A DNA stretch of 63,944 bases, filler included, from Craspedostauros australis (Eukaryota): assembly GCA_030167865.1 (NCBI GenBank). It is 15 parts of 15 records of this genome, joined end to end, with 100 filler letters (N's around TTAATTAATTAA, not from the genome) between each part and the next. Parts side by side here need not be neighbours in the genome. Positions count along the whole stretch, not along the records: positions 49,414 to 52,025 come from JALAGF010000464.1; 14 more parts are not named here. One strand, written 5' to 3'. The notes beneath the pieces were generated by a model. It did no database searches. It was not told the origin of the DNA and saw only the letters and a program-made list of their open reading frames with translations. Position numbers and translations under genes: made by a program. This document shows positions 1 through 63,944 of the stretch, one piece after another; position 1 is the stretch's first letter; each line of letters opens with the position of its first letter.

Positions 1-811
1 GACATTCTGTTCCTCGAGTCATGGCAAGCAAGTACGCAGATTTTGTTCAGCTCTGCCAACAAATAGTCAGGGATAGGTTCAAACAATCGAGTCTTCTTTG
101 CGGCGCAACCCGGTGTTGTAACAGGAGGAAGATCCATAGCAGCAGTTGTATCCTTCCACATTGCGTCGTGACCAGCAGTTTCCATGAGGTTGTTGCAAAG
201 GGCTGTTTTGAATACATTCGCTTCACCCTGTTTCACATTCTTCTGGGCTTTACGCCTCATCTTTGCCTGTTTTGCATCCACTGGTACTGGTTGGCGTGAC
301 TACTTGTGGTCTTCCTTCACTGTCGTGCCAAGTTCGTTCACAACGGAGCACTCCCAAGCCTCTTCCTCCACCAAATTTGGCATCGGTGACATTCGAAGCT
401 TCAATTAACCAAGCTTTCTCATCCTTGTATTGAATCTCGTGGGTGTTGGGAACACCAAGTATGTTTGCAGACCATCGAGCTCTTGGGCTTGTACAGTGAG
501 TCAGCCACTTGCCCTTCAATAGGGAAGCGTCAACCAGCAACATTGTGGTGCCTGTGATGTCTCCAAATCGCAGGGCTTTCAAGATGATCGCCATCCCTTC
601 CATCGCCGTCGCCATCACCTGTTGCCTTGTCACCATTGTGATCCCTGCTGTCAAAGTGCACAAGTATCTACTGAAGACGTATTTGCCCGTTGTTGTGTGC
701 CCTGATTGGAGCTCTTGTTCTTTTATTGTGAGTTGTCCGAAGACAATCCCCCAACCAGTATTTTGACGAATATGATTAGTAGAGAGGTAAACGGGATAGA
801 GAAAGCTGTCA
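1..811 (-). repeat. Copia family A putative 3' LTR / downstream region, copy 1 (distal end not defined)
   Basis: On the minus strand the pol stop is followed by purine tract AAGGGG-CG and then TGACAGC at 811. About 355-811 is near-identical to 4166-4618. Confidence 0.6.
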
Positions 812-823
812 CGCCCCTTGATC

Positions 824-2479
824 TCAAAGTGGACCCCCGTAGAACAGGGTTGTGGCAAGAAGTGTTAGTTTTGGCCTCACCAATGCCTTGGTGAGCATGT
901 CAGCGAAGTTCTGAGCCGATGGGACATGGACTGGAACCAGAGTTCCAGCTCCCACAGCCTCACAGACTCAGTGAAATGATATTGCCACATGCTTCTTTTG
1001 CAATATGCTGTCTGCGATTGTTGCTTTCGAGATCACCACATTGTTGTCGCAGAATGTGACTGTGGGTGATTGGACACGGACTCCCAGCGATCGGAGTGCG
1101 TATCAGAGTGCAATGATTTCTTCTGTCACTGATCCCATTACGTTGAATTCTGCTCCGTATGTAGACGTTGTGACTGATGTCTGCCGCTTGCTCGAGAAGT
1201 ACACAGGCATCCTGCCAAGGAAAAGGATGATCCCGGTGTTAGATTGGCACGTGACAAGATTGTGCACATGGTCAGCATTGATGAATGCATACATTGGCAG
1301 CTCCGGATAGATTGTCTTTGGTGACCGGTCGTCGACGTCCTCCTGTGCCTCAGGGTATTCTTCCTTCATTTGCACCACCAATTCTAGGTTGGACGGTATC
1401 GAGTTGAAGTTGTCGAATATCATGGGTCTGGAGTTGATTTGTGTTCTGAGTGTGGACATACTCTTGAGATAGCCCCATACCTTGAGTGCTCTTGCTAGAT
1501 GGCCTTTCCGAGGTGATGCAGTGAATTGAGAGAGTGAAGAAGTTGCAAAGGCGACGTTGAAACGTCCAAGTTGAACGACCCAGTTCAGCATGCCGATGAG
1601 CTGCTGGAACTGTTGGTGTTCATTTGGTGTGAGTAGTTCGGAGTCATCCATTTCTGGATGGTCCTTGTTCCACATGGACACATGCTGGTCATGGAGTGTT
1701 GCATGCTGCTTCTTGACTTTATCCATCACGTTTGCGATGTATTTGTCACATCCAACTCTCCATTTGTCTTTTACATTCCTGGAATCGTCGTTGCCCAGAT
1801 AGTATTTGGGTGGTCCAATGTCTTTGATGGTGTAGACTTGCTGGATGACCTTAATGTATTGGTCTGGTTCTTTTGCCACGATCTTGAAGTCATCGACAGG
1901 CATGCATATGTAGTCATACCCAGTGTCGTCCCTCCACTTGATCCACACGTCCTGGTCATGCCATGATGGAAAGAACCCCATGGATGAGAGTGTATTTGTG
2001 AAGTGAGCATGGAATCTTTGCGTGCTCGATCGGAGTCCATACAACGCCTGCCTGAGTACAATTGTCTGGCCCTCTCTGTGATCGAACTCTTTTCCTGCCC
2101 TTGCGTACATCTTCTCGTTGGTGTAGGCATTGACAACTGCATTCCCCATGTCGCCGCAGAGTTGCTTCAGCTTGTTTGCGTCCGCGATGACATTGAGTAT
2201 CCGTGCACTGGTTGAATTGATCGTGGATGAGTATACTCTGATATTGTCAGCGAGTTCAATGAGGTGACCACCGGCTACCAGCCGCCCCTTGCGCCACAGA
2301 TCCTGTTTCACAACGAAGATGAGCCAGAGCTTGGTGCTCTGGTAGTACGATAAAGATCGGTGAGTGGATGGATGGAATTCAAAGCAATTGAGGTTGATCA
2401 GAGCGTCGATCTCTTTCTTTGCTGCGTGCTTCCACAATGTGTTGCCATTGGCTTTGTCACGTTGGAGTGTGTGTCGCAT
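824..2479 (-). pseudogene. Ty1/copia RT-RNase H, family A copy 1, with premature stops
   Basis: Motifs KGRLVAGGH, ALYGLRSS, VDD, YLG, STYGAEF and ADMLTK. In-frame TGA at 1103-1105 and 968-970 where copy 2 has CGA. Truncated by a gap at 2480. Confidence 0.93.
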
Positions 2480-2579
2480 NNNNNNNNNNNNNNNNNNNNN
2501 NNNNNNNNNNNNNNNNNNNNNNNTTAATTAATTAANNNNNNNNNNNNNNNNNNNNNNNNNNNNNNNNNNNNNNNNNNNN
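2480..2579. other. Artificial contig spacer (N44-TTAATTAATTAA-N44), first of 14
   Basis: The same 100-nt spacer starts at 2480, 4066, 6075, 27036, 36911, 42317, 43834, 45230, 47845, 49314, 52026, 56125, 58646 and 62156. The 12-mer has stops in all six frames. Confidence 0.97.
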
Positions 2580-2660
2580 AAGTGCGTATGAGAGAATAGC
2601 GGGTGAACGATGCACATATACACGTACATCTTGACATATACTCACATGTACATCTCGACA
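2580..2660 (-). repeat. 5' end of a family B LTR inserted into a copia gag-pol ORF
   Basis: Minus strand reads TGTCGAGATGTACAT...GCATCGTTCACCCGCTATTCTC, matching the LTR start at 33879. Confidence 0.85.
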
Positions 2661-4065
2661 GGTCGATGCGAGGCATCGCGATCTCGTTGCTTTCGGTTTC
2701 GTCAGCTTCGCTCTCATCAGATGAGAACAAGTTGTCGCTCATCATGCGATCCGCGTCGACTTGCGGTCCGTAGTAACCGTAGTCGTTGGGGCTGCGGATC
2801 CCAACCACTTCGATCGATCCCTCGTCGTTGTTGTTGTTGGTTCCGTTGTAGAACCCTGCGGCCAAGTCTCCGTCGACGACCATGAGAGCCATGTCCTCCA
2901 TGAGGTTTTCGATGTTGCTCTCCGTATCGTGGGTGCGTGTTGTCACGATTTCGTGGTCGGTGAGAATTTTGTTTTCGCTCACATTTTTGGTGTTGCGCGC
3001 GATTTCTCCACCTTCCGCGATTTCGTGACACAACATCACATCATCGACGGTGACCAACGCGACGTCGTCCATGCCGTCCATCCCGTCAGTAGCCACATTG
3101 GCTGAGTCTGCGTCTGTTGGAAATCCGGGGTTATAGTCAGTACTGAATTCTAATCTGCTGTTAGAAACTGTACCGTTTTAGAACTGTGAGCACAATCTCA
3201 CTTTCTCTTTCGATTTCGTCTTCATGGCAGGCATCTGTCGTGGTGGCGACACGGGGCATCCTGTTGTCTCTTAGGTGCTTCCCTCTTTGTTCATCATGCT
3301 CTGTTCTTGCTTCCTTGTTTCTGCATCGTCGTAGCTGTCTACGCTTGCATGGTAGGGATCTGTAGTCTTGAGCTTTTGCCTATCTCATGTTTCCGTTGTT
3401 GGTCTCATGACACCATCGTCTCATGGTCGATGTCACCTTTGGTGATGTTCCAAACCTGCGGTTATTCTGATCCTTTCTGATGTTCCAAACCTGCGGATGT
3501 TCTTGTCCGTAGGAGGGGCGTGTGCTGTCCTCTGAAGAAGGTGCGTCACTTGCCCATGGACATGCTGTTCTGATCGACGTCGTCGTCTGGATGGTTGCCA
3601 TGGTAGGCGTGGTATCGGGACCTCCTGATCCGCCATAGGCGTCGTCCTTGTGTTATTGTAGGACAGGCTATCTTCCTCTCGGTAATACAGGTGTCAATCG
3701 CGTCCGTACCCTTAGTCATAGTCATATCGACATGGCATATAAAGGTGTGACAAATAGTCTCAGAACATGTGACGAATAATATTCAAAGCTGTGACGAACA
3801 ATGTTGGGAGGTGCGGCAATCACGGGTATTCCGACAAAGTCGTACCCTCGATTCCTAACATGCGTCCTTCATCGCAGCTCTCAACTTGAAGCACTGCAAG
3901 ATCTTGTGGCCTGTCTTGCCACAGAACTTGCACTTGCCGTTGAAGCCTCCGGCGCTGAAGTTGCCGTTGTTGCGGTTGCCATTGCCGCGGTTGCCGTTCT
4001 TCTTGGCGCCACCGCCTTGCTTGCCGTTGCCGCTCTTGGTAGGGGAGCGACAGTCCGCCTTCTTG
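2661..4065 (-). pseudogene. Copia gag C-terminus (CCHC zinc knuckle) and acidic linker, interrupted by a solo LTR
   Basis: Minus-strand translation GFNGKCKFCGKTGHKILQC. Removing 3115-3860 plus one TSD restores the frame KDA-DSANVATDG. Layout resembles the gag at 34748. Confidence 0.85.
3115..3860. mobile_element. Solo LTR (746 bp) with 6-bp target-site duplication
   Basis: Termini TGTTGGAAATC...GATTCCTAACA. TGCGTC flanks both sides (3109-3114, 3861-3866). Internal direct repeats GATGTTCCAAACCTGCGG x2 and TGTGACRAA x3. Confidence 0.9.
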
Positions 4066-4165
4066 NNNNNNNNNNNNNNNNNNNNNNNNNNNNNNNNNNN
4101 NNNNNNNNNTTAATTAATTAANNNNNNNNNNNNNNNNNNNNNNNNNNNNNNNNNNNNNNNNNNNN

Positions 4166-4618
4166 AGCCTCTTCCTCCACCATTTTGGCATTGGTGACAT
4201 TCGAAGCTTCAATTAACCAAGCTTTCTCATCCTCGTATTGAATCTCGTGGGTGTTGGGAACACCAAGTATGTTTGCAGACCATCGAGCTCTTGGGCTCGT
4301 ACAGTGAGTCAGCCACTTGCCCTTCAATAGGGAAGCGTCAACCAGCAACATTGTGGTGCCTTTGATGTCTCCAAATCGCAGGGCTTTCAAGATGATCGCC
4401 ATCCCTTCCATCGCCGTCGCCATCACCTGTTGCCTTGTCATCATTGCGATCCCTGCTGTCAAAGTGCACAAGTATCTACTGAAGACGTATTTGCCCGTTG
4501 TTGTGTGCCCTGATTGGAGCTCTTGTTCTTTATTGTGAGTTGTCCGAAGACAATCCCCCAACCAGTATTTTGACGAATATGATTAGTAGAGAGGTAAAAG
4601 GTACAGAGAAAGCTGTCA
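4166..4618 (-). repeat. Copia family A putative 3' LTR, copy 2 (partial)
   Basis: Purine tract AAGGGG-AA then TGACAGC at 4618 on the minus strand. Homologous to 355-811. Confidence 0.65.
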
Positions 4619-4630
4619 TTCCCCTTGATC

Positions 4631-6074
4631 TCAAGGTGGACCCCCGTAGAACAGGGTTGTGGCAAGAAGTGTTAGTGTTGGCCTCACCAATGCCTTGGTG
4701 AGCATGTCAGCGAAGTTCTGAGCCGATGGGACATGGACTGGAACCAGTGTCCCAGCTCCCACAGCCTCACAGACTCGTTGCAATGACATTGCCACATGCT
4801 TCTTCTGCAATAGGCTGTCTGCAATCGTCGTATTCGAGATCACCACATTGTTGTCGCAGAATGTGACCGTTGGTGATTGGACGCGGACTCTCAGCAATCG
4901 GAGTGCGTATCGGAGTGCAATGATTTCTTCTGTCACTGATCCCATTGCGTTGAATTCTGCTCCATATGTAGACGTTGTGACTGATGTCTGCTGCTTGCTC
5001 GAGAAGTACACAGGCGTCCTGCCGAGGAAAAGGATGATCCCGGTGTTAGATTGGCACGTGACAAGATCGTGCACATGGTCAGCATTGATGAATGCATACA
5101 TTGGCAGCTCTGGATAGATTGTCTTTGGTGACCGGTCGTCGACGTCCTCCTGTGCCTCAGGGTATTCTTCCTTCATTTGCACCACCAATTCTGGGTTGGA
5201 CAGCGTCAAGTTGAAGTTGTCGAATATCATGGGTCTGGAGTTGATTTGTGTTCTGAGTGTGGACTTGCTCTTGAGATAGCCCCATACCTTGAGTGCTCTT
5301 GCTAGATGTCCTTTCCAAGGTGATGCAGTGAATTGAGAGAGTGAAGAAGTTGCAAAGGCGACGTTGAAACGTCCAAGTTGAACAACCCAGTTCAGCATGC
5401 CGATGAGCTGCTGGAACTGTTGGTGTTCATTTGGTGTGAGTAGTTCGGAGTCATCCGTTTCCGGATGGTCCTTGTTCCACATGGACACATGCTGGTCATG
5501 GAGTGTTCCATGCTGCCGTTCGACGTTATCCATCGCGTTTGCGATGTATTTGTCACATCCAATGCTCCATTCGTCTTTCGCATTCCTGGAATTGTCGTTG
5601 CCCAGATAGTATTTGGGTGGTCCAATGTCTTTGATGGTGTAGACTTGCTGGATGGCCTTCATGTATTGGTCTGGTTCATTTGCCACAATCTTGAAGTCAT
5701 TGACATGCATGCATATGTAGTCATACCCAGTGTCGTCCCTCCACTTGATCCACACGTCCTGGTCATGCCGTGATGGAGAGAACCCCATGGATGAGAGTGT
5801 ATTTGCGAAGTGAGCATGGAATCTTTGCGTGCTCGATCGGAGTCCATACAACGCCTGCCTGAGTACAATTGTCTGGCCCTCTCTGTGATCGAACTCTTTT
5901 CCTGCCCTCATGTACATCTTCTCATTGGTGTAGGCATTGACAACTGCATTCCCCATGTCGCCGCAGAGTTGCTTCAGCTTGTTTGCGTCTGCGATGACAT
6001 TGAGTATCCGTGCACTGGTTGAATTGATCGTGGATGAGTATACTCTGATATTGTCAGCGAGTTCGATGAGGTGA
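4631..6074 (-). mobile_element. Ty1/copia RT-RNase H, family A copy 2 (open frame, catalytic motifs degenerate)
   Basis: Open from the gap to ...ADMLTK...FYGGPP*. RT motif reads HVND instead of xVDD and RNase H reads INADH instead of VDADH. Confidence 0.93.
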
Positions 6075-6174
6075 NNNNNNNNNNNNNNNNNNNNNNNNNN
6101 NNNNNNNNNNNNNNNNNNTTAATTAATTAANNNNNNNNNNNNNNNNNNNNNNNNNNNNNNNNNNNNNNNNNNNN

Positions 6175-6542
6175 ATTCTGCACAACCATTGGCGTGGCGG
6201 TGATGTGCGTTCCCTCAAACATGGTGTGGTTGGCCACACAGAGAACTCCTATCAATCAACACATCGGATGATGATGGTGCTGTTGATGTTGTGGCGGAAA
6301 TCATGAAACACATCCTACTTTGGTCAGCAGTTCGAAACCAAGGATCTCCTCTCGAACAGATATTCATCGAACGTACTAACGGACATTATGTAGGACCAAC
6401 ATTGGATGACGCCGAAATACACGATGTCCGACATGCGCCCAACTGCTAACCAAAGTACGATCAAAGTGAATCCAAAATCGAACAATGCGGCATAATGTCC
6501 GATAAAATGTCTAATATCGCAACTGTTGTGCGTCCTCCTTGG
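6175..6542 (+). repeat. Dispersed repeat, copy 1 (starts at contig edge)
   Basis: Aligns with 30706-31072. First ~165 bp nearly identical, remainder more diverged. Confidence 0.88.
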
Positions 6543-6718
6543 TGGCAATACCCCAAAGTACGTACGCAATGCCACAATGCGCAATGCCATCGCATCCTCA
6601 TCAAGAGACGCCGCCACACCGTCTCCCATCCAACATCCAACTTTGAACATTCTTTCACGATCATACCCACTCTCCATCGCGTTACATGCGTTACATGCGT
6701 TGCATGCCCATCGCAAAG

Positions 6719-8359
6719 ATGTCAGAACAAACCAACCCAGACTTCCTCAACTTGATCAGCTCGGAACAGATCGCATCTCTGTTTGACAATGATCCTGGGA
6801 GTGACGACATTTGGTCCTTGCTACAAAATGCGGATGACGCTCTTGGCGATGCTCTTGACGACACCCTTGGCGATGATCCCGTAACAACCAGCGACTTAGA
6901 TCCGCAGATCTATGATGGCGATCTGCATCCCTTCGACATCAGTCAATTGGATGAAAAGCAGGATACTTCATCGTCGAGACCATCCAACAAACGAGGCTTG
7001 GATGGAGACAATCCATCGTCATCACCACCATCGCATCTGGAGACTGTTTCAGACCCTTCATCGGCTGAACATCTTGAACAAGAACTGGCGGAGGCCGAGA
7101 AATTGCAAGCGCGAGAGATCGAGGCGCTATCTCTGCAAGACAGAGAGCAAGTCTACGAGGACATTCATGGCGTACGTCGACCACCTGAAGAAACGGAGGC
7201 CTTCTTGAAGGATCGGCTGCACCGATTGAATGCCGAACTCACCATGGGTCTGTGCGACAGCCGACGCAAGAATCATCAAAGCGATTCCGTTCAGAAACCA
7301 TATCGCATGGCAGCCCTGTTGGCGCCGCGCTTAACATGTGATGTCGCATTTCGGATTGCGATGCTACGATCTACCAATTGGGACGTTGAGAAGGCGGCTG
7401 TGAAGATCGTGCAGTACTTCCATGTCAAGGAGCGGTTGTTTGGTAGGGAGAGGTCTTTGCGACCCATTGTGTTGTCGGATCTTCAAGATGATGCAAGACA
7501 GTCCATCGAAGATGGCGCGTACATCGTGCATGATGGCAATGAAGGCATCTGCCACAGGCCCGTGGTGTTCAACTTCGCGGCACGGTGGAAGACGCAGACG
7601 ATTATTTCTCAAGCTCAGGCCGTATTTTATCTGCCACACGTTGCAGCCCGCTCGGCGCAAGCCCAGCAATATGGTGTCTCTGTGGTCGTCCTTGCGATGA
7701 AGGCCCACGAGCACTATTTTCGTGATGCAATTCGCATGATGCAATTCAATGTGCTGGATAATGTACCGGCTCGCACCGCAGGCATGCATATCTGCATCTC
7801 CGATGACCGTTTTCAAGATATCATCTCCCACGCGCTGCAGGTAGCACCGAAGGATCAAAGGTTGCGAGCGAAATTTCATTACGGATCCGTGCAGGCCTGC
7901 AAAAATCACCTGCTCACGTATGGCATTCGGTCCACCATGATACCAGACAACGAGGATACTATTTGTGGCAACGCCACGAATCATGACACCATTCAGCGAT
8001 GTCTGCAATATGATCGTGAAGTGCTGGACAAGTATTCCGAAGGCAAGCCAGACCATTGCATCGACGCGCCGCCCAACCCCAACGACGTCCTACTGGGCCG
8101 GGGCCGACCCTTGCAAAAGTTCCCGGGAAATTTGGAATTCTCGCGACTGTTGCAAGAGTGCAAGCCAAGTTACGATCAAGCGTCCAAGCCTCGCAAGACA
8201 GAGATCACGCGTGAGCTGGTCCAGAAGCTGCGTGATGCTGGGGTACGTTTTTTGATGCATGATGACTCGGGCGATTGGTGGGAGGAGGTTCCCGATGCGG
8301 TGGCCCGCAAGCGGGCGGCGATGAGTTTGCGTAATATGTCACGCAAACGGGAGGAGTGA
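6719..8359 (+). CDS. DUF6824-domain protein with CRAL-TRIO/SEC14-like middle region, paralogue 1
   Basis: Intronless ORF, start chosen by alignment with paralogue 2 (MSEQTNPD). C-terminal NDVLLGRG...GN...RFL...W.EV DUF6824 pattern. FRIAMLRSTNWDVEKAA resembles the CRAL-TRIO N helix. Confidence 0.88.
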   Translation: MSEQTNPDFLNLISSEQIASLFDNDPGSDDIWSLLQNADDALGDALDDTLGDDPVTTSDLDPQIYDGDLHPFDISQLDEKQDTSSSRPSNKRGLDGDNPSSSPPSHLETVSDPSSAEHLEQELAEAEKLQAREIEALSLQDREQVYEDIHGVRRPPEETEAFLKDRLHRLNAELTMGLCDSRRKNHQSDSVQKPYRMAALLAPRLTCDVAFRIAMLRSTNWDVEKAAVKIVQYFHVKERLFGRERSLRPIVLSDLQDDARQSIEDGAYIVHDGNEGICHRPVVFNFAARWKTQTIISQAQAVFYLPHVAARSAQAQQYGVSVVVLAMKAHEHYFRDAIRMMQFNVLDNVPARTAGMHICISDDRFQDIISHALQVAPKDQRLRAKFHYGSVQACKNHLLTYGIRSTMIPDNEDTICGNATNHDTIQRCLQYDREVLDKYSEGKPDHCIDAPPNPNDVLLGRGRPLQKFPGNLEFSRLLQECKPSYDQASKPRKTEITRELVQKLRDAGVRFLMHDDSGDWWEEVPDAVARKRAAMSLRNMSRKREE

Positions 8360-9133
8360 AATGTGTGGTGTGGTGGAGCAGCGCAATGAAACATCAATAG
8401 AGTGACGGAGCAGTGCAGGAGATCCACGCCGCGAAATGGGGGAGACTCATCGTCGTTGCCCGAGACGCTGTTCAGCACTGCCTCTGAACTCCCCGGAGCT
8501 GCCGTCGATGAATATGATAGTATTCGACATTCTCATGCATCTCTTGGTGCTTTGCGAACGAGATCAGTTCCCAGAACGCTGCGATGCTGTGGCAACTGCG
8601 TGAGCAACCACGCAGCCAGAACTCTGTCCCTACTTGATCATATGCAGCGCATTGTCGTTTAGTTCTACTACCATCGACATGCGAGACAAGAAGTTGCATA
8701 TCATTCCCCCAGATGTGCCTGACATGACATGATGTTCCAAAGTTGTGTCCTCTCCACTCGTGGGGAGAGAGTACCGTCATCGATCTGTTCGACGAGTATC
8801 GCCGGCACTCTACATTCATTGGCGATCTACGTATTGGGACGATCTGCCTCGTTCCGCACTCCATTCGATTGAATTGATTGGAACTGGTTTGAATTCCACA
8901 TTTCCTCATTCATCTCTGTTGATGTTCCCAAACCTGCCGATGTCACTCAACAACTTGTTCGGCAACAACAGTCGTGGACAATGCCACCGCACGACGCATA
9001 ATGCGATGGTTTTTTCATGAAGAGATGCATGCGATAATACAATAGGACGCACGGTCCCTCATCAAACATTGAACATCCTTCCACAGCACCAGACACTATC
9101 CATCGCGTTACGAGTGCATGCACATCTCCGAAC

Positions 9134-10771
9134 ATGTCAGAAGGAACCAACCCAGACCTTCGGGACTTGATCAGTTCGGAACAGATCGCATCTCTGTTCG
9201 ACAATGATCCAGGAGGTGATGATCTGTGGTCCTTGCTGCACAATGGAAATGATACCTTTGGCGATACCCTTGACGACGCCCTTGACGATGATCCTGCAAT
9301 CACCAGCGATACAGATGCGCAGGTCTACAATGGCGATCTGCACCCCTTCGATATCAGTCAATTGGATGAAAAGCAGGAGAGTTCATCATCGAGACTCTCC
9401 AATAAACGCAGCTTGGATGGAGACAGTCCATTGTCACTGCCACCATCGCAGCTGGAGGCTACCTCAGACACTACATCCACTGAACATCTCGAAGAGCTGA
9501 CGGAGGCCGAGAAACTGCAAGCCCGAGAGATTGAGTCTCTGTCCATACAAGACCGGGAAGACATCTACGAGGATATTCACGGCGTACGTCGACCGCCGGA
9601 AGAGACAGAGGCCTTCTTGAGAGATCGGCTGCATCGATTGAATGCTGAACTCACGATGGGATTATGCGACAGCCGACGAAAACTTCTTCCGAATGCACTC
9701 ATCCAAAGGTCATACCGCATGGCGTCGTTGTTAGCGCCGCGATTGACATCCGACGTCGCATTCCGCATCTCCATTTTGCGATCTACCAATTGGAACACTG
9801 AGGAGGCGGCCATAAAGATCGTGCAGTACTTCCATGTCAAGGAACGGTTGTTTGGAAGAGAGAAGTCTTTGCGACCCATCATACTGTCCGATCTGCAGGA
9901 TGACGCACGGCAGTCGCTTGAGGAAGGCGCATACATTGTGCATGATAGCAATGAAGGAATCTGCCACAGGCCGGTGGTGTTCAACTTCGCTGCACGGTGG
10001 AAGACGAAGACGGTTCTTTCACAAGCGCAAGCGATATTTTATCTGCCGCATGTGTCGGCCCGTTCGGCAGAAGCGCAGAAGTACGGCGTCTCAGTGGTCG
10101 TACTTGGAATGAGGGCCGAGGAACGCTATTTCCGCGATGCAATCAGCATGATGCAACTCAATGTGCTGGATGTTATGCCAGCTCGTACGGCAGGCATGCA
10201 CATCTGCATCTCCGATGATCGTTTCAAGGACATCTTGTCGTACGCGCTGAAGATGGCACCGAAGTATGATAGGTTGCGGGCGAGATTCCATTACGGATCG
10301 GTGCAGGCCTGCAAGAACGAGCTGCTCACGTATGGCATTCGGTCCACCATGATACCAGACAACGATGATGTCCTTTGTGACGTCGTCACGGAGCATAACA
10401 CTATCGAGCGATGCCTGCAACGTGACCGCGAGGTGTTGGAGGACTACTACAAGGACAAACCAGACCACTGCATCGATACGCCGCCCAACCCCAACGACGT
10501 TCTACTGGGGCGCGGTCGGCCGCTCCAAAAGTTCCCCGGCAATTTGGAATTCTCACGATTGTTACAAGAGTGCAAGCCAAATTACGATCAAGCGTCCAAA
10601 CCTCGCAAGACAGAGATCACGCGTGAGCTGGTCCAGAAGCTGCGTGATGCTGGGGTGCGGTTCTTGAAGCATGATGACTCGGGCGATTGGTGGGAGGAAG
10701 TGCCCGATGCGGTGGCGCGCAAGCGGGCGGCGATGAGTTTGCGCAATATGTCGCGCAAACGGGAGGAGTGA
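9134..10771 (+). CDS. DUF6824-domain protein with CRAL-TRIO/SEC14-like middle region, paralogue 2
   Basis: 545-aa ORF collinear with 6719-8359 over its full length. Confidence 0.9.
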   Translation: MSEGTNPDLRDLISSEQIASLFDNDPGGDDLWSLLHNGNDTFGDTLDDALDDDPAITSDTDAQVYNGDLHPFDISQLDEKQESSSSRLSNKRSLDGDSPLSLPPSQLEATSDTTSTEHLEELTEAEKLQAREIESLSIQDREDIYEDIHGVRRPPEETEAFLRDRLHRLNAELTMGLCDSRRKLLPNALIQRSYRMASLLAPRLTSDVAFRISILRSTNWNTEEAAIKIVQYFHVKERLFGREKSLRPIILSDLQDDARQSLEEGAYIVHDSNEGICHRPVVFNFAARWKTKTVLSQAQAIFYLPHVSARSAEAQKYGVSVVVLGMRAEERYFRDAISMMQLNVLDVMPARTAGMHICISDDRFKDILSYALKMAPKYDRLRARFHYGSVQACKNELLTYGIRSTMIPDNDDVLCDVVTEHNTIERCLQRDREVLEDYYKDKPDHCIDTPPNPNDVLLGRGRPLQKFPGNLEFSRLLQECKPNYDQASKPRKTEITRELVQKLRDAGVRFLKHDDSGDWWEEVPDAVARKRAAMSLRNMSRKREE

Positions 10772-11492
10772 AACGTGTGGTGTTTCGGAATAGCGCAATG
10801 AAATGGGGAGGACCTCGTGAATCTGTTACGGACGGCGGCTCTGGCGGAGCCTTCCTTGCAATTGGATGAATGGCGCACCGCGCTCCCATGTGCATACCAG
10901 GAGGGTACTATCGATGCAGCGTATTCTACGTACAGTAGCACAATCGTGTGTTATTCCTTGCCGGCATACTTTCGCTTGCTTGCTGTCCACGAAGTTGCTC
11001 AAGATGTTATCCAGAACACCGCCTCGCAACTCTCCGTCGTTGATCGTCGGAAGGAGCTAAGTATTGCGGTGCCCCACTCATTCTCGTCACACGGAAAAGC
11101 GCAGCTCTGCGGCCGTGCCTTCACACTCATTCATTCCTGTTCCTCGCACATGCGGACAGTGGCCTCATCGTCTTCTTCGCGGGAACAGATGGGACGAGAA
11201 TCCAGAACTATGACGACATGAATTGTAGTCTCGATGATGGGGAACGTCATTCACAACAGATAGATGCAGAACACTTGACTGCTGGAGTACTCAAGTATTC
11301 TACATACATACAGTCCAACTTAATTGCACAGCGATCCATTCAGCATGTAATAGAGCAGACTAGCGTACAGCAGAGTAGAGTAATGTATTATCTGAGCACT
11401 TCCCTTCACTTTCCATTCCCAATTCTACTACATCTGCTACGATTTATCATACTATTGCTAAGATACAAGAAGAGCCGTCCACCCAAACGAGT

Positions 11493-12602
11493 CTAATTCG
11501 TCGATTCGGTGTAGTGCTGCTGTTCGGCGACGATGGATTCGCTGCTCGTGGAGCGCATTCGCGTGTTGGGTTCTTCCACTGTGCGCTCCGACTGGAACAT
11601 GGCCGCGTTGGGGTCGTTGCAGACGGGGTAGAACCCGCAGAGGATGGCCTGCGACAAACCCAGTCCCAATCCCAGCAAGTTGGGCACGTAAATGACGGGA
11701 TCGTTCTGCGAGAAACCGTAGAGCATCCAGAAGGTGCTGTTGAGCCAGTTCATGAACATGGTGGGGCGGTGGATGGAGGCAGAATTCTTGGTCGCGACCA
11801 CCTCCTTCATGCTCTGCAGCGGCGCGCCGTAGAAGAATATGAGATTGAGGTTGACGATCAAGCCGACCGTGTTGGCCTGGAGGTTGGCCGTGTGCTGATG
11901 GTGATTGGAGGACAGGACGTAGGGCGAGCCGTTGTGGTGGGCCAGGGCGAGATCCGGCAGGATCCATCCAACCCAAATCAGAATGCAGCACCACACGACG
12001 ATGACGCGCAGCATCCAGACCTCCTGCGATGTGCAGATGAGGGACTCGAATTGCTTGTTGATGAGTCCGGAGGTTTCGTTGTAGGCGTGGATCGTGCTCT
12101 GGTCCTCGTTGAGTTCGAGCGGCGGCGACGCATCGTGGAATGCGGGCGGAATGCCGCTGGTGTTGGCAGCTCGGTTGTTGCTCGTGGCATGCCCCCTTCC
12201 CATCGCAGACGTGACTGTGCTGTAGGCGCCCGTGCTGCCGTTGGGCTGCGTGATGAGGTGGTGGTTGGGATTGTCCCTCCGTTGGGCCTGCAGCCGCTCG
12301 AGGTACTGCAGCTTGGCGGCTCCGCAATTCAGCCAGATGGAGAGCACGAGACCGGGCAGGTTGGACGCCAGGACGAAGGGATCGTGCTTGTAGTACGCGT
12401 AGATGCACCAACCCAGACAGTTGCCCGTCATCACGGTCCACGGGAAGGGATTGAGTTCTGCGAAAGATCCGCGCAGCAGGGCCTTCCGCAGATCCGAGAT
12501 GGGCGCGGCGAACATGGCGCTGGCGATGATGCATCCCAGGAAGGGACACACGTAGCCGAACAGAGTCTGCGCTGTGAAGAAGTTTGCGAAGAAGCCCGTC
12601 AT
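11493..12602 (-). CDS. SWEET: SWEET (MtN3/saliva) sugar transporter
   Basis: Two MtN3 repeats: MFAAP...LNPFPW...NCLGWCIY...N.PG and FFYGAPL...TKNSASI...FWMLYG...IYVPNLLG. Confidence 0.93.
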   Translation of the reverse strand: MTGFFANFFTAQTLFGYVCPFLGCIIASAMFAAPISDLRKALLRGSFAELNPFPWTVMTGNCLGWCIYAYYKHDPFVLASNLPGLVLSIWLNCGAAKLQYLERLQAQRRDNPNHHLITQPNGSTGAYSTVTSAMGRGHATSNNRAANTSGIPPAFHDASPPLELNEDQSTIHAYNETSGLINKQFESLICTSQEVWMLRVIVVWCCILIWVGWILPDLALAHHNGSPYVLSSNHHQHTANLQANTVGLIVNLNLIFFYGAPLQSMKEVVATKNSASIHRPTMFMNWLNSTFWMLYGFSQNDPVIYVPNLLGLGLGLSQAILCGFYPVCNDPNAAMFQSERTVEEPNTRMRSTSSESIVAEQQHYTESTN

Positions 12603-12734
12603 GGTGGCGATTCTGTTGCTGCTGCTGCTATTGTTGTTGCGACTGTTGCGACTGGTGCCGCTGTTGTTGTTGGAATAGAAGTGGTCGGGAGTGTGTTACG
12701 GAGACTCGAATGGAACAAAGTGCAATGCTGTTGA

Positions 12735-12784
12735 GTACTCTGCTCGACTCTACTCTACTCAACTTAACTCAACTTAACTCAATC
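12735..12784 (+). repeat. Degenerate pentamer tandem repeat (TACTC/AACTY) upstream of SWEET
   Basis: tactc tgctc gactc tactc tactc aactt aactc aactt aactc. Confidence 0.65.
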
Positions 12785-14041
12785 TACTTCTGTAAGCAGA
12801 TGCGTCCTCGTTTCACTCTTCGGTGCCAAGCGTGGAATTGTGTGGAACCGTGGATTTGATGGGTGTCAAGGATTGTGAGGTTCTTGATGTGATGGTGTCA
12901 GCAACCAAACTCTTTTTGTGCTCAGCCACCATGCTGAGAGATGGAGGCGCAGAATCTTTCCGCCTTCGTTCTGATGTGCACGACCCCATGATCTGTGTTT
13001 TGCGTGTGTTCTACAATAAATCCATCACACGATCTTGCGTGATTTGCGTGGCCACAAATTTCCTCTTTTCCTTTCTTCGATTGTGTTCATGATGACAACA
13101 CGAAGGATTCCAACTGTCGTTGTTTCTCACTTCCGACGGGTTCACGTACTCGCTATACGCGTCTTTCGTGGAAAGAGACAACCAAACCAGCGATCGGACA
13201 CTCGTTGGCATAACGTTGAAGCACTCTGCGATGACGCGTCGCCACCAAAGAGAGCGGAAGCGAAAATAACGTTGCCGACAACACGAATTCCTCCTGCGTG
13301 TCTCAGTCAGCGACATGATGCACCCAACTTGATCCGCCACAATCGTGGTTAGAGTAGCGTAGACTCCGCATACCGAAAAAATCCGGCAGTTCGGTTTTGA
13401 ATCTGTGGCGGTTGTGAGAAAGTAGTTGTTTCTTCCAGACCCCATCGTCACATTTGTGTTGTGGAGCAGGAGTTATCTCCTTGATGCAAGTGCACACAAG
13501 TTCCTGATGACGACTCTTCGCGTACTCTGCGAGAATGCGTGGTTGCAAGTGCAACCTTGCTTCTCGTCCCGTCCCATTCCTCTCTATCTCATCTATCTAT
13601 CAATGGAGGGACGCAGAGATTATCAGATCCTCTCTGTCGTCAATACAAATGGTGTAGTTTGGTATGTCGACTTTGCAAGGTTGTTCACCTAATTGTGGAG
13701 AAATGGCTCTCTCCAGGTCGACGAAGATACCCAAGGCAGCTCTCGAAAACAGATACAACAAGTGGGGCAACTGGCACACACGCTAACATGATCCTCATCG
13801 ATGCGCAGGTCGTAGCATACATCTGGGTGGCAGGTATTTATGTATGTATGCACCATGCACGCAGAGGCACGATTTGATCTGTGGTGGTGACGGTCGATTC
13901 CACTCTCCAGAGAGAGAGAGGGAGTTGCCCAACACCGCCATCTCAGCAACAGTGTTGCTCATGGCAATGCTACCATACACACTATACACACCAATACGCT
14001 TGCGTTCTGTTGTTCCGAGTTCTCTGCTTCCTCTCGGCTAG

Positions 14042-16924
14042 CTAGTAATTAAGTTTGCGCGTCCAATACTTCACGGCATCTTTGGGAGTTGGGAACCACT
14101 GGACGGAGGAGAAGAGAGGGATGCCGTCCTCCGTCTGCAAGGGCTTCGATCGCGACAATCGCTGGAAGGCCCAGTACGCGGCTTCCGTCGTCGGCAGATC
14201 GATCGTGAGGCTCGTCATGGAGAACTTGGGTCCGCGCCTGGCCTTGGGCTGTTGATCGAGGCTGGCGAAGAGCTGCGGTCCCAACACGTCGTTGACCCAG
14301 CGTTCGATGGCGTTGTGATCCGACGTGGCAATGTCCTCGATGAAAAGACGCTGATTGTTGTGCGCGGCGTGCGCCACCATCACGTGGTTGTCGAACAGCA
14401 TGCCAAAGATATTCAGATGCTGATCACTGGCGCGCTTGCAGTGCTCGGCATCCTTGAACACCACCATGGCGTACAGCGGCGTGCGGGGGCGTTTCCAGGA
14501 TCGGTCACGCATATTGGTGGGTCTCACAATCTTGCGGCCGTGGATTTTGCGGCGGCCCGGGTCCAAATCCAGCCGCTGGTTGAAGATGTGCAGACCTTCG
14601 ATGGGTCCCCACGCTGCCAGAACGTTGCGCAGATCCTCGGGCGTTATGTCGATCGGGAGGTTGTCCAGGAACAGGAGGCGGTCGCTGGGACAGACATCGG
14701 GCAGCTCCAAAGCGCTGTCCGCGAGGCTATCCGATGCAGGTAGCAGCTCGTCGGCGGTTGGATTCCAATCAGGATCCATCTGGATCACATCGAAACGGAT
14801 GTGCGCAGCAGTGCCCTTCCTGGGCCTGCCTGTCTTCGTGATGTCGTCGAGGATCGTGTGGCCCTGTGTCGTGACAGTCGACTCGGCACTGGCATCATGG
14901 ACGGTCTCCAGAATCTCCTCGTCGAGCTGCGACTGCCGTTCCATCCGGGCCAGCGCGATATCAGACGGCTGATCCAGAAACTGCATATGCTCCTCATGCT
15001 GCAGCATGGACTGGATGGAACGAACCGCATCGATGATTTTCGTCCTGTGTTCCTCCCACTTCGCCTTCGATTCGACGATCTTGGGTTCGGCCGATGCGGC
15101 TTGGACAAACTCGAGCACGACGCCCGAATTCGTGATGGTCTCCTCAATGTCGATGGTGCGATGCGTGCCGTCGGAAAGCTTTTCGAAATCCTCGTCGCTG
15201 GTCAGCAACGTCGTCTTCATTGTCGTTTGCGCTGCGGAATCTGTGTAGAAACGTTCCAACAGCTGATACATCGGCCGGATGTGCGGCAGGTTGAGGTAAA
15301 AGAACTCGGCGAGGTCGGACGCGACGAGGTGGCCGTGCTCCTTGGTGTGAAACAGCAACGCATTCTGTATCGAATGACGCGCTCCCTTTGATTTGTATGT
15401 CGGCTTCGTGTCGCCTTCAAGATCATCTCCATCCATGCCGTCCGATGCCTCCTCCTCTTCTTTCTTGCGTTGCTGCAGCTTTGCAAGGATGGTAGACAAG
15501 TTGTTCATGTAGTCCTCGCAGTATTTGTGCGGCATGCTGGCTGTGAGACGCTGCGCCATGACCTCTGCTTCTTGCGTCAGCTCTTTCCTCGTCTTGCGTC
15601 CATGCGCGAGCGTCGTCCAATTGAGGCGCCACGCATCCATGTCGGGTGTGGTGGAACCCTTCTTGCGTCGTTCAACTCGGCTGCTGCGATACGATTCAGC
15701 AGTTGGCACCTCTTCCACAGCTTCCGTTTGCTCGCCTTGGTCTTCCTGCTCGGAAAGTTGCGCATTGCGGTAGACTGCGTTTTGGGCACGCAGCTGCTTG
15801 CACATGGTGCGGAAGGAGGCGCGGCCGAAGATGAGACGGTTGTGGGCGAACTCTTCTCGCAGCTCCATGAGGGTTGGCACGAATTGCTTCCAGTTGTCAT
15901 TGTCTTGGTTGGCTGTGTAGTCTGAATAGTCAGTGCGGACAGAGTGTGCGGCATCCGCGCTCTGCTGTTGCCGACCGGCACTGGTGGCGTCGCTGGTGTG
16001 GTCGCTGTTGCCATACCTGTGGGGTGATACGAAGGCAAGAAATTCCTTCCGCAAATCAGCATCGATGGATTTGTTTCTGGTCAGCTTTTCCAGCACGATA
16101 TGTGCGGGTTCCTTGCGGTTGGATGAAGCCATCTTTTCCTCCAGCTTGGCGATCCATAGGAGCTTGACGATGGGATGCTTGGCGATGATGTAGTTGTCAA
16201 ACCACCCCTCGACTACACTATTGGTATGAACGGTTTGGCTGAGCTGGTCAGCGTACTCGTGGTTTTGATGCAGTGGCACGCGTCCAGTGTGTTGTTGATG
16301 TTGTTGTTGTTGTTGATGCTGTTGCTGCATCATGCTGTTAAATGGATCATCTTTGACCCATTTCGTCTTTGTGCTCGTGCTGGTGCTTGCCTGGGACGGT
16401 GCAGCACTTGGACTTGCACTCCTTGTGCCATTGGTGCCTGCAGTTCTCGTGGGTGCCACAGAGAAGGCCGTGGAGGCTGGAGAAGGATTGGATTCCGAAT
16501 CATCCAGCGCATGGTCCTGATTCAATGGGGCATCATTGAGACTGTCCAACCATATCATCTCGTCTGCGCCTTCAAAATTGGCATTAGCATTAGCATGTTG
16601 GCCGTCAATATCATCGAGATCATCGTGCGAAAGGATGCTCGCGAGAGGCAGGGTGCTGCGCTCCAGCTCAGCAGCTTCCGTTCCTGCTGCAGCCGGTGCC
16701 ACGGATGGCGTTGTCAACGGCTGCGAAGTGAAGCAACGCACGTAATGATGCTCCTGTGGCCATGAGGCAACGGCCCTGCTGCGCGTGAGCGATGACAACG
16801 TTGTCAATGATGCCGCTGATGACGAAGAGACCGCAATACGAGGACGCGTTCTCGCAGCTGCAATGGCCTTCAGGCTGCGTTGCTGCAGGATCTTCTGTCG
16901 CAACGAGTACATGTTGCTTGACAC
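14042..16924 (-). CDS. Large protein with C-terminal RRM-type domain(s), probable mitochondrial presequence
   Basis: 960-aa ORF. RNP2-like LFLDNLP and RNP1-like LYAMVVF, plus a second degenerate repeat starting LFIEDI. N-terminus is R/S/A-rich with almost no acidic residues, ending near VRCF. Confidence 0.82.
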   Translation of the reverse strand: MSSNMYSLRQKILQQRSLKAIAAARTRPRIAVSSSSAASLTTLSSLTRSRAVASWPQEHHYVRCFTSQPLTTPSVAPAAAGTEAAELERSTLPLASILSHDDLDDIDGQHANANANFEGADEMIWLDSLNDAPLNQDHALDDSESNPSPASTAFSVAPTRTAGTNGTRSASPSAAPSQASTSTSTKTKWVKDDPFNSMMQQQHQQQQQHQQHTGRVPLHQNHEYADQLSQTVHTNSVVEGWFDNYIIAKHPIVKLLWIAKLEEKMASSNRKEPAHIVLEKLTRNKSIDADLRKEFLAFVSPHRYGNSDHTSDATSAGRQQQSADAAHSVRTDYSDYTANQDNDNWKQFVPTLMELREEFAHNRLIFGRASFRTMCKQLRAQNAVYRNAQLSEQEDQGEQTEAVEEVPTAESYRSSRVERRKKGSTTPDMDAWRLNWTTLAHGRKTRKELTQEAEVMAQRLTASMPHKYCEDYMNNLSTILAKLQQRKKEEEEASDGMDGDDLEGDTKPTYKSKGARHSIQNALLFHTKEHGHLVASDLAEFFYLNLPHIRPMYQLLERFYTDSAAQTTMKTTLLTSDEDFEKLSDGTHRTIDIEETITNSGVVLEFVQAASAEPKIVESKAKWEEHRTKIIDAVRSIQSMLQHEEHMQFLDQPSDIALARMERQSQLDEEILETVHDASAESTVTTQGHTILDDITKTGRPRKGTAAHIRFDVIQMDPDWNPTADELLPASDSLADSALELPDVCPSDRLLFLDNLPIDITPEDLRNVLAAWGPIEGLHIFNQRLDLDPGRRKIHGRKIVRPTNMRDRSWKRPRTPLYAMVVFKDAEHCKRASDQHLNIFGMLFDNHVMVAHAAHNNQRLFIEDIATSDHNAIERWVNDVLGPQLFASLDQQPKARRGPKFSMTSLTIDLPTTEAAYWAFQRLSRSKPLQTEDGIPLFSSVQWFPTPKDAVKYWTRKLNY

Positions 16925-17475
16925 GTAGTTGCTGATGTGTCAACTTGGAATTGTGGGAATCTGTGGATGGCTATCGGCTTGGCTGTGTGAGAGTGTGGAT
17001 GCGCGGGTGCTTGGATGTGGTTTTATGGATACCATGTGCTGTTCCTTTCTTTCGCCTTCTTGGTCGGGTTTGTGTGGTGGTGGTGTGTTGGCACCGAGGC
17101 GAGATGGTATCCGCCAACACACAACGATCCACATGCCACATCACCACACCGCAAGGTTTTGTGGAATTGAGAACTTGGTTCGTCTGGACAACTTCGATTT
17201 AATCTCACGGTCGAGTTAGTCGCATCGGCTGGATGGCAGACCGTGTTTCCAGTCGTGTCACAGGGGATCCACATTCATCACACGCTAAAAAATGTGAGAG
17301 ACACAACAAGAGAAGACGCACGTACTCGTGGTTGGACGGGTCCAGAGCCATCATCGCAACAAACAACAGACCGTCGACTTCTTGTCCACTTTGCTTCCAC
17401 ACCAGCTGATCTTGAGGGAGGAGTCTCCGCGACTGCAGAATGGAGGGTGGTTCCATTGTTTGCCATGGCTTCTCC

Positions 17476-17500
17476 AGAGAGAGAGAGAGAGAGAGAGAGA
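17476..17500 (+). repeat. (GA)n microsatellite
   Basis: About 12 AG units. Confidence 0.9.
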
Positions 17501-18922
17501 TCCTTGCTGCTCCGCACTCCGCACTCCATCGCTATTGGCGTGTGACGAGGCTTGATTTTCTTGCATTTGCAGATTGAGGGGATGCGCCACTCTTGGCGCC
17601 AAAATCTTGTGACAAGGATCAAACGAAACAGAACACGTCCAGACTTGGGTCACAACACAGCGGAAGGTGTTCTGATGGATGGTTCAATACGATCTACTTG
17701 CAGAGGCAAGAGAGACTGATGCAACAGTGATGAAAGCAGCACGATCGAGAGCAGTGGGAGAGCATCACGTGTCAGAGCCATCGGCATCATCACAACAGAC
17801 GCAACGATGACTTTGCAGCTCCAAGATCTTTGAGCTTTTCCATCGCGTCGATGTGCCAAAACGTCGACGACGACTGCGCTCGTGGCAGAGCCGCGTCTCG
17901 GCAGCAGGCACAATTGCTCCCCTTGTGCTGTCAAAGCATCAGGAGGGCCGAAAGCCACAAGATGGACCATGTGCCATCACGGATGAGGATTGTTCTGCCT
18001 CCAGGAGGGAGAGGACACAAGCAACGGCCCCGTTCGTGTCATCAGCTATGGCGCAAGGGATGATCGTGACCGGCACGAAGAGGACGGGAGGAATCGCGGA
18101 TCTCCGCTCTGTGCATTGCATGTCGTGTGCTGGTCTCGCGAGTGATGGTTCCATGGTGACCTCTTGTGTGTGGTACTCTTGCGTGATGTGCTTTGTGCCG
18201 TCGACGTGTTTGTTCCATTTCTGTTCTGTGATGCCCTTCTGCTCTCCAAGGCTGTTCTACACATCACCATCCCATTCCTTCATCGTACTCCCCCGAAGGC
18301 AAACACAAGTACGAGTACGTACACATGGAAACGAGCAACATCGTGAATACCACAGTGGGAGTCAGCGCCATGAGAGGTCCCAAAGGGTCAAGTCACACCA
18401 GACACCAAAGCAGCATCAACAGCAATAGCAACGGCGATAGCAATAGCAATAACAGCAGTATCACCAACAGTCAGGACAACCAATCCGCCAACGATGTGTT
18501 GCTCAGCAGCTACATCACAGACCTGGGGGCCAAGGCGCACGTTCTGCTCAACCGGCAATCCTTCGTCATTGTCGCATACATCCGTTCGGCGGCCGAGAAG
18601 GTTGCCTGCCATTGAGAAGACCTTCCGCTCATCGCGCGTACTGAAGAGTGTCAGCATCTCAATGCTATCCACGATAGCTCAACGACAGCATACAAGTGCT
18701 TCGACCAGGCGATTCGTTTGTATGGAAGCTGGGGAGCTGATTGCAAGGTGGAAGTTCTGAAACTGAAACTTCGGCAGCAATGCGAATGATTTGAGCATGA
18801 GCTCAACAGTTCAAGGGGGGTCCCACTCTAATAGATAGACTACGATGGAATACGGATCGTATGATATAAGACTCTTCTCCATATCAAACGAGCTAGACGC
18901 GTTGTTCCTCACTTCACGCTCA

Positions 18923-20140
18923 TCACATACTGTCGGGATCCTTCATGAAATAAGGCGAAGACGGATCGACCGTCCGCATATCCAACCGAACGCCACGTCC
19001 CTGCGTGGCCGACACCGACGCCCGCAGCCAGTACCTGACATTCTTTCCCATCTTCTTGCCGGATTTGCCCTTGCCGTACTTGTCCGGTTTGACGGATTGC
19101 AGTTCCTTGCAGACTGACCGCGCATTGTCGACGAGCTTATCGAGACCGAAGCTGGCCTTTCCGATGGGAACATGCACGATGCCCGATTTTTCGGTGCGGT
19201 ACTGCACGTTCTGCGATTGTTGCTGCAAACTCTGCAGCAATTCGTCGGCGTCCGTGAAGAGCGTGCCGACTTTGGGATTGGGCATGAGACCGCGCGGTCC
19301 CAGCACCCTCGCGAGTGCCTTGGAGAGCTTCGGCATGATCTCCTGGGTCGCCAGAGATCGGTCGAGGTTGTCGACAGTGACTTCTCCATTGGCGATCTGG
19401 TCAATGAGCTCTTCTCCGCCGGCATGAAGCGCGCCTCCAGATTCCTTCGCCGTCTTTGCCAGATCCGCATTCTCCGTGAAGACCATGACGGAAACCTTCT
19501 TGCCTGTGCCATGCGGCAAGGCCACGGTGCCACGTAGCGCCTGTCCCGGTCGACGCGGGTCGAGGTTGAGATTGATGGCCATCGACACCGTCTCATCCTG
19601 ATTTCTGTACGGACCCTGATCCTCCGCGCTGGCCTGCACTCGTACGAGTATGATGGAATAGAGAGAGGAGGAGAGGAGGAGAGGAGGAAAGAAATGAGAC
19701 GACGGATTGGATCGAGGTTTCGTGGACGAATGAAGCGAACAAGAAGGATACCCTCCGAGTATGTCGTTTGAGACCCCATGCACTCAGCTGTGATTGCGCA
19801 GAACAAATCGAAATAATGGTCTTGCATGCACTATCTGACCTCATCATATGGTAACCAAGCACATGACGCCACACAACGCCACACCAACAAAGAAAGAAGG
19901 AACCGCCAATCAACGCACCGCATCGGCTCCCTCCTTCAGACGCTTCTCCTTCCTCGCTTGCGCATTGCGCTCCCATTTCTGTTGACGGAAAGCAATACGA
20001 TCTTGAGTATCCTGCAGGATGGATTCGAATGCCTGCGGCACCGCGAATTCTGGTGTCTTCTGCGGATGCGCCCTCGAGACGTAGGAGGCAAATTGCGGTG
20101 TGCGGATAATGGCTGCGCGGTGCAGCGCTCGTGAGAACAT
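18923..20140 (-). CDS. MRPL1: Mitochondrial ribosomal protein uL1, two exons: complement(join(18923..19633,19919..20140))
   Basis: L1 motifs LRGTVALPHGTGKK, LGPRGLMPNPKVGT, VHVPIGK and SATQGRG. Phase-0 GTGCGT...CAG intron 19634-19918. Presequence MFSRALHRAAIIR. Confidence 0.92.
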
Positions 20141-20802
20141 GGTGTGAAAGATTTGAGCGTGATCTCTGTTCTGCCTTCTACGATGCGCCAGTCGTTGGTT
20201 GTCGTTGTCTGCGTGGAGCGTCCAGCCTGTTGCCTGTTACGTTGTCGCACAAGGTTCACACTGAGCACATCAAGACGGCATTTGGCAGGGATGGTGGATG
20301 CCGTTTCTGCGGTTCCGTGTCGGCCTGGATTTTGGGATTGGCCATGGTCGATCCATTTCGTCTGCTTCTGTGTTGTTGGGCGGTTGTTGATGGATAGGGA
20401 ATTTGGAATTTGGAATCGTGTCGGTGTCAACAAGAGCAATATGGTTACGACCTCGCAGAACTCGTGCGTCGAACCTAATGACGATCATCAACCAATGAAA
20501 CGAGACCATGACGAAAATGCATCGTGTTGGAAAAGGGATCTTTTGGTTGCGTGGCTCTTCTGAACTTTCGCCAAAACGAACATCGGAACAAGAACGCAAC
20601 TCACCAAAATCGCGAACCTCCGCACTTTCGGCCACTGACGATCATCCTTCGTTCATTGCAGTTGCGTTTGTTGGCGGCAGCATCGCAGAGCACGCGCGAG
20701 TATTGCTGTTGGATCTTCCACCTCTCTCACTGGCAGTGTTGCATGTTGTTCATCTCTCCCACCACCATCATAAAATCAAAGAAGCCAACAGATTGAGGCA
20801 AG

Positions 20803-23800
20803 ATGAGGATCCATCTCACGAGAAGCGCGACACTGGCGCTGCTCACTGCGGCAGCCACCACCTCGCTGGGCGCATCGAAGAGCAATGGCATGAACAATGG
20901 CTTCAGCATCCACAAGATCTTCGGCACGCGCGCCATGCGTGGCGGCGATCCGATTGCCAAGGTCTTCGGCAACACGGACCCCACGGAGGAGGCGGCCGCC
21001 GTTGCCATGCAGCAGGAGTCGATCATTCCAGAAGAAGCGCCGACATCGCAGCGTGTCATGCTGACAGGACGTGATGAGCCGCTCATGGCGGATATCTCCA
21101 TGCTGACGAGCATTCTCTCCACGATGGTGCAAGAGGAGAGTCCCAAGGTCCACGAGCTCTACGGGCAGTTCTTGGAGATGGGCAAGAAGCGGTGAGTTTG
21201 CTTGCTTGCAGTACTGAAATACTCCATGTTTGTGTATTCTACGAGTTCCCGATTCGACACGCACGTGGACACTGACATCGGCACGTGCATTCGTTGAAAC
21301 TCTTGCTCGGAGAATCAAGAATTGCACATATCATGTACGGTTTATTGCATGATGTCAACGCCTTGGGCCACGCATCGCCGCTGTTCACCATCCGTCATCA
21401 CCGTCATCTGTCTCACCTTTGCCCATCCATCACGTCCGAACTCGCACGAATCCAACAAAATGAAAATTGATGACGGCAACAATTCCATTCCGAAATGGAT
21501 GAACGTGACAATTGTGATCAACCCCAACAAAAACAAAAATACCAATGTCCCTGCAGTGCCAACGATCCAGATGACGACAAGGCGCTGGAAGATATGATTA
21601 AGAAGGCGGCGGCATTGTCATCGGAAGAGGCTCTTGGCGTCCTGCGAACCATCAATCTGGCGCTGTGCCTCGTCACAGCCGCCGAGACTCACCACCGCCT
21701 GCGCATCATCAAGCAGGACGAGCTCAGCTGCCTCGTGGACAACACCGGCGATGGCGTCCTCGACAGCTCCAAGATCCCGGGTCCCCTCTATCACTCCGAG
21801 GACTCCGTCAAGGGATCTCTAACTGCGCTGCTCGGTCCCGACTGCGACATCACGCCAGAGCAGCTCCACAAGCAGCTCTCCACGCAAAAGGTCGAGATCG
21901 TCCTCACTGCCCATCCCACCGAGGTCAACCGAAAGAGCGTCCTGCGAAAGTACCGTCGCGTCACGGAATTGCTTGCGATGCTCGATCGCTCCGACCTCCT
22001 TCCGTACGAAAAGCTGCGTGCCACCATGGAGCTGCAGCGCATCATCAGCGGTCTGTGGGGCATGGACGAAATCAGACGCCAAAAGCCAACCGTCCAGAAG
22101 GAGGCGGCAGGCGGATTGGCCATCTTGGAGACAGTGTTGTGGAATGCCGTGCCATCGTACGTGCGCAAACTTGATGAGCAGTGCGTCATCTCCTTGGGCA
22201 AGCGACTTCCCCTCACGGCCACACCATTGAAGTTCGCATCCTGGATCGGAGGAGACCGCGATGGAAATCCCAACGTCACGCCCGCGGTCACCGAGGAGGT
22301 CGTGTGGAACCAGCGCCTGCGTGCAGCGCGCCTGTATCTCAACGATCTCAACGAGTTGCAGTCCCGACTCTCCATCTCCAGCCGCTTCAGTCCTGAGATG
22401 GAAGAACTCGCCGCATCGCTTCCCGTCTCGCCACACAAGCGCGAGAAGTACCGTCGCGTCATCTCTCACCTGCGCAAGCGTCTCGTCAAGACCGCGCGTG
22501 AATGCGAGTCGCACCTGTCCAAGTTCTTGAATCCGGAGCACATGTCGTTGCTGCGATCCAAGCTTGGGAGCATGATCACGCCGGAGGAGGGCGTCGCCAA
22601 TGAGAACGAAGCCATCGAGCCCATCTACAAGATGGCGGAACTTCTCGATCCTCTCATGATCATGCACAAGTCGCTGGAGGACACGGGATTCGCACTCGTG
22701 GCGGATGGACTCCTCGTCGATATCATCCGACGCCTGCAGATCTTCGGACTCACGCTGGTGCCATTGGACATCCGCGAGGAATCCACCAAGCACACGCTGG
22801 CGTTGGACGCAATCACACGATGGCTCGGCATCGGATCCTACAAGGAGTGGGACGAGGAGGCGCGCCTGTCCTGGTTGCAATCCGAGCTGTCCAACAAGCG
22901 ACCGTTGTTCAAAACGCGTGATATTGACGCTCTTGGATTCGACGCCAGCGTGGCCAAGACCCTCAAGGTCTTTGACGTCATCTCGCAAATCGAATCGGAG
23001 GCGTTGGGTGCCTACGTCATCTCGCAGGCACAAACCGCATCCGACGTGCTCGCCGTCATGCTGCTGCAGCGTCAGTTCGGCATGAAGCCAATGAACGAAA
23101 ACACCATGAGAGTCGTGCCGCTCTTTGAGACGCTGGATGACTTGACCAACGCGCCAGATCGGTTGGCAACCCTGTTTTCCATCCCTGCCTACATGGGCGC
23201 CATCCAGGGCAAGCAGGAAGTCATGGTGGGATACTCCGACAGTGCCAAGGACGCCGGTCGTCTCGCCGCGTGCTGGGCGCAGTACAACTCGCAGGAACGC
23301 ATGGTCGAAGTCGCCGAACGATTCGGCGTCGAGCTCACATTCTTCCACGGCAAGGGTGGCACAGTCGGTCGTGGTGGCAACCCAGCCTTGTACCGAGCCA
23401 TCCTGTCCCATCCGCCCAACACCATCAACGGGCGATTCCGCGTCACGGAGCAAGGCGAGATGATCACGCAGAACTTCGGCAACATGGCCATCGCGGAGAA
23501 GACGCTGGACATTTACACCGCCGCCGTCATGAGAGAGGCCTTCACGCAGCACGTGCAGCCCATTTCGCCATGGAGGAAGGAGATGGATCGCGTTTCGAAG
23601 GTCTCCTGTGATGAGTACAGACAGCTGGTGCGTGGCGAGCCTCGATTCGTCCCTTACTTCCGCCAGGCCACGCCAGAATTGGAACTGCGAAGCTTGAACA
23701 TCGGCAGCCGACCAGCCAAGCGTTCCGTCACGGGAGGCATCGAAACACTGAGAGCGATCCCATGGACGTTCGCATGGACGCAAACGCGCACGCATCTGTC

Positions 23801-24290
23801 AGCCTGGCTGGGCGTGGGCGCCGGATTGTCCAGCGACGATCCCATCAGCACGCAGACGCTGCAGGACATGTACGAAGGATGGCCGTGGTTCCGTGAGACT
23901 GTCGATCTGATCGGCATGATCGTGTCCAAGACTGATTTCTCCATCGCCGAAAACTACGACAACCAGCTGGTCGACAAGGACGGCGAGCTGGATCGATTGG
24001 GTCGGGAAGTCCGCGCCAAGCTCGTGCAAACAAGACAGGCGGTGCTCGACGTCACCAAGTCCACGGACTTTGCCGGAGACCACGTCGCCCTCCAGCGCGC
24101 ATCGTCACAGATCCGCCATCCGTACGTCGATCCCGTCAACGTGATCCAGGCGGAGCTGCTGAAACGATTCCGCGCAATGGACAAGCGTGACGATCTGACG
24201 CCGCAGGAGCAGGAGGAGAAGCAGACCCTGAAGGATGCCCTCATCATCTCGATCAACGGTGTCGCTGCGGGCATGAAGAACAGTGGTTAG
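20803..24290 (+). CDS. PEPC: Phosphoenolpyruvate carboxylase, two exons: join(20803..21191,21557..24290), ~1040 aa, N-terminal signal peptide
   Basis: Motifs VLTAHPTE, WIGGDRDGNP, EVMVGYSDSAKDAG, FHGKGGTVGRGG, LRAIPW and C-terminal GMKNSG. Phase-2 GTGAGT...CTGCAG intron 21192-21556 joins the frames. Confidence 0.97.
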
Positions 24291-24724
24291 ACCCTTTGCC
24301 TTAGAGTACTCTTGTGTGTGATGTGTACGTATTATATGTAGTACATGATAATAACAACATGATAGTGGATAGTGTTACAATCATGACTCAAACACGAAAT
24401 CGGCATCACTCAGTGATGATCTCGCTGTGCAATTTTGCGATTCGCACATCCTGTGCCACAGCTGAGCTTGCTGCTGCTCAGACTGATGAACTGGGGACTC
24501 TATTGAAGAAGTCTGGAGCCAAGAAGGAGGGTGAGCAGCCAAAGAGGCTGTTCCCATTCCTGTAGACTGATTGAGACTGCATTCGGCACATGGAGCACAC
24601 ACAACACGCCAACCATCTGACGTCTCAACGTCGAGACCGATGATCTTCGATGCTCTACAGAAATCGAGTTTTTGCTATCACACCAGCCTTACTCGTTGGT
24701 TATTGCTGAACCATACATAGCGCC

Positions 24725-26311
24725 CTATGCGGCAACCAACACTTTGCTCTTCTCCTTCATCTTGGGCGATTCTTCGATCTCCGAAATGTACAATACTGGC
24801 GTAGATTGCACGATATCGTCAGCTGCCTTGTCACTTATCGCATCGCTTTCCTTCACGGGATCGTGGAGAGAGAGAGATTCTCCAGCTCTTCCATCAACTC
24901 ATCCTCATCGATGACGTCTGCCGAGTAGGAGGACTGCTGGAAGGTTGCCTGGGCGGCTTCGATCATCTCGATCTCCTCCTTCCAATCCACGCACACGTCG
25001 TCAATCGCGCCCGTCGTCATGCCCTTGTTCTCTCGCAGCTGCTTGAGGGTTTCGGCTGTCCCCTTCAGAGCCGCAGCCGCCGCTCTTGCCGAAATCGCTC
25101 CACGCAGCACGGAAAGCGTGCTGTGCAAGTTCAAGATGGAGGATTCCATCTCATGCACCCGGTTCTGATAGAGGGCCTTGTGCCTGAGCTGGAACAGCGC
25201 CTGCTGCTTCTTGCCTTCTCATTTGCACTGCAGTGCCTTATCATAGCAATCATCTGCAGCTTGATTCCAACGGTCCACCTGCGCTTCAGATGATGCGGCC
25301 GCTCGTTCGAGATCAAACATAGCGACCGCCGCCTCTGATAAAGTGTTGAGCTCATTGCGCTGCTCTTGATCACGATCGTCGTCCCATGGCGCATCCTTGC
25401 GCAGCACGATAAGGTCGTCTTTGCCTGCGTCGCTTCGCGATCTGCAAATGATCTTGGCCATTCCGAGTGCCTCGAACACGCGTAGGAGCAGCTCTAAATC
25501 ACTGCTCTTCAAATGCCGGAGGAGATCCTCCTGTTCATCCTCTTCCTCAGGGCCTGATGGGCTCGAAGGACATTCCGCATTGTGGCGCCACTGCGGCCAG
25601 CACAGCGATGGATCTTTGCGATCTTCGCATGGAAAACGGAGTCTCCAGGTGGCGGGTTGTAGTAGCCGTCATCAGCATGGTCATCATCATTGCCACCATG
25701 ACCTGGACGGGAACGATCTCCGACACTGTTGTATGCCAATGTCACAGGGCTCAACAAAGTGGTGACAACGGAGAACAGACCCGAGGTAAGCGACGAGGAT
25801 GTCGTGGACTTGCTGGAGGGCGGCGGTGTGTTGAGCGATGGCTCGGTCTGCTCTCGCGCTTTCGCTTGGTACTTCTCATCTGCTCCGCAATTGCTTCTGC
25901 GGCTGAGGATAGACGTCGGTCAGCGGCACTCTTTGTACGATCATCGTCGTCGTCATCGCCATCGTCATCGTTATCGTCAGCAACCTTCCCTCCACCTCCT
26001 CATGCATTGACGGCAGGAAGCGTAATCACATCGTCTCGCTGCGGGACAGTCCAAGAGAGCTCCGACCCGTCCGGAAGACTGCCAAGCACATCGCCGGATG
26101 TCACAGTCAAGGACTTGCGTTGCATGCAGCAGGCTGCATGGGCAGCACTCCACGAAGATGGAATCGATGCGCTGCCTCACAGGCTCGTTTCAGTCTCAAC
26201 CATGGTGGCCTTGCAGATGTTGGGCTTGTGCGACGGGATGGCTACGGCTGTTGTGCATGTATTATATGATGCAGCGTCATCGTCATGTGATGGTGTGGAT
26301 CCTCTTGCCAT
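24725..26311 (-). pseudogene. Snf7/ESCRT-III domain gene with long N-terminal extension (CHMP7-like), disrupted
   Basis: DKALQCK*EGKKQQALFQLRHK...DEDELMEELENL is a Snf7 pattern. In-frame TGA at 26177, 26000 and 25219, plus frameshifts including one in a (TC)n run near 24870. Confidence 0.72.
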
Positions 26312-27135
26312 ACGACTACAGAATGCCTTGATGGTGGATGAACGAGATTGGATACTCGCACTCCTACTCGTACTCGTGTAGTATAATCGACCGTACCATT
26401 GTACGTTCGATTGCCCAATCCTTGAAGGAAGCCCAAAACGAGCGTCCCCACCACAACCAACACGCCAACATCAACGCAATTTGAGATCCGAATCTCAGTC
26501 TCAGAAATACTTCAAGTACGAAAAGTCCCAAGAAAGTGACTGAATAGGGGGATATCGCATTTCACATTAGAGAAGTTCTGCATTCCACTCAGAGGCCCCC
26601 AGACGAGGTGTCACATACGACATGGTGCCAACAAGAGTTCTCAAGAATTGCTGGTTCGTGGAAGGACTGAATTTAGTCCATCTAGTCATCTTAGAAATTC
26701 CGCTTTGATTAGGAGCCGCCTTAGTGAGTCGACCTGCACTTTGTTACGGGACTCAAGAACATTTTTTCAGTAGATCCAAACCAAGCATATAATCGTATTC
26801 TCCCACCTCTCCTTATAAATAATTAACCATTACATTTTTGAGATAGATCCTATTTTAAGTTTTATGCATATTCAAAGGTTTTCTGAAGTCGTATGGGTCG
26901 ATCCCCATGAAATTCCTAGTTGTTTCGCAGAAAGTTCGATCATGTTCTCATGCATTTATCGTATGGTATCCAATCATGGAATAGACGCCGGGATTGTCGT
27001 TCGTTTGGTACGCGTTAAATACACGTTAGCATCTGNNNNNNNNNNNNNNNNNNNNNNNNNNNNNNNNNNNNNNNNNNNNTTAATTAATTAANNNNNNNNN
27101 NNNNNNNNNNNNNNNNNNNNNNNNNNNNNNNNNNN

Positions 27136-27504
27136 ATAGTGTTTGAGTCAGTGGTGATTCATGAATGAGTGTGGGAGAAGGAGGGAAAAGAGCGATTGTT
27201 CCGTATTTGTTGGTGGGAGTTTTCGCGCCAAAATTTCGCGCCAAAATAATTTCAAGGTGCGACAAGGAACACACTGAGTGAAAAGTAGTCCGTTCTTTTG
27301 ATGAACTTCAACTGTCCATACAAATTTAACTTCGATATTCAGAATAAGCGATAGCCAAGCGTCCGAATGCACTGTCTAGTTTTAATTTTAAATGGTGCGT
27401 TGTTGAGATATAACATCATAAGCAGTTGTTTGGATGGTTTTGGGTGTGCTCTATTTTAGTCTACTTTATCACGACTCATCACGAGTAAAACTCCACAACT
27501 AGTG
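27136..27504 (+). mobile_element. End of a CACTA-type DNA transposon (end type R), TIR 27487-27504
   Basis: AAAACTCCACAACTAGTG is the reverse complement of CACTAGTTGTGGAGTTTT. The same end and flank occur at 45145-45229. Confidence 0.62.
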
Positions 27505-30500
27505 CTATTGTGACCCATTTTACATTCTCTGCAGGTCGTAAATGGAACAAACAGTGACGTGTGATCAATCATTCCGTCACCCTGAATGAGTCTTGGAGGT
27601 TGCCGTATAGTTGGAAATCACACCGAAAACTTCGGTATGCTCAAGAACCTGACGTATGCACGACAGACGACCAATGTCGACCTGAAGTCTACCCAAAGTT
27701 AGACTTCTGAAAACGCAGTCCCGAATTCGATTAGCACGAAGGTGTACATCATACTTAGGCACGCACTTGACTGCACTGTTCCACGTTAAAAGCATACTTC
27801 AATCGCATATTCCTCCACTGTAAAATCACCTGAACTTCGTATCGCAGAGTATACTGGATGGCAAAGAGCATCAATGGCCTCCTTCTCATTGCTACATTCA
27901 CACTTCTTCCAACAATTGACATCGTTGAGTGGAATAACAAATACGCCAATGATTGTGAGATGCCTGCTTCAAGGTTGATTATTCGTTGGAAACAAGAAAT
28001 CGAGACATCTATGCGATTCATGATATCGATAGCATTGAAGATGTTTGCAATCAGAGTTCTATCTTCGAATACTGGACATGTAAGGCACCACCCGGATCGG
28101 TCAGCATTGATCATGGTATTGAATCTACTATAAATATGGAACAACGTGTGCTGCATTCGCTCTCTGACATTTGACAAGTGAGCCATTTCGGATGTTTGTC
28201 ACGGATATTCTCTGCACGTTTTCTCTTTGTTGCCACGCGGACAAGAGACCAGACTCTCCATACTACATACAATGGAGAAGGGGTGTTGTGACAGACATGC
28301 AATACCCTTGCTGCCTGCGATCGCCCGGTGATGAATTGTATTCCAAATCACAAGATACACGAAGCACAGCGGGTTCCACTCTATCCCGATACCCCTTTTG
28401 TCTGGCGTAATCGTTGGCTGTGGTCGCAACAGTTCGCGGCAGTCACCGATTCACAGGCACACTACATGTTCGTAGATTCCATGTAGCTTCGACATTGCCG
28501 ATGTGAGATTGCATGATTGTACGACCACATGAGAAAGTGCGTCGGAACAGGTCTTGTTGCTAACACACACCACATCACACGTAACACACAACGCAAGCGC
28601 ATCACGTTGTAGTGCCGAACAAACATGTCCGTCACATAATTTGTTCCTTGCTGATGGTCATTATGTGTGGGCATTGATGGTAGTGGAGATACACGCAATG
28701 GAAGTAAGTGTTGTCACAAGCACCTGTTGTGACCATGACAAATGTCTCGTAGTCGTACATCTGCGAACAAAATTCCAACTTAGTACGTCAATGTACAGAA
28801 AGACGGTCATTCTTCGCCGACACCAGTTCGCACAGCGACCCCCACTTCTGTCCGTTACCATCGAGCCAGTGTCAAGTTCATGCACGCGTTGTTGGAGAAT
28901 GGCTGTCTGCTACTTCGTGTTTCTTGGANGCGTGGAATGTCAGTGTGCCGCGCCTTTCCAACACNCTGCGTGNGGAAGACGATGTCGTTGCAACATCCGA
29001 CCAAAGTCGTACCTCCGTCGGATCATGTCATCTCAACAACCAACCTACGTCATCTGATGTCCGATCAATGTTTGACCAATGTTTGACTGAAGTGAAGGTG
29101 AAGTATGACATTGCGGTGGCAGTTTTTTCCACGTTTCGAAGGCGCAACTTGCCACCCCCCTCTGCAGTCACTGAGCATGATTAGTTTGCAACTAGACACA
29201 TAGAATGACCAAAGGAGGCCTCCCCTATCACGTAATGGCGCTTTTGTTGCCATTAATATTATAATAATCTCTACAGAGGGTGTCTAAATTTGCGTGATTA
29301 GCCTTACTTCTAGCAAAATTGTCAATAACGGTTGTAACATGTCAGACATACATCATACTGATGTATGATGTTTGTCAGCTGATTGCATACTGACGTTGGA
29401 TGTATGTTGGCTTGCTGTGCATGCTGGTCCGACCAACGTCGTACGACGTTGACTGGACCTCATAACGACATGACTGTTTGCCACAACAACGCACATGTGT
29501 CTGTCTTGTGCGGAAACATGCACGCATACACAACATCAACGAAGCAACGACGTCCATCATCCTCGTGCCAACAAACGAGTTGTCCTTGCGTGAGACATGT
29601 CCGTTCTGTTCCACACCAAAGAAGCACAACAATTAACCATTCACATCTCGCCATCACCACAGCGAAGAATTCGCCACACACAAACTTGAGCAGAAACTGG
29701 CATTCTCTTGCGGTTTGACATTCGACGGCAGTCACGGCAAACCAACAGAAGTAAAAGTGCTTTATCTTTACGACCAGGTAGTTTGCACTGTTTTCTATCA
29801 ATAGTCATAGGTCAGCAGTGGTGGGCAATCGCTGTTTTGTGCATGTCATTTCGGTGCAGAACGAGGGCAGCCCAACAAGAGCGGAACTGCGCACGTGTCT
29901 GTGTACTGGGCGCTATCAAACCAACACCAGAAATGGGATTCGTGCAACATCTATCATCCACGACATCACAAGCAACATCGATTACCAGACAGGTGTATCA
30001 CCAGGCAACTACATTTGCGGTACGACTGCGAACAACCACGACCAACAATCCTCTCTCCAACAATGCTGTACTCTAGACACGAGTAATAGTATTCTGGTGA
30101 AATGATAGTATCGGATGACACTCATGCGACGAGACACCGCGATGAACACGACAGCAGGCTGGTTCCTTCGCAACCACTTTTGTGTGCTTTGCAGTTCTCA
30201 GTTGCACAAGATGTTCCACCCGCAGGTGTCGTTGTTGCCTGTTTACGCAGACAACTCCGCTTCCGCAGGTGATGGCGCCGTGGCGGTCACAGTGACATTC
30301 CCCCTACCGCTGTTGCAATGGCTGCTGCGTGGTTCACTCAAACATGATACAAGCATCGTTCGGGTACGGTATGACGTGACATTTCCTTTGTGTTGTGTCA
30401 AGACATTTTTGGTCCGGCAAAACCACTGTCCGATTGTAGGACGTTTTGTGTTTCACTTGATTTGCTTGTGCTCTATCAGCACAAAATCGAATAGTGCTAA

Positions 30501-30563
30501 GTACGTTACTCCCGTAGCCCCCACTATCTATAAATTTCACTTGTGTTCGGATCAGCAATCGCA

Positions 30564-30634
30564 TCGCCTGTAGCTCAACNGTAGAGCACCAGTAATTCTA
30601 ACTGAGGTTCCGGGTTCGAATCCCGGCATGGTAC
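30564..30634 (+). ncRNA. tRNA-like Pol III unit (tRNA pseudogene or SINE head)
   Basis: A box TAGCTCAACnG, D stem GCTC/GAGC, perfect T arm CCGGG-TTCGAAT-CCCGG. Acceptor stem does not pair and the anticodon loop AATTCTA is non-canonical. Confidence 0.7.
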
Positions 30635-30705
30635 TTTGCTTTTGCTCTCCCCTCGTGATTTTTCGATAGTGCTCTAATATGCTCGATGGATTCTAGCACA
30701 GCATC

Positions 30706-31072
30706 ATTCTGCACAGCCATTGGCGTGGCGGTGATGTGCGTTCCCTCAAACATGGTGTGGTTGGCCACACAGAGAACTCCTATCAATCGACACATCAGAT
30801 GATGATGGTGCTGTTGATGTTGTGGTGGAAATCATGAAACACATCCTACTTCGGTCAGCAGTTCGAAACCAGGAATCCGGGCTAAAACAGGTATTCAATT
30901 AACGAACAAACGAACATGATGTAGGACCAACATTGGATGACTGCGAAACACACGATGTCCGATATGTGCACTACTGCTAACTGAAGTACGATCATGTGAA
31001 TCCGAAATCGAACAATACCGCATAATGTCCGCTATTCTGTGTAATATCGCAACTGTACGGCAACCTCCTTGG
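30706..31072 (+). repeat. Dispersed repeat, copy 2
   Basis: Aligns with 6175-6542. Confidence 0.88.
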
Positions 31073-32049
31073 GCGAAGGGATGCCACATCATGAATCTTT
31101 TGCAAATGAGTGAAGATTCATTCCACGACTGTCGTCTAATACACTATGACCCCATTCAGGATACGATAGTACGTTCGTGCCGATTTTTAATTTGAGGACT
31201 AAAATCATCCTATTATGTTGTGGAGGGTATATGCATGGATTAATAGAATCCTGGTCCTTATATTTAAACAGTTTATATTTTTCGCATTAGTCTATGACTA
31301 AACACGTTGAGCATGCGGACGTAGAGGGGCAACTTGGATTCGCAATCACCAGTCGTGCTTCAGGTTGATTTCCAGTCGTGCCCATCATTGACACACTCAC
31401 ATTTCGCGTGGGCGAGGCAGTTGGTTGCGAACAAATGTTGAGGATTGTGCAGTGGTAGCAGACATGATGAGGCTGTTGATTCGTCTGGGTTGTGGATCAG
31501 GCATCACAATCCAGAGTTGTGGGTTGGTGGGTAATCCATATCTTGATGCCCAGCTTGACTTTCACAATGCTTTGTTCTCTGTTCTGCTGCTGTTCATGGC
31601 CATCGTTGGCTTCTGGCCGTTGTTCATCTGCTTTGCGCTTGGCTTCGAGTTTCGGTGTCAATCACATGATTCTTCCGAATCGAACGCAGTTTCGTGTGCT
31701 TTCCTGTTTCCAAACAAGTGTGATTTTCTTGTTCTCAACGTATTTCACGCTTTGGACGAGAGCAAAGGCCTGACGTCATCAAATATTGATTCCAAATTTC
31801 TGATTTCAGATCATGTGTTGGCGAGAGGTGTTCTCCACCAACCTGTTTGAATTTTCAGCGACCAATCATTTCTTCTCGATGACGCACAACATCAGCACGA
31901 AAGAGGGACAGACCTTGTATTTGGCAGCGAATACCTGCGGCGGTTGGGATCTTGGTGGGAGAGAGCCCAGCTCGTCGTCCTGTTGTGTCGGGTGCAATCT
32001 CCTCAAGTGAGCCAACCTCTATCACACCAACACACGACGCGCTACGATG

Positions 32050-32128
32050 CCAACAACAACAACAACAATGACAACAACAACAACAGCAATGACAACAATG
32101 ACAACAACGACAATAACGACAACAACAA
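32050..32128 (+). repeat. (CAA/GAC)n trinucleotide microsatellite
   Basis: caacaacaac...gacaacaat run. Confidence 0.9.
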
Positions 32129-32769
32129 TCTAACCACAAAGCAGCTCCAGAAGAATCTGTGTTGCAACTGCCAATTGTCATGATCGGAGATCGTTCCATG
32201 GAAGTGATCGAAAGCACAACCGGCATCCACTACTGAATTCATCGTTGGGGGCAACACGCATCTCGCACACTCAAATTTGTCACTCTGCCTGGGCAACGTT
32301 TGATTGCACAAGAATTTTTGTGCTCCGCGCATGCGCGCGACACTTGTGATGTTGACATCTGTCGAAGCCCGCTTTCGATTCGCATTGTCCACGTCGCGCG
32401 CTATGATTGGTTAAAAACGAGTCCATCCAGTCGATGATCGTGACATGTTGGTGATTCCTTGTTCTTCGTCGGAAGTAGGAATTGAGAGTTCTCACAGGAC
32501 GATTCCGAAATCTGGCGGAGGAATCATCACCACAGGAATTCACGATGAGAAACGTACCGTGCAACTCTGCATGAATTGCTTGTCCAACGCAAAAACTGGG
32601 AGCTATGGCAATATATACTTTCCCTTTGGTCTAAGAACGAAGACCCAATGGGATTCATTCGAATTGACAACTGTGCGAACCCAAAATCGTTCCAATGACA
32701 AGCAACACGGGCCTTCTGCACAACACATTGTTCACATGCATACAACCAATTTCTCTGCTCTGCTCTACT

Positions 32770-33760
32770 TGCCTAGTCTGTCTCTATAGTAAATGATTTG
32801 GAAAGGCTGGAAGAAACCCTCATCAATAGACAGCTGTGTGATCATGGCAACTGCCTTAATTACTGTCTTGTGCAGCTGCATATTTCGTCGAAATGATTCA
32901 TAGAAGATCTTCCATTTCTTGAAGAGACGATTGATGGTTTTGTGTCTTGCTCTTTCATGTGTCTTGCTCTTTCATGTGTCTTGCCATCCCTGTCTGCGTT
33001 GGTATTGTAGTTCTTTGGCTTTCGTACCCAGGGACTGCTGTACCCTCCATCTGCTTCCACCATTTCACGAGCAAGTTTCCCCGCCAGCGAGCAGCTGAAG
33101 ATCTTTGGGTCAGGCCATCAACCACAAGAGAACAGACCATAGCACCAAACGATGTCACCAGTTTGGATGCAAATCTCCATCTTCTACTGCAGACTAGCTC
33201 CCTTGTATATGTGGCTGTACCATTTCTTTGAAAAAGGATGAGGTTCCAGAACACGAAAGTAAGTCATGTCCACTGTGACTTTGCACCTTTGATGTTTGTC
33301 ATTCTTAACACGATTCCTCCACCAAATCTGTGTTATGGGTTGCCAACAGCATAAGCATTCAAAAAGACGATGTGAGTTGACATTGTGAAAGTGAGAATAG
33401 GAGATGTATCAATCTGCTATTGTGTTCCGCTTCCTACACCTTTGTATCCCTTCTGAATTTCATCCATATGAAGTCAAATCCACTTCATTAGAGGTTTGGG
33501 ATCTGCAGACAAGTTTTCCACTGTGCAAGAACACAATCATAGTGCCGCAAGAAGTACAAGGTCCAAATCAAGTGCTTGGGATGGCATTTTGGACCACCAC
33601 AAGCATGGTTCCACATAACAAGGCACATGCATGGAGAAATCCCATACAGAGAGATAAGCTTTGTTTGCGTTGCTTGTTTTGCTAGGTCATCCAATGCACT
33701 ATGCCCCACAATGTCCAATTTGATTCTGGTTCTGTTGTTCCAGTCATAGCGTCTTGCTTG
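32770..33760 (-). pseudogene. PIF/Harbinger-type DDE_Tnp_4 (HARBI1-like) transposase remnant with an intron
   Basis: Manual translation: HPKHLIWTLYFLR, VTVDMTYFRVLEPHPFSKKWYSH, ICIQTGDIVW...WPD, VEADGGY, RARH.TINRLFK, AVAMITQL. Stops, a 17-bp tandem duplication at 32941-32984, and a GT-AG intron 33328-33437. Confidence 0.82.
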
Positions 33761-33779
33761 AATGTTCTGTAAGCATGCC

Positions 33780-33878
33780 TGTTGGCAAGTTCCGCTTATG
33801 GATACTCTTGCGATTGCGTTTGACGGTGTTGGTAGTGGTGGTGGTTTTGATTCTGTTTTGGAGTCTCCCAATGCTCTC
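33780..33878 (-). repeat. 3' terminal 99 bp of a family B LTR in reverse orientation, interrupted by the next element
   Basis: TGTTGGCAAGTTCCGCT is the reverse complement of the LTR end at 34649-34665 and matches 56745 onward. Confidence 0.85.
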
Positions 33879-34665
33879 TGTCGAGATGTACATACATGTA
33901 TGTGTCAAGATGTACGTGTAAATGTGCATCGTTCACCTGCTATTCTCTTATACTCGTGTACAAATGGTACAACTACATTTGTGTCGATAGTGAACTGTAT
34001 TTTGCCAAAATCACATCACGAAATCGAACACAGAAATATGAGGAGAATTTCTGGAGGAAATTTGCCATCAACGATTTCTGAGAGTATCAAGAACATCGTC
34101 CGTCCATCCATCAATGGAGACGTATGGTATCGAGCGAGCCTCGATGTACTTCCCAACAAAACCTCAAATGACAACATCCTCATCAAGCCATCAACATCAT
34201 CGATGGAACGTGACATCTGGAGGAACAGGAAGACGACAGCAGATGTCAACATCTGTCTCCATGTCAGAAGCAGAAGGTGAAGATTCGATGACCAAAGGGC
34301 ATCAAGATTGTGGATACACGAGGAGGAGTTCAAGTGGCAAGCACTCATGGAGTGGCAAGCCAGTAGTGAATGAACAAAGTGTTGAATGCGGAGTACGCAT
34401 CAAACGCGAAGTATCGTGTAGCACGAGCACACGATATTAAGAGAGAGAGAGAAAATACGAAGAGTAGCAAGAGAGCATCTCGCACACCAACTCATAGTCG
34501 GAGACCCAATCTATGAAACAGATTGAAGCGCCGAGAGCATCAGGCAAGAGAACGGGCGTACACTGAGAGGATTGGAGTCTCAACGTAATGAAATAGCAAA
34601 CAGAATGACTATCAACAACACCATCTTCTACGATCATAGGTTTCCGTGAGCGGAACTTGCCAACA
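33879..34665 (+). repeat. Copia family B 5' LTR (787 bp)
   Basis: TGTCGAGATG...CTTGCCAACA termini. Homologous over its length to the reverse of 56745-57537. Followed by gag. Confidence 0.88.
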
Positions 34666-34747
34666 CGTTTATAAACAATAGATCAGGGCGAGCCCGTGAA
34701 TCGGATCGTGCGAGGAAGACGAACATCATTCAAGAGCAGCAGGCTGA

Positions 34748-36718
34748 ATGAGCGAGGAAGAGGAATTGAGAGACATCCCTCTGTCCAACCTGACTATCAA
34801 GAGACAAGAAGGTGCGAGTGAGACTCGACTTCAACAGCAGAAGGAAGCAGCTGCGGCTACTGTCCTATCAAGCGCAGAGGCAAGCGTGATTGATGAGGCC
34901 GAAGAGGAACGGTCTGCAAGACTACATTGCGAGGAGAAGAGGATTCTCAAGGCGGTCAAACAAGAGGAGACTGGTGTGACGGAGAGCATTCGCACAGCCA
35001 AACAGGGTGTGAAAAGTGAGACACCATCAGGAGGAGAATTTGCGACGAAAACAATCTCCGCGCAAACACGAGCGGAAATCGAAAAAGTGACCACACAGAA
35101 ACAAACGGAAACCAGGAGCGTGCGCGCATCATCAACGAAACAACAAGACAAGATGGCGACATCAGCCAACAGGAACAAGCCACGCATCAAGTCGCCAGTG
35201 TTCAGTGGTGACCAAGAAGACTACAATGCATGGGAATCCCAGGCAAAGGCATACGCGCGTACGCAGAAGACAAGAGACGTGATGTTGGGCAAGACGAAGA
35301 TCCCAACGATGAGCAAGATCGCAGCAGCCACTGAAGATGCCAAGGAAGTGATGGAGGAAACCTACAAGCTGGCATGCGACTGCTGCAGCGATCTGATCCT
35401 AATGATGGATGCAGAGAAAGGGAAAGGCAAACAGGCCATCCAATACATCAACCAATGCGTCTCCGACGACTATCCCGAAGGAGATCCACACGCAGCGTGG
35501 AACGTTCTCGCAAAGAAGTTTCGTCCATCCGATGCGGCGACGAAGATCAAACTCAAGCGCCAATTCAACAACGAAAAGATGAAGAGAGACACGGACCCCG
35601 ATGTCTACATCACGCGACTCGAGCTCCTACGCTCGCGTCTCCACGATGTCAAGTACACGATCACAGACGAGGAGATGATCATGCAGATCCTCAGCATGGT
35701 GAGCAGCGAATACAAAACTCACATCATGAACTTCCATCACCAACTCACGTTTAATCCGGAAGTGGTCACCATCAACGCGATCAGAGGAGTACTCTGCACA
35801 GCACACGCTACTCATCAAGGAAGCAAGGTGTACATCGACAATTTCCAAGACAGCAACACGAAGAGCAATGACACCAGCTTCACAAGCACCGGTAACTTCA
35901 AGGGGACCTGCCACAATTGTGGTGTGTATGGTCATAGATCTGCGGATTGCCCCGAGCGTAAGAAATCGAACAACAAGAAAAACAACAACAACAACAACAA
36001 CAAAATGAACGGAAAGCGTAACAAGGGAAGCGGCTTCAAGGGCAAGTGCAACTACTGCGGCATCTTCGGACATCGCGAGGCAGAGTGCCGAAACAAGAAG
36101 TTCAACGAGAAGAAGAAGGCCGACGAACAGGCCAACACAGCAAACCAAGGACACGGCAAGAGTGGGCACGAGATGGTACTCTCAGCAAAGGACATGCCGC
36201 TCTGCATGGAGGTATCTGGAAACTACATCGAAGACTCCTTCTTCGATAACTTCGAGTGCGTCGGGAGTGACAACGAAGTGCAGGACGATGAGATTGTCCC
36301 AGAGTGGCTCAGCGAGGAGCCCATCATCCACGAGGTGGACCCGCGTCGCGAAGCCAGCGACGAATACTGCTTCAACGCAAACAACCTGATCGGTCCATAC
36401 GGCGACGGAGCTGAGATGGGAACGGAGGACATCGATATCGAGATCGAAGCGGCCATGAATGCAGATGATGCCGAGGCCAACGAGAACGGCGTGGATCAAG
36501 GCAACAGCGACGTCTCCGGAGACGATACAAATGGCGGCGAGGCGCCGCCTCCTCCAGCAGCGGGGAACAACAGAATGGGCATCTTCGACGAAGATAGCGA
36601 CGACGAGCCAGAAGATCATCCAGATGACAGCTTCAATCCAAATGAACGAGTCATCTACCCAATCAGAATCCAATTCCCACCAGAGCCGAATCCCAGAAGA
36701 GTCGACGACATCTACTGA
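34748..36718 (+). CDS. Copia family B gag (capsid-like domain, two CCHC zinc knuckles, acidic tail)
   Basis: PVFSG...W...AW..L..KF gag pattern, CHNCGVYGHRSADC and CNYCGIFGHREAEC. The frame stays open after the TGA up to the gap at 36911. Confidence 0.9.
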   Translation: MSEEEELRDIPLSNLTIKRQEGASETRLQQQKEAAAATVLSSAEASVIDEAEEERSARLHCEEKRILKAVKQEETGVTESIRTAKQGVKSETPSGGEFATKTISAQTRAEIEKVTTQKQTETRSVRASSTKQQDKMATSANRNKPRIKSPVFSGDQEDYNAWESQAKAYARTQKTRDVMLGKTKIPTMSKIAAATEDAKEVMEETYKLACDCCSDLILMMDAEKGKGKQAIQYINQCVSDDYPEGDPHAAWNVLAKKFRPSDAATKIKLKRQFNNEKMKRDTDPDVYITRLELLRSRLHDVKYTITDEEMIMQILSMVSSEYKTHIMNFHHQLTFNPEVVTINAIRGVLCTAHATHQGSKVYIDNFQDSNTKSNDTSFTSTGNFKGTCHNCGVYGHRSADCPERKKSNNKKNNNNNNNKMNGKRNKGSGFKGKCNYCGIFGHREAECRNKKFNEKKKADEQANTANQGHGKSGHEMVLSAKDMPLCMEVSGNYIEDSFFDNFECVGSDNEVQDDEIVPEWLSEEPIIHEVDPRREASDEYCFNANNLIGPYGDGAEMGTEDIDIEIEAAMNADDAEANENGVDQGNSDVSGDDTNGGEAPPPPAAGNNRMGIFDEDSDDEPEDHPDDSFNPNERVIYPIRIQFPPEPNPRRVDDIY

Positions 36719-37010
36719 CGCAACATGTTCCCATACCCAACAGTCACTGCAGAGAGAATGCAATGGCAACTCATCCATGACGCAGTGTTGACTGCTGGAT
36801 TGCCAATGTTCCCAGGGATCGTGAACGGACCATTGCTGCATGTATGGGTGAACATGGTGAGCACCATCCTATGCGAGAACTTCAGATCGACTGAAGAGAT
36901 CCTTGCCAACNNNNNNNNNNNNNNNNNNNNNNNNNNNNNNNNNNNNNNNNNNNNTTAATTAATTAANNNNNNNNNNNNNNNNNNNNNNNNNNNNNNNNNN
37001 NNNNNNNNNN

Positions 37011-37210
37011 AAGGTCAGGTCTTCGAGGCTCATCTTCTTGTCAGCGTGCTTCTTGGTGGCATGCTTCTTGGTGGCGGTGAGCTTGTCAGCGATGGCGTGG
37101 AGGGTGTTGGTGTCGTCTTGGACGATGCGGAGGTTTGCGGCACTGGCCATGGTGACATGCTCAGCGGCGGCGAGGAGGGTGATGGTGGTGATGGCGGTGG
37201 AGAACTTCAT
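37011..37210 (-). CDS. 5' part of a secreted protein with Lys/His repeats (truncated by gap)
   Basis: Signal peptide MKFSTAITTITLLAAA, then NLR and TKKHATKKHADKK. Strong GC3 codon bias. Confidence 0.68.
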
Positions 37211-39413
37211 GGTTGATAGAGCGTTGATAGAGTGTTGGTTGATTGCGTTTCGTACTTGTGCAAGTTTGGTTTTATGAATGGATGAGCTGATGAATGTCGA
37301 AGTTGTTGATCATGCACTTCGTTACTGCTTCTTGCTCATTGCTCTTTGCTTTCATCGTTACTTTCATCATCGTTGCAACTGCTGCAGAGGAATGTGTTGC
37401 GAGAGTGCAGGGCGTTTCTGTGTGATTGCGGCTGAGGCTCAGGTCATTCTCGCGTGTTCATCGTTGTTTGACCTGCGAGCTACATACTGTGCTGTATTCC
37501 TGCGACATCACACTTCGATTGATGGCAAGGTAGTCTTGGTCTTGGTCTTGATTTTGAGAAGGTGCTCAACGTCTGATCCACAAGTCACGCATCCGACGAA
37601 CGCCAATATTGGCGTCATCATCGTCGTCGTTGTCTTGGTCTTCTTCACCTTCACCTTCAATGCAAACGTGACCGTCACTGTCAACGTGAATGATCGTTGG
37701 CTGCCTTGGTAGTCGTGTTGGATGTGGGTTGAGCGTGGTATATTCTCATCCATCTGAGTGGCACCTTCTCACACATGCAAGACTTCGCTGAGCCAAAAAA
37801 TCAACCAATTAACCAATGAAACAGCCAGCTCTTTCTGTTGGGTGTGTGTTGATGTTTGAGAAGGTTGCATCTGATAGGCTGATGCAGTCGTCGCATCCTT
37901 GTTTCTGTATACATCGGTGCGCTCTGGTGAAAGCAACAGATGCAACGGATGTCGCATCGGCTCCCGTCCATGTGCTTGTCTTCCATTCGCCTTCCATCCT
38001 TCTCAAAGCATCGTGCTTCTTATCGCGTATCTTCGTCATAGTCGTGGTCCATCTCATGCTCTCGTCTTTTGCCGTCGGTGAAGATGAATCGATCAAATGC
38101 CAACAAGAATGAACGAAGTACTGTGAAGATGGCGTGGCGTTGCGGGATGGTTTGGTCAGGTCGGACGTTGACCCGATCTGATTTGATCTTCGTGTGGTCG
38201 GGAAGGTGTGCTGTGGTTGGTTGGAATGGTACCTTCTCAAAGCGTGCGCGATGCGTTCGCATTCTCGTTCTGGTGGTTCGTGGTTCTCGTTTGCTGTTTT
38301 GCTTTCGTGGAAGTTCTTTTTCTGCTTGCATATCACCGTACGATGTACAGACTTATATTAGAATTCTTAATTTATGGGGCCAACCGTAGACCCGGACGAA
38401 GGACAGTTTGATTTCAGCCATGAATTGATTCAAGCTTCCAATCCAACCGAAATGACATTTCTTGTCGTTTCTCGTCAGTCTTGGACGTCGCTGTCCATAA
38501 TTGTCTTAGCGCGAGGAGTCGCGTATGTCTCCAACCGTGATAAAATTGAACGCATGGCTGTCGTCGTGCTTTTTCGGCACTGACGACTTGGCGACGTCAA
38601 GTTGGAGCTAAACAATGCCGAATAGTGCGTGGACAAGAATGCGCGCATGTCCCACACGCACAAACACCACAGTTGAGTAGCTCATGTCATCCCTGCATGC
38701 ATTTTTCGGCGCTCGGAGAAGAGCCAACAACAACAGAAGACACATCACGAAACTGCATCGCTCATTCACGTGTAGTCGGACGGTTCGTGGGCGGATCTTT
38801 CACTCGTGGTCACAACCACACGGACGTTGGAGGTGAATTTCGGTCCGTCGGATGCGCTGCGTCTCATCATTGTTTGCGTCGCAAAAGCGTCGCCGGTCGT
38901 TGAGGAGCCATCACACAGCAAAGGAGCGAGAGGAGAAGATGATCTCACAAGTGAAGTTCCCAACCCACAAACGTCCACACAAGAGCTTCAGTTCCATGCT
39001 GGTAGAGCCATCACCCTCAGCCAAGGTCCCCAACGCAATATAGAAGCATAGTTGGAAGAGCATTGAGATTGACCCGCGTCGCCAAAGGAGAGATCCGTTG
39101 AGACGCCCAAGCAGTGCCCACGAGAGGAAGAACAGTTCCGAAAGAGGTGACAGCGGCCATCATTCCGTTCGAAGCACAGAATTGAGACAGCAAGGGAAGG
39201 TGTTGGAAAGGCATTTCGGCACGCACACACAGACGAGGGAGATCAGAGGAGACCGCCCGCAGTATCAACAGCAACAGCATCAGGATCAGCATCAGGATCA
39301 GCATCAGGATCATCACGTGGTGACTTCCCAGCCCACCCACGAAGCATCCCTTTGATCATCAACTCGCTTCCCAGCCCATTGCACCGCACTGGACGACCAA
39401 CACAGACGGAACA

Positions 39414-41652
39414 ATGGCCACCAACACCCATCATCTGCCGTACACCTGGGAGGAGGACCTGCGGGAGCCGGCGTTCTCATTCTCGGTGTCACTGTCGCCC
39501 ACAATTGCCTCAATCATCCCGTCGTCATTGCTGGGACTCCTTTCATCGTCGCCGCCGGCGGAAGATGCCAGCAATTATGTGGCAGGCGCCACGTTCGACG
39601 TGTACGCCCCACTTCCAGAATATTGGATCCTGCTCGTCGGCGTAAGTGTGGCGGTTCTGTACTTCATGGTGGAGTGATCGTGACGAACCTGCAGGATTGG
39701 CGTCGTGGCTCACCTTCTTCCATGTGCGAAAGCGCAGCGAGAGTCGTGCAGCAATGCGGACGCTGATCGGTGCATTTAAGTATGCTTGTGTTTCTCCATT
39801 CATTTATTTCTCGGTGCGCCATTGAATTGGGCAAAAGCGAGAATGTTGTGCAGTTGTTGCGATAAGGCACCAGCGCTCTCCTTCCTGTCATTCTTCCTCT
39901 CCTTCCCTTCGATTACACTCTGTTTGAATTGATTTCCACCGATCTGGTCTGATCTAACCTTCTTTGCTTGTCCTCTTTCTATTCATACGTGCGCCCACGC
40001 GATGCGAACATTGCGACTGTAATTCACTGTGGGGAAATGAACCAACAGTTCGTCATATTGCAGGCAATCTTCGCAGCAGCTGTGGCCCTCGTGTTGCACA
40101 CGTTTGTCGTCAAACCGAAGGCGTACAACACAACAGGCTCCTTGCTGTTGGGATATGCCATCCTCATTCCGATGTGGATCATCGAGCCGCCTCTCATCGC
40201 CCAATATCTCAACGTGCGGCAGTTGCTCACCCGTTTTGCAATGAGTGGCATCATGCCCACACTCGTGGTCTTTCGCATAATGAGCAGTAAGTGATAACGT
40301 GCTCTGCTGGCCTGCCTGCCGTGCTGTCAGTATGTTCGTCGCCCAGCCATCATGTCGCCAAACACTGCGAACATTGCAGAAACAACCAGCAATTGCGAGT
40401 GGGCGTGCAAAAAGGCCACCGCCACCCATGCACATGATTTCTCACCACCAAATGATCCTTCCTTCTTTTTGTCGTCCATTGACTGCAATCGATCACGCAC
40501 CTCCCAATGCATCATCAAATCATCCACTCTCTGATCCACGTACGAATGCTCTCCATGATGGCCACTCACCGTCCTGTAATGCACACTCATGGTCTCGTGC
40601 TCAATCTAATACTCACATGCTTTCGTGTAATATTATACATATATTCACCAGCCATCCATGGTTACGTCACGCCCCTCGATAGTCAATCGTTGCGAAAATA
40701 CCTCGTCTTCTTCGCGATGCCATCAATCCTCGAGACTGACAAGCAAGGTGACTACATCGAGGTATCGGGACGCGACATCATCAAGCACATCACCAACTTC
40801 CTGAAGTACACAACAGTTTGTGGCCTCTACCAGTCGTGGCTGTTGTCCTTTCCACATCAGTGCGTCATGGGTTGCTCGAGCGCAGTAGGTTCAACTTCGC
40901 CATACTTGGTTGGTCGCGGCACACAGATCGCCGAGATCCGTGAGACGATCATGGCGCGAAGCTCGTTGACGACACAGGAATGGTACACCAACGCGGTGAT
41001 GGACACATTCTCGTACACGACATGGATCAACAGCTTCTTCGTCGCCATCAGCTTCATGCTGTACCTGGCCACTTACTGCGAGGGCCTCATCCTGCTCTCT
41101 ACCGTCATCACGAGATGCAAGATGAAGGTGGTAATGAAGAACCCGCTCTTCGCCTCCGGCAGCCCCTCGGAGTTTTGGGGGAGGCAATGGAACCTTCTTG
41201 TGCACTCGTCGCTGAAGAATGGAGTGTACAAGCCAGTACGAAGCGCGACCTCATCAGCGTTGCTAGCAACGGTGTCGGCCTTCGCTGCGTCGGGACTTTT
41301 GCACGAGTGGATCGTCGCGAGTGTGTACGACCCATTGTTGATGGTGGACCTTCTGTCGTCGCCATCATCAACAGTCAAGGATACCCTGAACTCATTCCCG
41401 GTGGTGTATGGAGGTTCCATGATCTTCTTTGCGTGGCAGGCAGGGTTGGTGATGTTGGAGCACAGTGTCGGAAGTTGGAAAGTATTTGGTCTCATGTCGC
41501 AGAGGCTCCCGAAGATCGTGAAGAGCTTGTTGGTCGTGTTGCTGGGGGTACCGACCGCTCACATGTTCTTGGATCCGTACATGAACTCGACGTTCTTCCA
41601 CTCAAGCATGGTCGGATTCTTCACCATCGTGAAGAGGCCGCTGGGGCCTTAG
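39414..41652 (+). CDS. MBOAT family O-acyltransferase (wax-synthase-like), three exons: join(39414..39641,40049..40286,40652..41652)
   Basis: NPLFASGSPSEFWGRQWN and FAASGLLHEW motifs. Two GTAAGT...CAG introns keep the frame. Multiple hydrophobic segments. Confidence 0.87.
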
Positions 41653-42416
41653 CGTCCCGTGTCAAATCGCTCCGTTGCCTTCCCTGTGCGCACAAGTATT
41701 TCGCCGTCGGCGAAGTCGCAAACCGGAAGAATGCCCATCGGCCTTTTGCTACTCTTGTCCTGTTTTGCGCATTGTTGTGCACTGCGTAGCCATAAGACCC
41801 CGGTGAGCGAAAAGGTTACGCCCAAGTTGGCGTCGCATCTGCGATCCTGATATAAACTTTAAGAGGCCTTACCATATACTTACTTTAGATATATGTAGAA
41901 GAACTACATTCTTAAAACGTATATTGGATGGGTTAGGAGGTCATGAAGGTACCTATTCTGTCGTGTTGTATCGTGCATTAGATTCAGTTNNNNNNNNNNN
42001 NNNNNNNNNNNNNNNNNNNNNNNNNNNNNNNNNNNNNNNGGCGAGCGGCGAAAATGTTCTTTTTTCCTCTCTCAGACGGACTCACAGCAAGGCACTCGAA
42101 GCCGCCCTCAGACGTGTCTACAGTCGTGCAAATGGACCCACATTTCGGCTGTTTTTGGCCCCAATTGATTGCACGCAGTTTCTCGCGGTGGACTTGGAAC
42201 AATAGGTGAAGAGCAAAACTGCATCAGAATGTGATGGTACGTGCGTGCACTGCGCCGTACCATACGACATTAGGATGGGATGAAGGTGCAGAGCTATCAG
42301 CATATTCCACCAGGTANNNNNNNNNNNNNNNNNNNNNNNNNNNNNNNNNNNNNNNNNNNNTTAATTAATTAANNNNNNNNNNNNNNNNNNNNNNNNNNNN
42401 NNNNNNNNNNNNNNNN

Positions 42417-43510
42417 TCTGTGTGTACGTAGATGATCTGATGGCCGTCATGGAAGACCCACAGTCATTCTTCGACACGCTCATCAACAAGTACAAGTACA
42501 GGTTGAAAGGTGTAGGACCAATCAAGTATCACCTCGGCGCAGACTTCGACCGAGACAAAGACGGAACCCTGACTATGAGCCCGCAATCNTACATCAAACG
42601 GATGNTGGCGAATTACGAACAGGTGCATGGGGAGCTTCCACGGACCTACACCAGTCCCATGGAACACAACGATGCCCCCGAGCTAGACACATCACGTGAA
42701 CTAAACCCTGTAGAGACCAGACAGTTCCAATCACTCATCGGCGCCCTTCAATGGTGCATCACATTGGGACGGTTTGACATTGCTGCAGCTGTGATGACCT
42801 TGTCTAGATTCAGAGCTCAACCCAGGATTGGTCACATGGACCGCGCTAAACGTGTGTATGGATACCTCCGAAAGCGTTCTGATGCNNNNNNNNNNNNNNN
42901 NNNNNNNNNNNNNNNNNNNNNNNNNNNNNNNNNNNNNNNNNNNNNNNNNNNNNNNNNNNNNNNNNNNNNNNNNNNNNNNNNNNNNNNNNNNNNNNNNNNN
43001 NNNNNNNNNNNNNNNNNNNNNNNNNNNNNNNNNNNNNNNNNNNNNNNNNNNNNNNNNNNNNNNNNNGTGACAGGCAAATCTGCAACTGGTGTTCTCCATC
43101 TGCTCAACCAGACACCCATCGAATGGTTCAGCAAGCGCCAGACCACCGTCGAAACTGCAACCTACGGATCGGAATTCGTCGCGGCAAGACAGGCAACAGA
43201 GCAAGTGATTGCCATGCGCCTTACCCTTCGTGCAATGGGAATTCCGCTGGACGGACCTGCCTGGATGTTCGGAGATAACCAGAGCGTGATCACATCCTCC
43301 ACCATCCCAAACAGTGTGTTATCCAAACGACACAACGCATTGGCGTACCACCGCGTACGTGCCGCAGTAGCTGCGAAGATCCTGCATTTCTGCAAGATAG
43401 ACGGAACGGAAAACGTAGCCGACGTCATGACCAAGTTCCTTCCATGGGCGAAGTACTGGCCGTTAGTGAGGCCACTTCTATTCTGGAAAGGAGAGACTCT
43501 GGGTGGATGA
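42417..43510 (+). mobile_element. Ty1/copia RT-RNase H, family C (CoDi-like), partial
   Basis: YVDD, YHLG, LGRFDI, ETATYGSEF, ADVMTK and LLFWKG motifs. Confidence 0.93.
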
Positions 43511-43527
43511 ACAAGACCCCCGACCAT

Positions 43528-43833
43528 AGGGGAGTATCAACATCTAGATCGAAATTAGGTACCCATCTCCCATGACTGAAACGTGATTCATTATTTTTGA
43601 TTCGACTCGATTTTGAGAGTATAGTCGAGTGAGTCTTGATACACGATTGAGATTCAGTCACTACAGTCATCGAACATGACGTAGGCACTGACATCATCGT
43701 ATGACGTCAGTGGATCGGTCATTATGATCCTCGGAATCGAGATTATATCTTAGTCATGGTATGCTGACCTGTCTAGCCTAGCCGAATGCATCATCGAGCA
43801 CGTGGCAGCAACATTTAGGATCCAGAACAACAT
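43528..43833 (+). repeat. Family C polypurine tract and putative 3' LTR start
   Basis: AGGGGAG 17 nt after the pol stop, then TATCAAC from 43535. Confidence 0.55.
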
Positions 43834-43933
43834 NNNNNNNNNNNNNNNNNNNNNNNNNNNNNNNNNNNNNNNNNNNNTTAATTAATTAANNNNNNNNNNN
43901 NNNNNNNNNNNNNNNNNNNNNNNNNNNNNNNNN

Positions 43934-44869
43934 ACCAGGTAGGGGACGTGTTATGAATTGAGGAGGAGACGTGGCGAGAAACAGTTAGATGCGAGAAGCG
44001 ATGGGATCATAGTTGTGCAACAAGGGACCTTGGTGCTGATCATATGACAACTAGTGTCCGGTGTGATTAGCAGGTGTGCAGCTCAAGAACTGGACCATCT
44101 CAACATGTTGCTCAGACAGGAAGAGAAAGAAGAAAGAATGAATTCAGGTATGGGCCCATACATTCAACGTGCATGAGCGAAAGATCCACCTGCTCACATC
44201 ATTTCAAAGCGTGTCATAGCAGAGCGACGAATCACGACCATCACTTACCATATTGTGCCGAGCAAGGCCCAAAGAAGGACACCATGAGACACATCAGATA
44301 TCCTGTTCTGGAACCTGCATTGAGTACCTTGAGCATAGTGTTGGGATGAAAGTCGAACAGCTCCGTGATGAAGTTGTACATGTGTGGGGCTGAGGAGTGG
44401 ACGTAACCCTCTCGAATGGGCTGATTGCTGTGCGCCACTCGAAGTTGGCTTTGCGCGACGAAGTGCGCCCGATCAACATTTTGGCATTCATCCGCCACAT
44501 CCATGCACTTGATGACGTCGTTGCCCAAAAATTGCCTGGAATGTGGAATGCAGCCAGGGTGTTGCCATGGTTGGCGGTGTAGTTCGCGGAACCACAGAAC
44601 GTGTCGGCGATGGTCGATTCTTGGATGCTGTTGGCATCCATCCCCTCTGGCAGTTCGCAGCTATTCGCTGCATCGGTATCCAGCTCGTCATCGTCGACGA
44701 TATTGATGACCTTTGGATCGATGGTGAGGAAGGATGTGTCTTCGCATTTGGAATCGTCAGCATTGACATCAGCAGTTGCGGCTTGTGCTGCTACTGTTTC
44801 GTCTGCGTCGGACAGCTCGTCAATGCGCTTCGTCGAATTCCGAGACGATTGGATGTTGCTGGTTTCCAT
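43934..44869 (-). pseudogene. PCMT (protein-L-isoaspartate O-methyltransferase)-domain gene, 5' part, frameshifted
   Basis: VDRAHF...QPIREGYVHSSAPHMY...LNAGSRTGYLMCL matches the PCMT SAM-binding region. Frameshift near 44530 and GTAAG donor at 44248. Confidence 0.75.
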
Positions 44870-45126
44870 TGTGAGACTGGTCAACGTGGAGTGTTGTTGG
44901 CTGTCCTGGCATGGCACATTCTGTTGTTGCTGCACACGGTCATCACGTTGTCTTGTGGAGGAAGAGTCACACGATGTCTCTTCCTCTGTTGTGACTCGTT
45001 TTTCATGACGTGGAATCCGTCCCCTGTGACGTAGAAGACGGATCAGCGAGAGTAAACACGAAATAGCTCTAAATATCCAATCGCCGTTTCTCCCAAAAGC
45101 AAGCAAACCAGTGGCAACAAGGGGCC

Positions 45127-45199
45127 AAAACTCCACAACTAGTGTTACGACCTGCAGAGAATGTAAAATGGGTCACGATAGCACTAGTTGTGGAGTTTT
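45127..45199. mobile_element. Two back-to-back CACTA-type TIRs (type L 45127-45144, type R 45182-45199) with a 37-bp spacer
   Basis: Perfect 18-bp inverted repeat AAAACTCCACAACTAGTG / CACTAGTTGTGGAGTTTT. Confidence 0.68.
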
Positions 45200-45329
45200 A
45201 CTCGTGATGAGTCGTGATAAAGTAGACTANNNNNNNNNNNNNNNNNNNNNNNNNNNNNNNNNNNNNNNNNNNNTTAATTAATTAANNNNNNNNNNNNNNN
45301 NNNNNNNNNNNNNNNNNNNNNNNNNNNNN

Positions 45330-47737
45330 GACTTTCATCCCAACACTATGCTCAAGGTACTCAATGCAGGTTCCAGAACAGGATATCTGATGTGTCTCAT
45401 GGTGTCCTTCTTTGGGCCTTGCTCGGCACAATATGGTAAGTGATGGTCGTGATTCGTCGCTCTGCTATGACACGCTTTGAAATGATGTGAGCAGGTGGAT
45501 CTTTCGCTCATGCACGTTGAATGTATGGGCCCATACCTGAATTCATTCTTTCTTCTTTCTCTTCCTGTCTGAGCAACATGTTGAGATGGTCCAGTTCTTG
45601 AGCTGCACACCTGCTAATCACACCGGACACTAGTTGTCATATGATCAGCACCAAGGTCCCTTGTTGCACAACTATGATCCCATCGCTTCTCGCATCTAAC
45701 TGTTTCTCGCCACGTCTCCTCCTCAATTCATAACACGTCCCCTACCTGGTGCTCCATTCCGCCACCAAATCAAATGCCATGCATTGAGCTTCAACAAGAG
45801 GTGGTTCAGCACTGCCACAAGTCATTGCAAAGATGGACGCCAAATAATCTTGGAGCGCAGAAGATTGATGACATTCATGTCAACCAGGCAATGCCCTGAA
45901 AATAGCCGCAGACAAAGGAGAGGCCCCATTTGTGTTTGACCGGATCTACATTGGGCTGGCATCAATATCGCGTGCATATTGAAAATACAGAATCTCCTCA
46001 AACCAGACAGTATCTTGATCGCACCAGGTAGGTGCCATGCGGCGACGCTCACGACAAACGCTCTGTTGATAATCGCCCACGACCTTCACCACCATCCGTT
46101 CACTCGTTCAAACCAGCACAGCCCTTGGACGGTCCATTGCTGTCAATTTGCAATGGGCCTGTTGCTCGTCACCCTCTGTGCAATTATTGGAGATCATTTT
46201 GCTCTGTTGCTTGTGCGAAGCGAACAGTGGACTGCTGTGCGCTGCGCCGCAATGCCAACGCCAATTCACCACGATGTGATAGAATCTGACGTCTTGGTAC
46301 CCACCCCTTGCTCTTCATCGTTGCATTGCAAATGAAAAACAAACGAACACATACTTTCGCATCATCCGAATCGATGCAACAATTTGAGTGGATGATGAAT
46401 TCATCATGGTGTCGCGGAGGGACAGCTGTGCGGATCCATTTTCGGTGATCTCGCCAAAGACTCAAGATTTCGCAAACACTGTTGAATCCTCAGTCCGTTT
46501 CAGCGGAATGGTGGAAGATGCCCATGGCACAAATGAAGTTGTCATCCTCAGTCGAATATGGAGCCGTCCTTGCCAGCCACTACCCTGATAGCTTCCGAGA
46601 GTNGTTCAAATATCTCATGATGTGTGCCAATGCCAACGTCGTGCAGCCAATTGTGCCACAACCAGCACATCATGCCAACATTGTGGCTGCCCTCCCCAAG
46701 GTCTCGTGGATGGAAATCGCGTCCCACACACCCAAAGATTGTAAGTTGAGATCCGGAGAGATTCCCAATTCTGTTTCAGATGCCACTGCCTTGCCATCGC
46801 TGAGATTGCCTTCATTGCGTGAAGTGGGGCNATTCGAGATGTCGACCGAACTCCCATTCTATTTTCAAGATTTTGGCACTCTTCCATTCACTTCTTCAGT
46901 TGTGCCGCATGTTCCCTCGCTTTCCTTTCTCACAGATCTCCCATGACTCAACTGCGCAACTGCACAACTCCCCCGCCATGGGTTCCAAACACCTCATACC
47001 GAGGTTGAGATCCTCAAGCGGAGACTGAAGGAAGCACAGCAGGAGGACCATGAGGCCAATGAGGCCCGTCCAGCAGCCAAAGTGAGGTATTGTATGGTCG
47101 CGCAAGATTGGGATGTTCATCGACTGCTCGCTCGCGCTTCCAGTTCGCTTCACGCTGAATCAGATCAAATCTCTCGCGACGAGGTCGCCAGCAAGGAACC
47201 ATGTCGGATATTCTGGACTACTGAGAGGTGGATTCACTCTTCGCAGATCAACGCATGATCATCTTGATGCCAGAACGTCCAACCGATCCAGAGATTACGA
47301 CATCGACGCGGACTTTTGCGGAGAGGAGGAAGATGATGACATCAGTGATAATGCGGGCAAACAAAATCTTTTGGGCGACATTGCCAATGTTGACATTGAC
47401 GATGACGAAAGTCACGTTGAAAATGGAGATGGCAGAAGCTTGCAGGACGGAAGTGAGATGGATCAGGGATTCACATGAAATGATCATGAACGAAGTAAGC
47501 ATGGAGGCCAACAACGACAACAGCGACAACAACAGCAGTGCCACGGAATTTTTCGATCCATGTGAGCACATGTCCAACGATGATCTTTTCACATCCGGGG
47601 CGCCGATCAGCACATCTCAGAAATTGCAGACACAAGAGCAGGTACAACAAGGCATGGCAGGTACCCCAAGCACGCTGAGATCCATCGCACATCGTCACCA
47701 AACAAGAGCGTCGTCGTTCTGCGGAGAGAATGGATGA
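45330..47737 (+). pseudogene. PCMT-domain gene, 3' part, with introns and frameshifts
   Basis: First 421 bp are the reverse complement of 43934-44354. Continues IELQQEVVQHC, NALKI...GEAPFVFDRIYIG, LLKPDSILIAP, YPDSF...LPKVSWMEI, then a coiled-coil and acidic tail. Confidence 0.7.
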
Positions 47738-47944
47738 GGAGAATTCCACTTCCCTGCCGCACACACATGTGTGTGTGTACTCGCACGAACACATGCTGGC
47801 ACACAAACACTGAAGAACAGACGGAGGACAGAAAGGCCAACAACNNNNNNNNNNNNNNNNNNNNNNNNNNNNNNNNNNNNNNNNNNNNTTAATTAATTAA
47901 NNNNNNNNNNNNNNNNNNNNNNNNNNNNNNNNNNNNNNNNNNNN

Positions 47945-49313
47945 CCCCACGAGTGGAAAAGGATAGTCGGCTCTCAAATTGCGAGTAGAGGCATCATCGG
48001 CGGCGCGGATAGCAGACCGAGGCAGGAGCTGTTGTGTTGCATCGTCGAGCACCCAGAATGTGAGGTCGTCGCCCTTGTGGAGACACGGACCAGCCCAGCG
48101 GCCGCGGCGCTCCTTGGACTCACTCGGGAAGCCAGGACGTTCCACACGGTAGTAGACCGGTTGCCACCAGTAGTACGCAAGGTACTTGCTGACATCNNNN
48201 NNNNNNNNNNNNNNNNNNNNNNNNNNNNNNNNNNNNNNNNNNNNNNNNNNNNNNNNNNNNNNNNNNNNNNNNNNNNNNNNNNNCGTGCAGATGAGCCAGA
48301 ACCGCGACGGAGTACCCGTGCGATCCATGACGCCGTTGACAGTACGTTTGATGTCCTGTATACGGCGCTCGGCCCCGTTCTGGTGTTGGTGCTCCGGCTC
48401 ACTCTGGTGATCCTTTATTGCGTATTGACGCAGGATGTCTTGCACTTTGAATCCCACCTCTGATTTTGCGTTGTCCGACATTAGTAGGTCAGGCGCTCCA
48501 TGCCGACGAATGAAGTCGAGCAAGGAGTCCGCGACCTGCCGCTCGGACGCCATCGGGAATCCCGATGTGTACCGAGAGTCGAGCGCAACGAACACCTGGA
48601 ACATGGTGCAGCCACCATGGCCAGGGACACCGTCATCATGAGCGGGCGTATCAGAGAAGAAAGTGTCCATCGCGACCGTCTCGTGTAGACGATCGACGTT
48701 GGCCGCCGGGAAACGAGTGCGAAAATGCGTGCGCATCGCGAATCGTTCCGAAGTGCGGTACCACTGGGAAGTGCAACCGAGAGTGTCCTTGATCCGACGA
48801 GCAGGGATCCAGCCGAAGTGTGGACGCAGTGCCTCATAGTCGATGGGCGAGTTGCGAACACGAACGGAACTGGAATTGCCAGCGGACCCGGAATGCGGTA
48901 CTGTCCCGCGGGCCTCATCCGTCAATGCCGCATATACATGCAGACGATCGAGGTCGGCGAGCGCGGAACCATCATCATCATCGTCCGCGATAGCGCAGAC
49001 ATCATCAAGACCGAACTCCTGATCGAGGACGGAAGGGTCCCAGACGTCATCGGACGTGAAGTCCACATGAGGGTACTGATCCATCTCAGCAGGGGTCGGT
49101 GGGCGCATGTCCATGTAGGACAGGCCAGCACGGATAGACAGNGGGATGACGTNCCCCTCAGGCGTGACGACAGTTTGTCGACCGCCAGGGAGTCCACGTG
49201 GGCGTTCATTCACATCCATACCAAACGCGGAGAGTTGGTTGGTAGAATGGATGGACTTGCCCTTCCCGTATAGAGCGTACTGGTGGAACTTGGCGATGAT
49301 CGGGCCACTGCTC
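47945..49313 (-). mobile_element. Ty1/copia integrase region (CoDi-like, probably family C), partial
   Basis: DTFFSD, FIRRHGAPDLLMSDNAKSE and QSEPEHQHQNGAERRIQDIK form the DDE core. Confidence 0.9.
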
Positions 49314-49413
49314 NNNNNNNNNNNNNNNNNNNNNNNNNNNNNNNNNNNNNNNNNNNNTTAATTAATTAANNNNNNNNNNNNNNNNNNNNNNNNNNNNNNN
49401 NNNNNNNNNNNNN

Positions 49414-49743
49414 AACAACACCAGCAGCTCGCATCTGATTCGGGCACAATAACGGGTGCTCAAGACGAGGAAAGTAGATCGATTGTGGGAAGAAAAGGAC
49501 AAATGTTTGGTATGTTACGGGATCATCATATGCTATCGCTGCCGTGACGATTGGCACGTTGTCGATGTTCCCGAGTGAGTCAAGAAAGGGGGTTGCAGTC
49601 ACAGTTTGGTTCGTGGTGTGCACAATGTATGCTGTGTCGCCAAAGCAACATGTGTCAGCGTGTGAGTCGAGCTCCGCTCGCGGCGTATCAGACGCCAGGG
49701 AGAGATTAACAGACGTGATCTGTCGATGCCCTCCATGCTGCGA
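49414..49743 (-). mobile_element. Copia family D protease region, in frame with gag
   Basis: RAELDSHADTCC aspartic protease motif. 49414-49604 is the reverse complement of 52126-52316. Confidence 0.9.
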
Positions 49744-51225
49744 TCAGGAACGGTTGTTTTGGTTACGGCGAGACATCATGGAACCGATACCGGCGGTTTG
49801 ATTGGTACCAGTGCCGTTGGTCTGGTTTGGTGGAGTTGTAGGCCCATAATGGCCGTCCGTATCCTCACGAGTGCGTTTCGCCGGACTGCCTCGGCCAACA
49901 GACATCACACCGCGGCGTTTGTCACGTGCGCCGCGCAACTCCAATGCGCGTCCCTTTTGGGCGGACGACATGACTGCCCACTCCTCAGGGAGATAGTGGC
50001 GGTCAGTGATGACCATGTTGGGGTTGTACTGTTTGGCTCGTCCTTGGCCTCCACGTCCTGGTTTGTTGGCTTGGTAGTGGCCGCCTCGACCGCCGCTGTT
50101 GTTGTTACGTCCCATGGACGAGATTTGACGCGTGGGGGTCGATGCCTGTTTACGGCCGATCACTTCGCTGAGTGCGTTCACGGTGGCGGGGAAGCTGGTA
50201 CGGATGCTTTCGTTGAGCATGATAGCGTCACACGCGGTGGTCAAATGTGGCACACGAATGCCATGCATCAAGTGCCGGACTTTGGCATCCTCGACGAGCG
50301 GCTCACCACATGCAGCCATGTCTTCGAAGGCAGAGTTCAAGCGTTGGGTGTATGTTTCGAATGTGAAGTTGCGTGACTTGCCATCGTAGAAGGTGTTGTT
50401 GATGATGCCTGTCGCGGTTGCCTTGGTTCGGACTTGATAGGAGTCACCGCGGTAATGTTCTTGGAGTGTCAGGTATGCAGTGCGTCCATCTCTGGATCGC
50501 TCATTGCCTTGCACCCAGTTCCATGCTGGACCACCGTGAGTCACGTGGCGGATGACCTGCCATACGGCTGCATTGTCGGCTTTGTGTTTGAGGCCTATAT
50601 GGGTAGCTCGGTCGATGAGCTCCTCCTTGAGGGACGGGGCGCCGAACGGAGTGTTGACGGCTGGCGACCGGTCTTCCGGCTTGAGTGGATTCTCACGGAT
50701 GATGTATGATAGTGGAGCATCACTTGCTCCAAGTGTATTCTCGAGGTAATTTGCGATATCCTCAAGGGTCTTGCGGACGTTGTCCACGCGCGTGAGAGGG
50801 TCGGGCAAGTCCATCGACGGGGCGTCTTTCGCGCGCACTTCCTCCTCAAAGAGGGACCAGAGAGCGTTGAGACGCTCAATCGGTGCTTCGGCAGCGGAGA
50901 AAGGGCGTTGGATACGATCGAAGTGGAAGCGCACATAGCGGAGCTTTCGAAGCTTCAGCTCGTGTACCCATCCGATGGTGATGCCAGGGTCCTTGATTTG
51001 TGCCGGCGTAGTAGAGCGGTTGCCCGATGTCTGAGCTGGATTGGCGACGAGGCCGCTTCCCTTACGGATACGACCACAGAGCTTCTCCAAGTCTTTATCG
51101 GAGAACATCAGAAGGTCGTCGAAGGTGTTCAGTCCTTGCGCGCTGAGTGCTTCACCGATGTCGGCCTTGGTGAAACCCATGACGTTGGTAAGGTAGTTGC
51201 GGATCTCATCGCTGTTGGTCAACAT
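49744..51225 (-). CDS. Copia family D gag (CoDi-type, RGG-rich tail, no CCHC)
   Basis: Open 493-aa frame from MLTNSD with G...PLSYIIR, DGRTAYL.L..HY.G, YDGKSRNFTFETY and Y..EEW motifs. Lies between LTR and protease. Confidence 0.85.
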   Translation of the reverse strand: MLTNSDEIRNYLTNVMGFTKADIGEALSAQGLNTFDDLLMFSDKDLEKLCGRIRKGSGLVANPAQTSGNRSTTPAQIKDPGITIGWVHELKLRKLRYVRFHFDRIQRPFSAAEAPIERLNALWSLFEEEVRAKDAPSMDLPDPLTRVDNVRKTLEDIANYLENTLGASDAPLSYIIRENPLKPEDRSPAVNTPFGAPSLKEELIDRATHIGLKHKADNAAVWQVIRHVTHGGPAWNWVQGNERSRDGRTAYLTLQEHYRGDSYQVRTKATATGIINNTFYDGKSRNFTFETYTQRLNSAFEDMAACGEPLVEDAKVRHLMHGIRVPHLTTACDAIMLNESIRTSFPATVNALSEVIGRKQASTPTRQISSMGRNNNSGGRGGHYQANKPGRGGQGRAKQYNPNMVITDRHYLPEEWAVMSSAQKGRALELRGARDKRRGVMSVGRGSPAKRTREDTDGHYGPTTPPNQTNGTGTNQTAGIGSMMSRRNQNNRS

Positions 51226-51695
51226 GTTGGCTGTCGTATGATTGTTGAATGCAAAAAGGGGAATAAAAGCAGCAAGTCGTTGGATTGTGACAGAAGTCTT
51301 CGCTGGGACAGAGCGTGTTTTGTCGTGTGAGTTTTCGAAGCGTGTGTGTCGGTATTTCGACCCACATTGAGAAGCACGGATGTGGCAACAAGGCACACGA
51401 TCTTTCACTCAGTAGGAGCGCGTGTCTCAGTAGGGGTTCCGCGTGGCCTGCGGTCGGTGCGTCCACCTTGTCTTGCCCTCCACACCACGCCAAAGCGAAC
51501 GGTGGGAGTACATCCCTCTGGCACCGGCCAACATGTACCAGAGCATCATTGTCAAAGGGGATGCAACACGATTCCAAGCTGTGCCGGCTCACGGCGGTCC
51601 ACCCTCAGAGCGGGGTCCCAGTATTATCATCGCCTCTTCAGGCGGTCCCCGCGTGCTTGCGCATGGCCCGCGTGAGCGGATGCGTGATGATAAAC

Positions 51696-51869
51696 CAAGT
51701 TAACACACACACGGATTGTCATTGAGGGTTGGAAACCCAAAGGATTCAGATTATAAGGGTTATAGGGTCGTGTAGGATTGTCAGAGAGTACACTGTTCTC
51801 CTGTAGTTGGGCGATGCCCGTGTTCGCAAGCTAACCCCATTTTAACCGTTTCACATGCATCCCTGTTTG
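51696..51869 (-). repeat. Copia family D putative 5' LTR (inner boundary tentative)
   Basis: Minus strand CAAACAGGGATGCATGTGAAACGGTTAAAATGGGGTTA matches 56086-56124. Confidence 0.65.
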
Positions 51870-51981
51870 CACGCGAATGAAATACAACCCCAAACAGAAC
51901 CGTCTCGCACAACATCGAAATGTGACGCGCGACTTCGTAAAAAGTACTACCTCCAGGTCGCAGTTGATGCACTCACGATAA

Positions 51982-52025
51982 CACTAGTTGTGGAGTTTTG
52001 GCCCCTTGTTGTCACTGGTTTGCTT
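51982..52025 (+). mobile_element. CACTA-type end (type L), second copy, at contig edge
   Basis: CACTAGTTGTGGAGTTTTGGCCCCTTGTTG matches the reverse of 45101-45144. Confidence 0.65.
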
Positions 52026-52125
52026 NNNNNNNNNNNNNNNNNNNNNNNNNNNNNNNNNNNNNNNNNNNNTTAATTAATTAANNNNNNNNNNNNNNNNNNN
52101 NNNNNNNNNNNNNNNNNNNNNNNNN

Positions 52126-55100
52126 ACTGTGACTGCAACCCCCTTTCTTGACTCACTCGGGAACATCGACAACGTGCCAATCGTCACGGCAGCGATAGCA
52201 TATGATGATCCCGTAACATACCAAACATTTGTCCTTTTCTTCCCACAATCGATCTACTTTCCTCGTCTTGAGCACCCGTTATTGTGCCCGAATCAGATGC
52301 GAGCTGCTGGTGTTGTTATTAATGATGTTCCATTACTCATGATCAATGAGGATGAACGGAAACCGGAGGATCACTCGGTGATCTCCTCCCTTAACAACCT
52401 CCACATCCCGCTCCGACTACGTGGTACCATATCGTACTTCCACACAAGAAAACCGACACGACAAGAAGTCCAATCCGACCATGATTGCGTCCATGTCATG
52501 ATGACACAGGAGTCCACTTGGGACCCAGCACACTGGTCGGCAGGGGACGACGAGGACGCCATCAGAATGACCGTCCCCACAACTCCAACATCCATGTCGC
52601 CAACCATCCTACGCGAAATCAAGGCAGTCAGCGGAACGCAGTCCTCCAATCGAAAGGGGACGATCACACCAGAAGCACTGGCACGACGCTGGCGCATCGG
52701 TGTTGATGCAGCTACACGGACGTTGCAGGCCACGACGCATCTCGCTATGCGTGACTTCCGAAACACCACAGGCACACGACGGCTCAACCCATATGCCATG
52801 CAACTCCGCTACCGCCGCCTAAACACACAAGTGTATGCCGACACGATGCATGCGAAAACGAAGTCGATCCGTGGCAACAAATGTGCGATGATATATTGCA
52901 CACCATTCCACTGGGTTCGTGTGTATCCGATGACGGAACGCAAGAACGCACACCTCACCCTTGATGAGATGTTTCGCGATCATGGCATTCCTCACACGAT
53001 CATACCCGACAACGCGAAGGAGCTCGTGGCTGGCGAGTTCCGTCGCAAACTGCACAAGGCGCAAGTGTCCATCCGTCCGATCGAGGCGTACATACACAAC
53101 CAAAACCGTGCAGAGGCGACTATCCGCGAACTGCGTCGCCACTATCGCCGCTTGATGACTTCCACTAACACGCCCGAATATCTGTGGGACTACTGCTTTG
53201 AATACTGCGCGGAGATCCGAAGTCACACAGCGCTATCTGTATACGACCTGCATGGAGAGACACCCGCCACTATCCTGTCAGGCGACACAGCCGACATCTC
53301 ACACATTGCCGAATTTGCATGGTTTGACTTTGTCTGGTACATCAACATACAGGATGCCTCCATGAACGTGAAGCAACTCGGACGCTATCTGGGGCCAAGC
53401 CGTTCTGTCGGCGAGGCCATGTGCTCGTACATACTCACCGCCAATGGCGTCGTTGTCTCCAAATCCTCTGTCTTACCTCTCTCACACGATGACACAAACG
53501 ACGACGTACTCCAACAGAAACAAACCGACTTCATGACAAAACTCAGTACCAAATGGAACAAACGCATGGAAGGCATGGAACCAGACGATGATGGTGACGA
53601 AGTGGATGACACCGCTGCCGACATCGCATACCTACAGAATACAGAACCTATGGAGCCCATCGTCGAACCCGAAGATGTCGCCAGCGAAGTATACGATCGA
53701 TACATAACTGCAAAGGTCGTCTTGCCAACAGGGGACGAAATGCGATTCGGCACTGTGAAGCGAAGGAAACGAGACGCAGACGGCAACCTCATCGGCCATT
53801 CGCACGACAATCCGATGCTCGACACATCACGTTATGAGGTCGAATTCCTCGACGGACATCAAGAGGCATTCAGTGCCAACCAGATCGCAGAGAACATTTA
53901 TGCTCGTGTCGACGACGATGGATACGAGACCGTCCTCATGGACGAGATCATCGACCACAAACGCTTACCCTCTGTCTCTTTTGCTTCTCACAAAACGAAA
54001 TCCACGAAAGGATGGAAACTGTGCATACGCTGGAAAGATGGATCAACCTCATGGATACACTTGCGTGACGCGAAGGAGGCCGACCCCGTCCGTGTGGCTG
54101 AATACGCGGAGGCCAATCTCCTTATCAACGAACCAGCATTCAAGTGGTGGGTGCCACACACCCTCCGCAAACGACAGCGCATCATCATGGCAACCAAACG
54201 GAGACAAGTGCGCAAACAAGAGATGTTCGGTGTTGCGCTACCGACCTCCGTGCGACATGCACTCGCTATCGATGCGGAATCGGGCACTGACATGTGGCGT
54301 AAGGCGATCGAGAAAGAGATGAAAGCCGTGCGCCCTGCCTTTGATATCAAAGAGACCGACACGCCCAATCCCGTTGGACATCAATACATGGAGTGCCACA
54401 TGATCTTCGCGGTGAAGGTCGACCTCACACGAAAAGCACGATTGGTGGCTGGTGGCCACATGACAGAGGCACCAGCGGCCATCACCTATGCGAGTGTGGT
54501 GTCACGCGAGAGTGTGCGCATCGCATTCTTGCTTGCTGCGCTCAACGATTGCAACATACTGGCAGCCGACGTCCAAAACGCATACTTGAACGCGCCGTGC
54601 AGAGAACGAATATACACACGATGCGGACCCGAGTTCGGGTCCGATCAAGGCAAGATTGCCGTCATTTGTCGGGCCTTGTACGGCCTGAAGTCCAGCGGAG
54701 CCGCTTGGCGCGCGCATCTGGCTGAGACACTGCGCGATTCGATGGGATACACATCCTGCCGCGCAGACAGCGACGTCTGGATGAAACCAGCTGTGGCGAG
54801 CGATGGGTCAGAGTATTATGAATACGTGCTTGTGTATACAGACGACATCCTTGCGGTGTCCAAACAACCCCAGCGCATCCTAGATGCAATCGGCTCACAC
54901 TTCTTCCTCAAACCGAGTTCCATCGGCCCTCCTACCACTTACCTTGGCTCCACTATTGCGCCATACCACATTGACTCTGATGCAACACGTCCCAAATGGA
55001 GCATGGGATCACGTGCCTACATACGAGCCGCCATCAAGATCGTGACGAAATGGCTCACAGACCGACAAGGGCGTCTCAAGACAAAGGCACCCAGTGTGAT

Positions 55101-55914
55101 ACCGAACGACTACCGACCTGAATTGGATGCAACACCGTTGTGCGATGCAGAAGAGACTCAATTCTACCAGCAACTGATCGGCATCCTGCGATGGACCGTT
55201 GAACTGGGTCGCATTGACATCTGCTGTGAAACATCCATGATGTCCTCATACTGTGCTGCGCCACGTACGGGTCACCTGCGAACGCTCTTCCACATGTTTG
55301 CCTATCTGAACTCACACGACCGTTCTCGTCTTGTCTTTGATGATGCATACGTTGACAAACCTGCTGTGATACAACCGGAGTGGGGCGACTTCTACGCCGA
55401 CGCCCACGAACAGATACCGAACGACATGCCACCACCGCGTGGAAAGGAGGTCCAGATGACTTGCTTCGTCGATGCTGACCATGCGGGCGATCGGGTGACG
55501 CGACGATCGCGCACCGGAGTCCTACTGTACCTGAACTCATCACCCATCCTGTGGCACAGCAAGAAACAGAACAGCATCGAAACATCCACATTCGGCAGCG
55601 AGTTCACCGCGCTCAAGGTGGCGACGGAGATCGTCATCGGCATGCGCTACAAGTTGCGTATGATGGGCGTCCCCATGGACGGCCCCACAGACATGCGCGT
55701 CGACAACCAGAGCGTTGTGTACAATGCCTCACTCCCCGCATCACAGCTACGAAAGAAAGCCAACGCCATTGCATATCACTTTGTCCGAGAAAGCATCGCG
55801 GCGGGTGTGATGACCGTCTCATACGAACCATCAGAAACCAATCTCGCCGACATGCTCACCAAACCACAATCAGGGCCAAGACGAACCATTCAAGCACAAT
55901 GTGTTTTATTCTAA
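52126..55914 (+). mobile_element. Copia family D pol: integrase, chromo-like segment, RT, RNase H, uninterrupted
   Basis: 1261 open codons. Integrase YADT...PDNAKE...QNRAE, RT KARLVAGGH, LYGLKSSG, YTDD, RNase H VDADHAG, TFGSEF, ADMLTK. Integrase precedes RT (copia order). Confidence 0.96.
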
Positions 55915-56077
55915 CAGACAGACTGCGCGACAGTACCCAAGGATGGTCGGCCACGGATTCAATCCGTGGTGGATGGGATGAGCGCCCTGTGGTGCCCACG
56001 CATGGGGCATGCAGCAGGTACATACCATGTGAAATGAAATTGTGACGATCCGACAGTCAGCAGAGCCACAGCGAATC

Positions 56078-56124
56078 GAGGGGACCAAACAGGGATACGT
56101 GTGAAACGGTTAAAACGGGGTTAA
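56078..56124 (+). repeat. Family D polypurine tract and start of 3' LTR (56086)
   Basis: GAGGGG-AC followed by 39 nt matching the 5' LTR start. Confidence 0.72.
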
Positions 56125-56744
56125 NNNNNNNNNNNNNNNNNNNNNNNNNNNNNNNNNNNNNNNNNNNNTTAATTAATTAANNNNNNNNNNNNNNNNNNNN
56201 NNNNNNNNNNNNNNNNNNNNNNNNATGAGAGAGGCATGACATGATCTCATGCAATTGCAAGTAGAATTAACACGGAGACAACACGACAAATGTGCGTGTT
56301 ACTGCGTGGAGAAGATTTGCAAAAGTCAATGAACAAAACACCGCGATACCCCGTGTTGTGAATTACGTCTTCTCACGATGTTGCTAGTAGTACGATCACA
56401 CGATTGATCGTATTCACTTGAGAAGGTCNNNNNNNNNNNNNNNNNNNNNNNNNNNNNNNNNNNNNNNNNNNNNNNNNNNNNNNNNNNNNNNNNNNNNNNN
56501 NNNNNNNNNNNNNNNNNNNNNNNNNNNNNNNNNNNNNNNNNNNNNNNNNNNNNNNNNNNNNNNNNNNNNNNNNNNNNNNNNNNNNNNNNNNNNNNNNNNN
56601 NNNNNNNNNTTCGGAACGGAAAAGGTAAGAAAAGTGGAGATTTCTGATTGGTCGACGGGTGTCGCTATTGTTAGAGATTTAGCGTGCGCTAATACCCCAG
56701 GTTCGCTTGGGGCGACACCTGATGCCCCTTGGACTTCTAGCATC

Positions 56745-57537
56745 TGTTGGCAAGTTCCGCTCATGGATACTCTTGCAATTGCTGAAAACGATGTTGGTAG
56801 TTACAATTCTCTTGGCCATTTCATAATGTTGTTACTCCAATGCTCTCAGTGTCTCTTGTTGTCCTGCCGAATGATCTTGGCGCGCCTCTCCAACTATGAG
56901 TCGGTATGCAAGATGCTCTCTTGCTATGGCTCATATTCTCTCTTGATGTAGTGTGTTCATGAAACACGATATCTCATGCTCGATATGTACTCCATATTCA
57001 GCACATACTCTGTCGCCTCATTCTCTATTGGCCTACTACTCCACGAGTAATCGCCAATATCTCACACTTCACTCCTCCTTGTATATCCATGATCTCAATG
57101 TCCCTTGGTCATCGAATCTTTCCCTTCTTGATCTAGTGTGGAGACAGATGTCGATGTAGTGACACGATGCCATCTTGTCGACGTCAGCTGTCAGCTTCTA
57201 TGCTTCTTCTGATTCCTTGTTCCATCAATGATGCGATGGTCTGGTGAGGATATAGTCATTTGAGGTTTAGATGGGCAATACATCGAGCCTCGCTTGATGC
57301 CATACGTTTCCATTGGTTGATGGACGGACAAAATTCCTGATGCTCTCAGAAATCATTGTTTGCAATTTCCTCCAGAAATTCTGCTCATTTTATTGTATTC
57401 GATTTCGTGATGCGATTTCGACAAATCACAGTTCACCATTGACACCAATGTAGTTGTACCGTCTGTACATGAGTGTAAGAGAATAGCGGGTGAACGATGC
57501 ATATACACATACACATACACATATGCACATCCCAACA
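56745..57537 (-). repeat. Family B LTR, isolated and diverged copy
   Basis: TG...CA termini, collinear with 33879-34665 in reverse. No matching TSD. Confidence 0.85.
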
Positions 57538-58745
57538 ACCCAAGAGAAGCAATGAAACCTCATGAAGACATGGTACTCAACATGTCCACTGCAAGCATGC
57601 TCCTCAAACAAGACATCCAAGAAGATGAACAAACAGAGCTGACACCATCAGAGTTGCAGCAAATCTGACCGGTATATATGTGAAATTTGGAAAACGCAAA
57701 GTCAAAGAACGCATCTGCCAGGAAGTGCGACAAATCAAGCTTATTTCTATCTCGAAACCAAGCGCGGCAACCCTTATTGAGCAGAGCATAGTGAACTTGA
57801 GCAGAATGTCTCAGAATGGAGTACAAAACAGTAAGAGCCAGCATCACTCTTCACAGCTTTCCCTATCTACTTTCCACGTACAAATCGTATCAACCAAAAA
57901 TACTGGCCAGAGGTCGTTCTCCACACTCAACCCAGACACTCACAGTGTTTCTTCCATTTGATTCATCGCGCGTCGTCGCGCCAACCTTCAGTGCTGGTTT
58001 GGGTACACTGTCCGTTAGATACGTCCGCTAAGTTCGTTGTTTATCTCCGGTCTATTTATTCTGTCCGTAATGGTTGTCCGTAATGTCCTGTCATTTTGTC
58101 CGATCTCTCTGCCTGAAACAGGTACAATTGAAACGCAATAGCGTAACCCTAGGTACGCGTACCAGGATTTCGGATGGCTCGCTTTGCTGTCTCAACACTG
58201 TGTTTTTAGTCCCGGTATATTAAGTCACCAGTAACACAATTGAAAATTGGACAAAATAGGGAGATATCGCATGTAATTTGATGAGTCCCAGGGTCCAAAA
58301 TAACCTGATAGAGACATTTATTTTGGGGGGTGGATGAGAATTTCGCTTCTTCAAATTACATGNNNNNNNNNNNNNNNNNNNNNNNNNNNNNNNNNNNNNN
58401 NNNNNNNNNNNNNNNNNNNNNNNNNNNNNNNNNNNNNNNNNNNNNNNNNNNNNNNNNNNNNNNNNNNNNNNNNNNNNCATGTTTCTTCGGTTCGCATCTT
58501 CATTGTTCTTGAATTGCCTTGTTTCTTTCCTAGACTATCGTTGATGTGAACGGTTCGAGTCAAGCTGATCCTTGCCTTTTCGCAGGCTTTGTCCTCAGGC
58601 AACCAATTCCACACATGTCGAGACATGTTTTGGAGAAGTCGTAGTNNNNNNNNNNNNNNNNNNNNNNNNNNNNNNNNNNNNNNNNNNNNTTAATTAATTA
58701 ANNNNNNNNNNNNNNNNNNNNNNNNNNNNNNNNNNNNNNNNNNNN

Positions 58746-59556
58746 TATCCTGAACATCAACACAGATTGTGTAACAAGCCAGGTGGAGAAGTGTATCACC
58801 ATTGTTGTTGCGAATGTTGAGACTGACATTGTCACTGATATCATCTGATTCCACCAGATATCGAAGGCAGCTGGTCCTCATATCCCGACATGCTGTATAC
58901 AAAGGAGTGTCGCCTCTGTTGTTCTGCTTGTTGATGTTGGCAGCAGCATCAACTTGGGGACATTGCACCAAGTACTTCAGCACATCGATGTGTCCTTGTT
59001 CGCAGGCATGGTGGAGTAAGCTGTTGCCATCAGTATCATCCATGATGAAGTGGATTCGATCAGATTCCATCAAGTACTCAACAAGATCTCTCTTTCCGCT
59101 CCTGCAAGCTAAATGGAGCAATGTCTGCCCTTTGTTGTTTCGGGCGTTGACATCCACATCGCTTCGATCAGATTGCATGAAGTACTCAATGGTATCTCTG
59201 TCTCCACGCTTGGACGCAATGTGCATTGGCGTATTGCCGTCCCTGTCTGGAATGTTGAAATCCACGTGAACGCGGTCGGATTCCATCAGGTACTTCACGA
59301 TAGCCGTGCGCCCATTTTCACAAGCACGATGGATTGCTGTCATTCCAAAGCGATCCTGGAGGTTGACATCCACCTTGATTCGATCAGACTCCACCAAGTA
59401 CTTCACAATGGCCATGTTTCCATGATAGGAAGCACGATGGAGTGGTGTATCTCTAAGTTCGTGCACAACATCGCAAAGCGTGCCCTCCTTGCATGATTCG
59501 ACCAAGGCCTGAACCAATGTCAAGCTGTTCCAATCGCATGCTTTGTACAATCGCAC
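58746..59556 (-). CDS. Ankyrin repeat protein (3' truncated by gap, start uncertain)
   Basis: About seven repeats of G.TPLH.A...G....V.YL.ESD...D.N. Confidence 0.88.
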
Positions 59557-60300
59557 AAGCCATCTGTCATTGGGGTCATCACTGTTTCCATTCCAGTTTC
59601 ATTTTGATTGCATCGTAGAACAGAGAATGTGCCCCAGCGGATACATTCAGAGTTGCATGGAAGAGAGAGGAAGAGAGGGTGGATTGCGTCAACGTGAGTG
59701 AATGGCAAGTAGGAGCTGATGGTAGTGCCATGTGCGATCAGCCTGTGGGTCCACATGTATGAGTACGAATGCACACGGGTGCGATCAAGAGGCAGGGGAA
59801 CAAATGAAAATACTGGTTCGCAGACAGGAAGGTAGACGTCAAGTCGTTCATGCAAGGGAGGTTACCACCATCTCCGCAGCCACACAGCTACCACGTTTCA
59901 TGTGTTGGCACATGCACGCATCCACTTCGGTAGACGCCAGCACAAGGGCAAGTGCCAGTACAAGTAGTGCACTCACATGCGCCTGCGCATGCGCCTGCGC
60001 GAAAGCCAGTCGCTGTGTGGGTCGAAAGGTCGTGGGAAGGAGGGATCCATGCTGCGTCGACGGCGATCCATACTCGCAACGATCTGCTCTTTGTTGTTGA
60101 GTTGAGGCTTGGACAGGTGTGGCTGTGCGATGTACAAGTATGGGTATTGAGAAGGTAGAGTCCTCTCTCCTCGTATGCATGTATTGTACGGTTTTGTACG
60201 AACTATTGTATAATAGATGCTATGCCAGGATGAATGGTTTTGACTTGGTGACGGGTCCAAATAGAATCAATGTCAGTGGTTTGTGGTGTGCGGATCTGTT

Positions 60301-60347
60301 GATGTCGATGTCGATGTCGATGTCGATGTCGATGTCGATGTCGATGT
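60301..60347 (+). repeat. (GATGTC)n hexamer microsatellite
   Basis: About 7.5 perfect units. Confidence 0.9.
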
Positions 60348-61894
60348 TGCAACTGTTTGTGTTGTGTTCTGCTGTGGACGTGCGTGTTTGCGATAGGTCT
60401 TTGTGTTGGTCATTTCAAGGGTTTGGATTCCGATTTGTTCGCATACCTCTAGCTTGACTACGACTAGTGTGTTGTCAACGAAGGATGGTTCGCATTCCTT
60501 GTTCTCCACACGCATCACACCCATGTTCCGTCGTCTTTGGTGGTCCGACCAGTCATGGATACCCTTTTCTCAACATGTTCAGAGGCGAATTCATGAGTAG
60601 TAGTACGCACCCCACAAGGACACCAATGCGGCGGTGGCACTGCAGCGTGGCGAACCTGCGTTGATACGAGCTACGCTTGATACAGATGGACAGCCCCTCC
60701 ATCATGGTTGCGACTGCCTCGTTGTACTCGTACATCCGTGGGTCGTTTGTACTTGTCTGTTCCATACTTTCGCTCTTGCTCCAGGACCGCTCTCTGGCAA
60801 CAGCACGGATGCGCCGTGCTTCGTCGGCCTGGCCCACCCGACCGATGATCGTTTCATTCATCACACCTGCAGGAGATGCGCTGACAGGAGACACACAGCC
60901 GAGGCATTGCCATCTCTCATCATGCATCGCAACACCACTCAACCATCCAATCATACTTCTGCAGACCACCCGAGGCACCATAGCTTGTACACAGAGCGCT
61001 GTGATCGAGGAGACAGCGGGACGACTTGAGATATGTTGATGGAGATATAAGATACATATGACCATACATGTACGAGTAGCCATCCTGGGTATTGGAGTAC
61101 ATATGCCAGGCAGCTTTCTGATGCATTGGTGCATTGATGAAATTTGTTTGTCATTTGTCCGATGCATTGCCAACCTTGTGATCGTTGTTGCGCTTGCTGT
61201 CACCACAATGGATGTATTGTTGATCGTGCATGCATACGCTCTTGCTTTGCATTCTCATTGTTCTTTCCATGTACGATCTCGATTAGTCACAGGGCGGCAC
61301 GACGAGCCGTCGGCACTGTCATCACGATTGCCATTGCTGTTGCTCCAGTGTCACTTCCATCATCGCATACTATGGACTAGTGCCTCAAACAAACGGCTGT
61401 AGCCAACACCATTGGCGATTTTTGGCGATTTTTGGATCACGAAAAATGGTCTGTAGAATCTAGTACATTTTCTACGTAAGTCCCGAACAAAAACAGGCCA
61501 GAAACAGCATCAACCGCTGTCCAACTCTCCGCACTCAGCTCGTATGGGCCATCCTGTACTCGTCTTGCCATTGTAGCATCATATAGCGTTTATATATACC
61601 ATACTGAAGTTTGGTGGCTGTTTCTCTCTTTCTCGGTGAGCACTGGTGTGATCCGTCAAGCACCCTTGTCATTCACGAATGCGTTCAGGCATTCGAGACG
61701 TGTTTGGGCACCCCAGACACGTTTGGACTCGTCACACACATCATCTCCGCTTCCCCTCCTCACAATTTCGTTCACGATGAATTGCCAACACCTTGGCAAG
61801 CGACGACAGCACAGTCACATTAATCCATTCATTCTCTCTTCAGATGCATGTGAAACATGTACAATTAGAGTGTATTTATGGATTCGTATGCGCT

Positions 61895-62155
61895 TCAGTC
61901 GCCGTTTGTGGCATGTGTGCGAAAGCACGTGCGGGCGTCACCTTGTTTGGAAACTTCGGGGCAGCACCACACGAGCGTCCCGGGTGCAGTTGATGGACAA
62001 TGTTCGCAGATGAAGACAACCAGCTTGTTGCAGACGATACATCTTCCTCGAGCAGATCTCTGTCCTCGCCTCAAACGCCCTTTGCTGTCCTTGTACACAT
62101 TTGGCAGCTGTTTCTGCGCTTTTGCAAGGCGATGGTTGCCGATTTGGTATGGTGA
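61895..62155 (-). mobile_element. piggyBac-like transposase C-terminal cysteine-rich domain (5' part lost in gap)
   Basis: RGRCIVC...FICEHC...VWCC...RTCFRTH immediately before the stop codon. Confidence 0.6.
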
Positions 62156-63035
62156 NNNNNNNNNNNNNNNNNNNNNNNNNNNNNNNNNNNNNNNNNNNNT
62201 TAATTAATTAANNNNNNNNNNNNNNNNNNNNNNNNNNNNNNNNNNNNNNNNNNNNCGATGATAGAGTGCAATGAGCAATGCGAATGCAAGTATCGACGCG
62301 CTCCAAACCCACTCCATCCTCTGATACCCGTGTGTATGTTTCTCTCACACCTTGTCTTTCCATCGTAGCCACAGCCACACGCATGATCACACACATGATC
62401 ACACACATGGCCACAATCACGATCATAGAGAGCGTGGCGTTGACTCCATCGTGCTCATCCATCGTGCTCATTCATCGCATTGCCGCCCATGTAATGTTTC
62501 TGTGACGCTTCATTCGTTTTGTCACTTGCGATGACCGTTATTCATGTTCGTTTATATCAAATGTATATATACCTTGCCTTCCACATATTCATTCGATTCA
62601 TCTGATCATTTGAGAATGCACATATACTCCTATAATAATATATCTGCCGCAACGACCAATCACGTCCGTTAATTCAATCAAATATACAAAACGGACACAT
62701 CATCATGTAACGAATATCTACTTTTATCATGCAAATACTTCGTCTGTACCTACCACCCACCCATCTCATCAACAAGATACCAAACCGATCCAATCACCCA
62801 AACACATCACATCCAACACAGAACCACAGAACCATTCGGATACGCACTGCCACAACGCGAGCAACTGTGCTCCACGCCCTCCTCAGAAGATGGAGCTGAA
62901 ACATCCATACGAGTACGACTCAGAACATCATCATCACCACCAACAGCGACTGACACGAGAACAACGACGGGAACGACCACACGTCACGACGTCACAGTGT
63001 CACGACGTCACGAAGGAGGAAGTGACGACAGCGAC

Positions 63036-63944
63036 ATGAACACTGGCGATGCTGACTGGGATGACCTGTGCCTTGACCCCTTCCAAGACTGCATCGAACG
63101 AGGCAACAAGGAGGGAAGAGAAGCGGGCTTGCGGGCTGGTTTCCAGGAGGGTGTGGCACTTGGCAGACGGAAGGGTGTTGAGTACGGAGTGGAACTCGGT
63201 TACATCCGAGGGTTTGCTGATGAGGTACAATCCATCCTTGATGGATCGACCGGGGCCAATGTTGGCACCAAGAACGAAGACGTAGGTGTGAGCACTGCGA
63301 GTGTCGTGGATGGGAACGAGTCTGCGAATGACACCATGCTGCCACCAACATCATCGTCGCCATCGTCGCCATCGATGGCAGCAGCAGCATGGCCCACGCC
63401 ATCACGATTGCAGCAGCATCATCAGCCACAGGCAACGCCGCATCCACCACGCGTGATCCATTCGATATGGAACGCGACCAAGCAAGAAAAGATCTCACGA
63501 GATCTGCGACAGCTGCATGCGGCCTTGGATGATTTCGAATCGGTGGATAATCTCTTCCGATCAGCTGCTGGCAGCGACTACAACGCTCTGCCGCTCCATA
63601 GTCGAGATCTAAACAAGGTGGGAGACAAGGTGGGAGACAAGGTTGGAGAAGGCAGCAGCGGCCAAAGGCAAAGTCATGCTCGAACCCACCAGCAGGAACA
63701 CGATGATGGTGAAGAAACATCATTAATGGTGGTGGGAGCGGATGAGACGGGAGCTTCTGTGCCGACTCCACAGCCGCCGTCCAATGCGATTGATGTCATC
63801 CACAAGATGCAACGCATCCGGGCGAGATTCAAGTTGCTGACGGTTCATCTGGGACTGAGCCGAGTAACTTTGAAGGATGTGATGGATCAGGCATCGTTGC
63901 ACAAGGCAACGGGAGGCTCTGTCAGTCCCACTGGCACGCACGCA
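63036..63944 (+). CDS. LTO1: LTO1/ORAOV1-like protein (Yae1_N domain), runs off window end
   Basis: Manual translation: GNKEGREAGLRAGFQEGVALGRRKGVEYGVELGYIRGF (GX3 repeats) and DVIHKMQRIRARFKLL. Absent from the ORF track because no stop is in the window. Confidence 0.82.
   Translation, partial: MNTGDADWDDLCLDPFQDCIERGNKEGREAGLRAGFQEGVALGRRKGVEYGVELGYIRGFADEVQSILDGSTGANVGTKNEDVGVSTASVVDGNESANDTMLPPTSSSPSSPSMAAAAWPTPSRLQQHHQPQATPHPPRVIHSIWNATKQEKISRDLRQLHAALDDFESVDNLFRSAAGSDYNALPLHSRDLNKVGDKVGDKVGEGSSGQRQSHARTHQQEHDDGEETSLMVVGADETGASVPTPQPPSNAIDVIHKMQRIRARFKLLTVHLGLSRVTLKDVMDQASLHKATGGSVSPTGTHA

Follow-up and report, generated by a model that had tools for sequence, protein, structure and literature searches.

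In a Ty1/copia retrotransposon of the diatom Craspedostauros australis, gag and pol lie in one reading frame and are divided by a single UGA codon. The stop is fixed, in frame, old and found clade-wide. Programmed readthrough of this codon, setting the ratio of Gag to Pol, is the best reading of the sequences and one that we consider probable.

The element and its copies

The window, by which we mean the whole stretch of DNA analysed (63,944 nucleotides, positions 1-63944), comprises 15 contigs joined by N-TTAATTAATTAA-N spacers, and neighbouring parts are not physically linked. The element starts on the minus strand of the contig at 49414-52025, here the gag contig, with a 5′ LTR of 174 nt (51696-51869, minus strand) that is without TG...CA ends and matches both LTRs of loci L060 and L051 at 95-96%. 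Just inside it is a candidate primer-binding-site motif (51688-51695, minus strand), the role being suggested by position; the same 7-mer, TTTATCA, follows the 5′ LTR in L051, L060, L054 and L045, which represent three families. The gag gene (49744-51225, minus strand) runs from an ATG at 51225 through 493 codons to the TGA. Its C-terminal third is rich in glycine and arginine and no Pfam family was matched.

The TGA (49746-49744, minus strand, context UCC-UGA-UCG) ends gag after NNRS and the same frame continues to ELDSHADTCC, as a sequence-only reading had described. The 110 codons that follow, spacer and protease (49414-49743, minus strand), stay open to the contig end at 49414. The aspartic protease active-site motif of the element's clade, DSHAD (49654-49668, minus strand), was assigned by motif reading, and we take its aspartate to be catalytic; a Pfam search of the protease region was blank. 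This aspartate is codon 26 after the stop and the first methionine is codon 104, 78 codons further on, which bears out the claim that no ATG lies between stop and protease motif.

The remainder of pol (PR-IN-chromo-RT-RH) occupies the plus strand of the next contig (52126-55914), where 1258 codons were read, ending in TAA, and the two contigs share 192 identical overlapping bases. A polypurine tract (56078-56085) and the first 39 nt of the 3′ LTR follow (together 56078-56124, plus strand, by sequence reading). By eye those 39 nt differ from the 5′ LTR of the gag contig at four positions and, because of this, the two contigs may be different copies. The claim that gag and pol contain no other stop holds for the 493 codons of gag and for the 1258 open codons of pol, with the caveat that the long pol is on a separate contig and maybe belongs to another copy. 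Copies on single contigs repeat the gag-TGA-pol layout: in L051 gag is open and the frame past the stop stays open for 1308 codons, in L052-L056 for 1300.

An LTR pair with a polypurine tract places the element among the Ty1/copia LTR retrotransposons, and the pol order PR-IN-RT-RH is copia-type: an RVT_2 match (E 1.8e-16, residues 745-938) lies downstream of a weak rve match (E 0.017, below the cut-off), whilst PR and RH were read from motifs. A structure model of the integrase end (53938-54114, plus strand, pLDDT 76.6) adopts a chromo-like fold. Its top Foldseek matches are chromoshadow domains (probability 1.00, RMSD 1.2-1.6 Å over about 60 residues), and nearly all matches listed are chromo or chromoshadow domains, the best E value being 0.095. 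Chromo-domain searches at the sequence level gave weak results. The accessible part of one paper gives a chromo domain at the integrase C-terminus as the mark of CoDi-A elements (PMC2774666). Judged by the model, we have here a Ty1/copia retrotransposon of CoDi-A-like type, its integrase being followed by a chromo-fold. We note that the model ranks nearer to chromoshadow than to histone-binding chromodomains in Foldseek, with weak scores.

Other repeats are present in the window. A separate copia protease/integrase fragment with a weak rve match (47945-49313, minus strand) comes next when the gag contig is read along that strand and might be mistaken for its continuation; it is only 22% identical to the element's pol. 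Further copia RT/RH pieces occur at 839-2479 and 4679-6073 (both minus strand) and at 42422-43435 (plus strand). Upstream of the 5′ LTR (about 51975-52025) the flank has, by eye, some 45 nt in common with a partly inverted repeat at 45095-45200 on another contig, perhaps another repeat family.

Is the stop a feature of one copy or of the family? At least 50 loci of the genome were examined as the best-scoring candidates, and 40 of these fall into five subfamilies (A, which includes the window copy, 11; B, 18; C, 3; D1, 4; D2, 4), with 36 distinct junction sequences; some may be alleles. TGA occupies this one codon throughout the 40 copies, in the element's own subfamily and in its four sisters alike, and none has a sense codon there, CGA or other, as most copies should if the stop were a chance lesion. 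Over about 120 codons in each of the 40 copies, 60 on either side of the TGA, only four other stops occur. The caution that CGA to TGA decay might explain the codon is not upheld by these counts. Five loci (L011, L036, L040, L042 and L050) were left out of the junction count, their junction being either not spanned or covered by N. TGA is also present in two more distant families of the genome (protease identity 32-46%). L045 and L046 have TGA-C 27 codons before the catalytic aspartate; in L047 and L048 the distance from TGA-C to it is 69 codons and a Trp-rich hydrophobic stretch comes after the stop, and L049 is unreadable at the junction.

LTR pairs were sought in eight elements, three of which had no pair in the stretch covered. 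In L051, L054 and L045 the LTR stretches compared are 100% identical, in L060 98%, and therefore young insertions carry the stop. Among the stop-bearing copies are some with an open gag and an open pol of 1300-1370 codons. The observed/expected CpG ratio in the window copy (1.09 and 1.16) shows no depletion. This comparison of copies shows a junction stop that is real and has been inherited, and is no product of decay. We also rejected a changed genetic code: TGA terminates pol in many copies and is absent within the gag and pol of the element described above.

The junction among relatives

A protease profile search of metagenome contigs gave 261 confirmed loci, the best 80 of which were analysed. 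In a protease tree of these relatives 30 loci fall in two mostly single-ORF subclades, although we caution that the groups were drawn after the tree and the stop states had been seen. Outside these subclades (50 loci of the best 80 of 261) there are 47 with TGA, one with TAG-C, one with no stop within 75 codons and one too short to read. The base after TGA is C in 37, A in five, T in three and G in two, one TGA-T locus (L073) being a decayed copy. Within the single-ORF subclades (30 loci of the same best 80) 22 have no stop within 75 codons, one is too short and seven have stray stops, namely TAA-A, TAG-G in three identical copies, TAG-T and TGA-A twice. In an unrooted tree from a longer marker (35 thinned rows) two changes of stop state are needed, as against 4.7 with shuffled labels, and the five single-ORF rows form a cluster that also takes in one stray TAA row. 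Loci with gag and pol in a single ORF are L084, L091, L095, L104, L107, L138 and L139, to which the protein P0098 can be added.

A gag was matched upstream in 40 of the 50 loci, and in 34 of the 40 it shares the frame of pol and runs to that single stop; 30 were classified automatically and four (L067, L069, L075 and L118) have a single stop by nearest-stop count. The other six are broken or frameshifted (L073, L082, L094, L099, L109 and L112). The spacer between stop and protease varies from 22 to 70 codons across relatives. In protein sets the best 150 gag relatives are all of 574 residues or fewer, and 78 of 79 motif-bearing pol relatives start within 70 residues of the motif, the remaining one being fused (1801 residues); the pol search was restricted to 691-2202 residues, the starts are the choice of gene callers, and two gag-starting proteins (P0007 and P0067) were missed by the motif pattern. 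The named relatives of the element are from diatoms and the Atlas cluster nearest to gag is mostly Bacillariophyta. Viral contigs yielded 20 pattern matches and no confirmed relative.

Nucleotide context was compared in 45 hand-picked lineage representatives, seven from the genome and 38 from metagenomes, with the single-ORF subclades left out except for L131. TGA is the stop in 44 of the 45 and C follows it in 35. The next codon is CTG in ten, CGG in five, CAA and CTC in four each, and CTA and CAT in three each. The only TAG lineage, L128 from a metagenome, reads TAG-CAA-CTA, the tobamovirus-type CAR-YYA context. UGA-CUA/CGG and UAG-CAR-YYA are known as type II and type I readthrough motifs, respectively, in the accessible part of PMC3159437. 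At 12 pol ends, used as a control, TGA occurs six times and TAG and TAA three times each, with C next in three. The differences between junctions and pol ends give Fisher p values of 0.0002 for TGA (44/45 against 6/12) and 0.001 for C at position +4, values that are too small since the lineages are related. The window copy, with UGA-UCG, does not match the type II motif, and in its subfamily A the junction is UGA-U in 11 of 11 copies, the usual +4 C being absent. The stop context alone proves little because TGA-C also terminates pol in subfamily B (L052-L058) and at three of the 12 other pol ends.

The spacer and the downstream hairpin

Several measures address whether the stretch after the stop is translated. 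In comparisons between subfamilies, pN is 0.28 and pS 0.82 over the 14 codons that precede the protease motif, the corresponding values for the protease being 0.14 and 0.73. Within subfamilies the pN/pS-type ratio for the whole spacer is 0.40 in A and 0.33 in B. In codons 1-11 after the stop, which lie upstream of an ATG present in subfamily B, variant alleles at first, second and third codon positions number 4/6/10 in A and 5/4/12 in B, a third-position bias. By these substitution patterns the codons after the stop are selected as protein. An RxIxS-like motif is present in the spacers of 16 of the 45 lineages, where shuffles lead one to expect 3.0; it recurs twice in gag and after the protease, and it was defined after seeing the data. 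In the window copy it reads RQITS (49711-49725, minus strand), upstream of the protease, and we propose it as a candidate protease cleavage site.

The sequence-only reading had also placed a stem-loop after a 9-nt spacer and linked it to the stimulation of readthrough that such structures often bring. The spacer (49743-49735) and the hairpin (49734-49699, minus strand) are as described, the latter being the minimum-energy fold, with an inner stem at 49724-49708 and a purine/pyrimidine-rich outer stem. The z-score depends on the window folded, at -1.26 for 87 nt and -2.09, -1.78 and -2.29 in three others. In the 55 nt after the stop, a folding window chosen to fit the hairpin, z is -2 or lower in 9 of 11 copies of A, 3 of 4 of D1, 4 of 4 of D2, 2 of 18 of B and 0 of 3 of C. 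Subfamily B preserves the inner stem of A, one A-U pair having become G-C, and subfamily D folds a hairpin at this position in a different register. The outer stem in A pairs at 70-86% in all seven registers tried. Synonymous variation shows no dip at the hairpin (0.65, against 0.34-0.72 in neighbouring 9-codon blocks), and no conserved RNA element emerged from a scan of synonymous sites around the active site, from codon -18 to codon +90. The proposed role is accordingly narrowed: folding in A and D and the inner stem of B speak for it, the weak folding in B and C and the lack of a synonymous dip against.

Across the 45 lineages z falls below -2 in the 70 nt after the stop in 14, compared with three or four in each of four neighbouring windows, and eight of the 14 belong to one clade. 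Eight members of that clade have a 12-bp stem starting 7 nt after the stop, in which 94.8% of cells pair; one pair switches between C-G and U-A, four sequences against four, an outcome reached in 16 of 500 shuffles and so a modest test. From these folds the downstream hairpin recurs but is not universal, and it appears not to be essential family-wide. It is probably a stimulator in some lineages, including the window subfamily with its +4 U, and not required in all.

Readthrough, its rivals and its precedents

The earlier proposal that Gag-Pol is made by UGA readthrough gains support from the fixed stop, the readthrough-type contexts in relatives and the constraint on the spacer as protein. 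One LTR-driven RNA would be translated from the gag ATG and most ribosomes would terminate at the UGA, releasing Gag. In a small share a near-cognate tRNA would read the UGA, and translation would go on without a change of frame to yield Gag-Pol, which would be packed together with Gag. The protease could then release itself by cutting at the RxIxS-like site about 19 residues before the catalytic aspartate. The stop would fix the Gag:Pol ratio; that it is bypassed by readthrough, to what level, with which residue inserted and with what help from the hairpin is what we infer.

Could pol have a start of its own, whether ribosomes reinitiate past the gag stop, begin at a non-AUG codon or translate an RNA made from an internal promoter? 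A spacer ATG is present in 22 of the 45 lineages, subfamily B included, CUG directly follows the stop in ten, and a weak junction promoter was seen in Tca2 of Candida albicans (PMC2194720, accessible part). In the remaining 23 lineages the spacer has no ATG, and the window copy has none before the active site. Separate initiation would not keep gag and pol in one frame, as they are in 34 of 40 loci, nor would it favour TGA over TAA and TAG as the junctions do relative to pol ends, in lineages that are not fully independent. The cleavage-like motif upstream of the protease would in addition imply a longer precursor. We regard this route as unlikely.

Distinctly unlikely, too, is a minor splice that removes the stop and joins gag to pol, with YUGAY around the stop as the branch point. 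At most 28 of the 40 copies have any one splice-acceptor AG in common, and at most 27 any one GT in the 300 nt upstream, whilst across lineages the first AG is found anywhere from 0 to 141 nt past the stop. The stop context is often CUGAY or UUGAC, which resembles the branch-point consensus, and the base at -1 is C or T in 29 of the 45 lineages. TAA would suit a branch point equally well, yet it occurs at none of the 50 loci outside the single-ORF subclades (best 80 of 261). The mostly third-position variation in codons 1-11 also tells against splicing. In plant and fly copia the Gag:Pol ratio is set by splicing, but there, according to the accessible parts of PMC5580714 and PMC2194720, it is a short gag RNA that is made.

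Very improbable in our view is a dedicated decoding of UGA, by selenocysteine or a special tRNA, or a hop between the matched Ser codons of UCC-UGA-UCG. Dedicated decoding would suit a stop that is nearly always UGA and often has a 3′ hairpin, and hopping would suit the Ser codons on both sides of the stop in subfamily A; B, C and D lack the matched codons. Eight elements gave no match to any Rfam family, SECIS among them, at E ≤ 1, though a SECIS search of the genome matched none of the controls either. Dedicated decoding is also at odds with normal termination of pol by TGA in many elements and with the lineage that has TAG and the CAR-YYA motif. Mutational decay of CGA to TGA in a dead element can be dismissed almost outright, since, whilst stray stops do occur within 75 codons in seven of the 30 single-ORF-subclade loci (that of L068 standing where its relative L065 reads Arg), they are TAA, TAG or TGA-A and never TGA-C, CpG is not depleted in the window copy, and the junction stop is shared at one codon by all 40 copies with few others nearby and is carried by young copies with an open pol.

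Programmed readthrough, the reading we prefer, has precedents. Retroviruses, RNA viruses and yeast retrotransposons are well known to use the mechanism, and the surprise is moderate. Among the closest is the Ty1/copia element Tca2, in which gag and pol are in frame and split by UGA and Pol comes from an LTR-driven RNA (PMC2194720; statements on Tca2 refer to the accessible part). Tca2 resembles the present element in being a copia with an in-frame UGA and a structure predicted about 8-9 nt downstream; it differs in its fungal host and in the pseudoknot proposed there, as opposed to a simple stem-loop. In Saccharomyces cerevisiae 300 nt around the Tca2 junction gave 0.3% readthrough, which counts as none, and held a weak promoter (PMC2194720). 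By analogy this is a warning against taking a similar junction as readthrough.

Other comparisons likewise draw on the accessible parts of the sources. VdLTRE5 of Verticillium dahliae is a copia with UGA between gag and pol, called rare and without CARYYA (PMC3441728); it is known from two copies in one fungus, whereas here most of the relatives sampled from a diatom-type clade have the stop layout. Tj1, Tcry1 and Tosmo1-3 of fission yeasts have an in-frame TGA followed by CTA or CTG, their sister elements are single-ORF, and in Tj1 the stop is reported to be essential (10.1101/2022.12.06.519325). These are Ty3/gypsy elements with a strictly conserved 8-nt context, whereas here only TGA and, mostly, the +4 C are kept. 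The type II signals of alphaviruses and of tobra- and furoviruses, seen in many relatives, place a stem-loop 7-12 nt beyond UGA-CUA or UGA-CGG (PMC3159437). The window copy differs in its UGA-UCG, its short and local hairpin and the absence of a peak of synonymous-site conservation.

CoDi elements were noted to have at most one stop or frameshift separating gag from pol, left without comment (PMC2806351), and in the accessible parts of the CoDi and CoDi-A papers (PMC2806351, PMC2774666) the stop is neither called programmed nor given a context. The corresponding parts of PMC6875170, PMC8147415 and PMC7017206 contain nothing on the gag-pol junction. Our literature search, which most subscription papers lay outside, found no paper on gag-pol readthrough in diatom copia.

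The gag-stop-pol arrangement has been called rare in copia, and its mechanism is unresolved even in the best-studied case, Tca2. The present clade offers dozens of natural junction variants in transformable hosts, making the question testable. Annotation that sorts diatom LTR elements into intact and dead ones should not treat a stop of this kind as damage. With belief and doubt evenly balanced, we suggest that readthrough is the old default route to Pol in a large clade of diatom chromodomain-bearing copia elements and that its signal is modular and exchangeable. If so, its variants would be UGA-C alone, UGA-C followed after 7-9 nt by a hairpin, UAG-CAA-CUA in a single lineage and, in the window subfamily, UGA-U with a stronger hairpin, whilst one branch uses a single ORF instead. 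The clade would then provide a natural series for the trade-off between stop context and RNA structure, and a case of programmed readthrough in diatoms.
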